Assembly: GCF_964194155.1 (NCBI RefSeq)
Contig: NC_135895.1
Coordinates: forward strand, 67,394,001 to 67,458,000
DNA length: 64,000 nt
Origin: Cetorhinus maximus
Lineage: Eukaryota
Direction: 5' to 3'
Below, one piece after another: positions 1 through 64,000 of the stretch. How positions within the stretch are numbered: the stretch's first letter is position 1; every line of letters starts with the position of its first letter. Below the pieces are notes generated by a model. That model made no database searches, was not told the origin of the DNA, and worked only from the letters and a program-made list of their open reading frames with translations. Position numbers and translations under genes: made by a program.

Positions 1-363
1 TTCCAGCAATTCCTCATCTGTCAGCTCCTTTGAAAACTCAGGTGTTTCTATTTTTAAGGCTCCTTGGCTTCCGCATAGCTGGTTCTTCAGTTCTTCCATT
101 TCTTTTTTATATTTCTTAGCTGTTTCCTGGGGAATTAAATATTGTTGTGCTTTCTCAACTAATTGATTCTTCATCTTGACCAGAGGTATGCTGAATTCTT
201 TCTGTTCTTCCTCGTACCTTTTTAGTGGTACAAATTGGGATCTGAGGAAATCTTGCAATATGCAAAAGTTCTTTAGCAGATTCTCCTCTTCTTTTTGGAC
301 ATTACTGACTTCAACTCGAACTTTGTCCTGAAGCATCAGCTCTATAAGTTCCTTTTGTTGATT
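1..363 (-). other. Open coiled-coil frame inside the Gypsy element, UACA/RAI14/ANKRD24-like (candidate captured host sequence)
   Basis: Hand translation, no stop: NQQKELIELMLQDKVRVEVSNVQKEEENLLKNFCILQDFLRSQFVPLKRYEEEQKEFSIPLVKMKNQLVEKAQQYLIPQETAKKYKKEMEELKNQLCGSQGALKIETPEFSKELTDEELLE. No RT motifs where RT should start. Confidence 0.6.
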
Positions 364-1746
364 ATATACAGGCTCCTTTTTGCAACAGCGACTTTTCCTG
401 CTTCTGGTTGAGGTCTCAGTAATCTCTCTAGATTGATCTCTCTTAACCAATTTCTTTCGAGGAGACTCAGTCCTCTGCCTGCCATCACCATTATGGGTAG
501 ATTTGCAGACTGGCTTCTATATTAAAGTGGAACCTTGCATGTACCTCTTGCTCGTATGCCTTCACTAGTATACGTCTTTAATCTAGCATGAGTTTTCCAG
601 CTTTAGTGAGTGGCCACCTCCATTCAGATACTTAAACGTGTGTTCCCCTATAACTGTCATGGATGTGCCTGTATCTGCCTCCATTCGGTTAGGTTTTCTG
701 TTGACTTCTACTGTCACGTAGATTGGCTCTGTTTTACCCATTTTTAAGTTGTGTAGCGAGTAAATATCTGACTCTGTTGCTTCTGGTTCCTCCATTATAT
801 AAATTTCACGACTTCTGCCTTTTTGATTAAGATTTTGCCTCAATCTCTCTTTGCAATGTCGCATAATGTACCCATTGTGATGACAGTAGAAACACTCAGT
901 TCTTTTAAATTGTCATTCATTTGCAAGCTGTCTGGTTCCAATTCTGCTATTATTAATGTGGTTTTTATCCGTTAAGCCACTGCTTTTTGCTGGTCTGTTA
1001 ATGGTGGCTGTTTCCCCGCTTTTCCGCGGAGCCCAGCACTTTCGTGCCATTTCTAAACAGTGTCTCCCTCCCGATGTGAAGGATGGTGCCATTTTGTGCT
1101 CCTGAATGTCTATGAATCCCTGACTGTGGTCTCCATTACGAGCGCCAACTCCAGCACTTTGCTGAAGTCTAAATTTGTTTCTGACAATGACCTTTGTTGA
1201 ATGGCATCTTCATTAATCCCACATGCTAATCGGTCTCTTAACATGTCGTTAATCGCGTCCCGAACTCTCAGTGCTCTGTCAGTTGTTTTAAGACTGCTAT
1301 GTAGCAAGCGACTGTCTCTCCAGGGGTGCAACACCTTGAACTGAATTTAAAACGCTGCATTGTTACCAATGGTTTCGGCCAAAATTGATTTTTCGCAAGA
1401 TTCACCAACTCATCAAAGCTCGTGGAATCTGGGGCGTTGGGTGCGGTTAGGCTACGAATTAGGCTGTATGTTTTACTGCTACATGTCAATAAGAAGATCG
1501 CTCGCCTCTTCCCCTACCCTGATATGTCATTGTCCAAAAAGAAAAACGTGAGGTGTTCAATATAATGTGGTTTGATTGGTGATCTGATCAAACAGTTCGA
1601 TGCGGCCAAATTGTGGCATTATGGAGGGAGATAACTTGGACGACTATGTTGAGGGCTGTACCTACAGTCGGCCTGCGAGGCTCAGCTGATTCACCTCAGT
1701 TGAGTTTTCGTGGCTTTCCTTGGTGTTGTCGATTGGTCGTGTTTTG

Positions 1747-1757
1747 CCTCATCGTCA
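1747..1757 (-). promoter_or_regulatory. Primer-binding site (decayed)
   Basis: TGACGATGAGG, a CpG-decay-like variant of the TGGCGACGAGG PBS recalled for this Gypsy group, directly after the LTR. Confidence 0.65.
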
Positions 1758-1759
1758 GT

Positions 1760-2042
1760 TGTTCTACTGCGGGGTTGCTTTGCTCTCGAACCGGTTTCAC
1801 ACTTATCTGTCGGCGGGTGAGTCAATAACTGCAGTCACAGAGACCAATATGAAATGAAGCACATGTTATTTATTTACACAGAAAACAGAGTACAAACATG
1901 ATGTGTGCTTCTCCAACCAGAACCTACTCGAGACCAAATCTTCACATTGAAGCCGCATTACACAGCAATTAGGTCGTATAGTCATGTGGTCAATCTGTTC
2001 ACATTCTCTTAAAGGTGTATTGTGCCACAGATTACCACAACA
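1760..2042 (-). repeat. 5' LTR of the Gypsy element
   Basis: Minus strand begins TGTTGTGG and ends AGAACA, contains AATAAA (~1866-1875), and is followed after 2 nt by a PBS-like motif. Confidence 0.75.
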
Positions 2043-4525
2043 GCGGAATCTTCCCCATCACAGTCACCTTGAGGGCAGCGTGTGGAGGGGGTGAGACTCC
2101 AGGCTAGTAGGAAGGATCTGACGGGGTGGGCCTTTCTTACCACCAGCCAAGCTACATCTTGGTGCGTGTTTGAAAGTTCTGGCGATGAGCCATCCTGCCA
2201 AATGACTTTGACAGTCTATTCAAGGAACCAGCCGACAGCATCCACCATCTCCTTTTCCAGCAGGGCCTCTAGGACATTGCGTGCAGACCACTGTCTGATG
2301 GACTTGTGGTCAAATGTGTTTCGCTGCATAAATTTTTTCATGAGGGACAGGGGGTACGGCACGGTCCAACTACTTTCATTCCGCGGCAGCGTGGCCAGAC
2401 CTATCCTTCGCAACACCGGGGACAGGTAGAACCTCAGCAAGTAATGACAGTTAGTGTTTGTGTACCGAGAGTCTACACACAGCTTGATGCAGCCACACAC
2501 AAAGGTGGCCATCAAGATGAGGGCAATGTTGGGCATGGTTTTCCCACTTTAGAGGTTTGTACATGATGTCCCTGTGAACATGGTCCATTTTTGATCTCCA
2601 GATAAAAGTGGAAGATAGCTCGGGTGATCACCACAGCACAGGAGTGAGGAATGGGCTAGACCCGTGCCACGTACAGCAACACTGGGATTGCCTCACACCT
2701 GATGACCAGGTCCTACCCACTATGGCGAGGGAGTGTAACTCCCACATGCCCAGTTTTTGTTTGACCATAGCTACTCGTTCCTTCCAGTTTCTAGCACATG
2801 CCCCGATCCCTCCGAACCATACCCCTAGCACCTTCAGGCAGTCTGACCTGACAGTGAGGGGGACAAAGAATTGGTCGGCCCAGTTCCCAAAGAACATGGC
2901 CTCGCTCTTGCCATGATTTACCTCGGCTCCTGAGATGAGTTTGAATTGGCAGCAGATGTTCATCAGTCTGCGCACCGACAGTGGATCTGAGCAGAAGCCG
3001 GCAACGTCGTCCATGTACAGGGAGGCTTTGACCCGAGTGCATCCACTGCCCAGAATTGTCACCCTTCATATGTCTAAATCCTTCCTGATGGACTCAGCAA
3101 AGGGTTCTATACAACACACAACTGCGCTACAGAGGTTTGTGTAGAGCATTTGGATCCAATTACGGATTCCCTCCCCAAACTCCATGTTGGAGAGCACATC
3201 CATCATGTAGGTGTGCGATACTCTGTCAAATGCCTTCTCCTGGTCCAGATTGATGAAGCAGGTGTCCACACCCCTGTCCCATCCATAGGCAATGGTATCC
3301 CTGAGTAGCGCAAGGCTGTCAGAGATCTTCCTGCAGGCCTGGACAGGGTGGATCACCAGCTCTGGAGCAGACTTGACCCGATTGGCGATGGCTTTGGGCA
3401 GAAGTTTATAGTCAACAGTGAAATATGTTGCCAATTTCTAATTTCCTCCTTTTCCTTCTTCTGTTTGTTGATGAGGGTCGTGATGCCTTTCCTTGTGGAT
3501 TCTGACATGCTGCTGGTTAGAAGCACACTGTCGTACACTTCCAGCAGGTCTGGGCTAATCCAGTCCCACAGAGCTAAAAAGAACTCTGCCGGTAAGCCAT
3601 TGCTTCCGCGAGCTTTACTCTTCTCAAAAGACTTGAGGGCCTTAGTCAGTTCATCCAGGGTTAGCAGGCTGTCCAGATTGTCCCCTGTACTGTCAATCTA
3701 AGACGTCCATGATAGAGGACAGGAAGGACTGGGAGGCCGTGCTGTCTGTGGGCTTCACGTCTTACAATCTGGCATAAAAGGATTTGCTGATCTTCAAAAT
3801 GTCAGAATGCAATGACTTTACTGAGCTGTTGTCTTCCTTCATGCTGCTGATCACAGAGCTTTCTCTGTGTGTACCTTTTGGAAGAAGAAACACCAGCACG
3901 TCTCATCCTGCTCCACCAAGTGGACTCTGGACCAAAAAATGACCTTAGAGGCCTCTGAGGCAAAGAGCACAGCTTGCTGGCTCTTCACCCCTTGGAGGTC
4001 CTCCTTGATATCAACCCTCATCGACTGCAGCTGGAGCAGATTCTGCATGTTCTCTTGGAGTCAGGACATCTCCCTTTGTTCCTTTCTAGCCTCCTGAACA
4101 CCTTTGAGGATGAGGAACCTCTTGGTGTTCTCTTTGATTGCTTCCCACCAGCGTGCTGGAGACTCAAGGGGTTTCACAGTTTTCCAACCTTTATAATCCC
4201 TTTTGAGCTCCTCAATGTTTTCTTGGGTCAACAGTTTCATGTTCAGTTTCCATGACCCCCTGCCAATTCTCTGGTCTTCCTGTAAGTGACAGTCAACCAG
4301 CAGGAGGCAGTGGTCAGAGAAGAACACTGGCTTGACGACTTGAACGTTTGGGACACAAATAGGAGGTCTATCCTGGAATGGATGGACCCGTCCGGCTGCG
4401 ACCAGGGTTGCTGAAGATGTTGTGCAGCTTTGCATCTTTTACTGTTTCCATCAGGAGCCTGGACGTGGCATCCAGTCTGCTGTCCACCCTGCCAGATCAT
4501 CCAGCCACATAAACTCACCTCCAAC
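2043..4525 (-). mobile_element. Tx1-type (L1 group) LINE ORF2 remnant
   Basis: APE motifs SRIDLLF, FSDHCLL, GRGSWKLN; RT motifs LDQEKAFDRVSH, YMDDV (~3006-3017), KVLGVWF; C-terminal CPQGDCDGED. The QG..LSP motif is deleted near 3125. Confidence 0.92.
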
Positions 4526-4754
4526 ACTTAAACTGATAACCTGACCAACACTTCACCACAGTGCTGAATGAGTGTGGCATTGTTGAAAATGTTGCCTATT
4601 GGATTAGTTGTCACAGCGACGCCCTGTCTGCCTGTCCTGGCGTATGTAAAAAGTACTGTGACACCACTATAAATAAAATTATAGATATATATAGATATTC
4701 TGACATGCTGATAAATATAGATACAACACAAAATAAATATAGGTACAATCAGAT

Positions 4755-4882
4755 AAAATCTAATTTATCAGTTCAACTTCACAGTTGCCAGCAGTAATGG
4801 GGAATGAAGCTAAACTATACAAGACACACACCAGCTCATGTTTTGTCCAATACCACATAGAATTATTCATCATTGTAATTAT
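4755..4882 (+). repeat. 128-bp direct repeat, copy 1
   Basis: Matches 5726-5853 with two adjacent mismatches. Confidence 0.95.
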
Positions 4883-4934
4883 CCTTCCCGTGTCCTGACT
4901 CATCATCTTCCTTCAGCGATCACCAACAAAAAAA

Positions 4935-5090
4935 TTATCCTGTCACTCATTTCATAGGATATAAGCAATTGGCTGCCATGTTTGCTTATATAACAAATGA
5001 TTACATTTCAAATTAATTCATTAACTGAACAGAGCTTTGGCACATCTTGTGGAAGTGATAAGGCAAAACTTGAGCAAGTTCTTTCTTTAT
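4935..5090 (+). mobile_element. Deu-type SINE 3' remnant
   Basis: AATTGGCTGCCATGTTT..ACATTTCAAA..GCTTTGG..GCAAGTTCTTT, also seen at 26200-26330 and 48080-48520. Confidence 0.55.
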
Positions 5091-5725
5091 CTCTGGCATG
5101 AGTTGAAAACTGCTATTGATTCTTCCTTATGAGAGTGCATGTACAATGTAATTGGGAAAGATTGCCTGTGTGTGCCAGATGTAATGAAATCATAAGCACC
5201 CTATTTATGATTTCACAATATTCAATGCACAAGGAAAATCTTTGCATTATGTTTCTAGCAGGTTCAAGCAAAAATGATGATCTTTCTGCTTCTGGGGTCG
5301 CTTAAGCACCATCTGGCCACTCTGGCCAGACATAAAGCGTGCCAAGCAGTGCAGCCAGTATGTCTTTCAGATCAATACAATGGGATCACTGTTACAAAGG
5401 AGCAGAAGAAAGGTCAGCATAATTACAGATAGCATCTTGTTGGGGCTCAGGAAACTCATTTAAACACAGCAATGCTCTCACAATACCAAGACTTCTGTTG
5501 AGTGACTTTCCTCTGTATTTTCTCAGAATAACATCCTGCCACTCACCACGATCATGGATTCACAAACATCTAGTTATTTTTATATTTCCAAGTGAAACCA
5601 GAGACTTTTTTCACAGCAAAGATCTAGTAAATAAACATCATGCTGAACACTTTAAAAAAAAGCCTGCATTTTGCCTAGTTTGCATGAGATAATTTATTGC
5701 TAGGACAAGCTTTATTATATTTTTA

Positions 5726-5853
5726 AAAATCTAATTTATCAGTTCAACTTCACAGTTGCCAGCAGTAATGGGATATGAAGCTAAACTATACAAGACACAC
5801 ACCAGCTCATGTTTTGTCCAATACCACATAGAATTATTCATCATTGTAATTAT
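5726..5853 (+). repeat. 128-bp direct repeat, copy 2
   Basis: Matches 4755-4882. Confidence 0.95.
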
Positions 5854-6149
5854 TGAGTAGCAGCACCGATACCAGAGATGTAGCTTTCGATTAGTCACAA
5901 AATGTCTGGCTCTCAGCAGACTCAGTAGTTAATTATTTTACAAGTCCAATTAAGTAACTGTGACATATGCTCAATTATCTGACTTGCAATTATTTGTCTG
6001 TGTTGAATTTGATATTCCGAGCAATTAAAAACCTGCAAAACATTGACTTTCATGCACTCATTGTCCTGATTATTCAAATTATTCACCCTGCAAGCATCTG
6101 GGAGTGCCTATTGTATATTAAAGGCTTTGAATTTATTTTTGAAACACAC

Positions 6150-9072
6150 ATTCCAGGTTGGAGTTGGAGGCATTAGCAACATCTCGCAGTTTGCCACCCA
6201 CTATTGTTTAAGGCAGATCACTGAGGGTCTCTATTCACAGAGAAATAATTACATTTTGTTCTCTTTTGCCAGAGACAAGCAGGCAAATCAAGCATACGGC
6301 TTCACCAGGATTGTAGGTTTCCGCAGGGCATAGGTTGCTATTGACTGTGCACACACATCACTTGGTGGGCATCATCTGTCAGCTCTGACCTACATTGCAA
6401 CCAAAACAGATTCCATTCCCTCAGTGTTCAGCTGGTATGTGATCATACACAGAGAATCATGCAGGTCAATGGCTGGTATCCTAGCAACAGTCATGATGCC
6501 TTCATTCTGCTTCAGTTTACTATGCTGCCTGCATTTGACTCATCATGGCAAACCAAAGGGAGGATACAAAGCGACAAGGAGATACTGGAACTGACTGGCG
6601 GCAAGTCAGTAAAATACTTCGGATTCGTCATGGGCTGTTGATGTGGCTGTGACATGTGCAGAACACACATTCAATGAAAGCCTTGCTGCTACATACAACA
6701 TGTTAGAGCAGACCTTTGGCATGCTGAAACAACACTTCAGCTGTCTGGACCAAACATATGAACATACATAGAAATGTATGAATTAGGAGCAGGAGGCCAA
6801 AGACCCCTTGAGCCTGCTCTGCCATTTAATAAGATCATGGCTGATCTGATTGTGGCCTCAACTCCACATTCCCGCCTACCCCTGGTAACCTTTGACTCTC
6901 TTGTTAGTCAAGAACCTATCTACCCCTGCCTTAAAAATATTCCATGGTCCTGCCTCTGTTCTCTAGGGAAGAGAGTTCCAAAGTTTCATGACCCTCTGAG
7001 AGAAGGGCCAGCTAAACAGTGAGCAGCTGAGAAGCAGGAGGAGGAAGTGAGGAGGCAATCAATACAGCCCTTTTCTAGCCAGATTGTCTATGAAGAACTC
7101 ATCTGATTGCAAAAATAAAGGATACCATAAAGTAAACATTCCAAACTAATTTGTAAATGAATTCATGCTATATTTCACAAATAAGCACCCTTGGTATTCC
7201 CAGTCTTCCATGTGTCTTTGCCTGTCCTAGTGCTCCTATTCCAGAGGTTGCAGCATAGCTGGTAGAAGGCTGCTGTTTGTAATTTGAAGAGATTACAGAT
7301 GGATTTGGAGGATAACCTCGAGCAGCTCAGGCCCAACTGCAGCCTGTGCCATCTCAACATGGGTGGCAGCAGTCTGGCTGGCTGGCTGACAGGTAACAGC
7401 AAGGGTACTGGTGGGATGGGGGGACGAATGCTGTTTCCCTGAGAGAAGACAGCAGGTTCGTGTTCCACAGAGTCACTACATTCCCATTGGGCAGCATCTC
7501 AGCAATCCTAGTAACCTATTGGAGGACAGATTGCTGGACTGCTGTGACACTTTGCACAGTGTAATTCACAGCCATAATGGGAACAGTCAAAGCTTTCGTG
7601 TCAGCATGCTGACCTTGCATGAGATCAGTCTGAGCTTCCACTGGAGCACTCAGATGTTGGATAGCTGCTGCTTATGTAGTGGTGGAAGCTATATCGGGCT
7701 CCAGATGCTGTATCATAGTTGTGTCCACAAGTGTGTTAAAGGAGTTGGCCACCACATCTATGCTGGAAAGATGGGCTTCAAGCTCTGCACAAAGCCCTGT
7801 GCCAAGTTGATGCTGGACGTCTCCATGCTTTTGACTTGACAAGAGACTTTCTAGCAGGTTTCCCTTAAAGCACCAAGCAGTTTGTTGTACATACCCATAA
7901 ACTTTCTTCAGTCCGCTGTGCCATCAAAATGCTCATCTGAGCCTTTTGCAGCAAAACTCACGTGCGACCTCACCCTCTGGTGAGCTGACACTTGCACTAT
8001 CCTTGCCCCCACCCTAGCTTCAACCCCCTCATGCTCAGTGTCTTACCACATGCAGATGACACCTCTAGGTGATCTCCTAAGATCTGCACAGTGTCACTGT
8101 CTGAGGTGCTGGCTATGAGTGTGAAACTGAGTGAGGACGTATCTTCATCATCACTCTCTTGCTGTTTCTCCATTACCTAGCCAGGTTGCACCTGTTGAGT
8201 ATCTGAAAGAAAAAAGGGACAAGGGTAAGATTGTGATGATCGGAGGATGTAGTAAGAGGTGTATGTTTATACCACCTGCGGCTTGTAAATCAGAAGAGAG
8301 TGTGGGATGAGGGGGGAAGAGGGATGTGAGTAGGGGGACTAGGTATGAAGATACTGTCATCTTCAATGGTTTCAGTCCCATTGCAATGCTAAGCCTGTGA
8401 AGATGTGGTGAAGCTACAAATGTTAGGTAAGCGTGGTAATTAATAGAGATTCTTGGTAGGTGAGCGATGGGAGTGTGGTGAATTGAGCACTGCCTGATGA
8501 ACTGCAGTTGGTAGGATATGGTATTAGAAGATGCAGTCACTAACTTTGACTACTCATGTTAGGTCATCTTGAACATCTTGCGGCACTGTATCCAGGCCCC
8601 TGGGCTTGACTTCTGTCATTGACTTCCATGGATATCTCCCACTACCATCATTCACCATGATTCTGCGGATACAAGACATCACTCCTCCTTTCTACCTTTT
8701 TCAGCAAGGCTTCCATTGCAGTATTGGACAAAACTGGAGTCTGTTCTTTCCCACACTGAGCCACTTCCAACACAACTGCCAGCAGCTGCTCCAGCCACAA
8801 TGCAGCTCCCCTTTAAGAGCTGCAGGCTAGCTTTAAGAAATGCAGACAGTTTAGCTTTAAGTGGTGCTATCAAGTCACGATTGTGGTCCCCCATGTCCCC
8901 CTAATGCATCCAGCCAATGTACAGCATGGTTGGTGCTGGTGGCACACAGCAGTCATTCAAATGAGCAAGTAGCATGAGGTTGGTGCACTGCCTGCGTTAC
9001 GCTGAATGGGTGAGAGTTAATCATGCATTTTGATCTGCACACCCACTTTTGAGGGCTATTGAATTTGGCCCC
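6150..9072. mobile_element. Degenerate two-gene PIF/Harbinger transposon, left end lost
   Basis: Plus strand transposase pieces AIDCAHI, FHSLSVQLVCDH, YPSNSHDAFIL (6150-6750). Minus strand Myb/SANT-like pieces (SNTAMEALLKKVERRSDVLYP ~8660-8730). TIR GAATTTGGCCC at ~9061-9072. Confidence 0.8.
6760..7000 (-). mobile_element. CR1 (HER1-type) 3' tail inserted in the Harbinger transposase
   Basis: Same tail as 27470-27700 and 40135-40400. Confidence 0.8.
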
Positions 9073-10077
9073 TGTGATGTTATTAGTCCAATACAGTGCA
9101 GTACAAAATGGTAAGTTAACACCTGAGTACGCTGCAGTATTGAATACAGGGTGTGTGCACATTTTACTCAACCAGCCTTATGTCTTCTCACAGAATGAGT
9201 TCATAATCTCAGCCAGGACATTTTCCTCTGTGTGAGGCACATAAGAGAGAGAGTAAACACAGAACACTTTCTGGGCTGACAACATTAAATAAATGCCACC
9301 TGTCCTTTTGTTTGAAAAAACAGTATGTGCTGCATATACTGGAAGAAGCCTCAAAAGAAGAGAAGTTGAAGCAAGAAAAATTAAATAAAACATAGAAACA
9401 CTCCTTGTCAACTTCCTAAGCTAAATTTTCCATGCTTAGCCAATGTTGAGCAACAAATCTGTGGTGATATCTATGGCATGATGATGCAGTTCAGAGACTG
9501 CTCATTCAGTTATGTTTATGTGTATAGTCATTGAACTGAGAGGCTTGCTTCTGACAGGCAACTCACCAGTTGCCTTAAGCTGGCTCTTGTAAATGGTTCT
9601 GAAATGCAAAGACATGGTAGCTTTATAGTGATTTTTTTCTGCATGTGCAAACACAGGGTGACTGATTTTCTTTGTTGCACCCTCAAAGATAATTCTAGAT
9701 GACACCCTGCAGCTGGGTTCACATTTCAGGATTGCCAAATTTCGTACTCAGTTTTATAAGAGAAAATAATCTTAAAAACTGCTTTAAGTAGGGTGTTTAG
9801 TTACATAGAGATTTGTCAAAGCAATACATTAGAGACCAAACTCTGAATGTATTAAAAAAAATTACTGTGCATGCTTGGCTTTATATTTGCTACAAGAATA
9901 TATATCAGTGATACTCTTTGTACAGCTGGTCATGATAGAAAAGATTTTCTTTTGTTTACTTCAGTATTGTGTTCAATTCTGGGCAGGAAGGACTTCAATA
10001 CTTTGGAGAGGTTATGAAGTGATCCACTAGAGCAGTTCCAGGGATAGGGGAGCAGTTACATGGACAGACTGGAAAGG

Positions 10078-13000
10078 AATGAAACCAGACGGACCATTCA
10101 GCATCGATCTAGGCACTGGAAACGATAACGGCAAACTCAGCCCTGTCAACCCTGCAAAGTCCTCCTTACTAACATCTGGGGCCTAGTGCCAAAATTGGGA
10201 GAGCTGTCTCTCCCAACAGCCTGACGGAATCATACCTTACAGATAATGTCCCAGACACCACCATCACTATCCCAGGGTATGTCCTGTCCCACCGGCAGGA
10301 CAGACCCAGCAGAGGTGGTGGCACAGTGGTATACAGTCGGGAGGGAGTTGCCCTGGGGTCCTCAACATCGACTCCGGACCCCCATGACGTCTCATGGCAT
10401 CAGGTCAAACATGGGCAAGGAAACTTCCTGCTGTTTACCACCGACGCACAGTAGCAGCAGTGTTTACCATCTATAAGACGCACTGCAGGAATTCACTAAG
10501 GCTCCTTAGACAGCACCTTCCAAACACACGACCACTGCCAGCTAGAAGGACAAGGGCAGCAGATAGATGGAAGCACCACCACCTTCCCCTCCAAATCACC
10601 CACCATCCTGACTTGGAAATATATCGCCGTTCCTTCACTGTTGCTGGGTCAAAATCCTGGAACTCCCTTCCTAACAGAACTGTTGGTGCACCTACACCAT
10701 ATGGACTGCAGCAGTTCAAGAAGGCAGCTCACCACCACCTTCTCAAGGGCAACTAGGAATGGGCAACAAATGCTGACCTAGCCAGCGAAGCCCACACCCC
10801 GTGAATGAATTTTTAAAAAGTACCACCCACCCACAGCTGATGAATCAGTGCTCCTTCATGTTGAACACCACTTGGAGGAAGCACTGAGGGTGGCAATGGC
10901 ATAGAATGAACTCCGGGTGGGGGACTTCAATGTCTATCACCAAGAGTGGCTCGGTAGCACCACCACAGACTGATCTGGACAAGTCCTAAAGGGCATAGCT
11001 GCTGGACTGGGTCTGCGGCAGGTGGTGAGGGAACCAACAAGAGGGAAGAACAGACTTGACCTCGTCCTCACTAACCTACATGCCACAGATGAATCTGTCC
11101 ATGTCAGTATCAGTAGGAATGACCACTGCACAGTCCTTGTGGAGTCAAAGTCCCGTCTTCACCTTGAGGATACTCTCCATCATGTTCTCTGGCACTACCA
11201 CCGTGCTTAATGGGATAGATTTCAAACAGATCTAGAAACTTAAGATTGGGCAACCATGAGGTGCTGTGGGCCATCAGCAGCAGCAGAATTGTACTCAACC
11301 ACATTCTGTAATCTCAAGGCCGGGCATATCCCCCACTCTACCATTACCACCAGGCCAGGTGAACAACCCTGGTTCAATGAAGAGTGCAGGAGGGCATGCC
11401 AGGAGCAACACCAGGCATACCTTAAATGAGGGGTCAGCCTGATGAAGCTACAACACAGGACTACTTGCATGCCAAACAGCATAAGCAACAAGTGATAGAC
11501 AGAGGTAAGCAGTTCCACAACCAACGGATCAGATCTAAGTTCTGCAGTCCAGCCACATCCTGTCGTGAATGATGGTGGACAATTAAACAACTCACTGGAG
11601 GAGGAGGCTCCACAAATATCCCTATGCTCAATGATGGGGGAGCCCAGCACATCAGTGCAAAAGATGAGGCTGAAGCATTTGCTACAATCTTCAACCAGAA
11701 ATGCCAATTGGATGATCCATCTCGGCCTCCTCCAGAAGTCCCCAGCATCAGAGATGCTACTTTTCAGCCAATTTGATTCATCCCATGTGATATTAAGAAA
11801 CGGCTGAAGGCACTGGATACTGCAAAGGCTATGGGCCCTGACAATATTCCGGCAATAGTACTGAAGACTTGTGCTCCAGAACTTGCTGTGCCTATAGCCA
11901 AGCTGTTCCAGTACAGCTACAACGCTGGCATCTACCCGGCTATGTGGAAAATTGCCCAGGTATGTTCTGTACACAAAAAGCAGGACAAATCCAACCCACC
12001 AATTACCACCCCATCAGTCTACTCTCGATCATCTGTAAAGTGATGGAAGGGGTCATCAACAGTGCTATCAAGCGACACTTGTTTAGCAATAACCTGCACA
12101 CTGATGCTCAGTTTGGGTTCCGCCAGGATCACTAAGCTCCTGACCTCATTACAGCTTTGGTTCAAACATGGATGAAAGAGCTGAACTCCAGAGGTGAGGT
12201 GAGAGTGACTGCCCTTGACATCAAGGCTGCATTTGACCGAGTGTGGCGTCAAGGAGCCTGAGCAAAACTTGAGTCATTGGGAATCAGGGGGGAAACTCTC
12301 CGCTGGTTGGAGTCATAGCTAGCAGAAAGGAAGATGGTTGTAGTTGTTGGAGGTCAGCCATCTCAGCTCCAGAACATCACTGTAGGTGTTCCTCAGGGTA
12401 ATGTCCTCGGCTCAGCCATCTTCAGCTGCTTCATCAATGACCTTCCTTCCATCATAAGGTCAGAAGTGGAACGTTGGCTGATGATTGCACAATGTTCAGC
12501 ATCATTTGCAACTCCTCAGATACTGAAGCAGTCCATGTCCAAATGCAGCAAGACCTGGACAACATCCAGGCTTGGGCTGACAAATAGCAAGTAACATTCA
12601 CGCCACACAAGTGCCAGGCAATGACCGTCTCCAACAAGAATCTAACCGTCATCCCTTGACAATGGCATTACCATCACGGAATCCCCCACTATCAACTGCC
12701 TGGGAGTTACCATTGACCAGAATCTGAACTGGACTAGCCATATTAATACTGTGGCTACAAGAGTAGGTCAGAGGCTAGGAATCCTGTGGCGAGTAACTCA
12801 CCTCCTGACTCCCCAAAGCCTGTCTACAATCTACAAGGAATGTGATGGAATAGTCTCCTCTTGCCTGGATGAGTGCAGCTCCAACAACACTCAAGAAGCT
12901 TGACACCATCGAGGACAAAGCAGCCCACTTGATTGGCACCCCTTACACAAACATTCACTTCCTCCACTACCGAAGCACTGTGGCAGTAGTGTGTACCATC

Positions 13001-13358
13001 TACAAGATGCACTGCAAAAACACATCAAGGCTTCTTAGACAGCACTTTCCAAATCTACGGCCATGACCATCTAGAAGGTCAAGGGCGGCAGATACATGGG
13101 AACATCTCCACCTGGAAGTTCTCCTCCAAGCCACTCACCACCCTGATTGGAAATATATTACCGTTCCTTCACTGTCACTGGGTCAAAATCCTGGAACTCC
13201 CTCCCTAACAACACTGTGGGTGCACCAACACCACGTGAACTGCAGCGGTTCAAGAAGACAGCTCATCACCACCTTCTCAAGGGCAACTAGTGATAGGCAA
13301 TAAATGCTGGACGAGCCAGCGAAGCCCACATCCCTTGAATGAAGGATTAAAAAAAAAA
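10078..13358 (+). mobile_element. Near full-length CR1/L2-group LINE (family B), decayed EN+RT ORF
   Basis: GDFNV, EPTRGKNRLDLVLTN, NDH; AMGPDNIP, NYHPISLLS, QFGFRQ, LDIKAAFDRVW, GVPQGNVLG; tail GCAATAAATGCTGG..CCCACATCCC..GAATGAA then poly(A). Many stops. Confidence 0.92.
10443..10820 (+). mobile_element. 5'-truncated family-B tail inserted in a copy of its own family
   Basis: Similar to 12970-13350 and flanked by TACCACC at 10436-10442 and 10821-10827. Confidence 0.85.
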
Positions 13359-13849
13359 GGCCAAGAGGAGATTTGATAGCAATGTTTAAAATCACGGAAG
13401 GATTAGAATAAATAAAGAAAAACTGTTTCCAGTGGCTGAAGGGTTGACAAGCAGAGGGCACAGATTTAAGGGTGATTGGCAAAAGAACCAGTGGCAACAT
13501 GAGGGAAAGCTTAATAGAATGACGGACAAGAGTTTGGAATGAACTGTTTGATCGGGTATTGGATGCAGATTCAGTAGTAGCTTTCAAAAGGGAATTGGGT
13601 AAATACTTGAAGGAGATAAAAATACAAGAATTGTAGAGAAAGAGCTGGGGAGCAGAACTAGTTCAATTGCCATTCAAAAGGGCCAACACAGATATGATGG
13701 GCTGAATGGCTTCCTTCTGTGCTGTTCTACTCCACAATTCAGTGATTCTTCTGTGGTCCTTGTAGATTTGCTTCTTCAAGTGACACTGTACTTCCTTGAA
13801 TTGGCAGAATACATCACATTAGGATGTCACAGGAAACAAAACCGGGATA

Positions 13850-14100
13850 TAGCATAGAAGGAGGCCATTCAGCCAGTCGTGTCTGTGTAGGCTCTCTACA
13901 AGAGCAACTCAGCTTGTCCCAGTCCCATGTCCTTACCCATAGCTCCACAATGTTTTTCTCTTCAGATAGTTATCCGCTTCCCTTTTGAAATCCACAATTG
14001 ACTCTGACTGTACCACACCCCCAGGCAGTGCATTCTATTTCCCAACTGCTCGCTGTGTGAAAAGCTTTTCCTCATGACACATTTGGTTCTGTGTTTCTAG
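13850..14100 (-). mobile_element. CR1 3' tail remnant
   Basis: GAAGGAGGCCATTCAGCC..GGCAGTGCATTC pattern shared with other CR1 tails. Confidence 0.65.
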
Positions 14101-14622
14101 TTCCTCTCCTGTTCTAGCCTTCCACCACAATAATGCAAGCGAATGCTGTTAAGAGGCAGGGTTATCCTATCTTCTATATAGCAAGTGAAAAGGTGATTGA
14201 AACAGAGTAATAGGCGGGTTTTCTTCCTCTGAGGAAGCAATTGGTTTCACCTACCAGCTATTCACAGTAGCATGACTGAAACCAAGAGCTCAATATATAG
14301 GGAATTGCAGGAGTAAGTCCCACATCCTATCAATCCATAGTGAAGGATTACTGAGAGCGGTTTGAGATTGTTGGTCTATCAGTTGATTAATACTGATCTA
14401 TAGGGAAAGTTGTCTTGACATTGTTAACTGGATTTTATAAACACTGGTGTAAGTAGGGGTGTTGTTAGATTGTGATGCGGCCCTATCATTGTAAATGCGT
14501 AGATTGTAAAAATACATTTTCTCACGATGTTTTGCAACAATTTGTATTGGAGCAGATTTTACATGTACTGAAGTTCAAACTGTTCATTGGTGGCCCATGT
14601 AACCCATCCCAGTCAATCCCAG

Positions 14623-14803
14623 AGATAAAAACAAAAAACTACTGCGGATGCTGGAAATCCAAAACAAAATGCTTATATTTCACCCCTCTCCTAACTATAC
14701 TCAGTTCTGTTGAAGGATCATGAGGATTCGAAACGTCGACTCTTTTCTTCTCCGCCGATGCTGCCAGACCTGCTGAGTTTTTCCAGGTAATTCTGTTTTT
14801 GTT
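14623..14803 (+). mobile_element. 181-bp Penelope-derived insert with inverted 5' piece and 14-bp TSD
   Basis: CCAGTCAATCCCAG at 14609-14622 and 14804-14817; body resembles 48660-48780 and 53351-53584. Confidence 0.8.
14703..14741 (+). ncRNA. Minimal type-I hammerhead ribozyme-like motif (core variant)
   Basis: AGTT-CTGTTGA-A-GGATC-ATGAG-GATTC-GAAA-CG-TC-GACT: helix I AGTT/GACT, helix II GGATC/GATTC, tiny palindromic helix III. CUGANGA core reads CUGUUGA. Confidence 0.6.
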
Positions 14804-15959
14804 CCAGTCAATCCCAGTACCGGCTCCCATTGAAATCTCTCTAAGTAGATGCCCCTTTAAGAGTCTGAACTGAAATCAGGCATTTTATTTCATTTGATCT
14901 TCAAACAAGATACATTAAGATAGAAATAACACTGAACATAACATTAAAGTTTCATTGGATGAAATTACTGTCGAACATTTTTTTATTTAATTGTCATTGA
15001 ATGCTATAAATAAATAGAACAAAACAATTATTCTAAAATGTATTTTTACAGGTACTGAATTAATGAATGATTAAAAACTCCTGTTGGCAACAAACATAAT
15101 TCATTATTTGCTTAAGATATCATTGATTTCAAATTGCCAGAATAATTGAAAACAATTTAGATTAGTGTATACCAGAAGCCCGTCAACTGGTTATGATTGG
15201 GTGCTTTATTGAATCTGCCTGCTATCCTTTAAGTCTTAGTAACATGGAATGGAATTTAAATCCATTGTTGGGCTGGATTCACAGATTATGGATTACCATG
15301 GGGTGAATTGAAAACTACCTTTTGCTAATAAAGTGACTGCCCCCAGCTTGAATCCACAGCACGAAACTGCCTTCGGCTTCAGCCCTGTCAATATTAGTCC
15401 AGCAATCTCACTCGGTCCTCTGCCTATGGTGACAATGGGAAGTAACTTGTTTCTCAGCTTGCCAGTTGCATTTGTCATACCTAATCCAGTCAAGTGGCCA
15501 GCACTTTTTAATTACTTGTGCAGTGTCAATGGTTCCATAATTTACTAATTATTTTCAACAACCCTGAAAACTTGTCACATGAGGTGACCTTGCTTAGAAA
15601 TTAGGTGATAAATAATTTAACATAGAAATTATGGCCAGCAATGAGACACGAGTTTGGACACAGTGGATTAATGACTCACTGAGAGCTCTAAGGTGCTGTC
15701 ATGAAGTTACAACCAGACATAAATTAACGATGCAACTTTCTCTTCTCACGCACACCTTTCAGTTTTAAATTAGAAAGAAATGTTATCCTGTAAAAGAAAA
15801 GACATACTTATGTAATACTCTACCGTTTTCCACATATAACACAGCAGCATCTGTTGTCTTGTATCCAAATGCAGAAGACGCTTTATACACTTTATACATG
15901 ATGCTTATTGGGATACAGGCTAAACTTCCTGCTGTTTTCCAGAGTGCGCAAGATCCAAT

Positions 15960-16050
15960 GGAGCTGGTAGTCAGGCCCAAGAAGGACAACACTTCAGACA
16001 TGCAGCACTCCCTCAATACTGCACTGGAATATCAGTTCAGATTATGGAGA
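15960..16050 (-). mobile_element. Deu-type SINE fragment
   Basis: Reverse complement CCAGTGCAGTATTGAGGGAGTGCTGCA resembles the SINE at 43480-43500. Confidence 0.55.
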
Positions 16051-17197
16051 GAGCCAGCCCATTTTCCCAAAGGTTAAAGTTAATATTTGAAAACTTGCAG
16101 CTTTTTCCCAGGTTAACTGCAGAAGCTAAAATTTTTGTCCAAAACTCACAGAGTGAGCACCAGGGAAGCAAAAATAGGCCAATACACAGTGCGCAACGCT
16201 TCTGAATAATACGCGTAATGTTGCCAAGAATTACAAAGCCAGCTATAAGTGTTTTGTTACTGTTGGTTATACTGAGCATTCTGTTTTTATGGGCAAGAAT
16301 GTGCAGAGTCACTGTTAGGGCCTTGCACATTGTCATTGATGATCAATAAGTTGGGCAAGAGACCTCAAAATAAACTTTGCTTCTGATTCTCCAATTTAAA
16401 ATTCAGAGGCTCAAGCTCACAGTTTACTTAGACCTTCTATTTTCAAATTATTTTGCAATGTTAAGGCAGATTGTGATAGCTTTCATCATACCTGCATTTA
16501 TTGCATGATTTGGACAAGGAGGATCATTTTGTTACAGACTATCATGTGTGTGTCCGTAAGACACCAGAGAAACTAGTTACTGAGGAACCACTACTTGGTG
16601 TACAGACCCACTACCTTGGCAAGTCAGATGAAACCTCATAAGCCCGTGGGCCGGGAGCAATCCCCACACCTATACAGATAGGCTCGAGATACACCACCAG
16701 AGCAGTTGCCAGAAAAAAGGACTCTTAGATTGGGGAGCTGTGATGCCAGCAGGTGAGTCAGTAATGGGGACTGGGATGGCGGATTTCAGCAGAGAGGTAA
16801 TGATGATTGGAGTGTGATAATTGCGATTGGAGAGAGTAGAGGCTACGATCACAAGAGGATAGTGGTGGCAATCATGAGGGGGTAATATGTTCCCTGTAGG
16901 GGGGGATTGGTGGCCAGGTGTAACCCATGTGACTTTAATGTGGGGTCTAGAGAAACAATTCTGGCTCCACATTTGGGTAAGTATATTTTAATCATGTTGG
17001 TTGTAGCCTGCAGTGGTCTTTTTAGGAGCTGCCTGTTGAGTGCATGTAGACCTTGTTTTCTTGAACCCAGCCAGTAGGGCAGCAGCTGCATTCACAGTAA
17101 CCTGATATTGAAGAGGGGTATTCAAACAGGAGTTAGGCCTCGAATATGAATATACAAAGGGTTCATTCCTGTTTCAACTGTGGGCCATGGACACCTA

Positions 17198-17948
17198 AGG
17201 CCGGATTTTCGTGGTTGAGGTGGGAGTCAGCAGGTGGGTTTGTTTCCAGGTCATGAACTCACCCCTGAAGGATTTTGGTGGAGGAGGGCTGTCTATTGGG
17301 TTAGGGACAGGTTTGCCAGCCAATTAGTGGCTGGTGGGGTGGGGGTGGAGGGAGGTGACAGGAACAAAGGAAATGACTGGAAACATAGGCCACATTGTGA
17401 CTTGCTCCGATAGCCGCTGCTGTGGCTGCTGTTTAGACTGTAACTTTTGAATTTTAAAAAATGGAAATTGGAGGCTTTCACATTTCAGAGGGCAGATGGA
17501 GATATGGAACCCGACATAGGATGGGAGCTTGAGAATTTGTTAACATTTTTTTGACTTTTCTTGTATGAGGCCCCTCTGCTCCACTGAGCCACTTCACTGC
17601 CACTTATAAATTAATCTCCATTCAAAATGCAGCCAAACCTGTTCTCTCCACCCTTGAGCTGAGCTGCATTAGACAACTCCCAAAGGTTGCTCGCCCTGTG
17701 GAAATTTGAAAGGATTCAAAGGTGAGCTCCTAATGAGCTCCTTTTAAAGTGTCTTAATTAAACTGACCATCGCTGCAGATGGGTTCGCTAGCCTGCCCTC
17801 ACCCCCGGCCCCCCACTCTCCTCCTGCCCTCACGAAAATTGTCTGGGTTGGGGACAAAGGCAGCAGACCGGCATGCAGGCTGGTGGCGCCATTTTCTTTG
17901 GTTGCCCGCCTCCATTCTGACCTGTTCCTGGGAGTGAAAATCTGGTCC
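17198..17948. mobile_element. Old Harbinger-type MITE
   Basis: Ends AGGCCGGATTTTC and GAAAATCTGGTCC; possible CTA TSD. Confidence 0.6.
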
Positions 17949-18896
17949 CTAGTTTTTTTCCAGAACAATGGATACCACACTTCCAGCTTGTATTGGGTGT
18001 GTGCTTCCTGTGTACCATATTGGTGCCCACCATTTTTTGGGCCCTGTATGGTCATATTTCTAGGTCCCTGGTCCAAGTACTGATTCCTGTGATACTCCAT
18101 TCAACACCTTCCTCCTCCCCCTGATACTGGGATGATGTGCTTGATGGGGTCTTTAGTACTTTTTCCTTCTTGACTGCTTTACAATTAGTTTTGTTTAAAG
18201 AATAATGATATTATGGAGTGGGGTGATTTTGAGGAGTTGTCAACCTTCCCCCTGTGATGAAGCTGGATTAATATCCTTGCCACTAAAACTAAAATGCCCT
18301 TGGTTACTAGGTGTGTCAGTTGACATTGAATTTCCATTGATTGGGGAGCTGTCATTAAACCTCCTTCAAACTATAACTGGTGATTAGGATCAGACAATAA
18401 TAATTAAATAAAACAACATAAACTGAATGTCCAAATTGATCATAATCTTAACAGTTGCATTTCCAAAGGAGGCCCTGGTAATGAGGCCAAAGAATAAGAA
18501 TTCTGATGTGGGAATCTGCTCTGTTGAGATAGGATGACATACACCCTTAAGGGCATACCTTAAACCGCTGTCAATCATTATCTACTATGACAGGATATGA
18601 TGTATCTGTCCCATGACTTGAAGGCAGTCTGAAGGCAGCTGTGGTCGAAGTCAGATATGTGCCTCGCAGTCTCCCAGTGAACATTATCTGTGCATAGCCT
18701 TATCTCCAAATAAACAACCCACATTATTGTTTCACCAATCCTTGTGTATGATTGGTACATTTACATCGAAAAGAAGAACATAACATGCTCCACCTGGTGT
18801 TAATGCTGTGTGAGTGGGAACTCTATTAAAAAAAAAGTCCTGTATATCCCCAGCCTAGATGTGTGATGTGCAATTTTCCATCTGGCCTTTAATGCT

Positions 18897-18977
18897 AGTA
18901 TATAGTGCTTTATAGTGCAGTATATAGTGCTTTATAGTGCAGTATATAGTGCTTTATAGTGCAGTATATAGTGCTTT
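18897..18977 (+). repeat. 22-bp tandem repeat, about 3.7 copies
   Basis: Unit AGTATATAGTGCTTTATAGTGC, perfect copies. Confidence 0.95.
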
Positions 18978-19114
18978 TCCACAGAACGCTTACTGCATTC
19001 CTGGAAATTCCTTCCTGCTCATTCTGCCCATATGAAATTGTTGTTAAAACTGAATTGATTTCTTACTCTTAAGTTTCTTAAGTTAATAAATCAAGTAGTG
19101 AGTATAAAGGTTGT

Positions 19115-21950
19115 GGCTGTGAAATTCGATAAGACCCCAAAACAGGGGGAGGAATCATGATGCCTGATTAACTCACGCCTGTTGCTTCCAATGCAGGCAT
19201 CATGCAAACTCTCTGCTGCCTGCTTATTTAAATGATTATAAGATTTCAGCCATCACTAAGCATGTTGTTGAGTGGTGGCACTCCTGATCAGCTAAATGGC
19301 TTGTACAAATTCAGGAGTGGCAGCACTACCAGGCTCCTTACCACAGGGAGGTGCATTTTGGTTCTAGAAGCCATTGTAAAAGAGAGTTTGATTTGGGAAA
19401 GAATACAACAATGGCACAACATGACAGAGAACAGGCTTTAAGATTTTCTGATACTGCAGTAGAGGGCATGGTTGAGGAAATAGGGAAGAGGAGAGATGTT
19501 ATCAGCAGTAGGGGGCTTGGAAGGCCTCCACACAAAGCCTCCAAAGTGGGAGCTGTGGTGATCAATGCAAAGAATCAAGCCCAGAGAACCTGAATACAGT
19601 GCAGCAAGAGGTTCAATGACCTCACACTAGTGGTCAAGCTTAGGGACTGCATATTCAAATGTCACATCCAACCAACTGCACCTCTAGCCTCGGACACTGC
19701 TCAATGCACCACATCCACATCTCTCACCTACCAACAATCTCTATTAATCAGGACTCATACCTAATATGCGTGTGTTCCAGCACACCCTCACACACTTAAC
19801 ACTGCTGCAAGTCTCATACCCACATTTTATAGCATGGCAGACTACCAGCTATTCAACCATTATAACCAGATCACCCAAACAGATTGCTACTCAATATCTG
19901 ACACACGTCCCTCGCTTCAAATACAAATTGGCACACAGCTGAAGGCAGGAAGAGCTAACTTGAAGGAATCAGCCATGCCGGCATGTCCTCACCCCATGGA
20001 GGAAAAGGTGTTGATCATTATTGGTGTAGCCATGACTGAGGCCGTGGCCAGCAGCAGAGTAAAAACCATTAACGAGGGTAGTATCTTCATACCTAATCCT
20101 CTTTCTCATATCCCTCTTATCCCTAATACCACAAACTCTTCTGATTTACGAGCTGCAGGGGATGGAAGTGTGCACCTCTAGCTTTGTCCGCTCACCCCGC
20201 ACCCCCACCATTCCCCTTAGAACAACCCTACCCTTGTGCCCCTCTCCTTTCTGATACCCAAGAACTACAACCTGGCAGTGTGGAAGAGCAAAAAGGTGGA
20301 ACAGTACGCAGACCATGATCATGGCAAAACATCGCTACTCACGCTCACATGGCAGCCACCAGCTCAGATACTGACACTACACTTTAGTAGATAGCTTTGA
20401 GATAGGATTTGCATGTGGTGAGACACTCAGGAAGCGTGGTTGCAGCCAAGGATGGAGACAAGGGTAGAATGAGTACCAGTTCGCTGGGGGACTAGCAGAC
20501 CACGGATTCTGCTGCAGAGGACTCAGATGGAGCAGGCTGCAGGAGGATGCTGAGTATGCACAATGAAATGCCTGGTTCATTGGCAGACCTGCCAGAAAGC
20601 CTGTGGTTAATGTCAAGGAACATGGAGGAGTCCAGCATCAACTTAGCACAGAGCTTCAGACAGTGTTTGGAGCCCATCCTTTCCAGCATGGAAGTGATTG
20701 TCAGCTCCTTGACAATACTTGTAGACACGTCCATGATGCTCAATGCCTCAGCTTCCAGCACAAAGAGGAGCCACCAGTCTGGCTATTGCAATGGAAGCTC
20801 AAACTAAAGTCATGTAAGCTCATGTTGCTGCAATGTGAGATCAGACTGCTCTCACGCAAACTGAACTAGACTCTGAATGCTTCCATCGTGGCAGCAGATA
20901 CCAGTTCAAAAAGGTTTGCAGGGTGTCGCAGCAGCCTAGCAATCTGTACTCTAACAGACAGATTACAAGGATTGCTGTAGTGCCACCCCAGAGGGATGGC
21001 AGTGGCTCTGCAGTGCCACTCACAATGTCCTCTCTCAGAATGACAGAATTCACCCCCCCCCCCCCCCCCCCCCATTAATGTCACTCTGCCAGTGAGTTTC
21101 CCTGTCAGCCAACCAGCTCAGATTGCTGCCAACAATGATGAGATGGTGCAGACCAAAGCTGGGCTTTCTTGGGCTAGAGCTGCTTGAAGCCGTCCTGCAA
21201 GGCCATCTTCAGTCTCCATCACTGAAAGTCAGTAGCCTTCCACCAGCCGTGCTGCAGCCAGTGGGGTAGAGCTGTATAGGAGCACTAGGATAGGAAAAGG
21301 GACATGGAAGATGGCAGTAAAGGAATTTACATAGGGTGATAAGATGATGACTTTTATATGTATTATGGCAACATTTGATTTCTAAATTTGGCTTGGAATT
21401 TTCATCTTTTATGGCTTTTATTTTGCATTGTGGCCAAGCAGATACTGTGATAGTCAGTGACGAAGGGAAGATACATGTAGAACTGTCGGTGACTGGGGCA
21501 TAGTGGTTGCGTCCACTGGTACCAGAGTCAGATCTGTCAATTATAGACAGCCCGTCCAAAAATGGGTGTACTGGTTTCCCTTCCTCCTCCTCCTCATCTG
21601 ATTGAATGGCTGGCGGCAAGGGCTGTGTCCTCATGTTAGCGAGGTTGTGCACCATGCAGCAGACCATGATGAATCCTGACACATGTAATGCCAAATACTG
21701 GAGGGCTCCTCCAGAGCTGCCAAAGCAGCATAAGCATCTCTTAAGCTCTGCTTGATGACATTTCATACAATAGCGTGGCCATTGTTATACACAAGGTGCC
21801 CACATGTGTTTGTGGGTTGCGCACTGGAGACAGGAACCATGTCGTCAGCAGATAGCTTATTTGCTCCTATGTCCTCTGGGCAGTGCAGGTTGCATTTACA
21901 TTTGACACTCCCATTACAGGCCTGTTTCACTGCTTCCTAATGAGACAATG
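19115..21950. mobile_element. Degenerate two-gene Harbinger, inverted relative to 6150-9072
   Basis: Left end resembles the reverse complement of 9000-9072. Plus strand Myb/SANT exon from ATG 19411 (ALRFSDTAVEGMVEEI..QCSKRFNDL). Minus strand transposase C-terminus SGGALQY..VCCMVHNLA (21500-21770). Confidence 0.8.
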
Positions 21951-22427
21951 TTCTGAAGTGCCAAAAAGGGCAAGTTCAGGTCTACCTTTGATATTCTATC
22001 AGGATCAGCCGTACTGGTGACTCCTGTAAGCAATCTTGCATTCAGGAATTGCCCGTACAACCCAATATCTAAATATATGATCTTGTAATCCAGGGGAGTA
22101 ACCCCTTGTGGACCTGAACTGGATATTGGGTCTTTTCAGTCTTTCATTCAGCACCCAGGTATAAATCACAAAACGTCTTTATTTTACAGACACCATATGA
22201 ATGTACAAAGTGGCAGTTAGAATGAAAGCTGATTGCAGTGTAAGCTTTTATCTTTTTGTTTCTTCTGACCACAGAAAGTGAATGGACTGCTTTCCCTTCC
22301 CATAGTGGATTCTCAGCAGGCATCCTATCCTGGGACCAAATGGATATATCTTTCCAACAATAAAAGGAATGGGTGTTCACTGAGATGCCTAAACTAACTC
22401 TCATTTTCTAAAGCATTCAAACACTTT

Positions 22428-22845
22428 GGGCTGACTATTCCCTGCACTGCAGAGATGGTTAGGAGTTGGAAAATAACCCATCGGGCGGGCTACCCAGCGG
22501 TAATGAAAGCCAATTAGGCCCATTAATGGAGTAACTGGAGGGATGTCAATGGCACCACCAGGATCTTTTTAAAGGCGGACAGCCCACCTCTGTGGCTGAA
22601 GCCTGGAAGGCAACTGGAGAGGGACAACCAATAGTAGGCCTGGGCACCATCGACACCCCTCTACTCCATGACCTCAGCAAGAATTCCCTAGAATGCAATG
22701 GCCAGAGCTGCAGCTTCAGACTATGCATGATTTTTAATTTCTCCCAATGCTACAGAGAGCGCCTCCATTTTGAGGCGCCCTCGTGGTCACTGGCCTGCCT
22801 CAGCAGTGCCGCTCCCAGTGGGACTGCTGGCCAAATATCGCTGCG
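22428..22845. mobile_element. Degenerate Harbinger MITE fragment
   Basis: Starts GGGCTGACTATT; has the GGCGGG and CCAATTAGGCCC subterminal motifs of other MITEs here. Confidence 0.45.
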
Positions 22846-22855
22846 GGCCTTGGGG

Positions 22856-22938
22856 GACCAGTTAGTTAAGTTGGCTAGAAAGCTAGCATTTGGTTCAGAA
22901 TAATGCCAATAGCATGGGGTTCGACCCCACTACCGGCT
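22856..22938 (+). mobile_element. tRNA-Ile(AAT)-derived SINE head or tRNA pseudogene
   Basis: GACCAGTTAGTTAAGTTGGCTAGA..TGGTTCAGAATAATGCCAA..GGGTTCGACCCC..TACCGGC aligns by eye to vertebrate tRNA-Ile(AAT). A and B boxes present; an insertion breaks the cloverleaf. Confidence 0.6.
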
Positions 22939-23034
22939 GAGGTAGACTTGGGATTTGCCTCCTCGTCCTGTCTCATATTAAAATCTTGGCTATAAGCTGT
23001 GGTTCAGTGAATAATTAAGGATATTACCTGAAGA

Positions 23035-23655
23035 AGAAGAACAGAGCACTTAGAAAAACATAACATGATTGGACAAAGTCAGCATGGTTTTATGAAAGGG
23101 GAATCATATTTGATAAATCTGTTAGAGTTTTTTGAGGCTGTAACTAAAATTGAATAGTAGGGTGTGCCCCAAAAAGTTTGGTGGAAACGGTTGTGTGGAA
23201 GCTGTCAGGTGGATTGTGCACTGTTTCTATCCTGGAATGTCCTGAATGTACTGAAATGCCCAGCCTCTTTAAAGTAAAGCCCCTGTTAACATTTGTGTCA
23301 CACAATAAGGCAATACTGCTAAGATCCAACTGAAGGAGGACCTTCTGAAGGCAGGACTAAACCTGAGGGCAATTTAGAGGATGCTATAATATAGAGGATG
23401 CTACAATGGGTGGAAGAAATCTGGCCATAGAGAGCTTATTGTGTTAGCTATGATATGGAATGCACTACCTGAAAGGGATGGTGGAAGCAGGTTCAATAGT
23501 AATTTTCAGAAGGGAATTAGACATATGCCTGAAAAAGAAAACATTGCAAGGCTGTGGGGAAAGAGAGGGGAGTGGGTTAACTTGCATAGCTCTTTCAAAA
23601 ACCTGGCACAGGCTGAATGGGCTCCTTCTCTGCTGTATGATTCTATGATTTCTAT
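23035..23655 (+). mobile_element. CR1 fragments (RT piece 23035-23150, tail 23440-23655)
   Basis: GQSQHGFMKGESYLINLLEFFE; IWNALPE and tail. Confidence 0.7.
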
Positions 23656-24239
23656 CTGACAGCCAAAATATAAAGTCGGAAACTTCGACTTTGAAACAAC
23701 TGTACGGTTGTTTTTTGTACTGTGGAATCTGCTCTGAAGAATAAATGCGATCGATTTCACAACCCTAGGAGCCTTAGGGTCATATTGGGGAACGATTTTG
23801 AGAAGTGTTTCTACAAAATGCAATGTTACACAGTTTTCTGTCAGCAAACAATCTCAGAAATGACAGAAAGCTGAGAGTTCTTTAATGAGCCAACACCAAT
23901 GAAGAGCACAACTTGCTGTGCCAGTAGATGGATTGCTTTGATTAGTGCCATATCCATTTCTCTTCTTGCACCATGAAACACCTGTAAGCTGCCTTGTGGC
24001 AAAAAGCTGTTATAAAGTCCTTCAAAGTATCACTGGGATTATCCCATAGAAACACAGAAATAAATCTGATGCCTCAAGAAAAATGCTGCACATTGGTGAA
24101 GACAAAACTACTTGAAAGAAAGATCAGAAGGATCAGAAGACGGCACAACGAGGGATTTAGCATCACAGTGACCTAGAGAGCTGTGAATTTTCATCGAATG
24201 AAATAAAAATTCTTAATGTCTTGGAACCAGCAATGATTT

Positions 24240-25030
24240 AGTTAGTGAATCTAATGTAAAGTTCTTACTCAATATTGGTTGGATCTCAGCCATTCTACCA
24301 GTGCAGAGTATACTCTGTCCTTTGATACATTTTGGTACAGGTGGTGCATGAGTACAATACATGCCAAATGGTACAATGCTAAAAGGGGTGTAAGAAGAGA
24401 AAGATCTGGGGTGTTTATTGGAGCCTGAGCTTTCTAAATAGAGGCATAGACACAAAAGCCAGGAAGTTATGTTAAAGCTGCAATTAAGCTGAGGTATTGG
24501 GTCCAATTCTGGGCAACACAGTTTAAGAAGAGCATAAGTGCTTTGGAGAAGGTACAGAAGAGATCTTGTTGGAATGGTTTCAGGGATGAGGGATTACAGC
24601 TTTGTGGATAGGTTGGAGAAGCTGGAGTAGTTCTTGTTAGAGCAAAAATCGTTAAGAGGAGAATTGATAGAGGTGTTTAAAATCAAAGAAGGGTTTAGAT
24701 AAAGTAAATAAAAATAAATTATTTCCATCAGCTGAAGTGTTGATAACCAAAGGTTATCGGCAAAGGGATCTGAGGTGACATGAGAAAAGCTCTTCTTATT
24801 CAACAAATGGTTAGGATTTGGAATGCACTGCCTGATTGGGTGGTGGATACAGATTCAGAATAATTTTCCAAAAGGAACTAAATAAATACTTGAAGGAGAG
24901 AAAATTGGAGGGATTATGGATTAAGAGCAGAGGAGTGGAACTAACTGGGTTGCTCTTTGAAAGAGTCAGCACAAACTCAGTGGGCCAAAGGGCCTCCTTC
25001 TGCATTGTACTATTCTATGATTGTATTATT
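24240..25030 (+). mobile_element. Old CR1 3' remnant
   Basis: ERDLGV, VQFWA, LEKVQKR, RGELIEVFKI, RIWNALPD and tail. Confidence 0.75.
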
Positions 25031-26189
25031 CTCCGAGGTGGAAGTGATAAGATACTTATGCAATGAGAACTGAGCACACATTGTACCAAAGCTAAAGTGA
25101 TGAATACAGTATATACAGTTGTGGAATTTATTAAACCACGTGGGGGTACTGATCCCTTTGCCTGAATTCCTATTATGCACCCCCATTGTGCTAATTTGTA
25201 AAAACTACCCTGTATTTTATATATTCAAAGAGAAGCTTTAGTTGCAGGTATTTGCTTCTGTAGAACAACAGCGTGGTCTTGTGGTGTAGGGTAAATTGCT
25301 AAAACATTGTTATCTAACACTGGGCCATTTTTATTCTGGAATAATCCCATCTAACCTGGCTGCTTAATCAGTCAGCTTTAAGACATTGTCCTTATTATAG
25401 AATATACCCTAAAAGCATGAAATGAGTAACAACTGGTCAGCTCATCAGTGCCACAGTGGTGACAGCACCAATGATAGCCTATTATGGTGTCCCAGCCCTC
25501 AACAAATTTATTGCTTTAGTACCATCTGTGTCTCCAATATGCTACTTCCCTGTCTTCCTGTGTCTCCACTGCTTTGCTGTTGTAGATATTTGCTTCTTTG
25601 AAAATGGTGTTTTGCTACTTAATAACAGCAGGGAGCATATGAAATTTACTAGAACCATTTGCCTTGAATAAATTTGATGAGCTGAAGGATTTTCTTTATT
25701 TCCTGAAAATTAAAAATATAGTGTACAATGCAGTCTCAGAAATTTAAAAAAAAACTTATCTAAAATTATGCATGTTGGAAATAAGGCTTGCTGATTTCTG
25801 TGCTTAAATTCCCAGATTGAGGACCCTCTGCCTCAGTCTCTGGACCTGAGTGCCAAATTGTAGAATTGCTCCGTACCACCAGAAGGACTGCATTCATACC
25901 TCACTATGGTATGAATTAAACAGCAACTAAATACAAGTGTAGGTCGTTATTCCAGAAAATTGCATGTATTATACAATAAAAATCTTAACAGTCCTAGCTG
26001 TAGAAATTTAGACTGACACCTCACTGCAGTATTGCAAAAACGCTGCATCATTATATGTGTTGTCTTTTGAATCAGATGTAATACAGGATCAGTCTGCTTG
26101 TCCAGGTGAACAGAAAAAAATCTCAAGCCACTTTTCAAAGATCCATGGTCAACATTCATCTCTCAATCTGCAGCATAAGAAGTAGATTA

Positions 26190-26340
26190 ACTGGTCGTGT
26201 ATCTGATTACAGTTTGTGGGCTCTTGTGTGCAAAACACGCTGCTCCATTTGTCTACATGACAGTAACTAGTGTTTAAAAGTAATTAATTGGCTCTGAATC
26301 ATTTTGGGACATTTTGAGATTTGAAAGTCACTTTGTGAAT
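26190..26340 (+). mobile_element. Deu-type SINE 3' remnant
   Basis: CAGTTTGTGGG..TGTGCAAA..ATTGGCT..TTTGGGACAT, as in the other copies. Confidence 0.5.
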
Positions 26341-26394
26341 TGAAGTACTTCCTTACGTGGAGGCACAATGTATAAGTATAGAATGTAAAGTAGA

Positions 26395-26640
26395 GCAACA
26401 ACTTGCATTTATATACCATCTTTAACAAAAAGGAACTCTCCAAGCTCACATTATAAATAGAAATGAATAGGGAAACTGACACATGGAGGGAGAGATTAGG
26501 AGGGGAGGCATTCAGCTTGGCCAAAAGATGGGGTTTGATAAGATTTTTAAGGGTGGAGTGAGGTGGAGATGTTTGGGAAAGAAGTTCCAGAAAATGGGGT
26601 CAGGGCTGCTGAACTGTATGCCACTAATGTTGAGAATCCA
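26395..26640 (-). mobile_element. L2 LINE 3' tail remnant
   Basis: ACAACTTGCATTTATATA start and GGGAAAGAAGTTCCAG, typical of the L2 tail read antisense. Confidence 0.55.
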
Positions 26641-28009
26641 GTGCTGCATTTAAAAACAAGCAATTATTATAGAATTCATGCAACAAAAAACATCCCAGAA
26701 TAAGGGAAGCTGTAAAATTAAAGCAGTAAAGAAAGCTCATGTAAACCAGTTTCACCTGACATTACTTGTAAGTGTGATAATTCAACAGATTGTTACTTTC
26801 CATTGATCAGCTTTTTTTTTACTGTCAATACATCCCCATTTGTTTCATATCTAAAAACATCACTGTCATTCTTGTTGGTAATTATTCTTGTTGCACATTG
26901 ATTGTATTAGAATTTTCTTGCTGTACCAGTGTGATAGGGTTATTTGTGGTTTCTAAAGAATGGAAATTTAGTGCTTTTGCACATAATCAGTGATTGGCAA
27001 ATCCTTACGATCTGCAAGTGGTCCTTTGTTTTATGCTCTATCAGCAATTATTCTATCTGTTGGAATCTGGAATTCGATTATTTAAAATCAGTTAATGGAT
27101 CAATTTTAAAGAAATCATTTTGCTTATTTCCTTCAAATATCAGCAATACCAATTTGAGTAGGTATTACATACAGGAATTAAACAACCAATCTCTTTTGGG
27201 GCAAATTTTTTAATGTTCTGCTAAATTCTCTTTATAAATCCCCAATGTGATATTTATGGTCTATATATGTTGCAATATTGCATTATAGGAACTACATAAA
27301 GATATTCACACACAAATTAGACAGACCTCTTCTGTACCTCACTGATCTGCAAAGATGCAGACAAATTACCTTAGGTTTTAATCATGCACAGTCTCCAATG
27401 TATGTACACATTATACTGGCAACATCAAGGCAGCAGCATATTCCACATCCAAGCATTACGTGAATTTAACAGAAACATAGAAAATAGAAGCAGGAGTAGG
27501 TAATTCGGCCCTTCAAACCTGCTCCACCATTTAATATGATCATGGCTGATCCCCTTTCTCAACGCCGTACTCCTGCTCTTTCCCCATACCCCTTGACACC
27601 TTTAGAGTCCAGAAATCTATCAATTTCCTTCTTAAATATATTCAGTGACTTGGCCTCCATAGCCTTCTGTGGTGGGGAATTCCACAGATTCACCATCCTC
27701 TGAGTGAAGAAGTTTCTCCTCATCTCAGTCCTAAATGGCCTACCCCCTATCCTGAGACTGTGACCCCTTGTTCTAGACCCCCCAGCCAGAGAAAACATCA
27801 TCCCTGCATCCAGTCTGTCCAACCCTGTCAGAATTTTATACATTTCAATGAGACCCCTTTCATTCATCTAAACCCCAGTGAATACAGGCCTCCTCATACG
27901 ACAATCTTGCCTTCCCAGGAAGCAGCCTGGTGAACCTTCGCTGCATTCCTTCTATGGCAAGTATATCCTTTCTTAGGTAATGAGACCAAAACTGCACCTA
28001 TTACTCCAG

Positions 28010-30831
28010 GGCCTGAATTTCACACTTGGCATGTGCGCCAAGTCAGCCGGAGGGGAAGTGGATGTGGAATCCACTCCCAGCCCCTGTCACGTTGCAAACG
28101 CAATTTCATGCTGAATGGCCAACTAAGGTCTGCCCAGCGTGAAAGGCACCCTTTCAATGTTCGGGAAGGGCCGGATGGGGGCGGGAGCCTGTCGGGCACC
28201 AGGTCCAATGGCGACCCGGTGGGTGCTTTAAAACTGGCAGAGGCAGCTCCCTGAAGGCTGCCAGGGGAAAATCTCTGGAGTCTGCCCAGGAGACTGGAAC
28301 AATGGCCTTACCAGTGGTTGAAAACGTCAGTTGATCTTCCTGGATAAATTCTCCAGTAACATACCAAAATGCTTCTGTACCCTTGGTGAATTCCAAAGAT
28401 CAAGAATTTTCTCAGTGCAGCTCTCACTCTGCTGCCATGCCTCTTGCTGGAGGTGTGGCAGAAATTCTATTTCTTCCCTTTGAATAATTCCTCCTTCATG
28501 TCTTTTCCTAGGTTGCCATATTCTCCATTTTACCACCAAAACATTACAAATCCCTTTTGTACAGGCTTGCTTCTATTTGTTAGAACAGAAAATTTGAATA
28601 ATTCCTCAATTAACTTATTGTAGTAAGTTATACTCTGGTGAAATTAAATCTTTGGTTTAGTCATTCGGCCATTGGTTAATGAAGTAAAGGTAACTACAGT
28701 GCCTTTACTCTCAAGATATTTTTCCCATGAAGTTTAAGGATGAATAAAAGATTGAGTTTGGTTTCACCTGTTTACCTTAGGCATGGAGGCTTCTGTTCTG
28801 CCATGTTTTCTTAATATGTTTACTGGTGTGACCATTAACACCAGATATTGTTATGTTCAATTCACGTGAGCGCCAACATGATATAAATTTTTCTTTTGTC
28901 TTAATGGCCTGAGTATGTTTCACTTGTTTTGTAGGTGCAGGGCATGCCAGTAACTAATGCTGGCTCTAAACTTCATTGCACAGGCACTGAATGGACTTTG
29001 GGTTCAAAGGAAAGGGTCATTTCAAACTTCCGCGATGGAGGCGGCACCCCTGGCATGAGGTGGAAGTAGATCTTTGGCAGCCTAGCTGAAGGATCGTTGG
29101 ATCAAGGCATCCCTAGTGTCGCTGCCTCAGTGGATTTACAGAGATCTGCCTCCACATCCTCTCTGTGCTCCTCACTGGGCTCCTCTTCTGACCCACTACA
29201 GGATTCATCCTCTGTGGCTTGTGGAGCTGCCTCAAGATCCTCTTTCTCCATTGGGTTCCCCGTTGCCAGAGCCAGATTGTGGAGAGCGCAGCATGCAACC
29301 ACGATCACTGACATCCACTCTGGGGGGTACTGCAGTGCTCCCCCTGAACAGTCCAGGCATCGGAAGTGTATCTTCAGAAGACCTATGGTCCTTTCTATAA
29401 CCACCCTTGTGAAGGCATGACTCCTACTATAACACTGCTCTGCCTCTGTTCTTGGGTAGTGGAGAGACAACGTAAGCCACCTTTTCAAGGGATAGCCCTT
29501 GTCACACAGCAGCCACCCATCCAGTCGAGCAGAAGCAGTGAATAGCCTTGGCACCTGTGACTGTCTGAGGATATAAGCATCATAGGAGCTGCCAGGGTAC
29601 CTTGCACAGACTTGCAGAATCTGCGTCTTGTGGTCACAAACTATCTGGACGTTCATTGAGTGGAATCCCTTCCTGTTGACGAAGGCACTGGGCTGACTCG
29701 TTGGTGCCTTGATGACCACATGTGTGCAGTCGATGGCACCCTGGACACAGGAGAGCCCAGCAATCACTGCAAAGCCTCTGGCTTGTTCTGCCTGGCTGGC
29801 CTCGTCCATACAGAAATGAAGGAAAGTCAATACCTGCCTGAACAGAGCTTCTGTCACCAGCTTGATGCAAATGTGGACAGTTGATTGGGACACGCCACAC
29901 AGATCCCCCACTGAGCCCTGAAAAGAGCTGGATGCATAGAAGTTGAGGGCCACTGTGACCTTCAGAGCCACTGGCATGGAGTGTCCACCCACACAGTCGG
30001 AGTTGATCTCAGGCCTGATCATCTGGCAAATGGAGGTCACTGTCTCCCTGGAGAGACAGAGCCTCCTTCAGCATTGCACCTCGGACATGTTGAGGTAGCT
30101 GCATTGCTGCCTGTAAACTCTGGCTGCAGGATAGTGACGCCTTCTGTGGCCCCTTCCGCCTTGGACTTCCTGCTGATCCTGTGTCCCTTGTGCCTGCGCC
30201 TCTCCTCCATTAGGTCGCTCCCCTGCAAATTGCATTAGGATACCTGGCCTCCTCTCCCTTCTGCCCCCCTCTTTCTCCTCAGAGGAGGTGCCATCAGCAG
30301 AGAGCACAATCCCCAAATACCAAGGTTACAGAAGGCTGTCTGGTGCCTGGAAGGGTCCACACGGTCAAAATCCTCTGGGGGCCTTGGAGACTCCAGAGTC
30401 CTGAAATGAAGCCTAGAAATGCCAAGACTGAAGCTCAGAACAGGGATGAAGCTGTCAAGTTCAAATAAGCAAGCAGCAGCAAACTATCTCCTAAACACCT
30501 CACCACTCACAATGGCAATGCTGCAGACCCATTTTATCCCGTCCTTGGATGAGGTTTTGTTAAAAGTGGGCTGCCCGCCCACCTGTTTTGCCCTTGTGAC
30601 AAGCGTGAAATCACGCGGGCAACGTAAAATCGAGTACAGTTGGCTTTTTAATGGCCTTAAGTGGCACTTTGATTGCTGACGGGGGCGTGTCTGACACCCA
30701 TGCGCGCCTGCTGACCTGAAGATTGCTCGCGTGCGGAATGATGTCAGGACGCTCACCTGATGTCATCTCGTGCTATTCCACGCCCGTTTGGGTCAGGCGC
30801 ACACCCGCCCACGAGACATAAAATTCTGATG
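28010..30831 (-). mobile_element. Harbinger transposon, transposase-only, with internal cargo; CAG TSD
   Basis: Ends GGCCTGAATTT and AAATTCTGATG; CAG at 28007-28009 and 30832-30834; host CR1 is contiguous across the site. Confidence 0.85.
29102..30316 (-). pseudogene. PIF/Harbinger DDE transposase (HARBI1-like), about 400 codons, one in-frame TGA at 30068-30070
   Basis: ORFs 30068-30316 and 29102-30040 share a frame. Motifs VALNFYASSSFQ, GAIDCTHV, NRKGFHSMNVQIVCD, YPGSSYD, LCDKGYP, RVVIERTIGLLK, CCALHNL. Confidence 0.92.
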
Positions 30832-31040
30832 CAGGCGTGGTCTCACCAAGGCCCTGCAGAGCTGCAGTAAGATTTCCTTGCTCCTGTACTCGAGTCCTTT
30901 CACAATGAAGGCCAACGTACCATTTGCCTTCTTAGTTGCTTGCTGCACCTGCATGCTTGCTTTCAGTGATTGGTGTACAAGGACACCCAGGTCCCTTTGT
31001 AAATCAACATTTCCCAATCTATCACCATTTAAATAATACT

Positions 31041-31227
31041 GGGCAGAATTTTGCCCTTGTCGGGCAGGCTCGGCGGGGGCAGGCAGGGGCGGTCAGGAAG
31101 CACCTGCTGACTGAACTATTGTGCGACAGCGCATTGACATCGGGACACTCGCCCGACATCATCGTGTGTCACTTCACACTCGAGCAGGTCGGGGGCACAT
31201 CCGCCCGCCAAGGTGAAAATTCTGCCT
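31041..31227. mobile_element. 187-bp Harbinger MITE, ACT TSD
   Basis: GGGCAGAATTTT ... AAAATTCTGCCT, flanked by ACT on both sides, inside CR1. Confidence 0.88.
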
Positions 31228-33050
31228 ACTCTGCCATTCTGCTTTTCCTACCGAAGTGGATAATTTCACACTTATCCACCTTATACTGTATCTGCCATGT
31301 ATTTGCTCACTCACTCAACCTGTCTAAATCGCCTTGAAGCCTCTTAACATCCTCCTCACCACTCAAATTCCCACCAAGTTTTGTGTCGTCAGCAAACTTG
31401 GAAGTATTACATTTGGTTCTCTCATCCAAATCATTGATATATTGTGATTAGCTGGGGCCCAAGCACTGATCCATGCGGTACCCACTAGTCATTGCCAGCC
31501 ACTTTGAAAAAGACCCACTTATTCCTACTCTCTGTTTCCTGTCTGCTAACCAATTCTCAATCCATGCCAATATATTACCCCAATTCCATGTGCTTTAATT
31601 TTACATGCTAACCTCTTATGTGGGACTTTATCAAAAGCTTTCTGAAAATCCAATTACACCACATCCACTAGTTCTCCCTTATCTATTCTGCTAGTTACAT
31701 CCTCAAAATACATCCATGTTGACTTTGTTTAATCCCATTGATATTTTTCTAAGGGTCCTGTTATCACATCCTTTATAGCAGACTTTCGTATTTTCCCTAC
31801 ATCTGATGTTAGGCTAACCAGTCTATAATTCCTTGTTTTCTCCTTCCCATCTTTTTTAAATCGTGGGGTTACATTTGCCACCCTCCAATCTGCCAGGACT
31901 GTTCCAGAATCTACAGAATTTTAGAAGATACAACCAACACATCCACTATTTCCATGGCCACCTCCTTTAGTACCCTGGAATGTAGATTGTCAGGCTCTGG
32001 GGATTTATCAGCTTTCAGTCCCATTAACTTCTCCAGCACTACTGTTTTAGTAATACTAATTTCCTTCCATTCCTCTTTCTCACTAGACCCTTAGTGCCCT
32101 AGCATTTCTGGGAAGTTATCTGTGTCTTCCTCTGTGAAGACACAACTAGAGTAGTTGTTTAATTGCTCTGCCATTTCCTTGTTCTCAGTTATACATTCTC
32201 CCATGTCGGACTGTAAGGGACCTACATTTGTCTTCATAATCTTTTTCTTTTTATATATACTTATAGAAGCTTTTACAGTCTGCTTTTATGTTCCTTGTAA
32301 GTTTACTCTCGTACTCTATTTTTCGAGTCTTAATCAATCTATTGGTCCTACTTTGCTGAATTCTAAACTGCTCCAAATCCTCAGGCTTGCTACTTTGTCA
32401 AGCAACTTTATGTGACTCTTCTTTGGATCTAATACTATCCTTAATTTCTTTTGTTAGCCATGGTTGGGCCATTTTTCCTGTCCTGTTTTTGTACCAGAAA
32501 GGAACGTATAACTGTTGCAATGCATACATTTGTCCTTAAATATTAGCCATTGTCTATCCACCGTCATGCCTTTTAATGAAGTTTCCCAATCTATCTTAGC
32601 CAACTCATGCCTCATACCTTCGTAGTTTCCTTTGTTTAGATTTAGGACCCTAGTTTAAGATCAAACTACTTCATTTTCCATCCTAATGAAGAATTCTATC
32701 ATATTATGGTCACTGTTCCCTAAAGGACCCCACATAACAAAATGATTAATTAACTCCTTTCCATTGCACAATACCAAATCAAGGATAGCCTGTTCCCTTG
32801 TTGGTTCCTTGACATACTGGTCTAAAAAACCGTCTTGTACACACTCCAGGAATTCATCCACCACAGTATTATTACTAATTTGATTTTCCTAGTCTATATG
32901 TAGATTCAAGTCATCCATGATTACTGTAGCACCCTTGTTACATGCATCTCCATTTCCTGTTTAATGCAGTTCCCTACCTTACCATCACTGTTTAGAGGCC
33001 TATCGACAACTCCCACTAATGTTTTCCACCCCTTGTTGGATACATACAAT

Positions 33051-33734
33051 GGCCAGAAATTTTAGCTCATCAGGCGGGCGTGCGCCCGACCCAAACGAGC
33101 ATAAAATGACGCACGATGACATCGGGCGAGTGTCCCGACATCATCACGCGATAATTTTAGTCGTCGGGCGCTGCATGAGTCAGCAGCGCACCCGCCAACA
33201 ACTAAAAGGCCTACTAAGGCCATTAACAATCTAATTGATACAAATTTTTTGTAGCCTGTCCAACTTTACAGTTGGCGGGCAGGCGAAAAGGCCAGGCGGC
33301 CTTTGCATTTTTGCGAAACCTCATCCACGGGTGGGATGAGGTTTCGATCCGTCATTAAAAAACATTTTTAAATTTCATCCTAATTTCTAACATGTCCCCA
33401 CTCATGTGATACTGTCCCATGAGGGGACATGTTTTTTAACACCTTAAAATTCTTTATTTATTTTATATCTTCATCTCGCTGAGGCAGCTCTGTGCCTCAG
33501 GGAGATTTTCCAGCACGCGTTTGCATGCATGCACGAACTTGTGCACTCACCCTCCTCCCCCTCACCCCACACAGGCAGCACTGAGCACTGCAGCACGCGT
33601 TTCACTCTGGGCGGGCCTTAATTGGCTCAACAGCGTGAAATCATTGTCCAGCCCCAATTGCACATGACGGTTGGCTTCCCGACCTCTCCTGCCCACCCCC
33701 GCCGAGCCCGCCCGACGAGAGAAAAATCCTGCCC
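33051..33734. mobile_element. Harbinger MITE (~685 bp), AAT TSD
   Basis: GGCCAGAAATTTT ... AAAAATCCTGCCC; AAT on both sides; internal hairpins. Confidence 0.88.
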
Positions 33735-34669
33735 AATGAGTAAGGAAATGTGCATAAAAAGTTTAAAATTTAATCGGGAAGTATGTAGTATAATGAACAA
33801 TATCTGTGACTTTAAGCTACCGATTGCAACTTTGCTTTCTGCGCATAGTACCTTTTCCAACCATGGGACAAGATACCAGTCAATGAGTCCAATACCACAT
33901 AAATACAAAATTCAACCAACCATCAGCCAAATATTTTTTGTATCTTTGTACCCAGGAAATCCTGCTGCCTTCCCCAGGCATTGCCAAACCCATCTCTCTA
34001 GAAGGGTTTGCCAAATCTGGAGGCAGCAGTTGCTAAAGTTGGGTCTGCCATCTACAACAACAGATCAAAATAAATGGAGCATTAAACATTGCACAGTGAA
34101 GATTGGGGCTGTCTAGCAAATAATCAGTCACTGTTGATTATTATCTAACTCTGTTAGACTCCTTGCAATTTTTCTGAAAGAGACCACCATTTATTCTGAT
34201 GCAATATTTGAAGTTATAAGGTGGTGGTTAGGCACAACTACTAACAGTGTACCTGTTGGTTTTAATGATAAAAATTGCATCCCTTGTGAAACTCAAGGCA
34301 GGGATATTCTTGTAGTGTTACAGCTTAGCCTTTGCAAGGATTATTTTTCCTAAATATTGTCATCCCCATTAGACTACAGGGCACCATAATTATTATTATG
34401 TACTTCAGGGGGTATGACACAGAATTTTTCAAAGCATATTAAGTAAAAAATGATAAATTACAATAGGCAAGTAGACAAAAAAATAATATTTATGTTAGAC
34501 ATGGAAGTATGTATGGCAGGATAAGAGCCTAGAGTAATGTGTCATGCATGTGTGGACCTGCCTGGAATCAAGTGCCACCCAGGTTGATTATGTGTGTATG
34601 ACGCATCAAGGCTTCCATTCCTCAATCAGAAAGTTGCACAGTCAGTTGGACACGCTTGCAATATTGAAG

Positions 34670-35030
34670 TCTGTAAGATGATAAAGGGGATCCTATAGTG
34701 TAGATCCGGAGAAATTATTTTGTCCAGTGGAGGAATCCAGAATAAGCTAGTAAGAATAATCTAGCATGTTTAAATTAGAGTTGGGCCCTTTAGGAGTGAA
34801 ATAAGGAAGCATTTTTTCACACAAAGCCGTATTGGAAATCTGGAATTCTCTTGGCCCCACCTCCAAAGGCTGTGGATACAGTGTCAAATGAAATTTTCAA
34901 GACTGAAGCCGATTGTTTAGTTAGGTAAGGGTATCAGGGATATGGTGAAAAGGCAGGGAAATGGGAGTTGAGGACAGATCAGTCCTGAGCTAACCAAATG
35001 GCAGGACTGGCTCAAAGACAGCTTGGTCTC
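34670..35030 (+). mobile_element. CR1 3' remnant
   Basis: PFRSEIRKHFFTQ, IWNSL and tail. Confidence 0.7.
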
Positions 35031-36106
35031 CTGTAGGTCGTAGGTATGCGAAGAGTACTCACTTCTTAAAGTAAAAGAAAGAGGCAAGCAATCTGTACTA
35101 ATTTTCTCCTTTTTTGGCTATCATGTGTAGGAAATATTTTTTCATAAATAATGCTGTGGTTAGTCCATTGATCATTTTTTATATACACAAGGGCGGAGTG
35201 ACTAGGATCTGCAATTACGTTGTGCCAGTTGACAAAGTAAAATTGAGTAGGAACTATTCAGATAGGAATTTGCAACAGCATAAGTGTCACCAAACAACAG
35301 GAAGTAAAGTTTGTGGGTGTGAAGTGTGGTCTATGCAGATATTTAAATGATATATAAATATCACTATAAAGGATGGAATACTATTATGTAGTACATTGGA
35401 GCATCAAGCACATTGTGCCACAGCATTTGGATGTAATTCTGTTTCGCATGGGGGAGGGAAATTCAGAGTTATTTGTTGCCTGATCCCAGGGTATTACATC
35501 TAACTCATTTATGGAGGACTAGGAGCAGGTACTGCCTGGCCTGAGGAGACCAAGGGAAAATGGGAAGAAAAAATGGAATTCTTTCCCCCTGTCTCAATGT
35601 TCCACCTGGGTGTTACAGCACTTGGGCTAGGGAAAAAACAATCAGCTATATTTCCTTCTCATAATCGTTAGCAATTGGCTCTTGCTGGAAAGTGTCTGTG
35701 CCCCTTGGTGACAAAAATACGAGAGAATAATATTTCTTTAAATGCAGCTCTGGAAAAAATCCTCCATTCATGGCACAAAATTGGCTTTTATATCAGCTTG
35801 ATAACAGGTAACCATGATAACATGAAGGACTTCTCAGATTAACTGAAACAATTTTGGTCATTCAGCAGAGATGATTGGCCACCTGCAGCACTTTCTTCAA
35901 AATAATGTAAAGACGCAAACATAAGTCAGACGAAGTTGGACTCATCAGTGTTGGGATTGGAGCCTCAGGCTACAGAAAAAAAATGTGTTCCCATTTGAAT
36001 AAAAAATGACTACAAATGAATGTTTAATACAAATGCCATAGGTTAGAAGGTGCCCTTTCTAGCAAGGCTAGATTCACAGCTGAGTCCAGTCTTTCTTTAA
36101 CTCTTC

Positions 36107-37608
36107 GGGCAGAATTTAGCCCATGTCAGGCGGGCTCGGCGGGGGTGGGCAGGTGTGGGCGGGAAGCCGACTGCCCCCCACGATTGGGGCCGGACCACGA
36201 TTTCACGCTGGCAGGCCAATTAAGGCCCACCTGTCATGAAGCTATTAATGTATATAATATTATTGGAAAATATTTTTCTTTTTAAAATAGAGGTTTAGTC
36301 TGTGGGTGTGAATTGGATTAAAGCCAGCTTGTCTGAGTGCTTTGCTGTGTACTAGTTTTGAGATGTAAGAGAGGTCGAGTGTATTTACATTTTTTGAATG
36401 GACCATTCAAGAAGACGAGTGAAATCTAGCACCTGGTGAGCAGGGACCAAACAATGTTTATATTACTAATAAAATTGGTACTATGAAAGGGGTTTTATTG
36501 TTAGAAGAGGCTGGTGATACAATGAGAATTTACATTCAATGAGGTGTACTAGGTTTAAGGATGGCAGGTTGGTATATGAAGGGCAGAGGCGATGTAAGAT
36601 CAAAGTAGCTGTAAGCCTACAACTGTCTCCACAGGAACCAAAATGAAAGGAACCTCATTTTGGATTTGTAAGGTGAAAATGCTTTGCCTGGTGACTCGTT
36701 AAGTCTATGGGTTTCCGTTGCCTTAATGGAGATTAGCTTGGGAATTTGGTATAAGTTATGACAGTAGTAATTTATAGCCATGCGTATATATTTGACTTGT
36801 GTAAGTTAATAAAATGTTTCATTTAGTTTAATATAAAGCCTCTTGAGAACTGGTAGTCTGATTCCTGAATTTAGAGTTGCATCTCAAACATACCATTTAA
36901 AAATATAGATTATAAAAATATAGAAATATAGATTAAACTATAGACAGTTGTTTAAAGTTTTCCTTTGGGATTTTTAAATAACTCAGCTTAAGAAACTGCT
37001 GTCCCATAACACCGCCCATGTGAAATGCGAGCGGCAGCGCTCAGTGCTGCCTGTGCCAGGGTTGGGGGGGGGGGGGGGGGGGGGCGGGGGTGGAGGAGAG
37101 CGAGTAGGACGAGCGTGAACTTCGCCCATGCGTGCGAATGCGCGCTTCATAATCTCCCTGAGGCACTGAGCTGCCTCAGGAAGATGAAGAGGTGTAAAAA
37201 TATAAGAAAGAAAATAAAAATATAATGAAACATGTCCCCTCATGTGACGCTGTCACATGAGCAGGAACATGTTATTAATTCAATTATAAAACTTATTTTA
37301 TTTTTATTTGCTTTTGGAAACCTCATCCTGCCCATGGATGAGGTTTCCAGAAAAATTGGCCTTTTTGCCTGCCCGCCAACCATAAGGTTAGATGGGCAGC
37401 GAAAAATTTAAGCTAATTGATTCTTTAAGGGCCTTAACAAGCCTTTTAATTGTTAGCGGGCGCGCTGCTGACTCTGGCACATGCCCACTGACTGAACTAT
37501 CGTGCGACTGCGCATTAACGTCGACACACTAGGCTGACATCAACGCGCGTCATTTCACACTCGTGCAGGTCGGGCTCGTGCCTGCCCACCGAGCTAGACA
37601 GTTTACCC
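36107..37608. mobile_element. Harbinger MITE split by a solo LTR
   Basis: GGGCAGAATTTAGC ... CAGTTTACCC; flanks TTC/ATC; inverted relative of 33051-33734. Confidence 0.82.
36232..37011 (+). mobile_element. Solo LTR (780 bp), 5-bp TSD
   Basis: TGTCATG ... CATAACA termini; CCACC/CCGCC flanks; AATAAA near 36808; MITE sequence resumes on both sides. Confidence 0.82.
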
Positions 37609-38094
37609 ATCATAATTGCTCATTTCAGTCATTTTAAAGAGTCAAAACATGTCACATGATATTGCAACCCTTCATATGACTGAATGAAAAGGTTTTAGTA
37701 GATAATAACTTTGTTCATAATCTGTAGTTATTTAAAAGAATTAGTTCAATTGAGTGATCATTTGCCAAAATTCTGAGGATAGCCCTTTTGGAATCATAGC
37801 TGAATATACATTTGTTATACTGCTACATTAACCTATATTTTTATCAGGAATAATATCAAGTGGAAAATGGGTCCCATTGTTCAAAACTCAAAGGAAAACA
37901 TTCAGTTAAATTAAAGTTCTTTAAAAACCATAATTTGAACTGTGACATGGCTTCATAAGCTGGTTTAAACCTGTTAGCCTGAACTGAGGAATGTCGGTGG
38001 AGAACTGGGAGGTTATTAAATTAACTCTGAAGTGATGAGTGCTTTATATTAGTGGTACTTCTAATTGAAATTTGATGCTCAGTTTGAGTTCTGC

Positions 38095-39985
38095 CAGAAC
38101 CACTCAGCTCATTTACAACCTTGGCCCAAACATGGACAATAGAGCTGAATTCCAGAGGTCAGGTGAGGTTCTGAAGTGGCCGTCCTTAACATTAAGGCAG
38201 CATTTAACCAAGTGTGGCATTGAGGAACCATAGCAAAATTGAAGTCAATGACAATTGGGGTGGAAAACGCACCACTGGCTGGAGACATACCTAGCACAAT
38301 GGATGATAGTTATAGGCCTGAGTTTTCAACTAGGTGGGCGGGCGCGATCAGCAGGCCCGGGGGTCGGCCGGGAAATGGACTGCTGACCGCGATCAGCCCC
38401 GACCGTGATTTCACACTAGCTGGCCAATTAACAGCCAGCCAGCGTGAAACTCACGCTGAAAAGCTCAGCGCTGCCGGGGTGGGGGCGGGAAGAGGGCGGG
38501 CGATGACGTCGACGCGGGCATGGGCCAGCACTGACAGAAAGCTCCCTGAAGGCAGAGAGCTGCTTCAAGGAGCAAAAGACCTGAAACAACAAAAACAAAG
38601 GTTTCAAAAGCTGAAAAAAGTGTCCATGCATCATAATCAGTCACCTGAAAATGTAACTAATGAAAATGCTGTCTGCAGAAATTTATTTACATTTTATTTT
38701 ACCACAGAAACCTCATCCCACCCATGGATGAGGTTTAATGAAAAATGTAAAGGCCGCCTGGCCGATTCACCCATCCGACAACCATAAGGTTGGATGAGCA
38801 ACTAAAAATCGGAGTCAATTGCGCCATTAATGGGCTTAATTGACCTCTTAATTGTCGGCGGGTGCGCTTCCAACTTTTGTGTGTGCCTGCCAACCAAAAT
38901 GTCGCGTGAGCGTGGGATGACATCAAGATGCTCGCCCATGTCATCTCGTGCTATTTTGCGTCCAATCGGGTCAGGCACCCGCCCGCCCATGAGGCGTAAA
39001 ATTCAGCATGTGGTTGTTGTAGGTCAATGATCTCCAGGACATCACTGCAGGAGTTCCTCAGGGCAGTGTCCCAGGCTCAGCCATATTCAGCTACTTCATC
39101 AATAATCTTCAATCCATCAATTGGTAAGAAATGGGGATGTTCGCTAATGATTGCTTAGTGTTCAGTACCATTCGCAACTCCTCAGGTACCAGAGCAGTCC
39201 ATGCCTGCATGTAGTAAGACCTGGACAACATTCAGGCTTGGAGTGATAATCTGCAAGTAACACTCACGCCACACAATTGCCATGCAATGACCATCTCCAA
39301 CAAGAGTAAATCTAACTGCATTCTCTTGACTTTCAATGGCATTACCATTGCTGAATTCCCCACCATCAAATCAACATCCTCGGATTAGCATTGTACAGAA
39401 ACTTAAGTGGACCAGCCACATAATTACTATGACCACAGTAGCAGGTCAGAGGCTGGGTAGTCTGCAACAAGTAACTCACTTCCTGGCTCCCCAAAGCTTG
39501 TTCACCATCAACAAGGCACAAGTCAGGAGTGCAATGGAATTGTCTCCATCCAGTTCAAAGCAGCCTGCTTGATCAACACCCTCTCCATCACGTTCAACAT
39601 TGACTCCCTCCCCAACTGGTGCATGGAGGCTGCAGTGTGTGACATCTGCAAGATGTACTGCAGTGACTATCCAAGGGTTCTTGACAACACCTTCCAAATC
39701 TACGGCCTCACTCACCCAGAAGAATAAGGGCAGCAAGTGCATGGAAACACTACCACCCACAAGTCTCCTCCAAGTCTCTTCTGACTTGGGACTATATTCC
39801 CATTCCTTCATCCCTGTGTCAAAACCCTGGAACTCCCTACCTAACAGCAATATGGTTTTATCTACACCACATGAACTGTAGCAGTTCAAGAAGGTGGTTC
39901 AGCACCAGCTTCTCTAGGACAATTAGGGATGGACAACAAATGTTGGCTTTCCTGTGTTCACATCCCATGAAATGAATAAAATTTG
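38095..39985 (+). mobile_element. Family-B LINE 3' part, split by a MITE
   Basis: Collinear with 12140-13350. Confidence 0.85.
38315..39009. mobile_element. Harbinger MITE (~695 bp)
   Basis: GGCCTGAGTTTT ... AAAATTCAGCAT; shared subterminal motifs and the AAACCTCATCC/GGATGAGGTTT hairpin. Confidence 0.85.
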
Positions 39986-40134
39986 TTTCTCTTACCACGT
40001 GTAATTCTTCTGTCAAGCACCTTAAATCTGTGTCCTCTGGTTTTCTGCAGATTCAATAGACACTGTTATAATGTACTTTAACACAAAGATCCAACAAACA
40101 ACACTGAGAAAAGTGACCAAATAATCTTGATTTT

Positions 40135-42470
40135 AAGATCATAAAAAAATAAGAGCAGGAGTAGGCCATTCGGCCCATCGAATGCTTCGCCATTCAATAA
40201 GATCATAGCTGATGTGATTGTGGCCTTAAATCCACTTTCCTGCCTGTCCCCCATAACCCTTGACTCTCTCATCAATCAAAAATCTTTTTGACTCAGCGTT
40301 AAATATATTCAATGACCCTGCCTCCGTTGCTCTCTGAGATAGAGAATTCCACAGACTAATGAGCATCTGAGAGAAGAAATTCCTCCTCATCTCTGTCTTA
40401 AATGGGGGACCCCTTATTTGCAAACTGTGCCCCCTAATTTTAGAATCTCCCCACAAGAGGAAACATCCTCTCTCTGTGAAGTCCCCTTATAATCTTATAT
40501 GTTTCAATAAGATTACCTCTCATTTTTCTAAATTCCAATGAGCATAGGCCCAAACTTCTTCTCCTTTCCTTGTAAGGCAACTCCTTAGCCCAGGAATGAG
40601 CCTGGTGAACCTTCTCTAAACTTTTTCTAATACAAGCACATCCTTTCTCAAGTAAGGAGACAAAAACTGTACACAGTACTCTAGGTGCAGTCTCACCAAT
40701 GCCCTGTAGAGTTGGAGCAAGACTTTTGTACTTTTATACTCCACCCCTCTTGCAATGAAGACCAACATTCCAATTGCCTTCCTAATTATTTGCTGTACCT
40801 GCATGCTGACTTTTGTGATTCATGAACGAGGACCTCTGTACTGCAGCTTCCTGCAGTGTCTCTCCAATTAAATAATATTCTGTTTTTCTATTCTTCTTGG
40901 CAAAGTGGACAACCTCACATTTGTCCACATTATACTCCACTTGCCAATGTTTTGCCTATTCATTTTACTTATCTATATCCCTTTGCAGATCCTTTGTATC
41001 ACCCTCACAACTTGCTTTCTTACCTATCTTTGTATCCTCAGTAAATTTGGCTATAGTACAGTTGATCCTTTCATCCAAATCATTAACGTAAATCGTAAAT
41101 AGTTGAGGCCCCAGCACTGATCCCTGCGACACTTCACTAGTTATAGTTTGCCAAACTGAAAATGACCCATTTATTCCAATTCTCTGTGTCCTGTTATTTA
41201 GCCAATCCTCTATTCGTGCTAAAATATCACTCCCAACACCATGAACTGCCTCTAATGTGGCAACTTATCAACGCCTTTTGGAAATCCAAATACACGACAT
41301 CTTCTGGTTTTGCTTTATCCACCCTGATTGTTACATCCTCAAAGAATTACTCTAACAAATTTGTCAAACATGATTTCCCTTTCACAAAACCATATATACT
41401 CTGCCCGTTTGTATTTTGATTTTCTAAATGTCCCACTACTACCTCCTTAATAATGAATTCAAGCATTTTCCCAATGACAGTTGTTAGAATAACTGGCCTA
41501 TAGTTTCCTGCTTTCTGTCTCCCTCCTTTCTTCAATTGTAGTGTTATACTTGTGGCTTTCCAATCCACTGGGATCTTTCCACAATCTAGGAAATTTTGGA
41601 AGATTACAACCATTGCATCCGCCATCTCTGCAGCCACTTCCTTTAAAAGACCCCAGTATTCAGGCCATCAGGTCCAGGGGACTTGTCAGCCTTTAGTCCC
41701 ATTAATTTTCCAGTACTCCTTCTTTAGTGATTATGATTGTTTTAAGTTCTTCCTTCCCTTTTGTCCCCTGCTTTTCTACTATTCTTGATATGCTTTTGTC
41801 TCTTCTACTATGAAGACAGATACAAAGTATTTGCTCAAGGTCTTTGTGATTGCTTTGTTTCCCATTATTAATTCCCCAGTCTCACCTTCAAAGGGACCAA
41901 CGCTCACTGTCGACACTCTTTTCCTTTTTATACACTTGCCTGTTTTTATATTTTTGCTAGTTTTCTCTCAAACACAACTTCTCCCTATGAATATTTTTTA
42001 GTCATCCTCTGCTGGTTTCTAAAATTTTCCCAATCTTATGGCCTACCACTAATCTTTGCAGTATTGTACATCTTTTATTTCAATCTGATATCATTCTTAA
42101 CTTCCTTAGTTAGCCACAGAAAGTGCATCCTTCTTGTAGAGTCGTTCTTTCTCAATAGAATATATTTTTGTTGAGAGTTATGAAATATCTCCTTAAATGT
42201 CTGCTACTGCTTCTCTACCATCTTACCTCAGTCTATTTTAGCCAGCTGTCTTCATACCCTTACCAGGGCTAAAATTGCCTGTTCACTGATTTCAAAACAT
42301 TGTTCTTAGAAATTGCCTGAATGCATTCTATGAACTCATCCCACTAGGCTACCTTTGCCAATTTGATTATTTGAACATTTTCTTGATAAATACTCTGTCC
42401 TAGAGTGTAGCTAATGTCAGGGGGCCAATAAACCACTCCCAGCAGTGACTCCTTTCCTTTGCTATTTCTC
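40135..42470 (-). mobile_element. CR1 (HER1-type) ORF2 remnant with internal deletions
   Basis: KAGNYRPVILT, YGFVKGKSCLTNLLE, LVRLHLEYCVQF, RGHSLQIRG, tail at 40140. Confidence 0.9.
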
Positions 42471-42474
42471 ACAT

Positions 42475-42975
42475 TGCTTGTTGAGACCACAGCTGGAGTA
42501 CTGTGTACAGTAGTGGTTGCCTTATTTAAGGAAGGACATAATGTGTTGGAAGCAGTTCAGAGAAGGTTTACTAGACTTAATACCTGGAATGGGAGGCTTG
42601 ATTTATGAGGAAAGGTTGGACAGGCTAGGCTTTTATCTGCTGGAGTTCAGAAGAGTAAGAGGCGACTTGATTGAAACATATAAGACCCTGAGGGGTCTTG
42701 ACAGGGTTGATATGGAGAGGATGTTTCATCTTTTGGGAGAATCTAAAACTAGGGGTCACTGTTTAAAAACAAGGGGTTACCCATCTAAGACAGAGTTGAG
42801 GAGAATTTTTTCTCTCAAATTGTCATGAGTCTTTGGAACTCTGTTCCTCAAAAGGCAGTGGAAGCAGAGCTTTTGAATATTTTAAAGGCAGAGCTAGATA
42901 GATTCTTGATAAGCAAGGGGGTAAAAGGTTATCAGGGGCAGGTGGGAATGTGGAGTTGAGGTTACAATCAGAATT
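42475..42975 (+). mobile_element. CR1 3' part
   Basis: YEERLDRLG..RVRGDLIETYK..TRGHCLK. Confidence 0.88.
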
Positions 42976-43637
42976 ATAATCAAAAAAAGCTGGAGGCCAA
43001 GAGTGATTGAATGACAAAAGGAATGATGGTGCAATGCAAAAAGTAATTACATTGCTGAACAACTCTGTTCAGTTTGCAAGCTTTACCCAGCTTCTGGTCT
43101 CTTGACATTTTCATTCTCCAACCATCTCCCACTCTGAGCTCTCTGTGCTCTGCCTCCTAAACTACTCCAATGAAGCTCAACAGAAGCTCAAGGAACAGTA
43201 CCTCATCTTTCATTTAGGCCCTGTTTACAAATTGACAGACTCAACAATGAGTTCAACAATTTCAGGTCATAACCACTGCTTCCATTTTTATGGACAGCAG
43301 TTACTGATGGTGAATTTGCTATGCTACCATTGACTTCTTCTCTAAATCCATCATTTGTTTCTTTACTTTTTATATAGTGCATCAGTCATGGCTCACTTGT
43401 TAGCACTCTTGTTCTGAGCCATAAAGTTCCACCTTCAAGTGCCATTCCTGGTCTTGAGCACAAAAATCAAGGCTGACACTCCAGTTCAGTACCAAGGGAG
43501 GGGGGGAGAGGAGCACCTTGAAACATACCTTGCGCTGGCCATGGTTTCAGTGGCAAATAGGTGCACACACTAGAACGAAGCCCTTGAACCCACAGTCACT
43601 CACTAGTCGTCGACAGAAAGAGGATCTTTGGAGCATC

Positions 43638-44896
43638 ATGATGGCTTGTGTCTTTTTCTCATTGATGCTGCAGAGAGGAGGCCTTAAGGAAGATGAAGGC
43701 TGGATTTATTGCTGCCTACATTCTTGCATACAGTCAGGAGAGAAGTGAAGATTGCGATGGTGGCACCAGGCCCGTCAAAGGGAGGAGCTCCGCCCTCATG
43801 AACAAGGGGCAGCAGGACCTCCTCCGGACGGACAAGATGAGGGCCACAGAAACGTGGAAGGTGGCTCTCAAGACCGAGGGTGTACAGAACACACATGTCT
43901 TATCTGCAGATCAGCAACAATACCTCCATATGTCCAGGGATTTGGTGCTCACATCTGTTACATTCTCCAGGAGTTGACCTCCATTGCCAGTGTGTCTGAA
44001 AGTCACCACAGCACTTAACTTCTAAACAAATGGCTCTTACAGGGTTCTACTGGGGACCTAGCGGGATCTCTCAAGCTTGGACACACAGGTGCAGACAGGA
44101 AATAACAGACGTGCTTTTTACCAAAGCCCACAATTACGTTGACTTTGTGAGAGATCAAGCAAGCCAGGATGCCAAAGCACTGAACTTTGCTGCAATTTCT
44201 AGATTCCCACAGGTGCAGGGTGCCATCAACTGTGCTCATGTAGCTATCAAAGCTCCCTGGCGACAGGCACTCCAACACATAAACAGGAAAGGCTTCTACT
44301 CACTCAATGTGCAGCTGGTCTTCGACCACAAGAAACAAATCATGCAGGTGTGTGAGAGATATCCGGGAAGCTGCCACGACTTGTGCACCTTGAGCAGATC
44401 GCAGATCCCTGACATCTTTGAGGGACCACACAGAATCCAAGGTTGGTTCTTCAGTGACAAAGGGTGTCCACAAAGGACCTGGCTGATGACACCCATGCGG
44501 TGGACATAAAATCCTGCTGAGAAGCTACAACGATGCTCACACTGCTACGTGAACATTGGTGGAGCACACCATTGGCATCTTGAAAATGCGATTCTGATGC
44601 CTCGACAGATGTGGCGGAGCATTCCAGTACAGTCCCCAGAGAGTCTCACATATCATCATGGTCTGCTGCACATTGCGCAACCTGGCACTGCAAAGTGGGG
44701 AGGACTTGCCAGATGCAGACATGGAGGAGTTGCACATCTCCTCTTATGAGGAGGACATTGAAAGGGATGAGGGTGATGTGGTCCAAAGGAAGCTGGGGTT
44801 GCAGTGGAAGAGGCCATCATACAGGCCTGATGAATCAGGCATGTGCATGAGGCCCTCCCAGCCACCAGATTCCACGAGGAGGATGATGAGTTGTAG
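43638..44896 (+). pseudogene. Harbinger transposase pseudogene
   Basis: GAINCAHV (first catalytic D reads N), NRKGFYSLNVQLV, YPGSCHD, FSDKGCP, VCCTLRNLA; frameshifts. Confidence 0.88.
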
Positions 44897-45759
44897 TGAG
44901 AATCGTCTTGGACAAGTGCCCTCCATCATGGGCCCAAATGAACACCAGCATTGCTCTCTCTCTCTCTCATTTCAACCATGCACTTCAATCTGAGAGTGAG
45001 TATTTACACATTTGGCTAACCATTGTCCTGAAAGATCAGGAAGCATCGGGCGCATTTGTCCTTGCTGAGATGAGGTGCTACCTAGAGGAGAGCGTCCCAG
45101 CATCAGAAGTCAGAAGTTACTGCCTCTTCTAGCATCTCTCCAGCATCCCAGTTGCTACAGCGCCTAACAGAGACAGGAGTTGCTCTACAATCCTCAGTGG
45201 ACTTATAGCTGTATGCCTTCATTCTGAAAAAGCTCCTTAAGGAGCTCCATCTCCACCAACAGGACAATGCATTCTGTGTTACCTTGATGGTGACACTGAT
45301 GGGTCACTCTTGGACCAAGGCAGCCAAGGACGTTCAGCAGATCTTAATCCATTTTGACATTACTTAGTCACCTGTGTCACTTTCTTCTCCATCACATTGA
45401 CATTTAGCACCCTCAGTTAGGGATGCGGGCCTGCATTCATCCTGACCTTTCCATGGATGTGAACCACCTGAGAATCATGATGTTCACACACTTGCCTGCC
45501 TTCAGCTTCACTACATCCTTGCTCCTATCCCATTACTGCCATCAACATTGTCTAAAGCTACCATATATGTGCTTCCAGAAGCATGCTCAAATGCTCCATT
45601 GGCTCAACACATCACCATTTGGATTTATCATCACTGACCTTGCCGAGTGTTTAGGTGAGGGCATGCCACGCAGAAGGTATGTCACAACGCTGCATCCCTA
45701 CATTGTGACGAGAGCCTTGTGGCTGCAATACAGACAACTACAAGGTGAGAAAGGCTCCA

Positions 45760-45888
45760 GGCCAGGGTTTTATGGCCCCGCCGCGGCATCTCTCCCCTCC
45801 CAGGGGATGCAGCGAGTCATTTAACTCTCCATTCAGTTCGGCAGGACCATAATATCCTGCCAGACGGGAGGGCCATAAAATCCTGGTC
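45760..45888. mobile_element. 129-bp Harbinger-type MITE nested in the large Harbinger
   Basis: 19-bp TIR GGCCAGGGTTTTATGGCCC / GGGCCATAAAATCCTGGTC; flanks CCA/CAA. Confidence 0.85.
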
Positions 45889-46589
45889 CAAGTGTTGTAG
45901 GGCCAGGACAATGATGTGGCTTTGAGGGGTAGAGATCTGGCACATTGAGGTGGGAAGGTGCTCACACTTATCACTGAGCTTAGCAGATGTACAGTCTGCG
46001 CAATGCGCAATGCAGACAGGAGCACACAGGAGCTCTGAGTAAGGGCTCATTGATTGAAAATCCTGCCGGATGCCAGTGATTACATGGAGTTCCAGGATCT
46101 ATGATCCTTCTCCATGTGTTTGGATATCTCTTATCGGACACAACACCTTCACCTTTCAATAATGCAGACAAGATGGGTGAGCACCTCAGCCTCAATCTTA
46201 AACTGCCAAGTATGAACATGACATGACCCAGAAAAGCATGTGAACGAGGTTCCTCACACAAGCATACTTGACATTAAGGACGAGGCGTCATTGATGTAGA
46301 GAATGACCTGAGAACGGCATACACTGTTGTGATATGGAAACAGACAACATCGATCAGAGGCCCATGGTAGTGACATTGGCGATAAGTCGGGGGCAGGACC
46401 ATGGTGTCACAACTGATTAACAACACAGCTCATCATGAAGAGGAGGCATACACAAGTGGAGATGTGAAATGGGTGCAATTCTATTTACATTTATGAAAGT
46501 TATATATATGTGGTACACACCCATGCCATCATTGTGCTCCTAATATTTCATAATTTTCCTAACCCTTCCGCTACGTCTACCAGTGTTGG

Positions 46590-47800
46590 CCTCAGTGCAT
46601 TGGCATGCCGGCGTTATAACCTCAGACTGAACACAAATGGACTGCCCCATCATCCGTTGCAATCTGAGGAAAGCAGCTGACAACCATTACTGATATCCCC
46701 CTGACTTTGGCTGTAGCTCCACCAACTCAGGACGCTTGCCCTCAGACTCAGCAGAATCCTGGCCTCCAACAGCTCTCCAAGTGCTGGCGACCTCAGATGT
46801 CTCTGCCTCTGCCTGCTGTGGAACAGATTGTGTGCTGTGCTCATCAGATTGTGACCCCGAGGCTCCTCTAGAAGTAGTCCCACCAAAGTGTGTATCTCTG
46901 TGCTGATGGAGGGTGTGGTTGAGCGCTGTGATGGGTCTTCTATCGTGCTCTCCTCTGGTTCCTCATCCGAGGTGTCCTCAGGGCTGGAGCTGAGGGCCTG
47001 GCTTGTGGATGCCTTGGGGCACTTTCCAGGGGTGCCTATGAAAGAAAGTAGAGATAATTAGTGCATGGCAGGCACTGGAAGACATGACAATACACTCACA
47101 GTATCATTGTCTGAGGGACGAGCTGATGCAGGATCCTCACTTAAGTGTGCGCTGCTGATCTCACCGTCACCACAGGCACAGTCCCAGTCCTCTCTGGCCA
47201 GCATGATGGCATACTTCCCATAGGGAATGAGGGCCTTGATTTCATCCACTTCACCCTGGCCTGGCACCTCTCCCTACTATTGGGTGTGAGCTCCTCCTGC
47301 ATGAAGACAAATGGAGATAGTGTGAGTGGGATACATGCCAAGGCAGAGGATAAGGATGCCTGCCTTGTGTGGGTGGTGAGTGCAGCAGTGCAAGGATGAG
47401 GCCGTGAGCCACATGGGATATAAGCGCAGCTGGAGATGTGAAGAAGTTTGTGAGAGAATGAATGGTGATGTCCCTTGAGCTGGCAGTGCGTGAGACCCCT
47501 ATGAAGTGTCATGCTGCAGGCTTTTGAGTGTTTGAGCTGAGAGTGATGAGATGATTGACTTAACCTGGTGGAACTGATGAGACCATTCATCCTCTTTCTG
47601 CCTGGATTGCCGAACTTTTCTGTGCAGCGTTAGTGCTGACTGCAGCTGCCACCACCTCCGAAGCCGGATTGGTGGCATTGGTTGACCTTCTTCAGCCAAG
47701 ACGAGGGTAGATGAAGTGGTCCCTCCATGGCATCCAGCAGGTGGCCTAGCGAGGCGTCTCTAAATTTTTGGGCAGCAAGCTTCTTCCCTTTGGAAGCCAT
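46590..47800 (-). pseudogene. Harbinger Myb/SANT-like DNA-binding protein gene, spliced, decayed
   Basis: MASKGKKLAAQKFRDASLGHLLDAMEG; homologous to 62034-62274; later exons bounded by AG/GT (e.g. ~47142-47297). Confidence 0.75.
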
Positions 47801-48157
47801 GTCTTCAGTGGAGCAGTTCTGGGCTTCAGACATTGAGAAAGCTGTGAGCAGGTGCAGCTTAAAATGGTGCCCAGAGCAAAGAACCGCTGAGGTCACAGCA
47901 CGGTAGGTGAATAGGAGGCTGCCCGCCCATAATCCGACATGTTTTCTGCGATGCATGATTAATGAGGCGGGAAGCAGACAATATGGCACAAAAACCCGCC
48001 ATTGAGCCCGGTGGGAAAAATGCAACTTTTTCCACCCACCACCGCACTTAGAGCGCAGATGGGAAAATCCTGCCCAGAATATCTGGTCATTATCACATTG
48101 CTATTCGTGGGAGATTACTATGTACAAATTGGCTGCTGTGTTTCCTATATTACACTA

Positions 48158-48430
48158 ATTTTTTTATATTCTTTTCATTGAATGTGGGTGTCGTTGGCAA
48201 CGCCAGCATTTGTTGTCCATCCCTAATCTCCTTTTGAACTAAGTGGCTTGCAAGGCTATTTTAGAGAACAGTTATGAGTCAACTACATTGCTGTGGGTCT
48301 GGAGTCAAATGAAGGCCAGACCAAGTGAGGATGGCAGGTTTCCTTCCCTAAAGGACGTTAGTGAACCAGATGGGTTTTTACAGCAATCGATGATAACTTT
48401 GTGGTCACCATTACTGAGACTAGATTTCAA
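48158..48430 (-). mobile_element. SINE fragment sharing the family-B LINE tail; central block resembles the MetaSINE domain
   Basis: Reverse complement AAAACCCATCTGGTTCACTAACGTCCTTTAGGGAAGGAAACCTGCC.. followed by the tail ATTAGGGATGGACAACAAATGCTGG..CCCACAT. Confidence 0.65.
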
Positions 48431-50709
48431 TTTCACATTATGTTTTAAAAGTACTTGGCTGTAAAACACTTTGAGACATATGGTGGCTATGGAAAGCATT
48501 ATATTAATGCAAGTCTTTCTTGCATTGCCACTCCCATTTGCCTTGCATCATGATCCTTTTTGTCATTTAATCATTCCTGCTTTCCACCCTATTTCTGACC
48601 TATGGCTTTGGGCTTTCCTGCCCACTTCTCTTTCCTGCCTCTGTATTTGCTTAAAAAACTGTTAAACTCTAACTTTTCAAGTTCTGGCAAAAGATCAGGA
48701 ACCTGAAGCGTTGACTCTGTTCCTCTCTCCACAGATGGTGCTTTGACCTACTAAGTATTGGCAGCTTATTTTGTTATTACAAATCCACATAGCTTTTCTG
48801 CTCCATTTTATAGGGCTTTATTGATTTTCTTTAGAAACAGTTAAACTTGGAGCTGAAATTGAGCCCATTTCGAATTCACAATACAATTTGGCACTTATCA
48901 TTAGAGTCCATTCCATTACATGCTCTCCATTGTCCATGGTATAACCTTTTACAGCACAGGCTATTCTAGGAACTGGGAAAATCTTTAAAACTTTGCAAAT
49001 CTAATGACTTTTTTTAGTAGAGGACATTTGTTTCTTTTAGGCCTCCACTGATTGGAGTAGCATTAGGATACTGGAAAACCGAGCTCAGGGAAGTCTTCCA
49101 AATTCAGCTCTTTTACCATGCAGAATAAACAGATAACAACAAACATGATGATTAACGCAGAGGGTTTAGTAAGAGTTCCCTGAATAAATGGCCCCTACAA
49201 AAGCTCTAGGATACTGTCACTTCGTGGATATGTTGTACAAGAAGTTATTCAGCCCTGCAGATCCTCTGCATGAACTCATTTCACACAACAGCATTAGCCA
49301 AACTTCCCCATGCATGTATAAATAAACAATAAAATACTGCATCAAATAGGTCATAAATGGATCATAACCAACAGCTTATTATTCATCCCAAATAAATTCT
49401 GCCAATCAGTTGCCTCAAGAAAATAGCACAAAATTTTAAAAATAAATCATATTCTGAGACAGACTGCTAGCCATGCTTCAATACATAGCACCAATGAAAG
49501 TGACCTGAAAATCCACAGCCCCAGTTGTGCACTCCATAATTTTACCACAAATGCAACAGAGGAGGCAGAAAATTCAGTCGAGACTCCGTTACATCCAGCT
49601 TTCACTGCCCATTTGTAGAGGAGTCTGTTTTTGGGGCAGAAGCTCTGTCACCCTGACAAGGCTCATTTGTTTCAAAGAAATTCAGATGCGTTTTTTTCAG
49701 TCTTTGGTTGTGATGTATATCCCTTTCCTCATTTTCAGCCTTTGCCTCATGTTGTCATGTGATTGGGAAGTGATGCAGCAATTCAAGGTTGAGTAATCAG
49801 GAGGAGAGGATTACCTGTAATATAAAGTAATATTTTTTGACATTATATATGCACATAACATCAACATAAATGCAAATGAATTAATTTCACATAGTCCTCT
49901 ATTTTAACCCTTAGCTTTATAATTGACCCACAGTAACTGATGGAGACACTGCAGCCCAGAGACTGTCTAAATCTCAGTCCTTTTAGGGGATGTTATTTGC
50001 CATTTTTTTTTTTGCTTTTATCTAAATTGGCATTACTTATCTGTGTGCCTTGGCAATGAGTGTGAGCAAGCTATTTATTTATGGGCATATGAGAGTTGAG
50101 TGTGTCCTTGCCTAACATTCAGTTACATATAGTTGCATCAGGAGTCACTGTTTCTTTCCTTCCCATTCTGAGGACCATCTAACTAAGCACATGGCTTAGA
50201 TGCAGGCCTCATCCATATGGCTCAGTTATTGAATGAATAAACTCAATGGAGTAGATTGTACTCATTGGAAATAACAATCAGAAGGTCATTGAACCTTTCA
50301 TGGCACTGCATCCAGATCCTTGGAGCGTGATGACTGGCATTAATCGTGAAGGCTAGCCATTCCTACCTCCTTCGTAATGTCTGTCTGGATGACCTAGTGG
50401 GGCCCTGAGGGAAGAGAAGCTCTCTATGAGATTTGATGTTAATATTTGCAGCAGAATAGCAAAGGAGGAAGGAAGCACAGGAAATCTGGCACAGACAGGA
50501 AGGGTCCTGCGACCCAGCAGCTCCATGTCCCAAGGGTGTAGCCTACACCCCCACCATCCCCAGCTGTGTACAGGTTGGATCCCTACCCCACCACTAGCCT
50601 ACACCTCCCTCACTGCAAGTGTCTCTGGTGCTGTGACCCTTCATTCAGACCTCCTGTTGTCTGAGGAAAATGGTGCTGCTGTTTAAGATCGAAACTTGTT
50701 ACACTCAGT

Positions 50710-51075
50710 GTTAGGTCCAGAAGGTTGTAAAGTTTCCAGTAAAAGATGAAGCATTGTTCCTCGAGCTTCCACGGAGTTTCATTGGAACAGTGTAGAAGGC
50801 CGAAGACAGAAAGGTCAGCGTGGAGTTAGGTGGAGAATTAAAATGGTGAGAGATCTGATGCTCGGGGTCACACTTCTGGACTGAACACAGGTGTTCTGCA
50901 AAGTGATCAGCTAATCTGTGTTTGGTCACTCCAGGGTAGAGGAGATTGCAACATGAGCAGCCAGTACAGTATACTAAATCGAAAGAAGTGCAAGTAAATC
51001 TCTGTTTTACCTGGAAGGCTTGGGGTCCTAGATGATGACAAGGAAATGGGCGAAAGGCAAATGTTGCATCCCCTG
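50710..51075 (-). mobile_element. Penelope-like GIY-YIG endonuclease fragment
   Basis: FQVKQRFTCTSFDLVYCTGCSCCNLLYPGVTKHRLADHFAEHL..HHFNSP. Confidence 0.85.
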
Positions 51076-51084
51076 TGCTTTTTA

Positions 51085-51302
51085 AAATTTCATTCCTGAA
51101 ATATGAGCATCGCTGGCAAGGCCAGCCTTTTTTACCCATCCCTAATTGCCCTTGAGAAGGTGATGATAAACCACCTTCTTGAACCACTTCAGTCCATGTG
51201 GTGTAGTTACATCCACAGTGCTGTTAGGAAGAGAGTTCCAGGTTTTTGACCCAGTGACAGTGAGGGAACAGCAATAAGTTCCAGGTCAGGATGGCATATG
51301 GC
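51085..51302 (-). mobile_element. Family-B LINE tail
   Basis: Reverse complement of the 13130-13345 type tail. Confidence 0.8.
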
Positions 51303-51769
51303 TGTCACGCAAGTATAATTCTCATAATATTATTGTGACTTGTTGTAAAAGTAGGTTAATAGTGGTATTTGGATAGTTTCTCTGTGTTTATGTGTGGCAT
51401 TTAATTAAATTGGAGACAACTGGTCTGGAGGCTTTGATTCATAAAAAGAAGCTAGGTTTGAAATGCTAAATACATAAACATGGCTGAAGCCTTAGAATGT
51501 GAGGTGAGGAGAATTTGCATTTTTGGATAAATCAGGGCAGTTTGAATTTCAAAGAGGTGGTAGTATGTTTAGAACCATGAAAAGATTTATATTATGAGAA
51601 AGGTAAAGTTCCAAAGAAATATGAGAACAATGGAATTTGCATTAAAATGGAGAAACGTGTATGAAGGAGAATGAGACTGTGTCAGGGAAGGCATTGTAAG
51701 ATCTAACAGAAGTGTGAGAAGCCTCTATATTTATACATTAAGCCTGCTGTCTACAGAAACCGAAGCTGG
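51303..51769 (+). mobile_element. Partial LTR related to 36232-37011
   Basis: Starts TGTCACG; patchy similarity to 36232-36650; cut off by the next LTR. Confidence 0.55.
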
Positions 51770-51992
51770 TGTCACGACTCACTGGGGATAGTGTGCTGTA
51801 ATATCAAGCCCCACTGTTCCCCGAGCTGCGACAAATGTGAAAAAGTTTGATCAAACCACCAGATTGCCCCAATTCTGCCTAACTGTTTAATTTAGGTTAA
51901 CAGAATACCAGCACCAGGTTTGTAAACTTAATAAGTAAATAACTGTTTATTGAACAAATTGTTGTTAACCAGTGGCAAAAGAAAAAAATATG

Positions 51993-52689
51993 GGGCTGAA
52001 TTCTCTCCCCACCCCGTTGGGGGGGGTTGTGCGGGGGCGGGTGGGAGCAAGCGCAAACCCGATCGGCGCCCCTGATCAGGTGCATGCCGCCATTTTACGT
52101 GGGCGGGCCAATTAAGGCCCGTCCAGCGTGAGGCACACCCAGAAGCGCTGTGCGCTCCCTGTGCGGGCGGGGGGATATTCCCTGAGTCGGGGCCTGCGCT
52201 TTTTTGCGCATGTGCACGAAAGAGCGCAGAAATCTCCCTGAGGAACAGAGATGCCTCAGGGCGATTAGTTTAAGTGCTGAAAAATTTAATGAAGGGGAAA
52301 AAAAATTTTAAGGACATATCCCTTCATGTGGAACTGTCACATGAGCTGGGACATGTTCATTAATTTTTTCAAAATTTTTTCTTTAATTAATAAACCCTCC
52401 ATTAAACCTCATCTCGCCCGTGGATGAGGTTTCATGAAAAATGCAAAGGCCACCTGGGCTCTTTGCCTGCCCGCCAATCTTAAGGTTGGACGGGCAGCAT
52501 TCTCAACAACTTTAATTGCTTTCTTAATGGCCTTAATAGGCCTTTGACAGTTCAGTGGACGCACAGCTGATGTGGCTGCGTGCCCGCCAAACTGACAATC
52601 TAAATGACGCCTGCCCAACATCACCGCACGTCATTCTAAGCGTCGGAAAGCGGACCCCGCCCCCGCTCGCCGACTGGAAAATTCTTCCC
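51993..52689. mobile_element. Harbinger MITE (~697 bp), ATG TSD
   Basis: GGGCTGAATT ... AATTCTTCCC; ATG on both sides. Confidence 0.88.
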
Positions 52690-53350
52690 ATGAACTGCTA
52701 ATTTCTAACTCTATAACTTAAACTCTACCCTCTTCTTAAATCCCTATATACACACATACAAGACACATAAGACACATAAAAACATGGATTTTAAGGGTGG
52801 GATAAAACAGTTCAATAACACCAATTCCGGAGTACGGGATTCGATGGATTGATTTTGATCGATATTTTCCAAATTCCTTTCAGTTCTTGTTGATGACATG
52901 AGGTGGTCTTCCAGCACTTTCAGTATTTAGCTCACTGGTTGAGCACTTGCCTTTCAATGTCTCTTGACACTTTCCCCTTTGCCTCTTGACGGGGTTTTCA
53001 GGGAGAGAGCAGGTTATAGAGATATGAGGAGAGAGAAAAAAAACAGCTATCTATGATTGTGGAATTACTGGAATCATCCACACACAGGAGAAAGAGGTTT
53101 TAGGTCTTGTTCCTTTCAGGCTAGGAGCTATTCTGCTCTGCTCTCACACAAAACCTGGTCACCTGGTCAGGAGCCAATTAAAATGCTGTTGTCAGACAGC
53201 TCCCTTGGTCCAGGACTCCTTTCTGGCACCATCCTGTATTTCATGGCACACTCTGTTCCAGGGCTGCAGCATTGTATATATCTCTCATCCTGTTCCAGTA
53301 AACATGTCTTTCAACCTGCGGCCATTGTAATTTTAATCCAAAAAAGATAT

Positions 53351-53584
53351 AAGCAAAAATTGCAGATGTTGGAAATCTGAAACAAAAACAGAAAATGCTG
53401 GAAAAACTCAGCAGGTCTAACAGCATCTGTGCAGAGAAAGACAGAGTTAACATTTTGAGTCCGTATGACTTCTTCACAGCTCTGAAGAAGAGTCATACAG
53501 ACTTAAAACATTAACTCTGTCTTTCTCTCCACAGATGCTGTTAGACCTGCTAAATTTTTCCAGCATTTTCTGTTTTTGTTTCAG
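53351..53584. mobile_element. Palindromic Penelope-derived insert, 9-bp TSD, two opposed decayed hammerhead motifs
   Basis: AAAAGATAT at 53342-53350 and 53585-53593; arms of about 100 bp centred near 53480. Confidence 0.82.
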
Positions 53585-53705
53585 AAAAGATATGTTCTTT
53601 ACAACAGTCCAACAGAAATAAAAAGGTGTGTTCCTCACATGCCTCCATCCTTAAAAGAGATGAAACGCCATTTCAAAAGTGCGTTTCATCACAAGGTATG
53701 TGACA

Positions 53706-53874
53706 CATGGACGACCAAACATGAGACTTGCAGTGCACATTTTATGCTGGCTGGCCGTTAATTGGTCAGCCAATGCGAAATTGCAGACGGGGGCCAATCG
53801 CGGTTGGCGGTCTGTTTCCCGACCGCTTCTGGGCCCGCCGATCGCATGCGCCTGCCACAGGTAAAATTCAGGCC
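53706..53874. mobile_element. Half Harbinger MITE
   Basis: Ends AAAATTCAGGCC; resembles the reverse complement of 38315-38470. Confidence 0.7.
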
Positions 53875-55644
53875 TTGGTGTTGAGGCCTCTTTTTGGCAA
53901 ACTTATAGGCACTGTTTAAGGCAGATGTCTTCGACAATTTTTTTTACTGGTGAATTTAAATTTTAAACAGCCTTATAAAGCTTTTTTTATAAGCTATAAA
54001 TTTTGTTGATTTTTAAAAATGTTTCTTAGTATGTTTTTAAAAGTTTACTCTGTAAACTGAGCCCGGGCATCCAGTAGAGTCTCTCTGAGGCCTCTTTCCA
54101 TTACTCTGTCTTGAAGAAGGTGGTCTGAATGCTATGCTTCTGTGCTGGATGATTCTATGAGTGGCAGAACAAGCGCTATAGGCCTTATCTGACCTTTATC
54201 TGCTGGTATCCATAACTCTCTGTCTGCAGATCCAGCTGTGCCTACTTCACCATGGCCCCTCAGCAATGCTTCCGAAAGCTGTGTTTCCCTCACAAAGCAA
54301 CAAACAAATTGTACCAGTTGCCAGGCAGCTGCGGACCAGGCTCCTAAGAGAGACCTTTAGCTGACTGAGAGTTGGGACAAATGAGTCAGTAGCAAACTCA
54401 AATCATTTGCTGTCATGTAGCTCACTTCCGTAGTCACCAAGGCTTCATTTGGAGGTCATTCTGCTACTCCTTGCACTCTCCTACCTTGTCCTAATTCATT
54501 CTGAACATGTCGCATGAATGACAAAAAATCTCACTGTAAACAAATCTGCCAATTTTCTTACTGTTTAAAATCACTGTGCATGCCCTGGGTCCTGAACATC
54601 ATGTATCCTTTTAGTTCTTATCCCTCCTACAGTGTCAGGAGCTTCACGATCTCTGACTGATTGGCAGTAGGAGCTTTAGTCGTCTAGATGGTCCTTCCTT
54701 GCTTTGGCAGTGAACCATTGATTGTTTTAGGAAGTAGAGAGACCGAAGGTACTCTGCATGCCATCGTATGGAATGCAACTCTGGTTTTGAATGATATCCC
54801 CTAATGCAAATGAAGTGATTCTCAAATCCAAGGTCATGTGCATCCATTGGCCTGGATCATACTTATTATAAGCATCCTTCCTTCGTGGCATTAAAATGAG
54901 TTCAACTTCACTGAATTACACACGTCAGTTTAAGACTCTTTCAATTTGTGGGCATGTTGCGTTGAAGCAGGGTCAGCCTCAAACAATGTAGTGAGCCACA
55001 CTGTTACAGGCAGAAAATGACTGCCATAACCCTTCAGCAGTCCTGGATTTCCACCCACATCCCCAGAGGCTAGCTTTCCTGGAACACCCCAAAGTATGGA
55101 AGCAGTCTGGCAAGGGGAAGCATGGGCAGAATGCCTTCCGTTCATCCCAGCCCCAAAAATAGTTGCTCTGGTTTTGCTGTTTTAACCCAGATATACCAAC
55201 ATGTAGATGAAGGTGTTGAAGTGTGGCTTAACGGACCCAGCCATTTCCCAATGTTTTGCGATATGTTTTCTACAGTCTGTATAAAAAGGGGCTTCATGAG
55301 TAGGAAAACATTGTGAATCTCAGAGGTCATTACATATGATGTCCCTGATGGACTGTGAAGATTTCAAGTAATTTTTATTACACCACAATATGGGATTTAA
55401 AGCTAGTCATTGCAATAAAAAAAGTCAGAATAATCTTGTAAATAAGAAGGATATCCTTGTTGAAATTCCATTGTTTCAGTGGTTTGGGAAAGTAGATGTT
55501 GAGGATTCGGGAGAGGAAATGAGAGAAGCCCTGAGAATCCAATTGAGAGCCTACAAACCAAGGACATCATATATGGACTTCTCCCAAAGGTAGTATGAAA
55601 AGGTTTTGGTTTCCTCCAGAAGTAGTCAATGAGTTATGCCAGCA

Positions 55645-56745
55645 GTGAGGTGAGAGTGACTACTCTTGACAAAGTTTGACCGAGTGTGGCATCAAAGAGC
55701 TCTGGCAAAATTGAAGGCAATGGGAATCAGGGGGAAAACTCTCCACTGGTTGGAGTCATACCTAGCCCAAAAGAAAATGGTTCTGGTTGTTAGAGGTAAT
55801 TTATCTGAGCATCAGGACATCACTGCAGGAGTTCCTCAGGATAGTGTCCTAGGCCTAACCATCTTCAGCTGCTTCATCAATAACCTTCCCTCCATCATAA
55901 GGTCAGAAGCAGCAACGATTGCTGATGATTGTACAATGTTTAGTACCATTCACAAATCCTCAGGTTTGATGCATTCTGTGCCTTCGTGCAGCAAAACCTA
56001 GACAACATTCAGGTTTGGACTTATAACTGGCAAGCAACATTCATGCCACACAAGTGCCAGGCAATGGCCATCTCCAACAAGAGAGAATCTAATCATCGCC
56101 CCTTGACATTCAATGGCGTTACCATCGCTGAATCTTCCATTATTAACATCCTGGGGGTTACCATTGTGCAGAAACTGAACTGGACTAACCATATAATTAC
56201 TGTGGCTAAGAGCAGGTCAGGGACTGAGAATTTTGCAGCGAGTAACTCATCTCCTGACTCCTCAAAGCTTGTCCACCATCTACAAGATACAAATTAGGAG
56301 TGTGATGGAATACTCCCCACTTTACTAGGTGAGTGCAATTTCAACTCTCAAGAAGCTCAACATCATCCAAGGCAAAGCAGCACCTTAAACATTCACTCCC
56401 TCCACCACCAACACACAGTGGCATCAGTGTGTACCATCTACAAGATGCGCTGCAGCAATTTCCCCAAGATTCCTTCAACAGCACCTTCCACACCCAGTAC
56501 CATCTTGAAAGACAAGAGCAGCAGACACATGGGAACACCACCACCTGGAAGTTCCCCTCCAAAGCACTCACCAACCTGACCTGGAAATATATCACCATTC
56601 CTTCACTGTTGCTGGGACAAAATCCTGGAACTTCCTTACTAACAGCACTGTGGGTGTATCTACACCACCTGGACTGCAGAGGTTCAAGAAACTGGCTCAC
56701 CACCACCTTCTCAAGGGCAATTAGGGCCTGCCAGCCATGCCAGGA
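55645..56745 (+). mobile_element. Family-B LINE 3' part
   Basis: FDRVWHQRALAKL, GVPQDSVLG, IADDCT, tail. Confidence 0.9.
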
Positions 56746-57037
56746 TTAAATAGAACTGATGCCTCTTTGTACGAGGGCCACCGTCTTATCAGAGAGTTGA
56801 CAATGTCTAAATTTTTATAGAATCAGATGTTTCCAGTCAGCCTCAGGTGATACATGTCACCTAAGTCTACCAATAGTGCACCACTGCGTTAACTAAATGA
56901 CTGGTATCCTATTCAGACAGGCCAGAAATTTCTAAGCTTTCCCCATAGACTTAACAGAGTATACAGTGAACACAGGAATTTTATCAAAGAACAATGGTTC
57001 CCAAAGTACAGCAGCGTGCAGTTCTTCCTGATCCCCA

Positions 57038-57606
57038 GGGTAGATTTTAACTCAAGGGCAACTGGCTGGGCACTTGATGACACTGGCATAAGGCCTCTTT
57101 TCCATGCCACAGGCGATCTTCATGCCCTGAGCGGGTGTCTTGTTGAAGGTCACATGCTCAGGCACTGAGCAATATTGGGAAGTCCAGATGTGATGCAGCT
57201 GGCAGTAAGAGTGGGACAAGGAGTCGATCGCAGAGGCAAGGGAACCCAGCATCACAGCAGCCTCCTTTGTGTGTTATAAGGAGGGAAAGAACATTCTTAC
57301 TCCTTCTGGCTCCATGAGCCCCATGAAACTAATTCTTCACTTACCTATTTTGGGGCCCATTCCTCTTCATCACCCAATTTAACTGAGTATGTGCATGCTC
57401 CACCCAGCTGACCCTCAAAATTGCAATGATATATGTCATAGTAATGAGGCTGCCAATTGATTCAGTTGAGCTTGTGAACTGCTCAACAGAAATCTCCAAT
57501 AAAATTTGGCAGCAGAATGAGAACTGAACTGTTAGTTCACCACAGCCATTTTAAACCTACTTCCACCACCCTGTTTCTACTGGGTGGGTCAGGTTAAAAT
57601 CAGCCC
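57038..57606. mobile_element. Old Harbinger-type MITE
   Basis: GGGTAGATTTTAAC ... GTTAAAATCAGCCC; no TSD left. Confidence 0.55.
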
Positions 57607-58788
57607 GACTGTATCCTGTCCAAATTCTATGCTGGGGTTTGATTAATCACTGCCTTGACTCAGCATTGTGCCCTTTCTTGTCTACAATTTCTTCCTTCTT
57701 CATACAATATGGACCTTAGCAACAAAGAAATGACAATATTCACTTTCCAATGAAAAACTGACAAATTAGAAACATCACAGGAATTGAATTTCACTGCTAT
57801 GATTTGCAGCACCCATTCTTCCCTCTTTGTCAAATCACTTGCTGTAAATGCTATTTGGGAAAATCAATCTCTGAGAAATTAGATTGTACTGGGATTTTAA
57901 TAGAGAGCTGGAAAAGTAACTGGAAACCACCTTTCAGCAGAGCTGAAAACCAATACCTATTTCACTTCACTCAGTTCTTACTGAACTTTTGCAAACCACA
58001 GCCAAGAACAATCATCTAGTTCTTGCCTTACCTCATTCTGGAATAAGACCATTGTGCAAGTGAGCAATGTCTTGTGACATCAATGCTGTTAACTGATCAA
58101 AGCAACGGATGAGGGAAAATGCTATGCTGGTACGAAGTTAGACATTTGTAATGATTTTAAACTAATTGATTCTATATTCAAATATAATTTGTATTTAGTA
58201 GCATTGCTACCAATACCTAACATTCTGCTGATTTTAGTTCATTTTTATTACTTTACTTAACATGTAATATCAACAGAATAAATAGCAAGGAGCGCCGAGA
58301 TGCTATTTATTTTCCGTTTGTGTCCTTTGTGACTATGTCACCATGAATTTAGTCATCCCACTGCCTAAGAGGACCCTTGACCTCTGAACAGCACGCTTGG
58401 TCACTGTAACCTTACCATTTTTCACACCAGCACTCCTTTAGCCTCCCAAGTTATTACCAGTTGATGCATGTGGATTATCTGTTTACAGGCATGAGAAATG
58501 CAAGACTTTCATTACATCAGTCTGTTTTGGATTTGAACCCAGATCCCTGAGGTAAAATGTTGATGTACTAACTCACTTACTTGGTTAGAATTTGGTTGTT
58601 GATACTTAGAATTATTTGTAGCACAAGAACAGGTCATTTGGCCACATGAGCCTCCTTTCACTTCACCTCATCTAACCCTATCAATAGATACCTCTATTCC
58701 CTTCTCCCTCATGTGCTGATTTATCTTCTTCTTAAATGTGTCTATGCTACTTACCTCAACTATTCCATGTGGTTCCACCTTTTAGCTG

Positions 58789-58791
<3 letters not shown>

Positions 58792-58819
<28 letters not shown>
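58792..58819. repeat. (TA)n microsatellite
   Basis: About 14 AT units. Confidence 0.95.
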
Positions 58820-58910
58820 CCTGACTTGGAACTTGATTACCATTCCTTCACTGTCGCTGGATTAAAATCCTGGAACTCCCTCCCTAACAGCACAGTGGCT
58901 GTACCTACAT
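58818..58910 (+). repeat. 93-bp inverted copy of 59119-59210
   Basis: Shares copy-specific variants (AACTTGATT, GGATTAAAATCC, CACAGTGG) with the neighbouring minus-strand LINE tail. Confidence 0.88.
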
Positions 58911-59019
58911 ATACACACACATATATATAAATCTAATGAAAAAGCTTGAAATTGTTCATCTGCGACTATAAAATTTTATGTAGGAATCAACACTCATATC
59001 CCTCGAGGTGCCTATTTTA

Positions 59020-59525
59020 TTATTTATTCTTTCATGGGATGTTGCTGGCTAGGCTAGCATTTATTGCCCAACTCTAACTGCCCTTGTGAAGCCTTCTTGA
59101 ACCGCTGCAGTCCATGTGATGTAGGTACACCCACTGTGCTGTTAGGGAGGGGTTCCAGGATTTTAATCCAGCGACAGTGAAGGAATGGCAATCAAGTTCC
59201 AAGTCAGGATGGTGTATGGCTTGGAGGGGAACTTCCAGGTGTTGGTGTTCCCATTATCTGCTGCTCTTGCCCTTCTAGGTGGTAGAGGTCACAGGTTTAG
59301 AAGTTGCTGTTGAAGGACCTTGGCTGAGTTGCTGCAGTGCAGCTTGTAGATGGTACATACTGCTGGCTCTGTATGTCGGTGATGGATGGAGTGAATGTTT
59401 AAGGTAGTGGAAGAGGTGCCAGTCAAGTGAGCTGCTTTGTCCTGGACGGTGTTGAGCTTCTTGAATGTTGTTGGAATTGCACTCATCCAGGCAAGTGGAG
59501 AGTATTCCATCACACTCCTGACTTG
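59020..59525 (-). mobile_element. Family-B LINE 3' part; a further piece at 60030-60183
   Basis: MEYSPLAWMSA..DKAAHL and tail; RT piece MFTDGCT..DLDNIQTWANKWQV at 60030-60183. Confidence 0.88.
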
Positions 59526-59534
59526 ATCATTGTA

Positions 59535-60025
59535 TCATCACTTGCCTGGATGAGTGCAGCTCCAACAACATTCAAGAAGCTTGACACCATCCAGGACAAA
59601 GCAGCCCGCTTGATTTGCACCACATCCACACACATTCACTCCCTCCACCACTGACGAACAGTGGCAGCAGTGTGTACCATCTACAAGATGCACTGCAGAA
59701 ACTCACCAAGGCTCCTTAGACAGCACCTTCCATCTACCATCTAGAAGGACAAGGGCAGCAGATATATGGGAACACCACCACCTGGAAGTTCCCCTCCAAA
59801 CCACTCACCACCCTGACTTGGAAATATATTGCTGTTCCTTCAATGTCACTGGGTCAAAATCCTGGAACTCCCTCCCTAACAGCACTGTGGGTGTACCTAC
59901 ACCACATGGACTGCAGCAGTTCAAGAAGGCAGCTCACCACCACCTTCTCAAGGCAATTAGGGATTGGCAATAAATGCTGGCTGAGCCAGCGAAGCCCACA
60001 TCTCGTAAAATGAACTTTGAAAAAA
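59535..60025 (+). mobile_element. Family-B LINE 3' part, head-to-head with the previous copy
   Basis: LAWMSAAPTTFKKLDTIQDKAARLI and tail. Confidence 0.9.
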
Positions 60026-61079
60026 GATGCTCATTGTCTGGCACTTGTATGGTGTGTATGTTACTTGCCACTTATTAGCCCAAGTCTGAATGTTGTCCAG
60101 GTCTTTCTGCATTTGGACACGGACTGCTTCAGTATTTGAGGAGTTGCAAATGGTGCTGAATGTTGTGCAACCATCAGTGAACATTTTATCATCCTATGTG
60201 TGTAACCTGCAAGTCATAGGGCACATATATCTTTACTATGTAATTTGATAATGAATCTACTTGAAGGGAGGAAAAGTAAAACTATCTGAGCTTCAGATAA
60301 CAAAAACCATGTAAAGGAGGTAAAAAATCAAGCTCTCATCAACAATCAAGTGTAATCTTTGTTTAGCCATTTATTAATGTTGCTGAACCAGTACTTTCTA
60401 TATATCTTCCATGAGGAGTGGTGTATGTCCAAGGACAATCCCACAATGGAACAAGCTGCCAAAGAAAATAGTCACAGCTCCACCACTTGAAATCTTAAAA
60501 ACCCATCTTTTGAATTATTTCAATTTAAAAGTTTCCATTGTCAGGACTACCATTTCAGCAAATCATGCCTGGTTTAGCTAGTGCTACCCATATAAATATT
60601 GGCAGAAGACAGATATTAATCTGTGATACTAACAAAACTAAAGCAGAAACAGAAGCAGAAATGATACAGCACATAAATACTCAACAGGAACTTAATTCTA
60701 TTGCAATATTTTGCCTTGCTGAATTACTAAATGACAGCTGTTCCAAAGTAAGGGGATGTTGGTTTAACATACGCTGAATGTATACGGCTATTCACTGTAT
60801 GTTACATCACATCAGATCCAAAATAAATGTCAGGAATAATGACCTTTGTGATGTGAAGTTAATGTGCTTATGCAATGTGTTGGCAGTATAATGGCAGAAT
60901 CCCACAAGACTGCACACCTGCTATTTCTAAAAGCCAGAATTTGTGACAGGTAAATTAGGAATTCTCATTTTGCCAAGCAAAGTATTTGATTCAAAGTATT
61001 TATACATGGCTGAAATGTTAGTCTGCCATGTTTGCAATAATATTTTGGATAACTTACAAAGAAAAATGTTTGTTTTCCT

Positions 61080-61340
61080 AGAATCATGGAATAGTTGCGT
61101 CATACAGTACAGAAGAAGGCCCTATGGCCCATCATGCCTATGTTGGTTCCCTATAAAAGCTACCAATTAGTCTCACATCCCTATTCTTTCTGCATTACCC
61201 TGTCATTTTTTTCTTTTTAATGTTTCTATCCAATTCTCTTTTGAAAGTTACTGGCGTACGTACTTCCCCATTTCAGACAATGCATTCCACTTTATAACAA
61301 TTCGATGACTTTAAAAAAAAGTTTTCCTCATCTTCCCCCT
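61080..61340 (-). mobile_element. CR1 tail remnant
   Basis: ACAGAAGAAGGCCCTATGGCCCATCATGCC..AATGCATTCCA. Confidence 0.6.
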
Positions 61341-61761
61341 TGCTTTTTGTCAGTTCTTATATTTGCATACAAAAACTTGTATCTATGATTTTAAAACTCC
61401 TCACTTGAATTAGCTGGGTCCAGACAGGAATTGCCCAAGTTCAAGTCAACAATATGCATGCTGTTCATCACAACTCCAATGCATGCCTATCGCAGTTTCA
61501 TTTTCTGTCACTAGATGGTGGCGATATTCTACATAAAGAACTTGAATCCGGGACCTTTAAACTCTTTACTGCCATAGAAATATTGAGCTTTCATCAGCCC
61601 TATTTCTTCTTTACTGGTTCTTTTGGTCATTCACTGCTCAAGGTCAGGCCCATCTGGCCATGCAGATGGTAACCGTGAGTTATCATGGCAACAAGATGGA
61701 ATCTCTTTGGAATCTGCCCAGTGTGAACATGGCCATATAAGGCAAGAAGGTGCAAGGTTTA

Positions 61762-63013
61762 GGGCAGAATTGTCCCAGATTTGCACTAAGTGCGGTAGTG
61801 GGCAAGTAAAGTGACGTTATACTCGTCGGCTGCAATGGCGGGTTTTCACGCCGTATCGTCCCAAACCCGCCGTATTAGCTATGCATTCCCAGAAAACGCG
61901 CCATTTTGATGGCGGGCGGGCTCCCATTCACTCGACACGCTATCAACTTGCTGCTTCATCACGCCAGGAGCCGTGTTTAAAGTCCAGATGTGCTCACATC
62001 TCAGTGCTTCCAGCCCAGGACTACACAGGAAAAATGTCCATGAAAGGCAAAAAGACTGCAGCCCCCAGGTTTAGTGACACATCACTGGAATGCCTTTTGG
62101 ATGCCGTGGAGGCCCGCTGCAATGTCCCCCATCCCCACTCTGGCTGCAGGATGGGCAGCGGCATGACTAATCAGGCTTGGGAGGCAGTGGCAATGGTGAT
62201 CAGTGCCAGTGCTGCACAGAAGATGTTGGCCATCCAATGCAGATAGAGGATGAATGATCCCATCTGTGCAGAGGGTATGGTAACCATCTCGTCACTCTAA
62301 ACTCATACACTCAAGCCCATCACACATTCACTGGCATCTCACTCACTGCCAGCTCAAGGGACATCACCACTATTCTCACACACACCCTCACATCTCCATC
62401 TGGCCTCGTCTCCTCTGGAGACTGCCTCCTCAGCCCTCACCATCTTGAGGCCAATTGCACAGATCAACATGTGCCCCCACATACACCCTGGGTTACCCTC
62501 CTTCCCCAGCACAGCCGTCGACCTGCAGCCTCTTCCCTTGCCTGAGGCCACTTCTCCCCCTTCCCCAAACAAGCCCTAGCCCTGCAGCCATTGAAAAGCC
62601 ACCCACATATGGCTGATCTGGTAGGTAGAGACCTGCCCATGAGCCCCTCTCTGTGAAGCCTGGCGCTGATAACTGTGAGTGCTGACTGAAGCAAGGCAGG
62701 CAAAAAATCCTTGAAGTCCCAAGCAAAGTGCAGCCCGCCAGGTGCACATCCCTTATGTGCTGTTGTGAAATACGTCGGCCTGTTTTCCTGCTGATGTGGC
62801 CGGATGATCCAGCAGGAGGGGACAATTCCAGCAGGCTGGCCTTTTAATGATATGCAGATGTATTACAATGAGGTTCCTGATGTCCAATGGTAGGAAAGCC
62901 GTCGGCAGGCTGAGCAACAATTGCAAACTGGTTTCACGCCATCATGAAACCAATTGTGCCATATTGTCCGCTCATGCCACCAAACACGCTGGTGGGCATG
63001 GAAAATCCCAGCC
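61762..63013 (+). mobile_element. Non-autonomous Harbinger retaining only Myb/SANT exon 1; TTA TSD
   Basis: GGGCAGAATT ... AAAATCCCAGCC; TTA on both sides; ATG 62034 MSMKGKKTAAPRFSDTSLECLLDAVEAR..AWEAVA..IQCR*RMND, donor GT at 62275. Confidence 0.87.
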
Positions 63014-63149
63014 TTAATCTCTAACCTGTACAGAGTTAGCTGATACCACACAGGGCTGCTGCAGGAGGGCCTCAGTTGGTCTCAGTAATATAAGGGAGAT
63101 GGGAATAGAATTGGGCTTTGCTGTGACCTCTTAGTTAATCATCTGCTGT

Positions 63150-63640
63150 CTACTTCTCCACCACCTCACACAACACCACCACTGCCTCTGTGTTACTTGC
63201 CTGACATCCAGTCTTGGATGAACTGCAGTTTCCTCCAGCTAAACATTGGGAAGAGTAAAGCCATCAGCTTTAACCTGTGCCACAAATTTCATACTCGTGC
63301 CACTGATTCCATCTCCCTGACCAATCACCGGATTAGGCTGAACGAGACTATTTGCAACCTTGGTGCTCTATTCCACCTGAGCTGAAACTTCCAACCATAA
63401 GACCTCACCATGGCCCCCTACTTCCATCTCTAACATTGCCCAATACCATCCCAAATTTAGTCTACATGCTGCTCAAAGCCTCATCCATGCCTTTCACCTC
63501 CAGACGCGATGGTTTCAGCCCCAGCCATCCTCCTCTCTGAAACTTTGGCTCATCCAAAAATTCACTGTCTGTATTCTATCATGCATCAAGTATTGCTCAC
63601 CCAGTACTGACATACATTAACTCCTGGTCTTAAATTGGCA
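63150..63640 (+). mobile_element. L2 LINE RT C-terminal remnant
   Basis: PDIQSWMNCSFLQLNIGKSKAI..CNLGALF. Confidence 0.8.
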
Positions 63641-63684
63641 ATTATTGTTCTCCCAATTGATTAGAGGTTAATCTCCTTCTTTGC

Positions 63685-63872
63685 TTTATTTTCATTTGTT
63701 CATGGGATGTGGGCATCGCTGGATAGGCCAGCATTTATTGCCCATCCCTCACTGCCCTTGAGAAGGTGGTGGTGAGCTGCCTTCTTAAACCACTGCAGTA
63801 CATGTGGTGTACGTACACCCACAGTGCTGTTAGGGAGGGAGATCCAGGATTTTGACCCAGCGACAGTGAAGC
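63685..63872 (-). mobile_element. Family-B LINE tail
   Basis: CATGGGATGTGGGC..GCCAGCATTTATTGCCC. Confidence 0.85.
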
Positions 63873-64000
63873 TAAAAAAGAATTAAAGTATCAGTCTTTC
63901 TATTTTCATTCCCACCATGCGACCTGTCACAATGCAATTGTGTGAGCATCCTCTATTCCGTGTTATTCTTCATTTCTCCATGGTGTCATGTTATTCTCTC

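Follow-up and report, generated by a model that had tools for sequence, protein, structure and literature searches.

The stretch of DNA analyzed here, 64,000 nucleotides of a Cetorhinus maximus contig (NC_135895.1) and hereafter called the window, begins inside a retrotransposon: positions 1–2039 hold, on the minus strand, the larger part of a non-autonomous Gypsy element that is 2.96 kb long and has an LTR at either end (Table 1). Its gag, zinc knuckle, and aspartic protease are related to those of a Gypsy element with the order PR-RT-RH-IN. In a self-comparison, the two LTRs of the window copy were 82% identical over 288 columns (LTR distance, 0.173). The LTR ends are TG...CA, and 9 of the 16 copies that could be parsed automatically have a 5-bp target-site duplication with at most one mismatch; that of the window copy was parsed wrongly by the script and matches at four of five bases by eye. 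The protease, with the C-terminus SLLERNWLREINL (467–429, minus strand), scored below the cut-off against Pfam gag-asp_proteas (E = 0.0057), and a protein search found no full-length relatives of it (0 of 264). The element interrupts a decayed LINE ORF2 toward the 3' end of that frame (window 2040–4440 and L012:4776–5078), which lies on both sides of it, contains an endonuclease and an RT with YMDD, and is presumably Tx1-like. Further along, decayed frames at window 6070–6782 resemble what we take to be a Harbinger-type transposase.

Table 1. Parts of the Gypsy element; positions are those of the window unless a locus is named.
Feature	Position	Strand	Remarks
5' LTR	1758..2039	-	~282 bases, starts with TG; self-comparison
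3' LTR	L012:5082-5368, 632-922 bases left of the window		partner of the 5' LTR; self-comparison
Degenerate primer-binding-site position	1745..1757	-	directly behind the 5' LTR; putative, assigned by position
gag	895..1619	-	ATG at 1619; window copy broken by frameshifts and stops
CCHC zinc knuckle	853..894	-	CFYCHHNGYIMRHC; translation
Aspartic protease	429..715	-	catalytic DTG 675-667; C-terminal NWLREINL 452-429; frameshifted in the window copy
Protease-RT junction remnant (short linker)	381..428	-	comparison with family C and autonomous L129/L131
UACA coiled coil, first block	83..380	-	host exon G000:C27:11441701-11441353 less deletions of 48 and 3 bases
UACA coiled coil, second block	1..82	-	host G000:C27:11440902-11440804; joined across a 450-base deletion

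An earlier note on this stretch, made from its letters alone, had proposed that no RT begins behind the protease and that an open, heptad-rich frame, one base out of frame with the protease, runs to the window edge instead. All of this held. The frame leaves the window and ends at a stop 141–143 bases outside (L012:5857–6516, 219 codons from stop to stop); left of the window, the second UACA block runs on into a tail from the donor family and a lysine/arginine-rich end. No RT comes after the protease; what follows the frame is a T-run, a stretch resembling an integrase tail, a polypurine tract, and the 3' LTR. That extension, which the note had recommended in the search for RT, integrase, and the 3' LTR, yielded the LTR and neither RT nor an integrase core. 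The offset of −1 between protease and coiled coil is private to the window copy, and the per-copy offsets locate the responsible one-base frameshift near the short linker.

The family to which the element belongs (family A) likewise lacks an RT, RNase H, and integrase core of its own, aligning with the autonomous element L131 only at 2113–3240 and 5832–6208. L131, presumably a Gypsy element of the K02A2.6/Mag-like fish/shark type, contains gag and, in order, PR, RVT_1, RT_RNaseH, Integrase_H2C2, and rve, between LTRs that are 92% alike. It resembles the window element at 65% nucleotide identity in gag–protease and family A at 61–71% in the integrase tail, polypurine tract, and LTR start, but it has the RT, RNase H, and integrase that family A is missing. 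L131 would thus represent the type of helper that family A needs; at only 65% likeness, it is not that helper itself.

Family A comprises at least 192 copies, since a 29-base pattern spanning the junction had 192 matches in the genome and its control had none, as expected from the proposal of a multicopy gag–protease–coiled-coil family. With window 1–420 as the query, 889 candidates were obtained; all 40 that were scored matched, the 39 other than the window copy at 86–88%. Our sample, drawn from several hundred copies, consisted of the window copy and 38 of these 39. The sampled copies have a common LTR-to-LTR layout and are old and mostly broken, with a median LTR distance of 0.13 (25 of 39 copies had a measurable pair). 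The suggestion that the fusion was in frame at the family level was borne out: protease and coiled coil share a frame in 27 of the 37 alignable copies, and zero was the commonest offset in each of the seven intervals into which the sequence between the gag ATG and the stop was divided, least clearly across the protease (14 of 36). This indicates that the family A masters encoded a single Gag–protease–coiled-coil frame. The catalytic DTG is retained in 22 of 37 copies, and a K/R-rich tail at the end of the frame is common to the copies. Family A is therefore a non-autonomous Ty3/Gypsy family whose masters carried Gag, zinc knuckle, protease, coiled coil, basic tail, and stop between LTRs. The idea that the captured part had been spared the decay of gag and protease was not upheld: stops occupied 38 of 5,048 insert codons and 51 of 5,269 zinc knuckle–protease codons (p = 0.24), and because the host-frame codons are free of stops in 13 of 39 copies, an open insert in a single copy is unremarkable. 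In one small sequencing run, presumed to be RNA, 12 short contigs matched the element, mostly in the LTR and tail, which we do not count as evidence of expression.

The origin of the coiled coil from UACA, which the note had proposed, was confirmed. The window peptide is 48% identical, without gaps, to residues 940–1019 of shark UACA (P0002) over 80 amino acids. Of 8,000 candidates, a profile built from 13 natural copies matched two, each a shark UACA protein (E = 1e-20 and 5e-15), and of 1.84 billion representatives it matched four, a ray UACA and three short UACA-like proteins; the matches were thus limited to UACA and proteins derived from it, as the note required of a specific rather than a low-complexity match. 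The host gene lies on another contig (C27) as an intact 911-codon open exon, to which the window is 60% identical over 278 columns of nucleotides, the second block 46% over 99 bases. Only two blocks of this one exon stand between the LTRs, without ankyrin repeats or the exon structure of a resident gene. Because the piece falls wholly within one 2.7-kb exon, an mRNA origin cannot be demonstrated for it.

The part of UACA that lies upstream of the insert likewise recurs throughout the genome (13,109 candidates, 242 matches), and a second family, B, carries UACA DNA at all 18 loci at ~80% identity to the host. An LTR pair was detected in 11 of these loci, and neither the LTRs nor the internal parts of family B align with those of family A. 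Pfam called neither gag nor protease in family B, where gag was read by eye. Many loci share their limits in the host sequence, which lie near 4551 and 6101 on the reverse strand of L057, and a shortened form, B-short, has nested deletions of 102 and 450 bases, the former measured as 88 in two of eight B loci. In some family B copies, a UACA block stands out of host order, ahead of the main piece.

A third family, C, was found with a pattern designed for autonomous elements, which had 134 matches; of the 30 loci read, 28 carried the UACA piece (family C), one was autonomous (L129/L131), and one had no host match. Family C consists of the gag–protease of the A lineage, ~35 codons of protease–RT linker, and then ~570 bases of B-short, in which both the 450-base junction and the non-host tail of B are present; the insertion point lies just inside the start of RT. 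C2 has lost 63 bases more and A another 48. Each of the five shared deletions (102, 450, 63, 48, and 3 bases) is a multiple of three, although an exon whose repeats are in frame with one another favors in-frame deletions anyway. The mean identity to the host falls from 81% in B-long and 80% in B-short to 75% in C1, 73% in C2, and 63% in A, and a tree of the 237 shared columns forms a ladder in the same order, within which A is monophyletic (100/100) and nested in C2 (94/90 for A+C2). The root of this tree is arbitrary as drawn, and its direction is taken from the host. The shared deletions and the tree trace the UACA piece to a first capture by family B, where it was shortened, followed by a move into the A lineage and a further shortening, always in frame. 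The junctions are 25–35% diverged from the available donors. In the C2 loci L103, L121, L085, L112, L113, L116, and L118, RNase H and integrase of the autonomous clade are re-attached behind the fusion stop; the 3' halves of C2 vary, rejoining the autonomous element at ~3930–3990 or ~4540, while the cassette is constant, which gives at least two switch points. Three database proteins (P0012, P0013, and P0015), two of them annotated as uncharacterized shark genes, resemble the family C and B-short inserts; they could be transposon copies mistaken for genes, or copies that are expressed.

Two other accounts of the origin can be set against this route. One takes the open frame for a resident host exon beside a truncated Gypsy element, or for a low-complexity look-alike of a coiled coil. 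The single window peptide does fit such an account, having had no useful match in Pfam, in the PDB (best E = 0.38), or in the protein database (0 of 364 candidates), and only a lead in the ESM Atlas (best, 0.88). However, UACA is intact elsewhere, the insert lies between LTRs in hundreds of dispersed copies, and the profile is specific to UACA, so that this account is refuted and keeps practically no probability. The other, close to the view of the earlier note that the element itself captured host RNA, is that family A acquired UACA mRNA on its own, straight from the host; it does match the host exon directly. We consider it very improbable: the 450-base deletion and the non-host tail are common to A, B-short, and C, although B is unrelated to A, and A stands at the tip of the ladder, inside C2.

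We estimated dN/dS from pairwise distances among natural copies minus the within-group distance, leaving out 6 of 30 C-type loci (L102, L111, L117, L119, L127, and L129) and 3 of 18 B loci (L060, L061, and L068) because of truncation or insertions. For the UACA segment, NG86 gave 0.16 [0.08–0.31] from C1 to A and 0.22 [0.10–0.41] from C2 to A, against 0.55 and 1.35 in shifted frames; the transition-corrected values were 0.37 [0.21–0.61] and 0.41 [0.24–0.69]. The values vary with method, and the synonymous sites are nearly saturated; those obtained by raw NG86 in comparisons with the host were saturated and set aside. The early steps, at 0.70 [0.38–1.30] from B-short to C1 and 0.57 [0.32–1.14] from C1 to C2 (transition-corrected), were not clearly below 1, and the constraint on the coiled coil was two to four times weaker than that on zinc knuckle–protease (0.11–0.17, transition-corrected). 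Of the host hydrophobic positions, 20 of 22 are kept, and no new proline was fixed in 78 positions. Between lineages, purifying selection on the UACA coiled coil, read in the host frame, was thus moderate, with a net dN/dS of ~0.2–0.4. Within family A, private mutations across the 39 copies are neutral (pN/pS, 1.02), unlike those expected of a domesticated gene in these copies, whereas shared alleles are constrained (0.40; p = 0.014), which indicates moderate selection on the active masters and not on the inserted copies.

TPR is a nuclear-basket protein. A part of it is carried by B-long (PF25481, E = 8.5e-13), in which up to 1.35 kb of UACA exon is followed in frame by at least eight spliced TPR exons (L058–L074, e.g., L064:1556–5914). 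In L064, eight host TPR blocks spread over 14 kb are joined without introns, which is direct evidence of mRNA capture for this piece; spliced TPR exon junctions occur in families B and D alike. A genome search with PF25481 gave 1,687 candidates, and all 150 scored matched. The eleven TPR loci read as clade D (L091–L097 and L107–L110) carry no UACA and form a third, SCAN-gag Gypsy clade, in which the N-terminal coiled coil of TPR, beginning in the first coding exon, occupies the position of the UACA piece. In five of the eleven, a long frame runs into TPR from a region that looks protease-like by eye, from characteristic motifs and without a Pfam call, and in L092 (L092:3036–5042), SCAN, zinc knuckle, and TPR lie within one 669-codon frame. 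One TPR-carrying element (L091:2858–4674) contains an internal tandem array within a 777-codon open frame and has an LTR 73–77% like that of family A. The TPR copies at G000:C24 (four places), C215, C1272, and C1433 have identical scores and similar flanks and probably lie within segmental duplications, not new insertions.

What the coiled coil does can be approached through structure prediction. A homodimer model of the coiled coil of a natural copy, L044 (not the window copy), is an in-register parallel dimer (score 0.46 against 0.00 for the best of three controls; contacts agree 100%; pLDDT at least 84). Solved homodimers attained the same mark in 21 of 30 microbial and 17 of 29 eukaryotic cases, and single chains in none (0 of 23 and 0 of 30); the result for L044 may reflect the predictor's memory of coiled coils. 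Autonomous relatives such as L131 would supply the RT and integrase that mobilize family A, and the cassette would have passed between lineages by template switching of co-packaged RNAs. The parallel dimer could take over the dimerization that RT/IN provides behind the protease, and the shortened polyprotein would then still pair, co-assemble, and be processed; action of the Gag–PR–coiled-coil protein in cis would explain selection on an element without RT. We give about an even chance to this model, in which the coiled coil is a dimerization module replacing RT in a cis-acting Gag–PR polyprotein that relies on a helper's RT and integrase. Two systems offer parallels. A heterologous coiled coil, a leucine zipper, behind the HIV-1 protease drives dimerization and raises Gag–PR multimerization and cleavage (PMC3291649), and the TPR N-terminus constitutively dimerizes the enzyme fused to it in TPR-MET (PMC11398868). 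The former is a laboratory construct and the latter an oncogene, whereas family A is natural and heritable, its function being putative. The zipper construct also cleaved prematurely and yielded fewer particles (PMC3291649), which counts against the dimerization mechanism. As family B has no Pfam protease, the first role of the UACA piece was not protease activation, and any first use would have been on Gag.

The coiled coil might instead be a passenger or spacer, selected only as an open frame with a soluble helical tail (for translation-coupled packaging or RNA stability) and without a specific partner. The progressive shrinkage of the UACA piece from 1.5 kb to ~0.4 kb, the weak constraint at the early steps, the apparent fitness of two different host genes for the slot, and the stop-poor, tolerant nature of E/K/Q-rich exons all agree with this, but the need for an open frame alone predicts a dN/dS of ~1, against 0.16–0.41 from C to A with intervals below 0.7, and the hydrophobic core has been retained; we regard it as rather unlikely. 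Less probable still is an engagement of the host, in which the coiled coil pairs with UACA/TPR or their partners, either to bring the particle to the cytoskeleton or the nuclear pore or to serve as a decoy, and the basic tail is a nuclear-localization or RNA-binding signal. Both donors are long coiled-coil proteins, TPR being one of the nuclear basket, and the K/R-rich tail recurs among the copies; however, the identity of the A piece to the host is down to 63% in nucleotides and ~48% in amino acids, and its internal deletions bring together distant parts of UACA. Returning to dimerization, a broader form of that model is that shark Gypsy elements arrived more than once at a parasitic layout of Gag, protease, and host coiled coil, the captured UACA or TPR piece being an exchangeable dimerization module that replaces RT and is traded between clades, with RT-less elements out-amplifying their helpers; we hold this tentatively, at somewhat less than an even chance.

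LTR capture of host RNA, two-gene chimeras, re-mobilization, selected captures, and shared modules are already known. In metazoan LTR-mediated retroposition, host RNA is set between element arms by template switching (PMC5131818). The retrocopies described there, as here, sometimes combine two genes, are often in frame, and can move again; they are mostly young and of low copy number, whereas here the captured sequence is fused to the Gag–protease frame of the element in hundreds of copies, with a long master lineage, a move to a second Gypsy clade, and purifying selection. The crocodilian ERV captures, KIT-ligand in CrocERV29 and nectin3 in CrocERV31 (PMC4299795), are, like family A, vertebrate LTR elements with captured host coding sequence, several copies, and purifying selection; they are retroviral, with separate or env-replacing ORFs and nine and six copies, whereas family A is a Gypsy family with RT replaced, an in-frame protease fusion, and a structural coiled coil. 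Bdelloid LTR retrotransposons also share an acquired module among unrelated lineages, but that module (ORF3) accompanies an intact gag and pol and is enzymatic or resembles env (PMC5408684); it does not put a host exon in the place of pol. In the literature searched, which did not extend to Repbase, Dfam, or most subscription journals, no description was found of Gypsy elements with UACA or TPR or of RT giving way to a host coiled coil, and the families may already stand under repeat-library names.

When LTR elements capture host genes, the usual outcome is taken to be retrocopies in small numbers. In the elements described here, a captured exon settled as an enduring, selected component of a polyprotein, passed from one lineage to another unrelated one, and rose to hundreds to thousands of copies, and a second host coiled coil, that of TPR, occupies the equivalent slot in another clade. 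As a caution for annotation, the "uncharacterized" UACA- and TPR-like shark gene models (P0012 and P0013) may be transposon copies. The elements provide a natural parallel to protease–leucine-zipper constructs and a dated series, with no absolute age attached, in which to test why RT-less elements retain protein-coding capacity.
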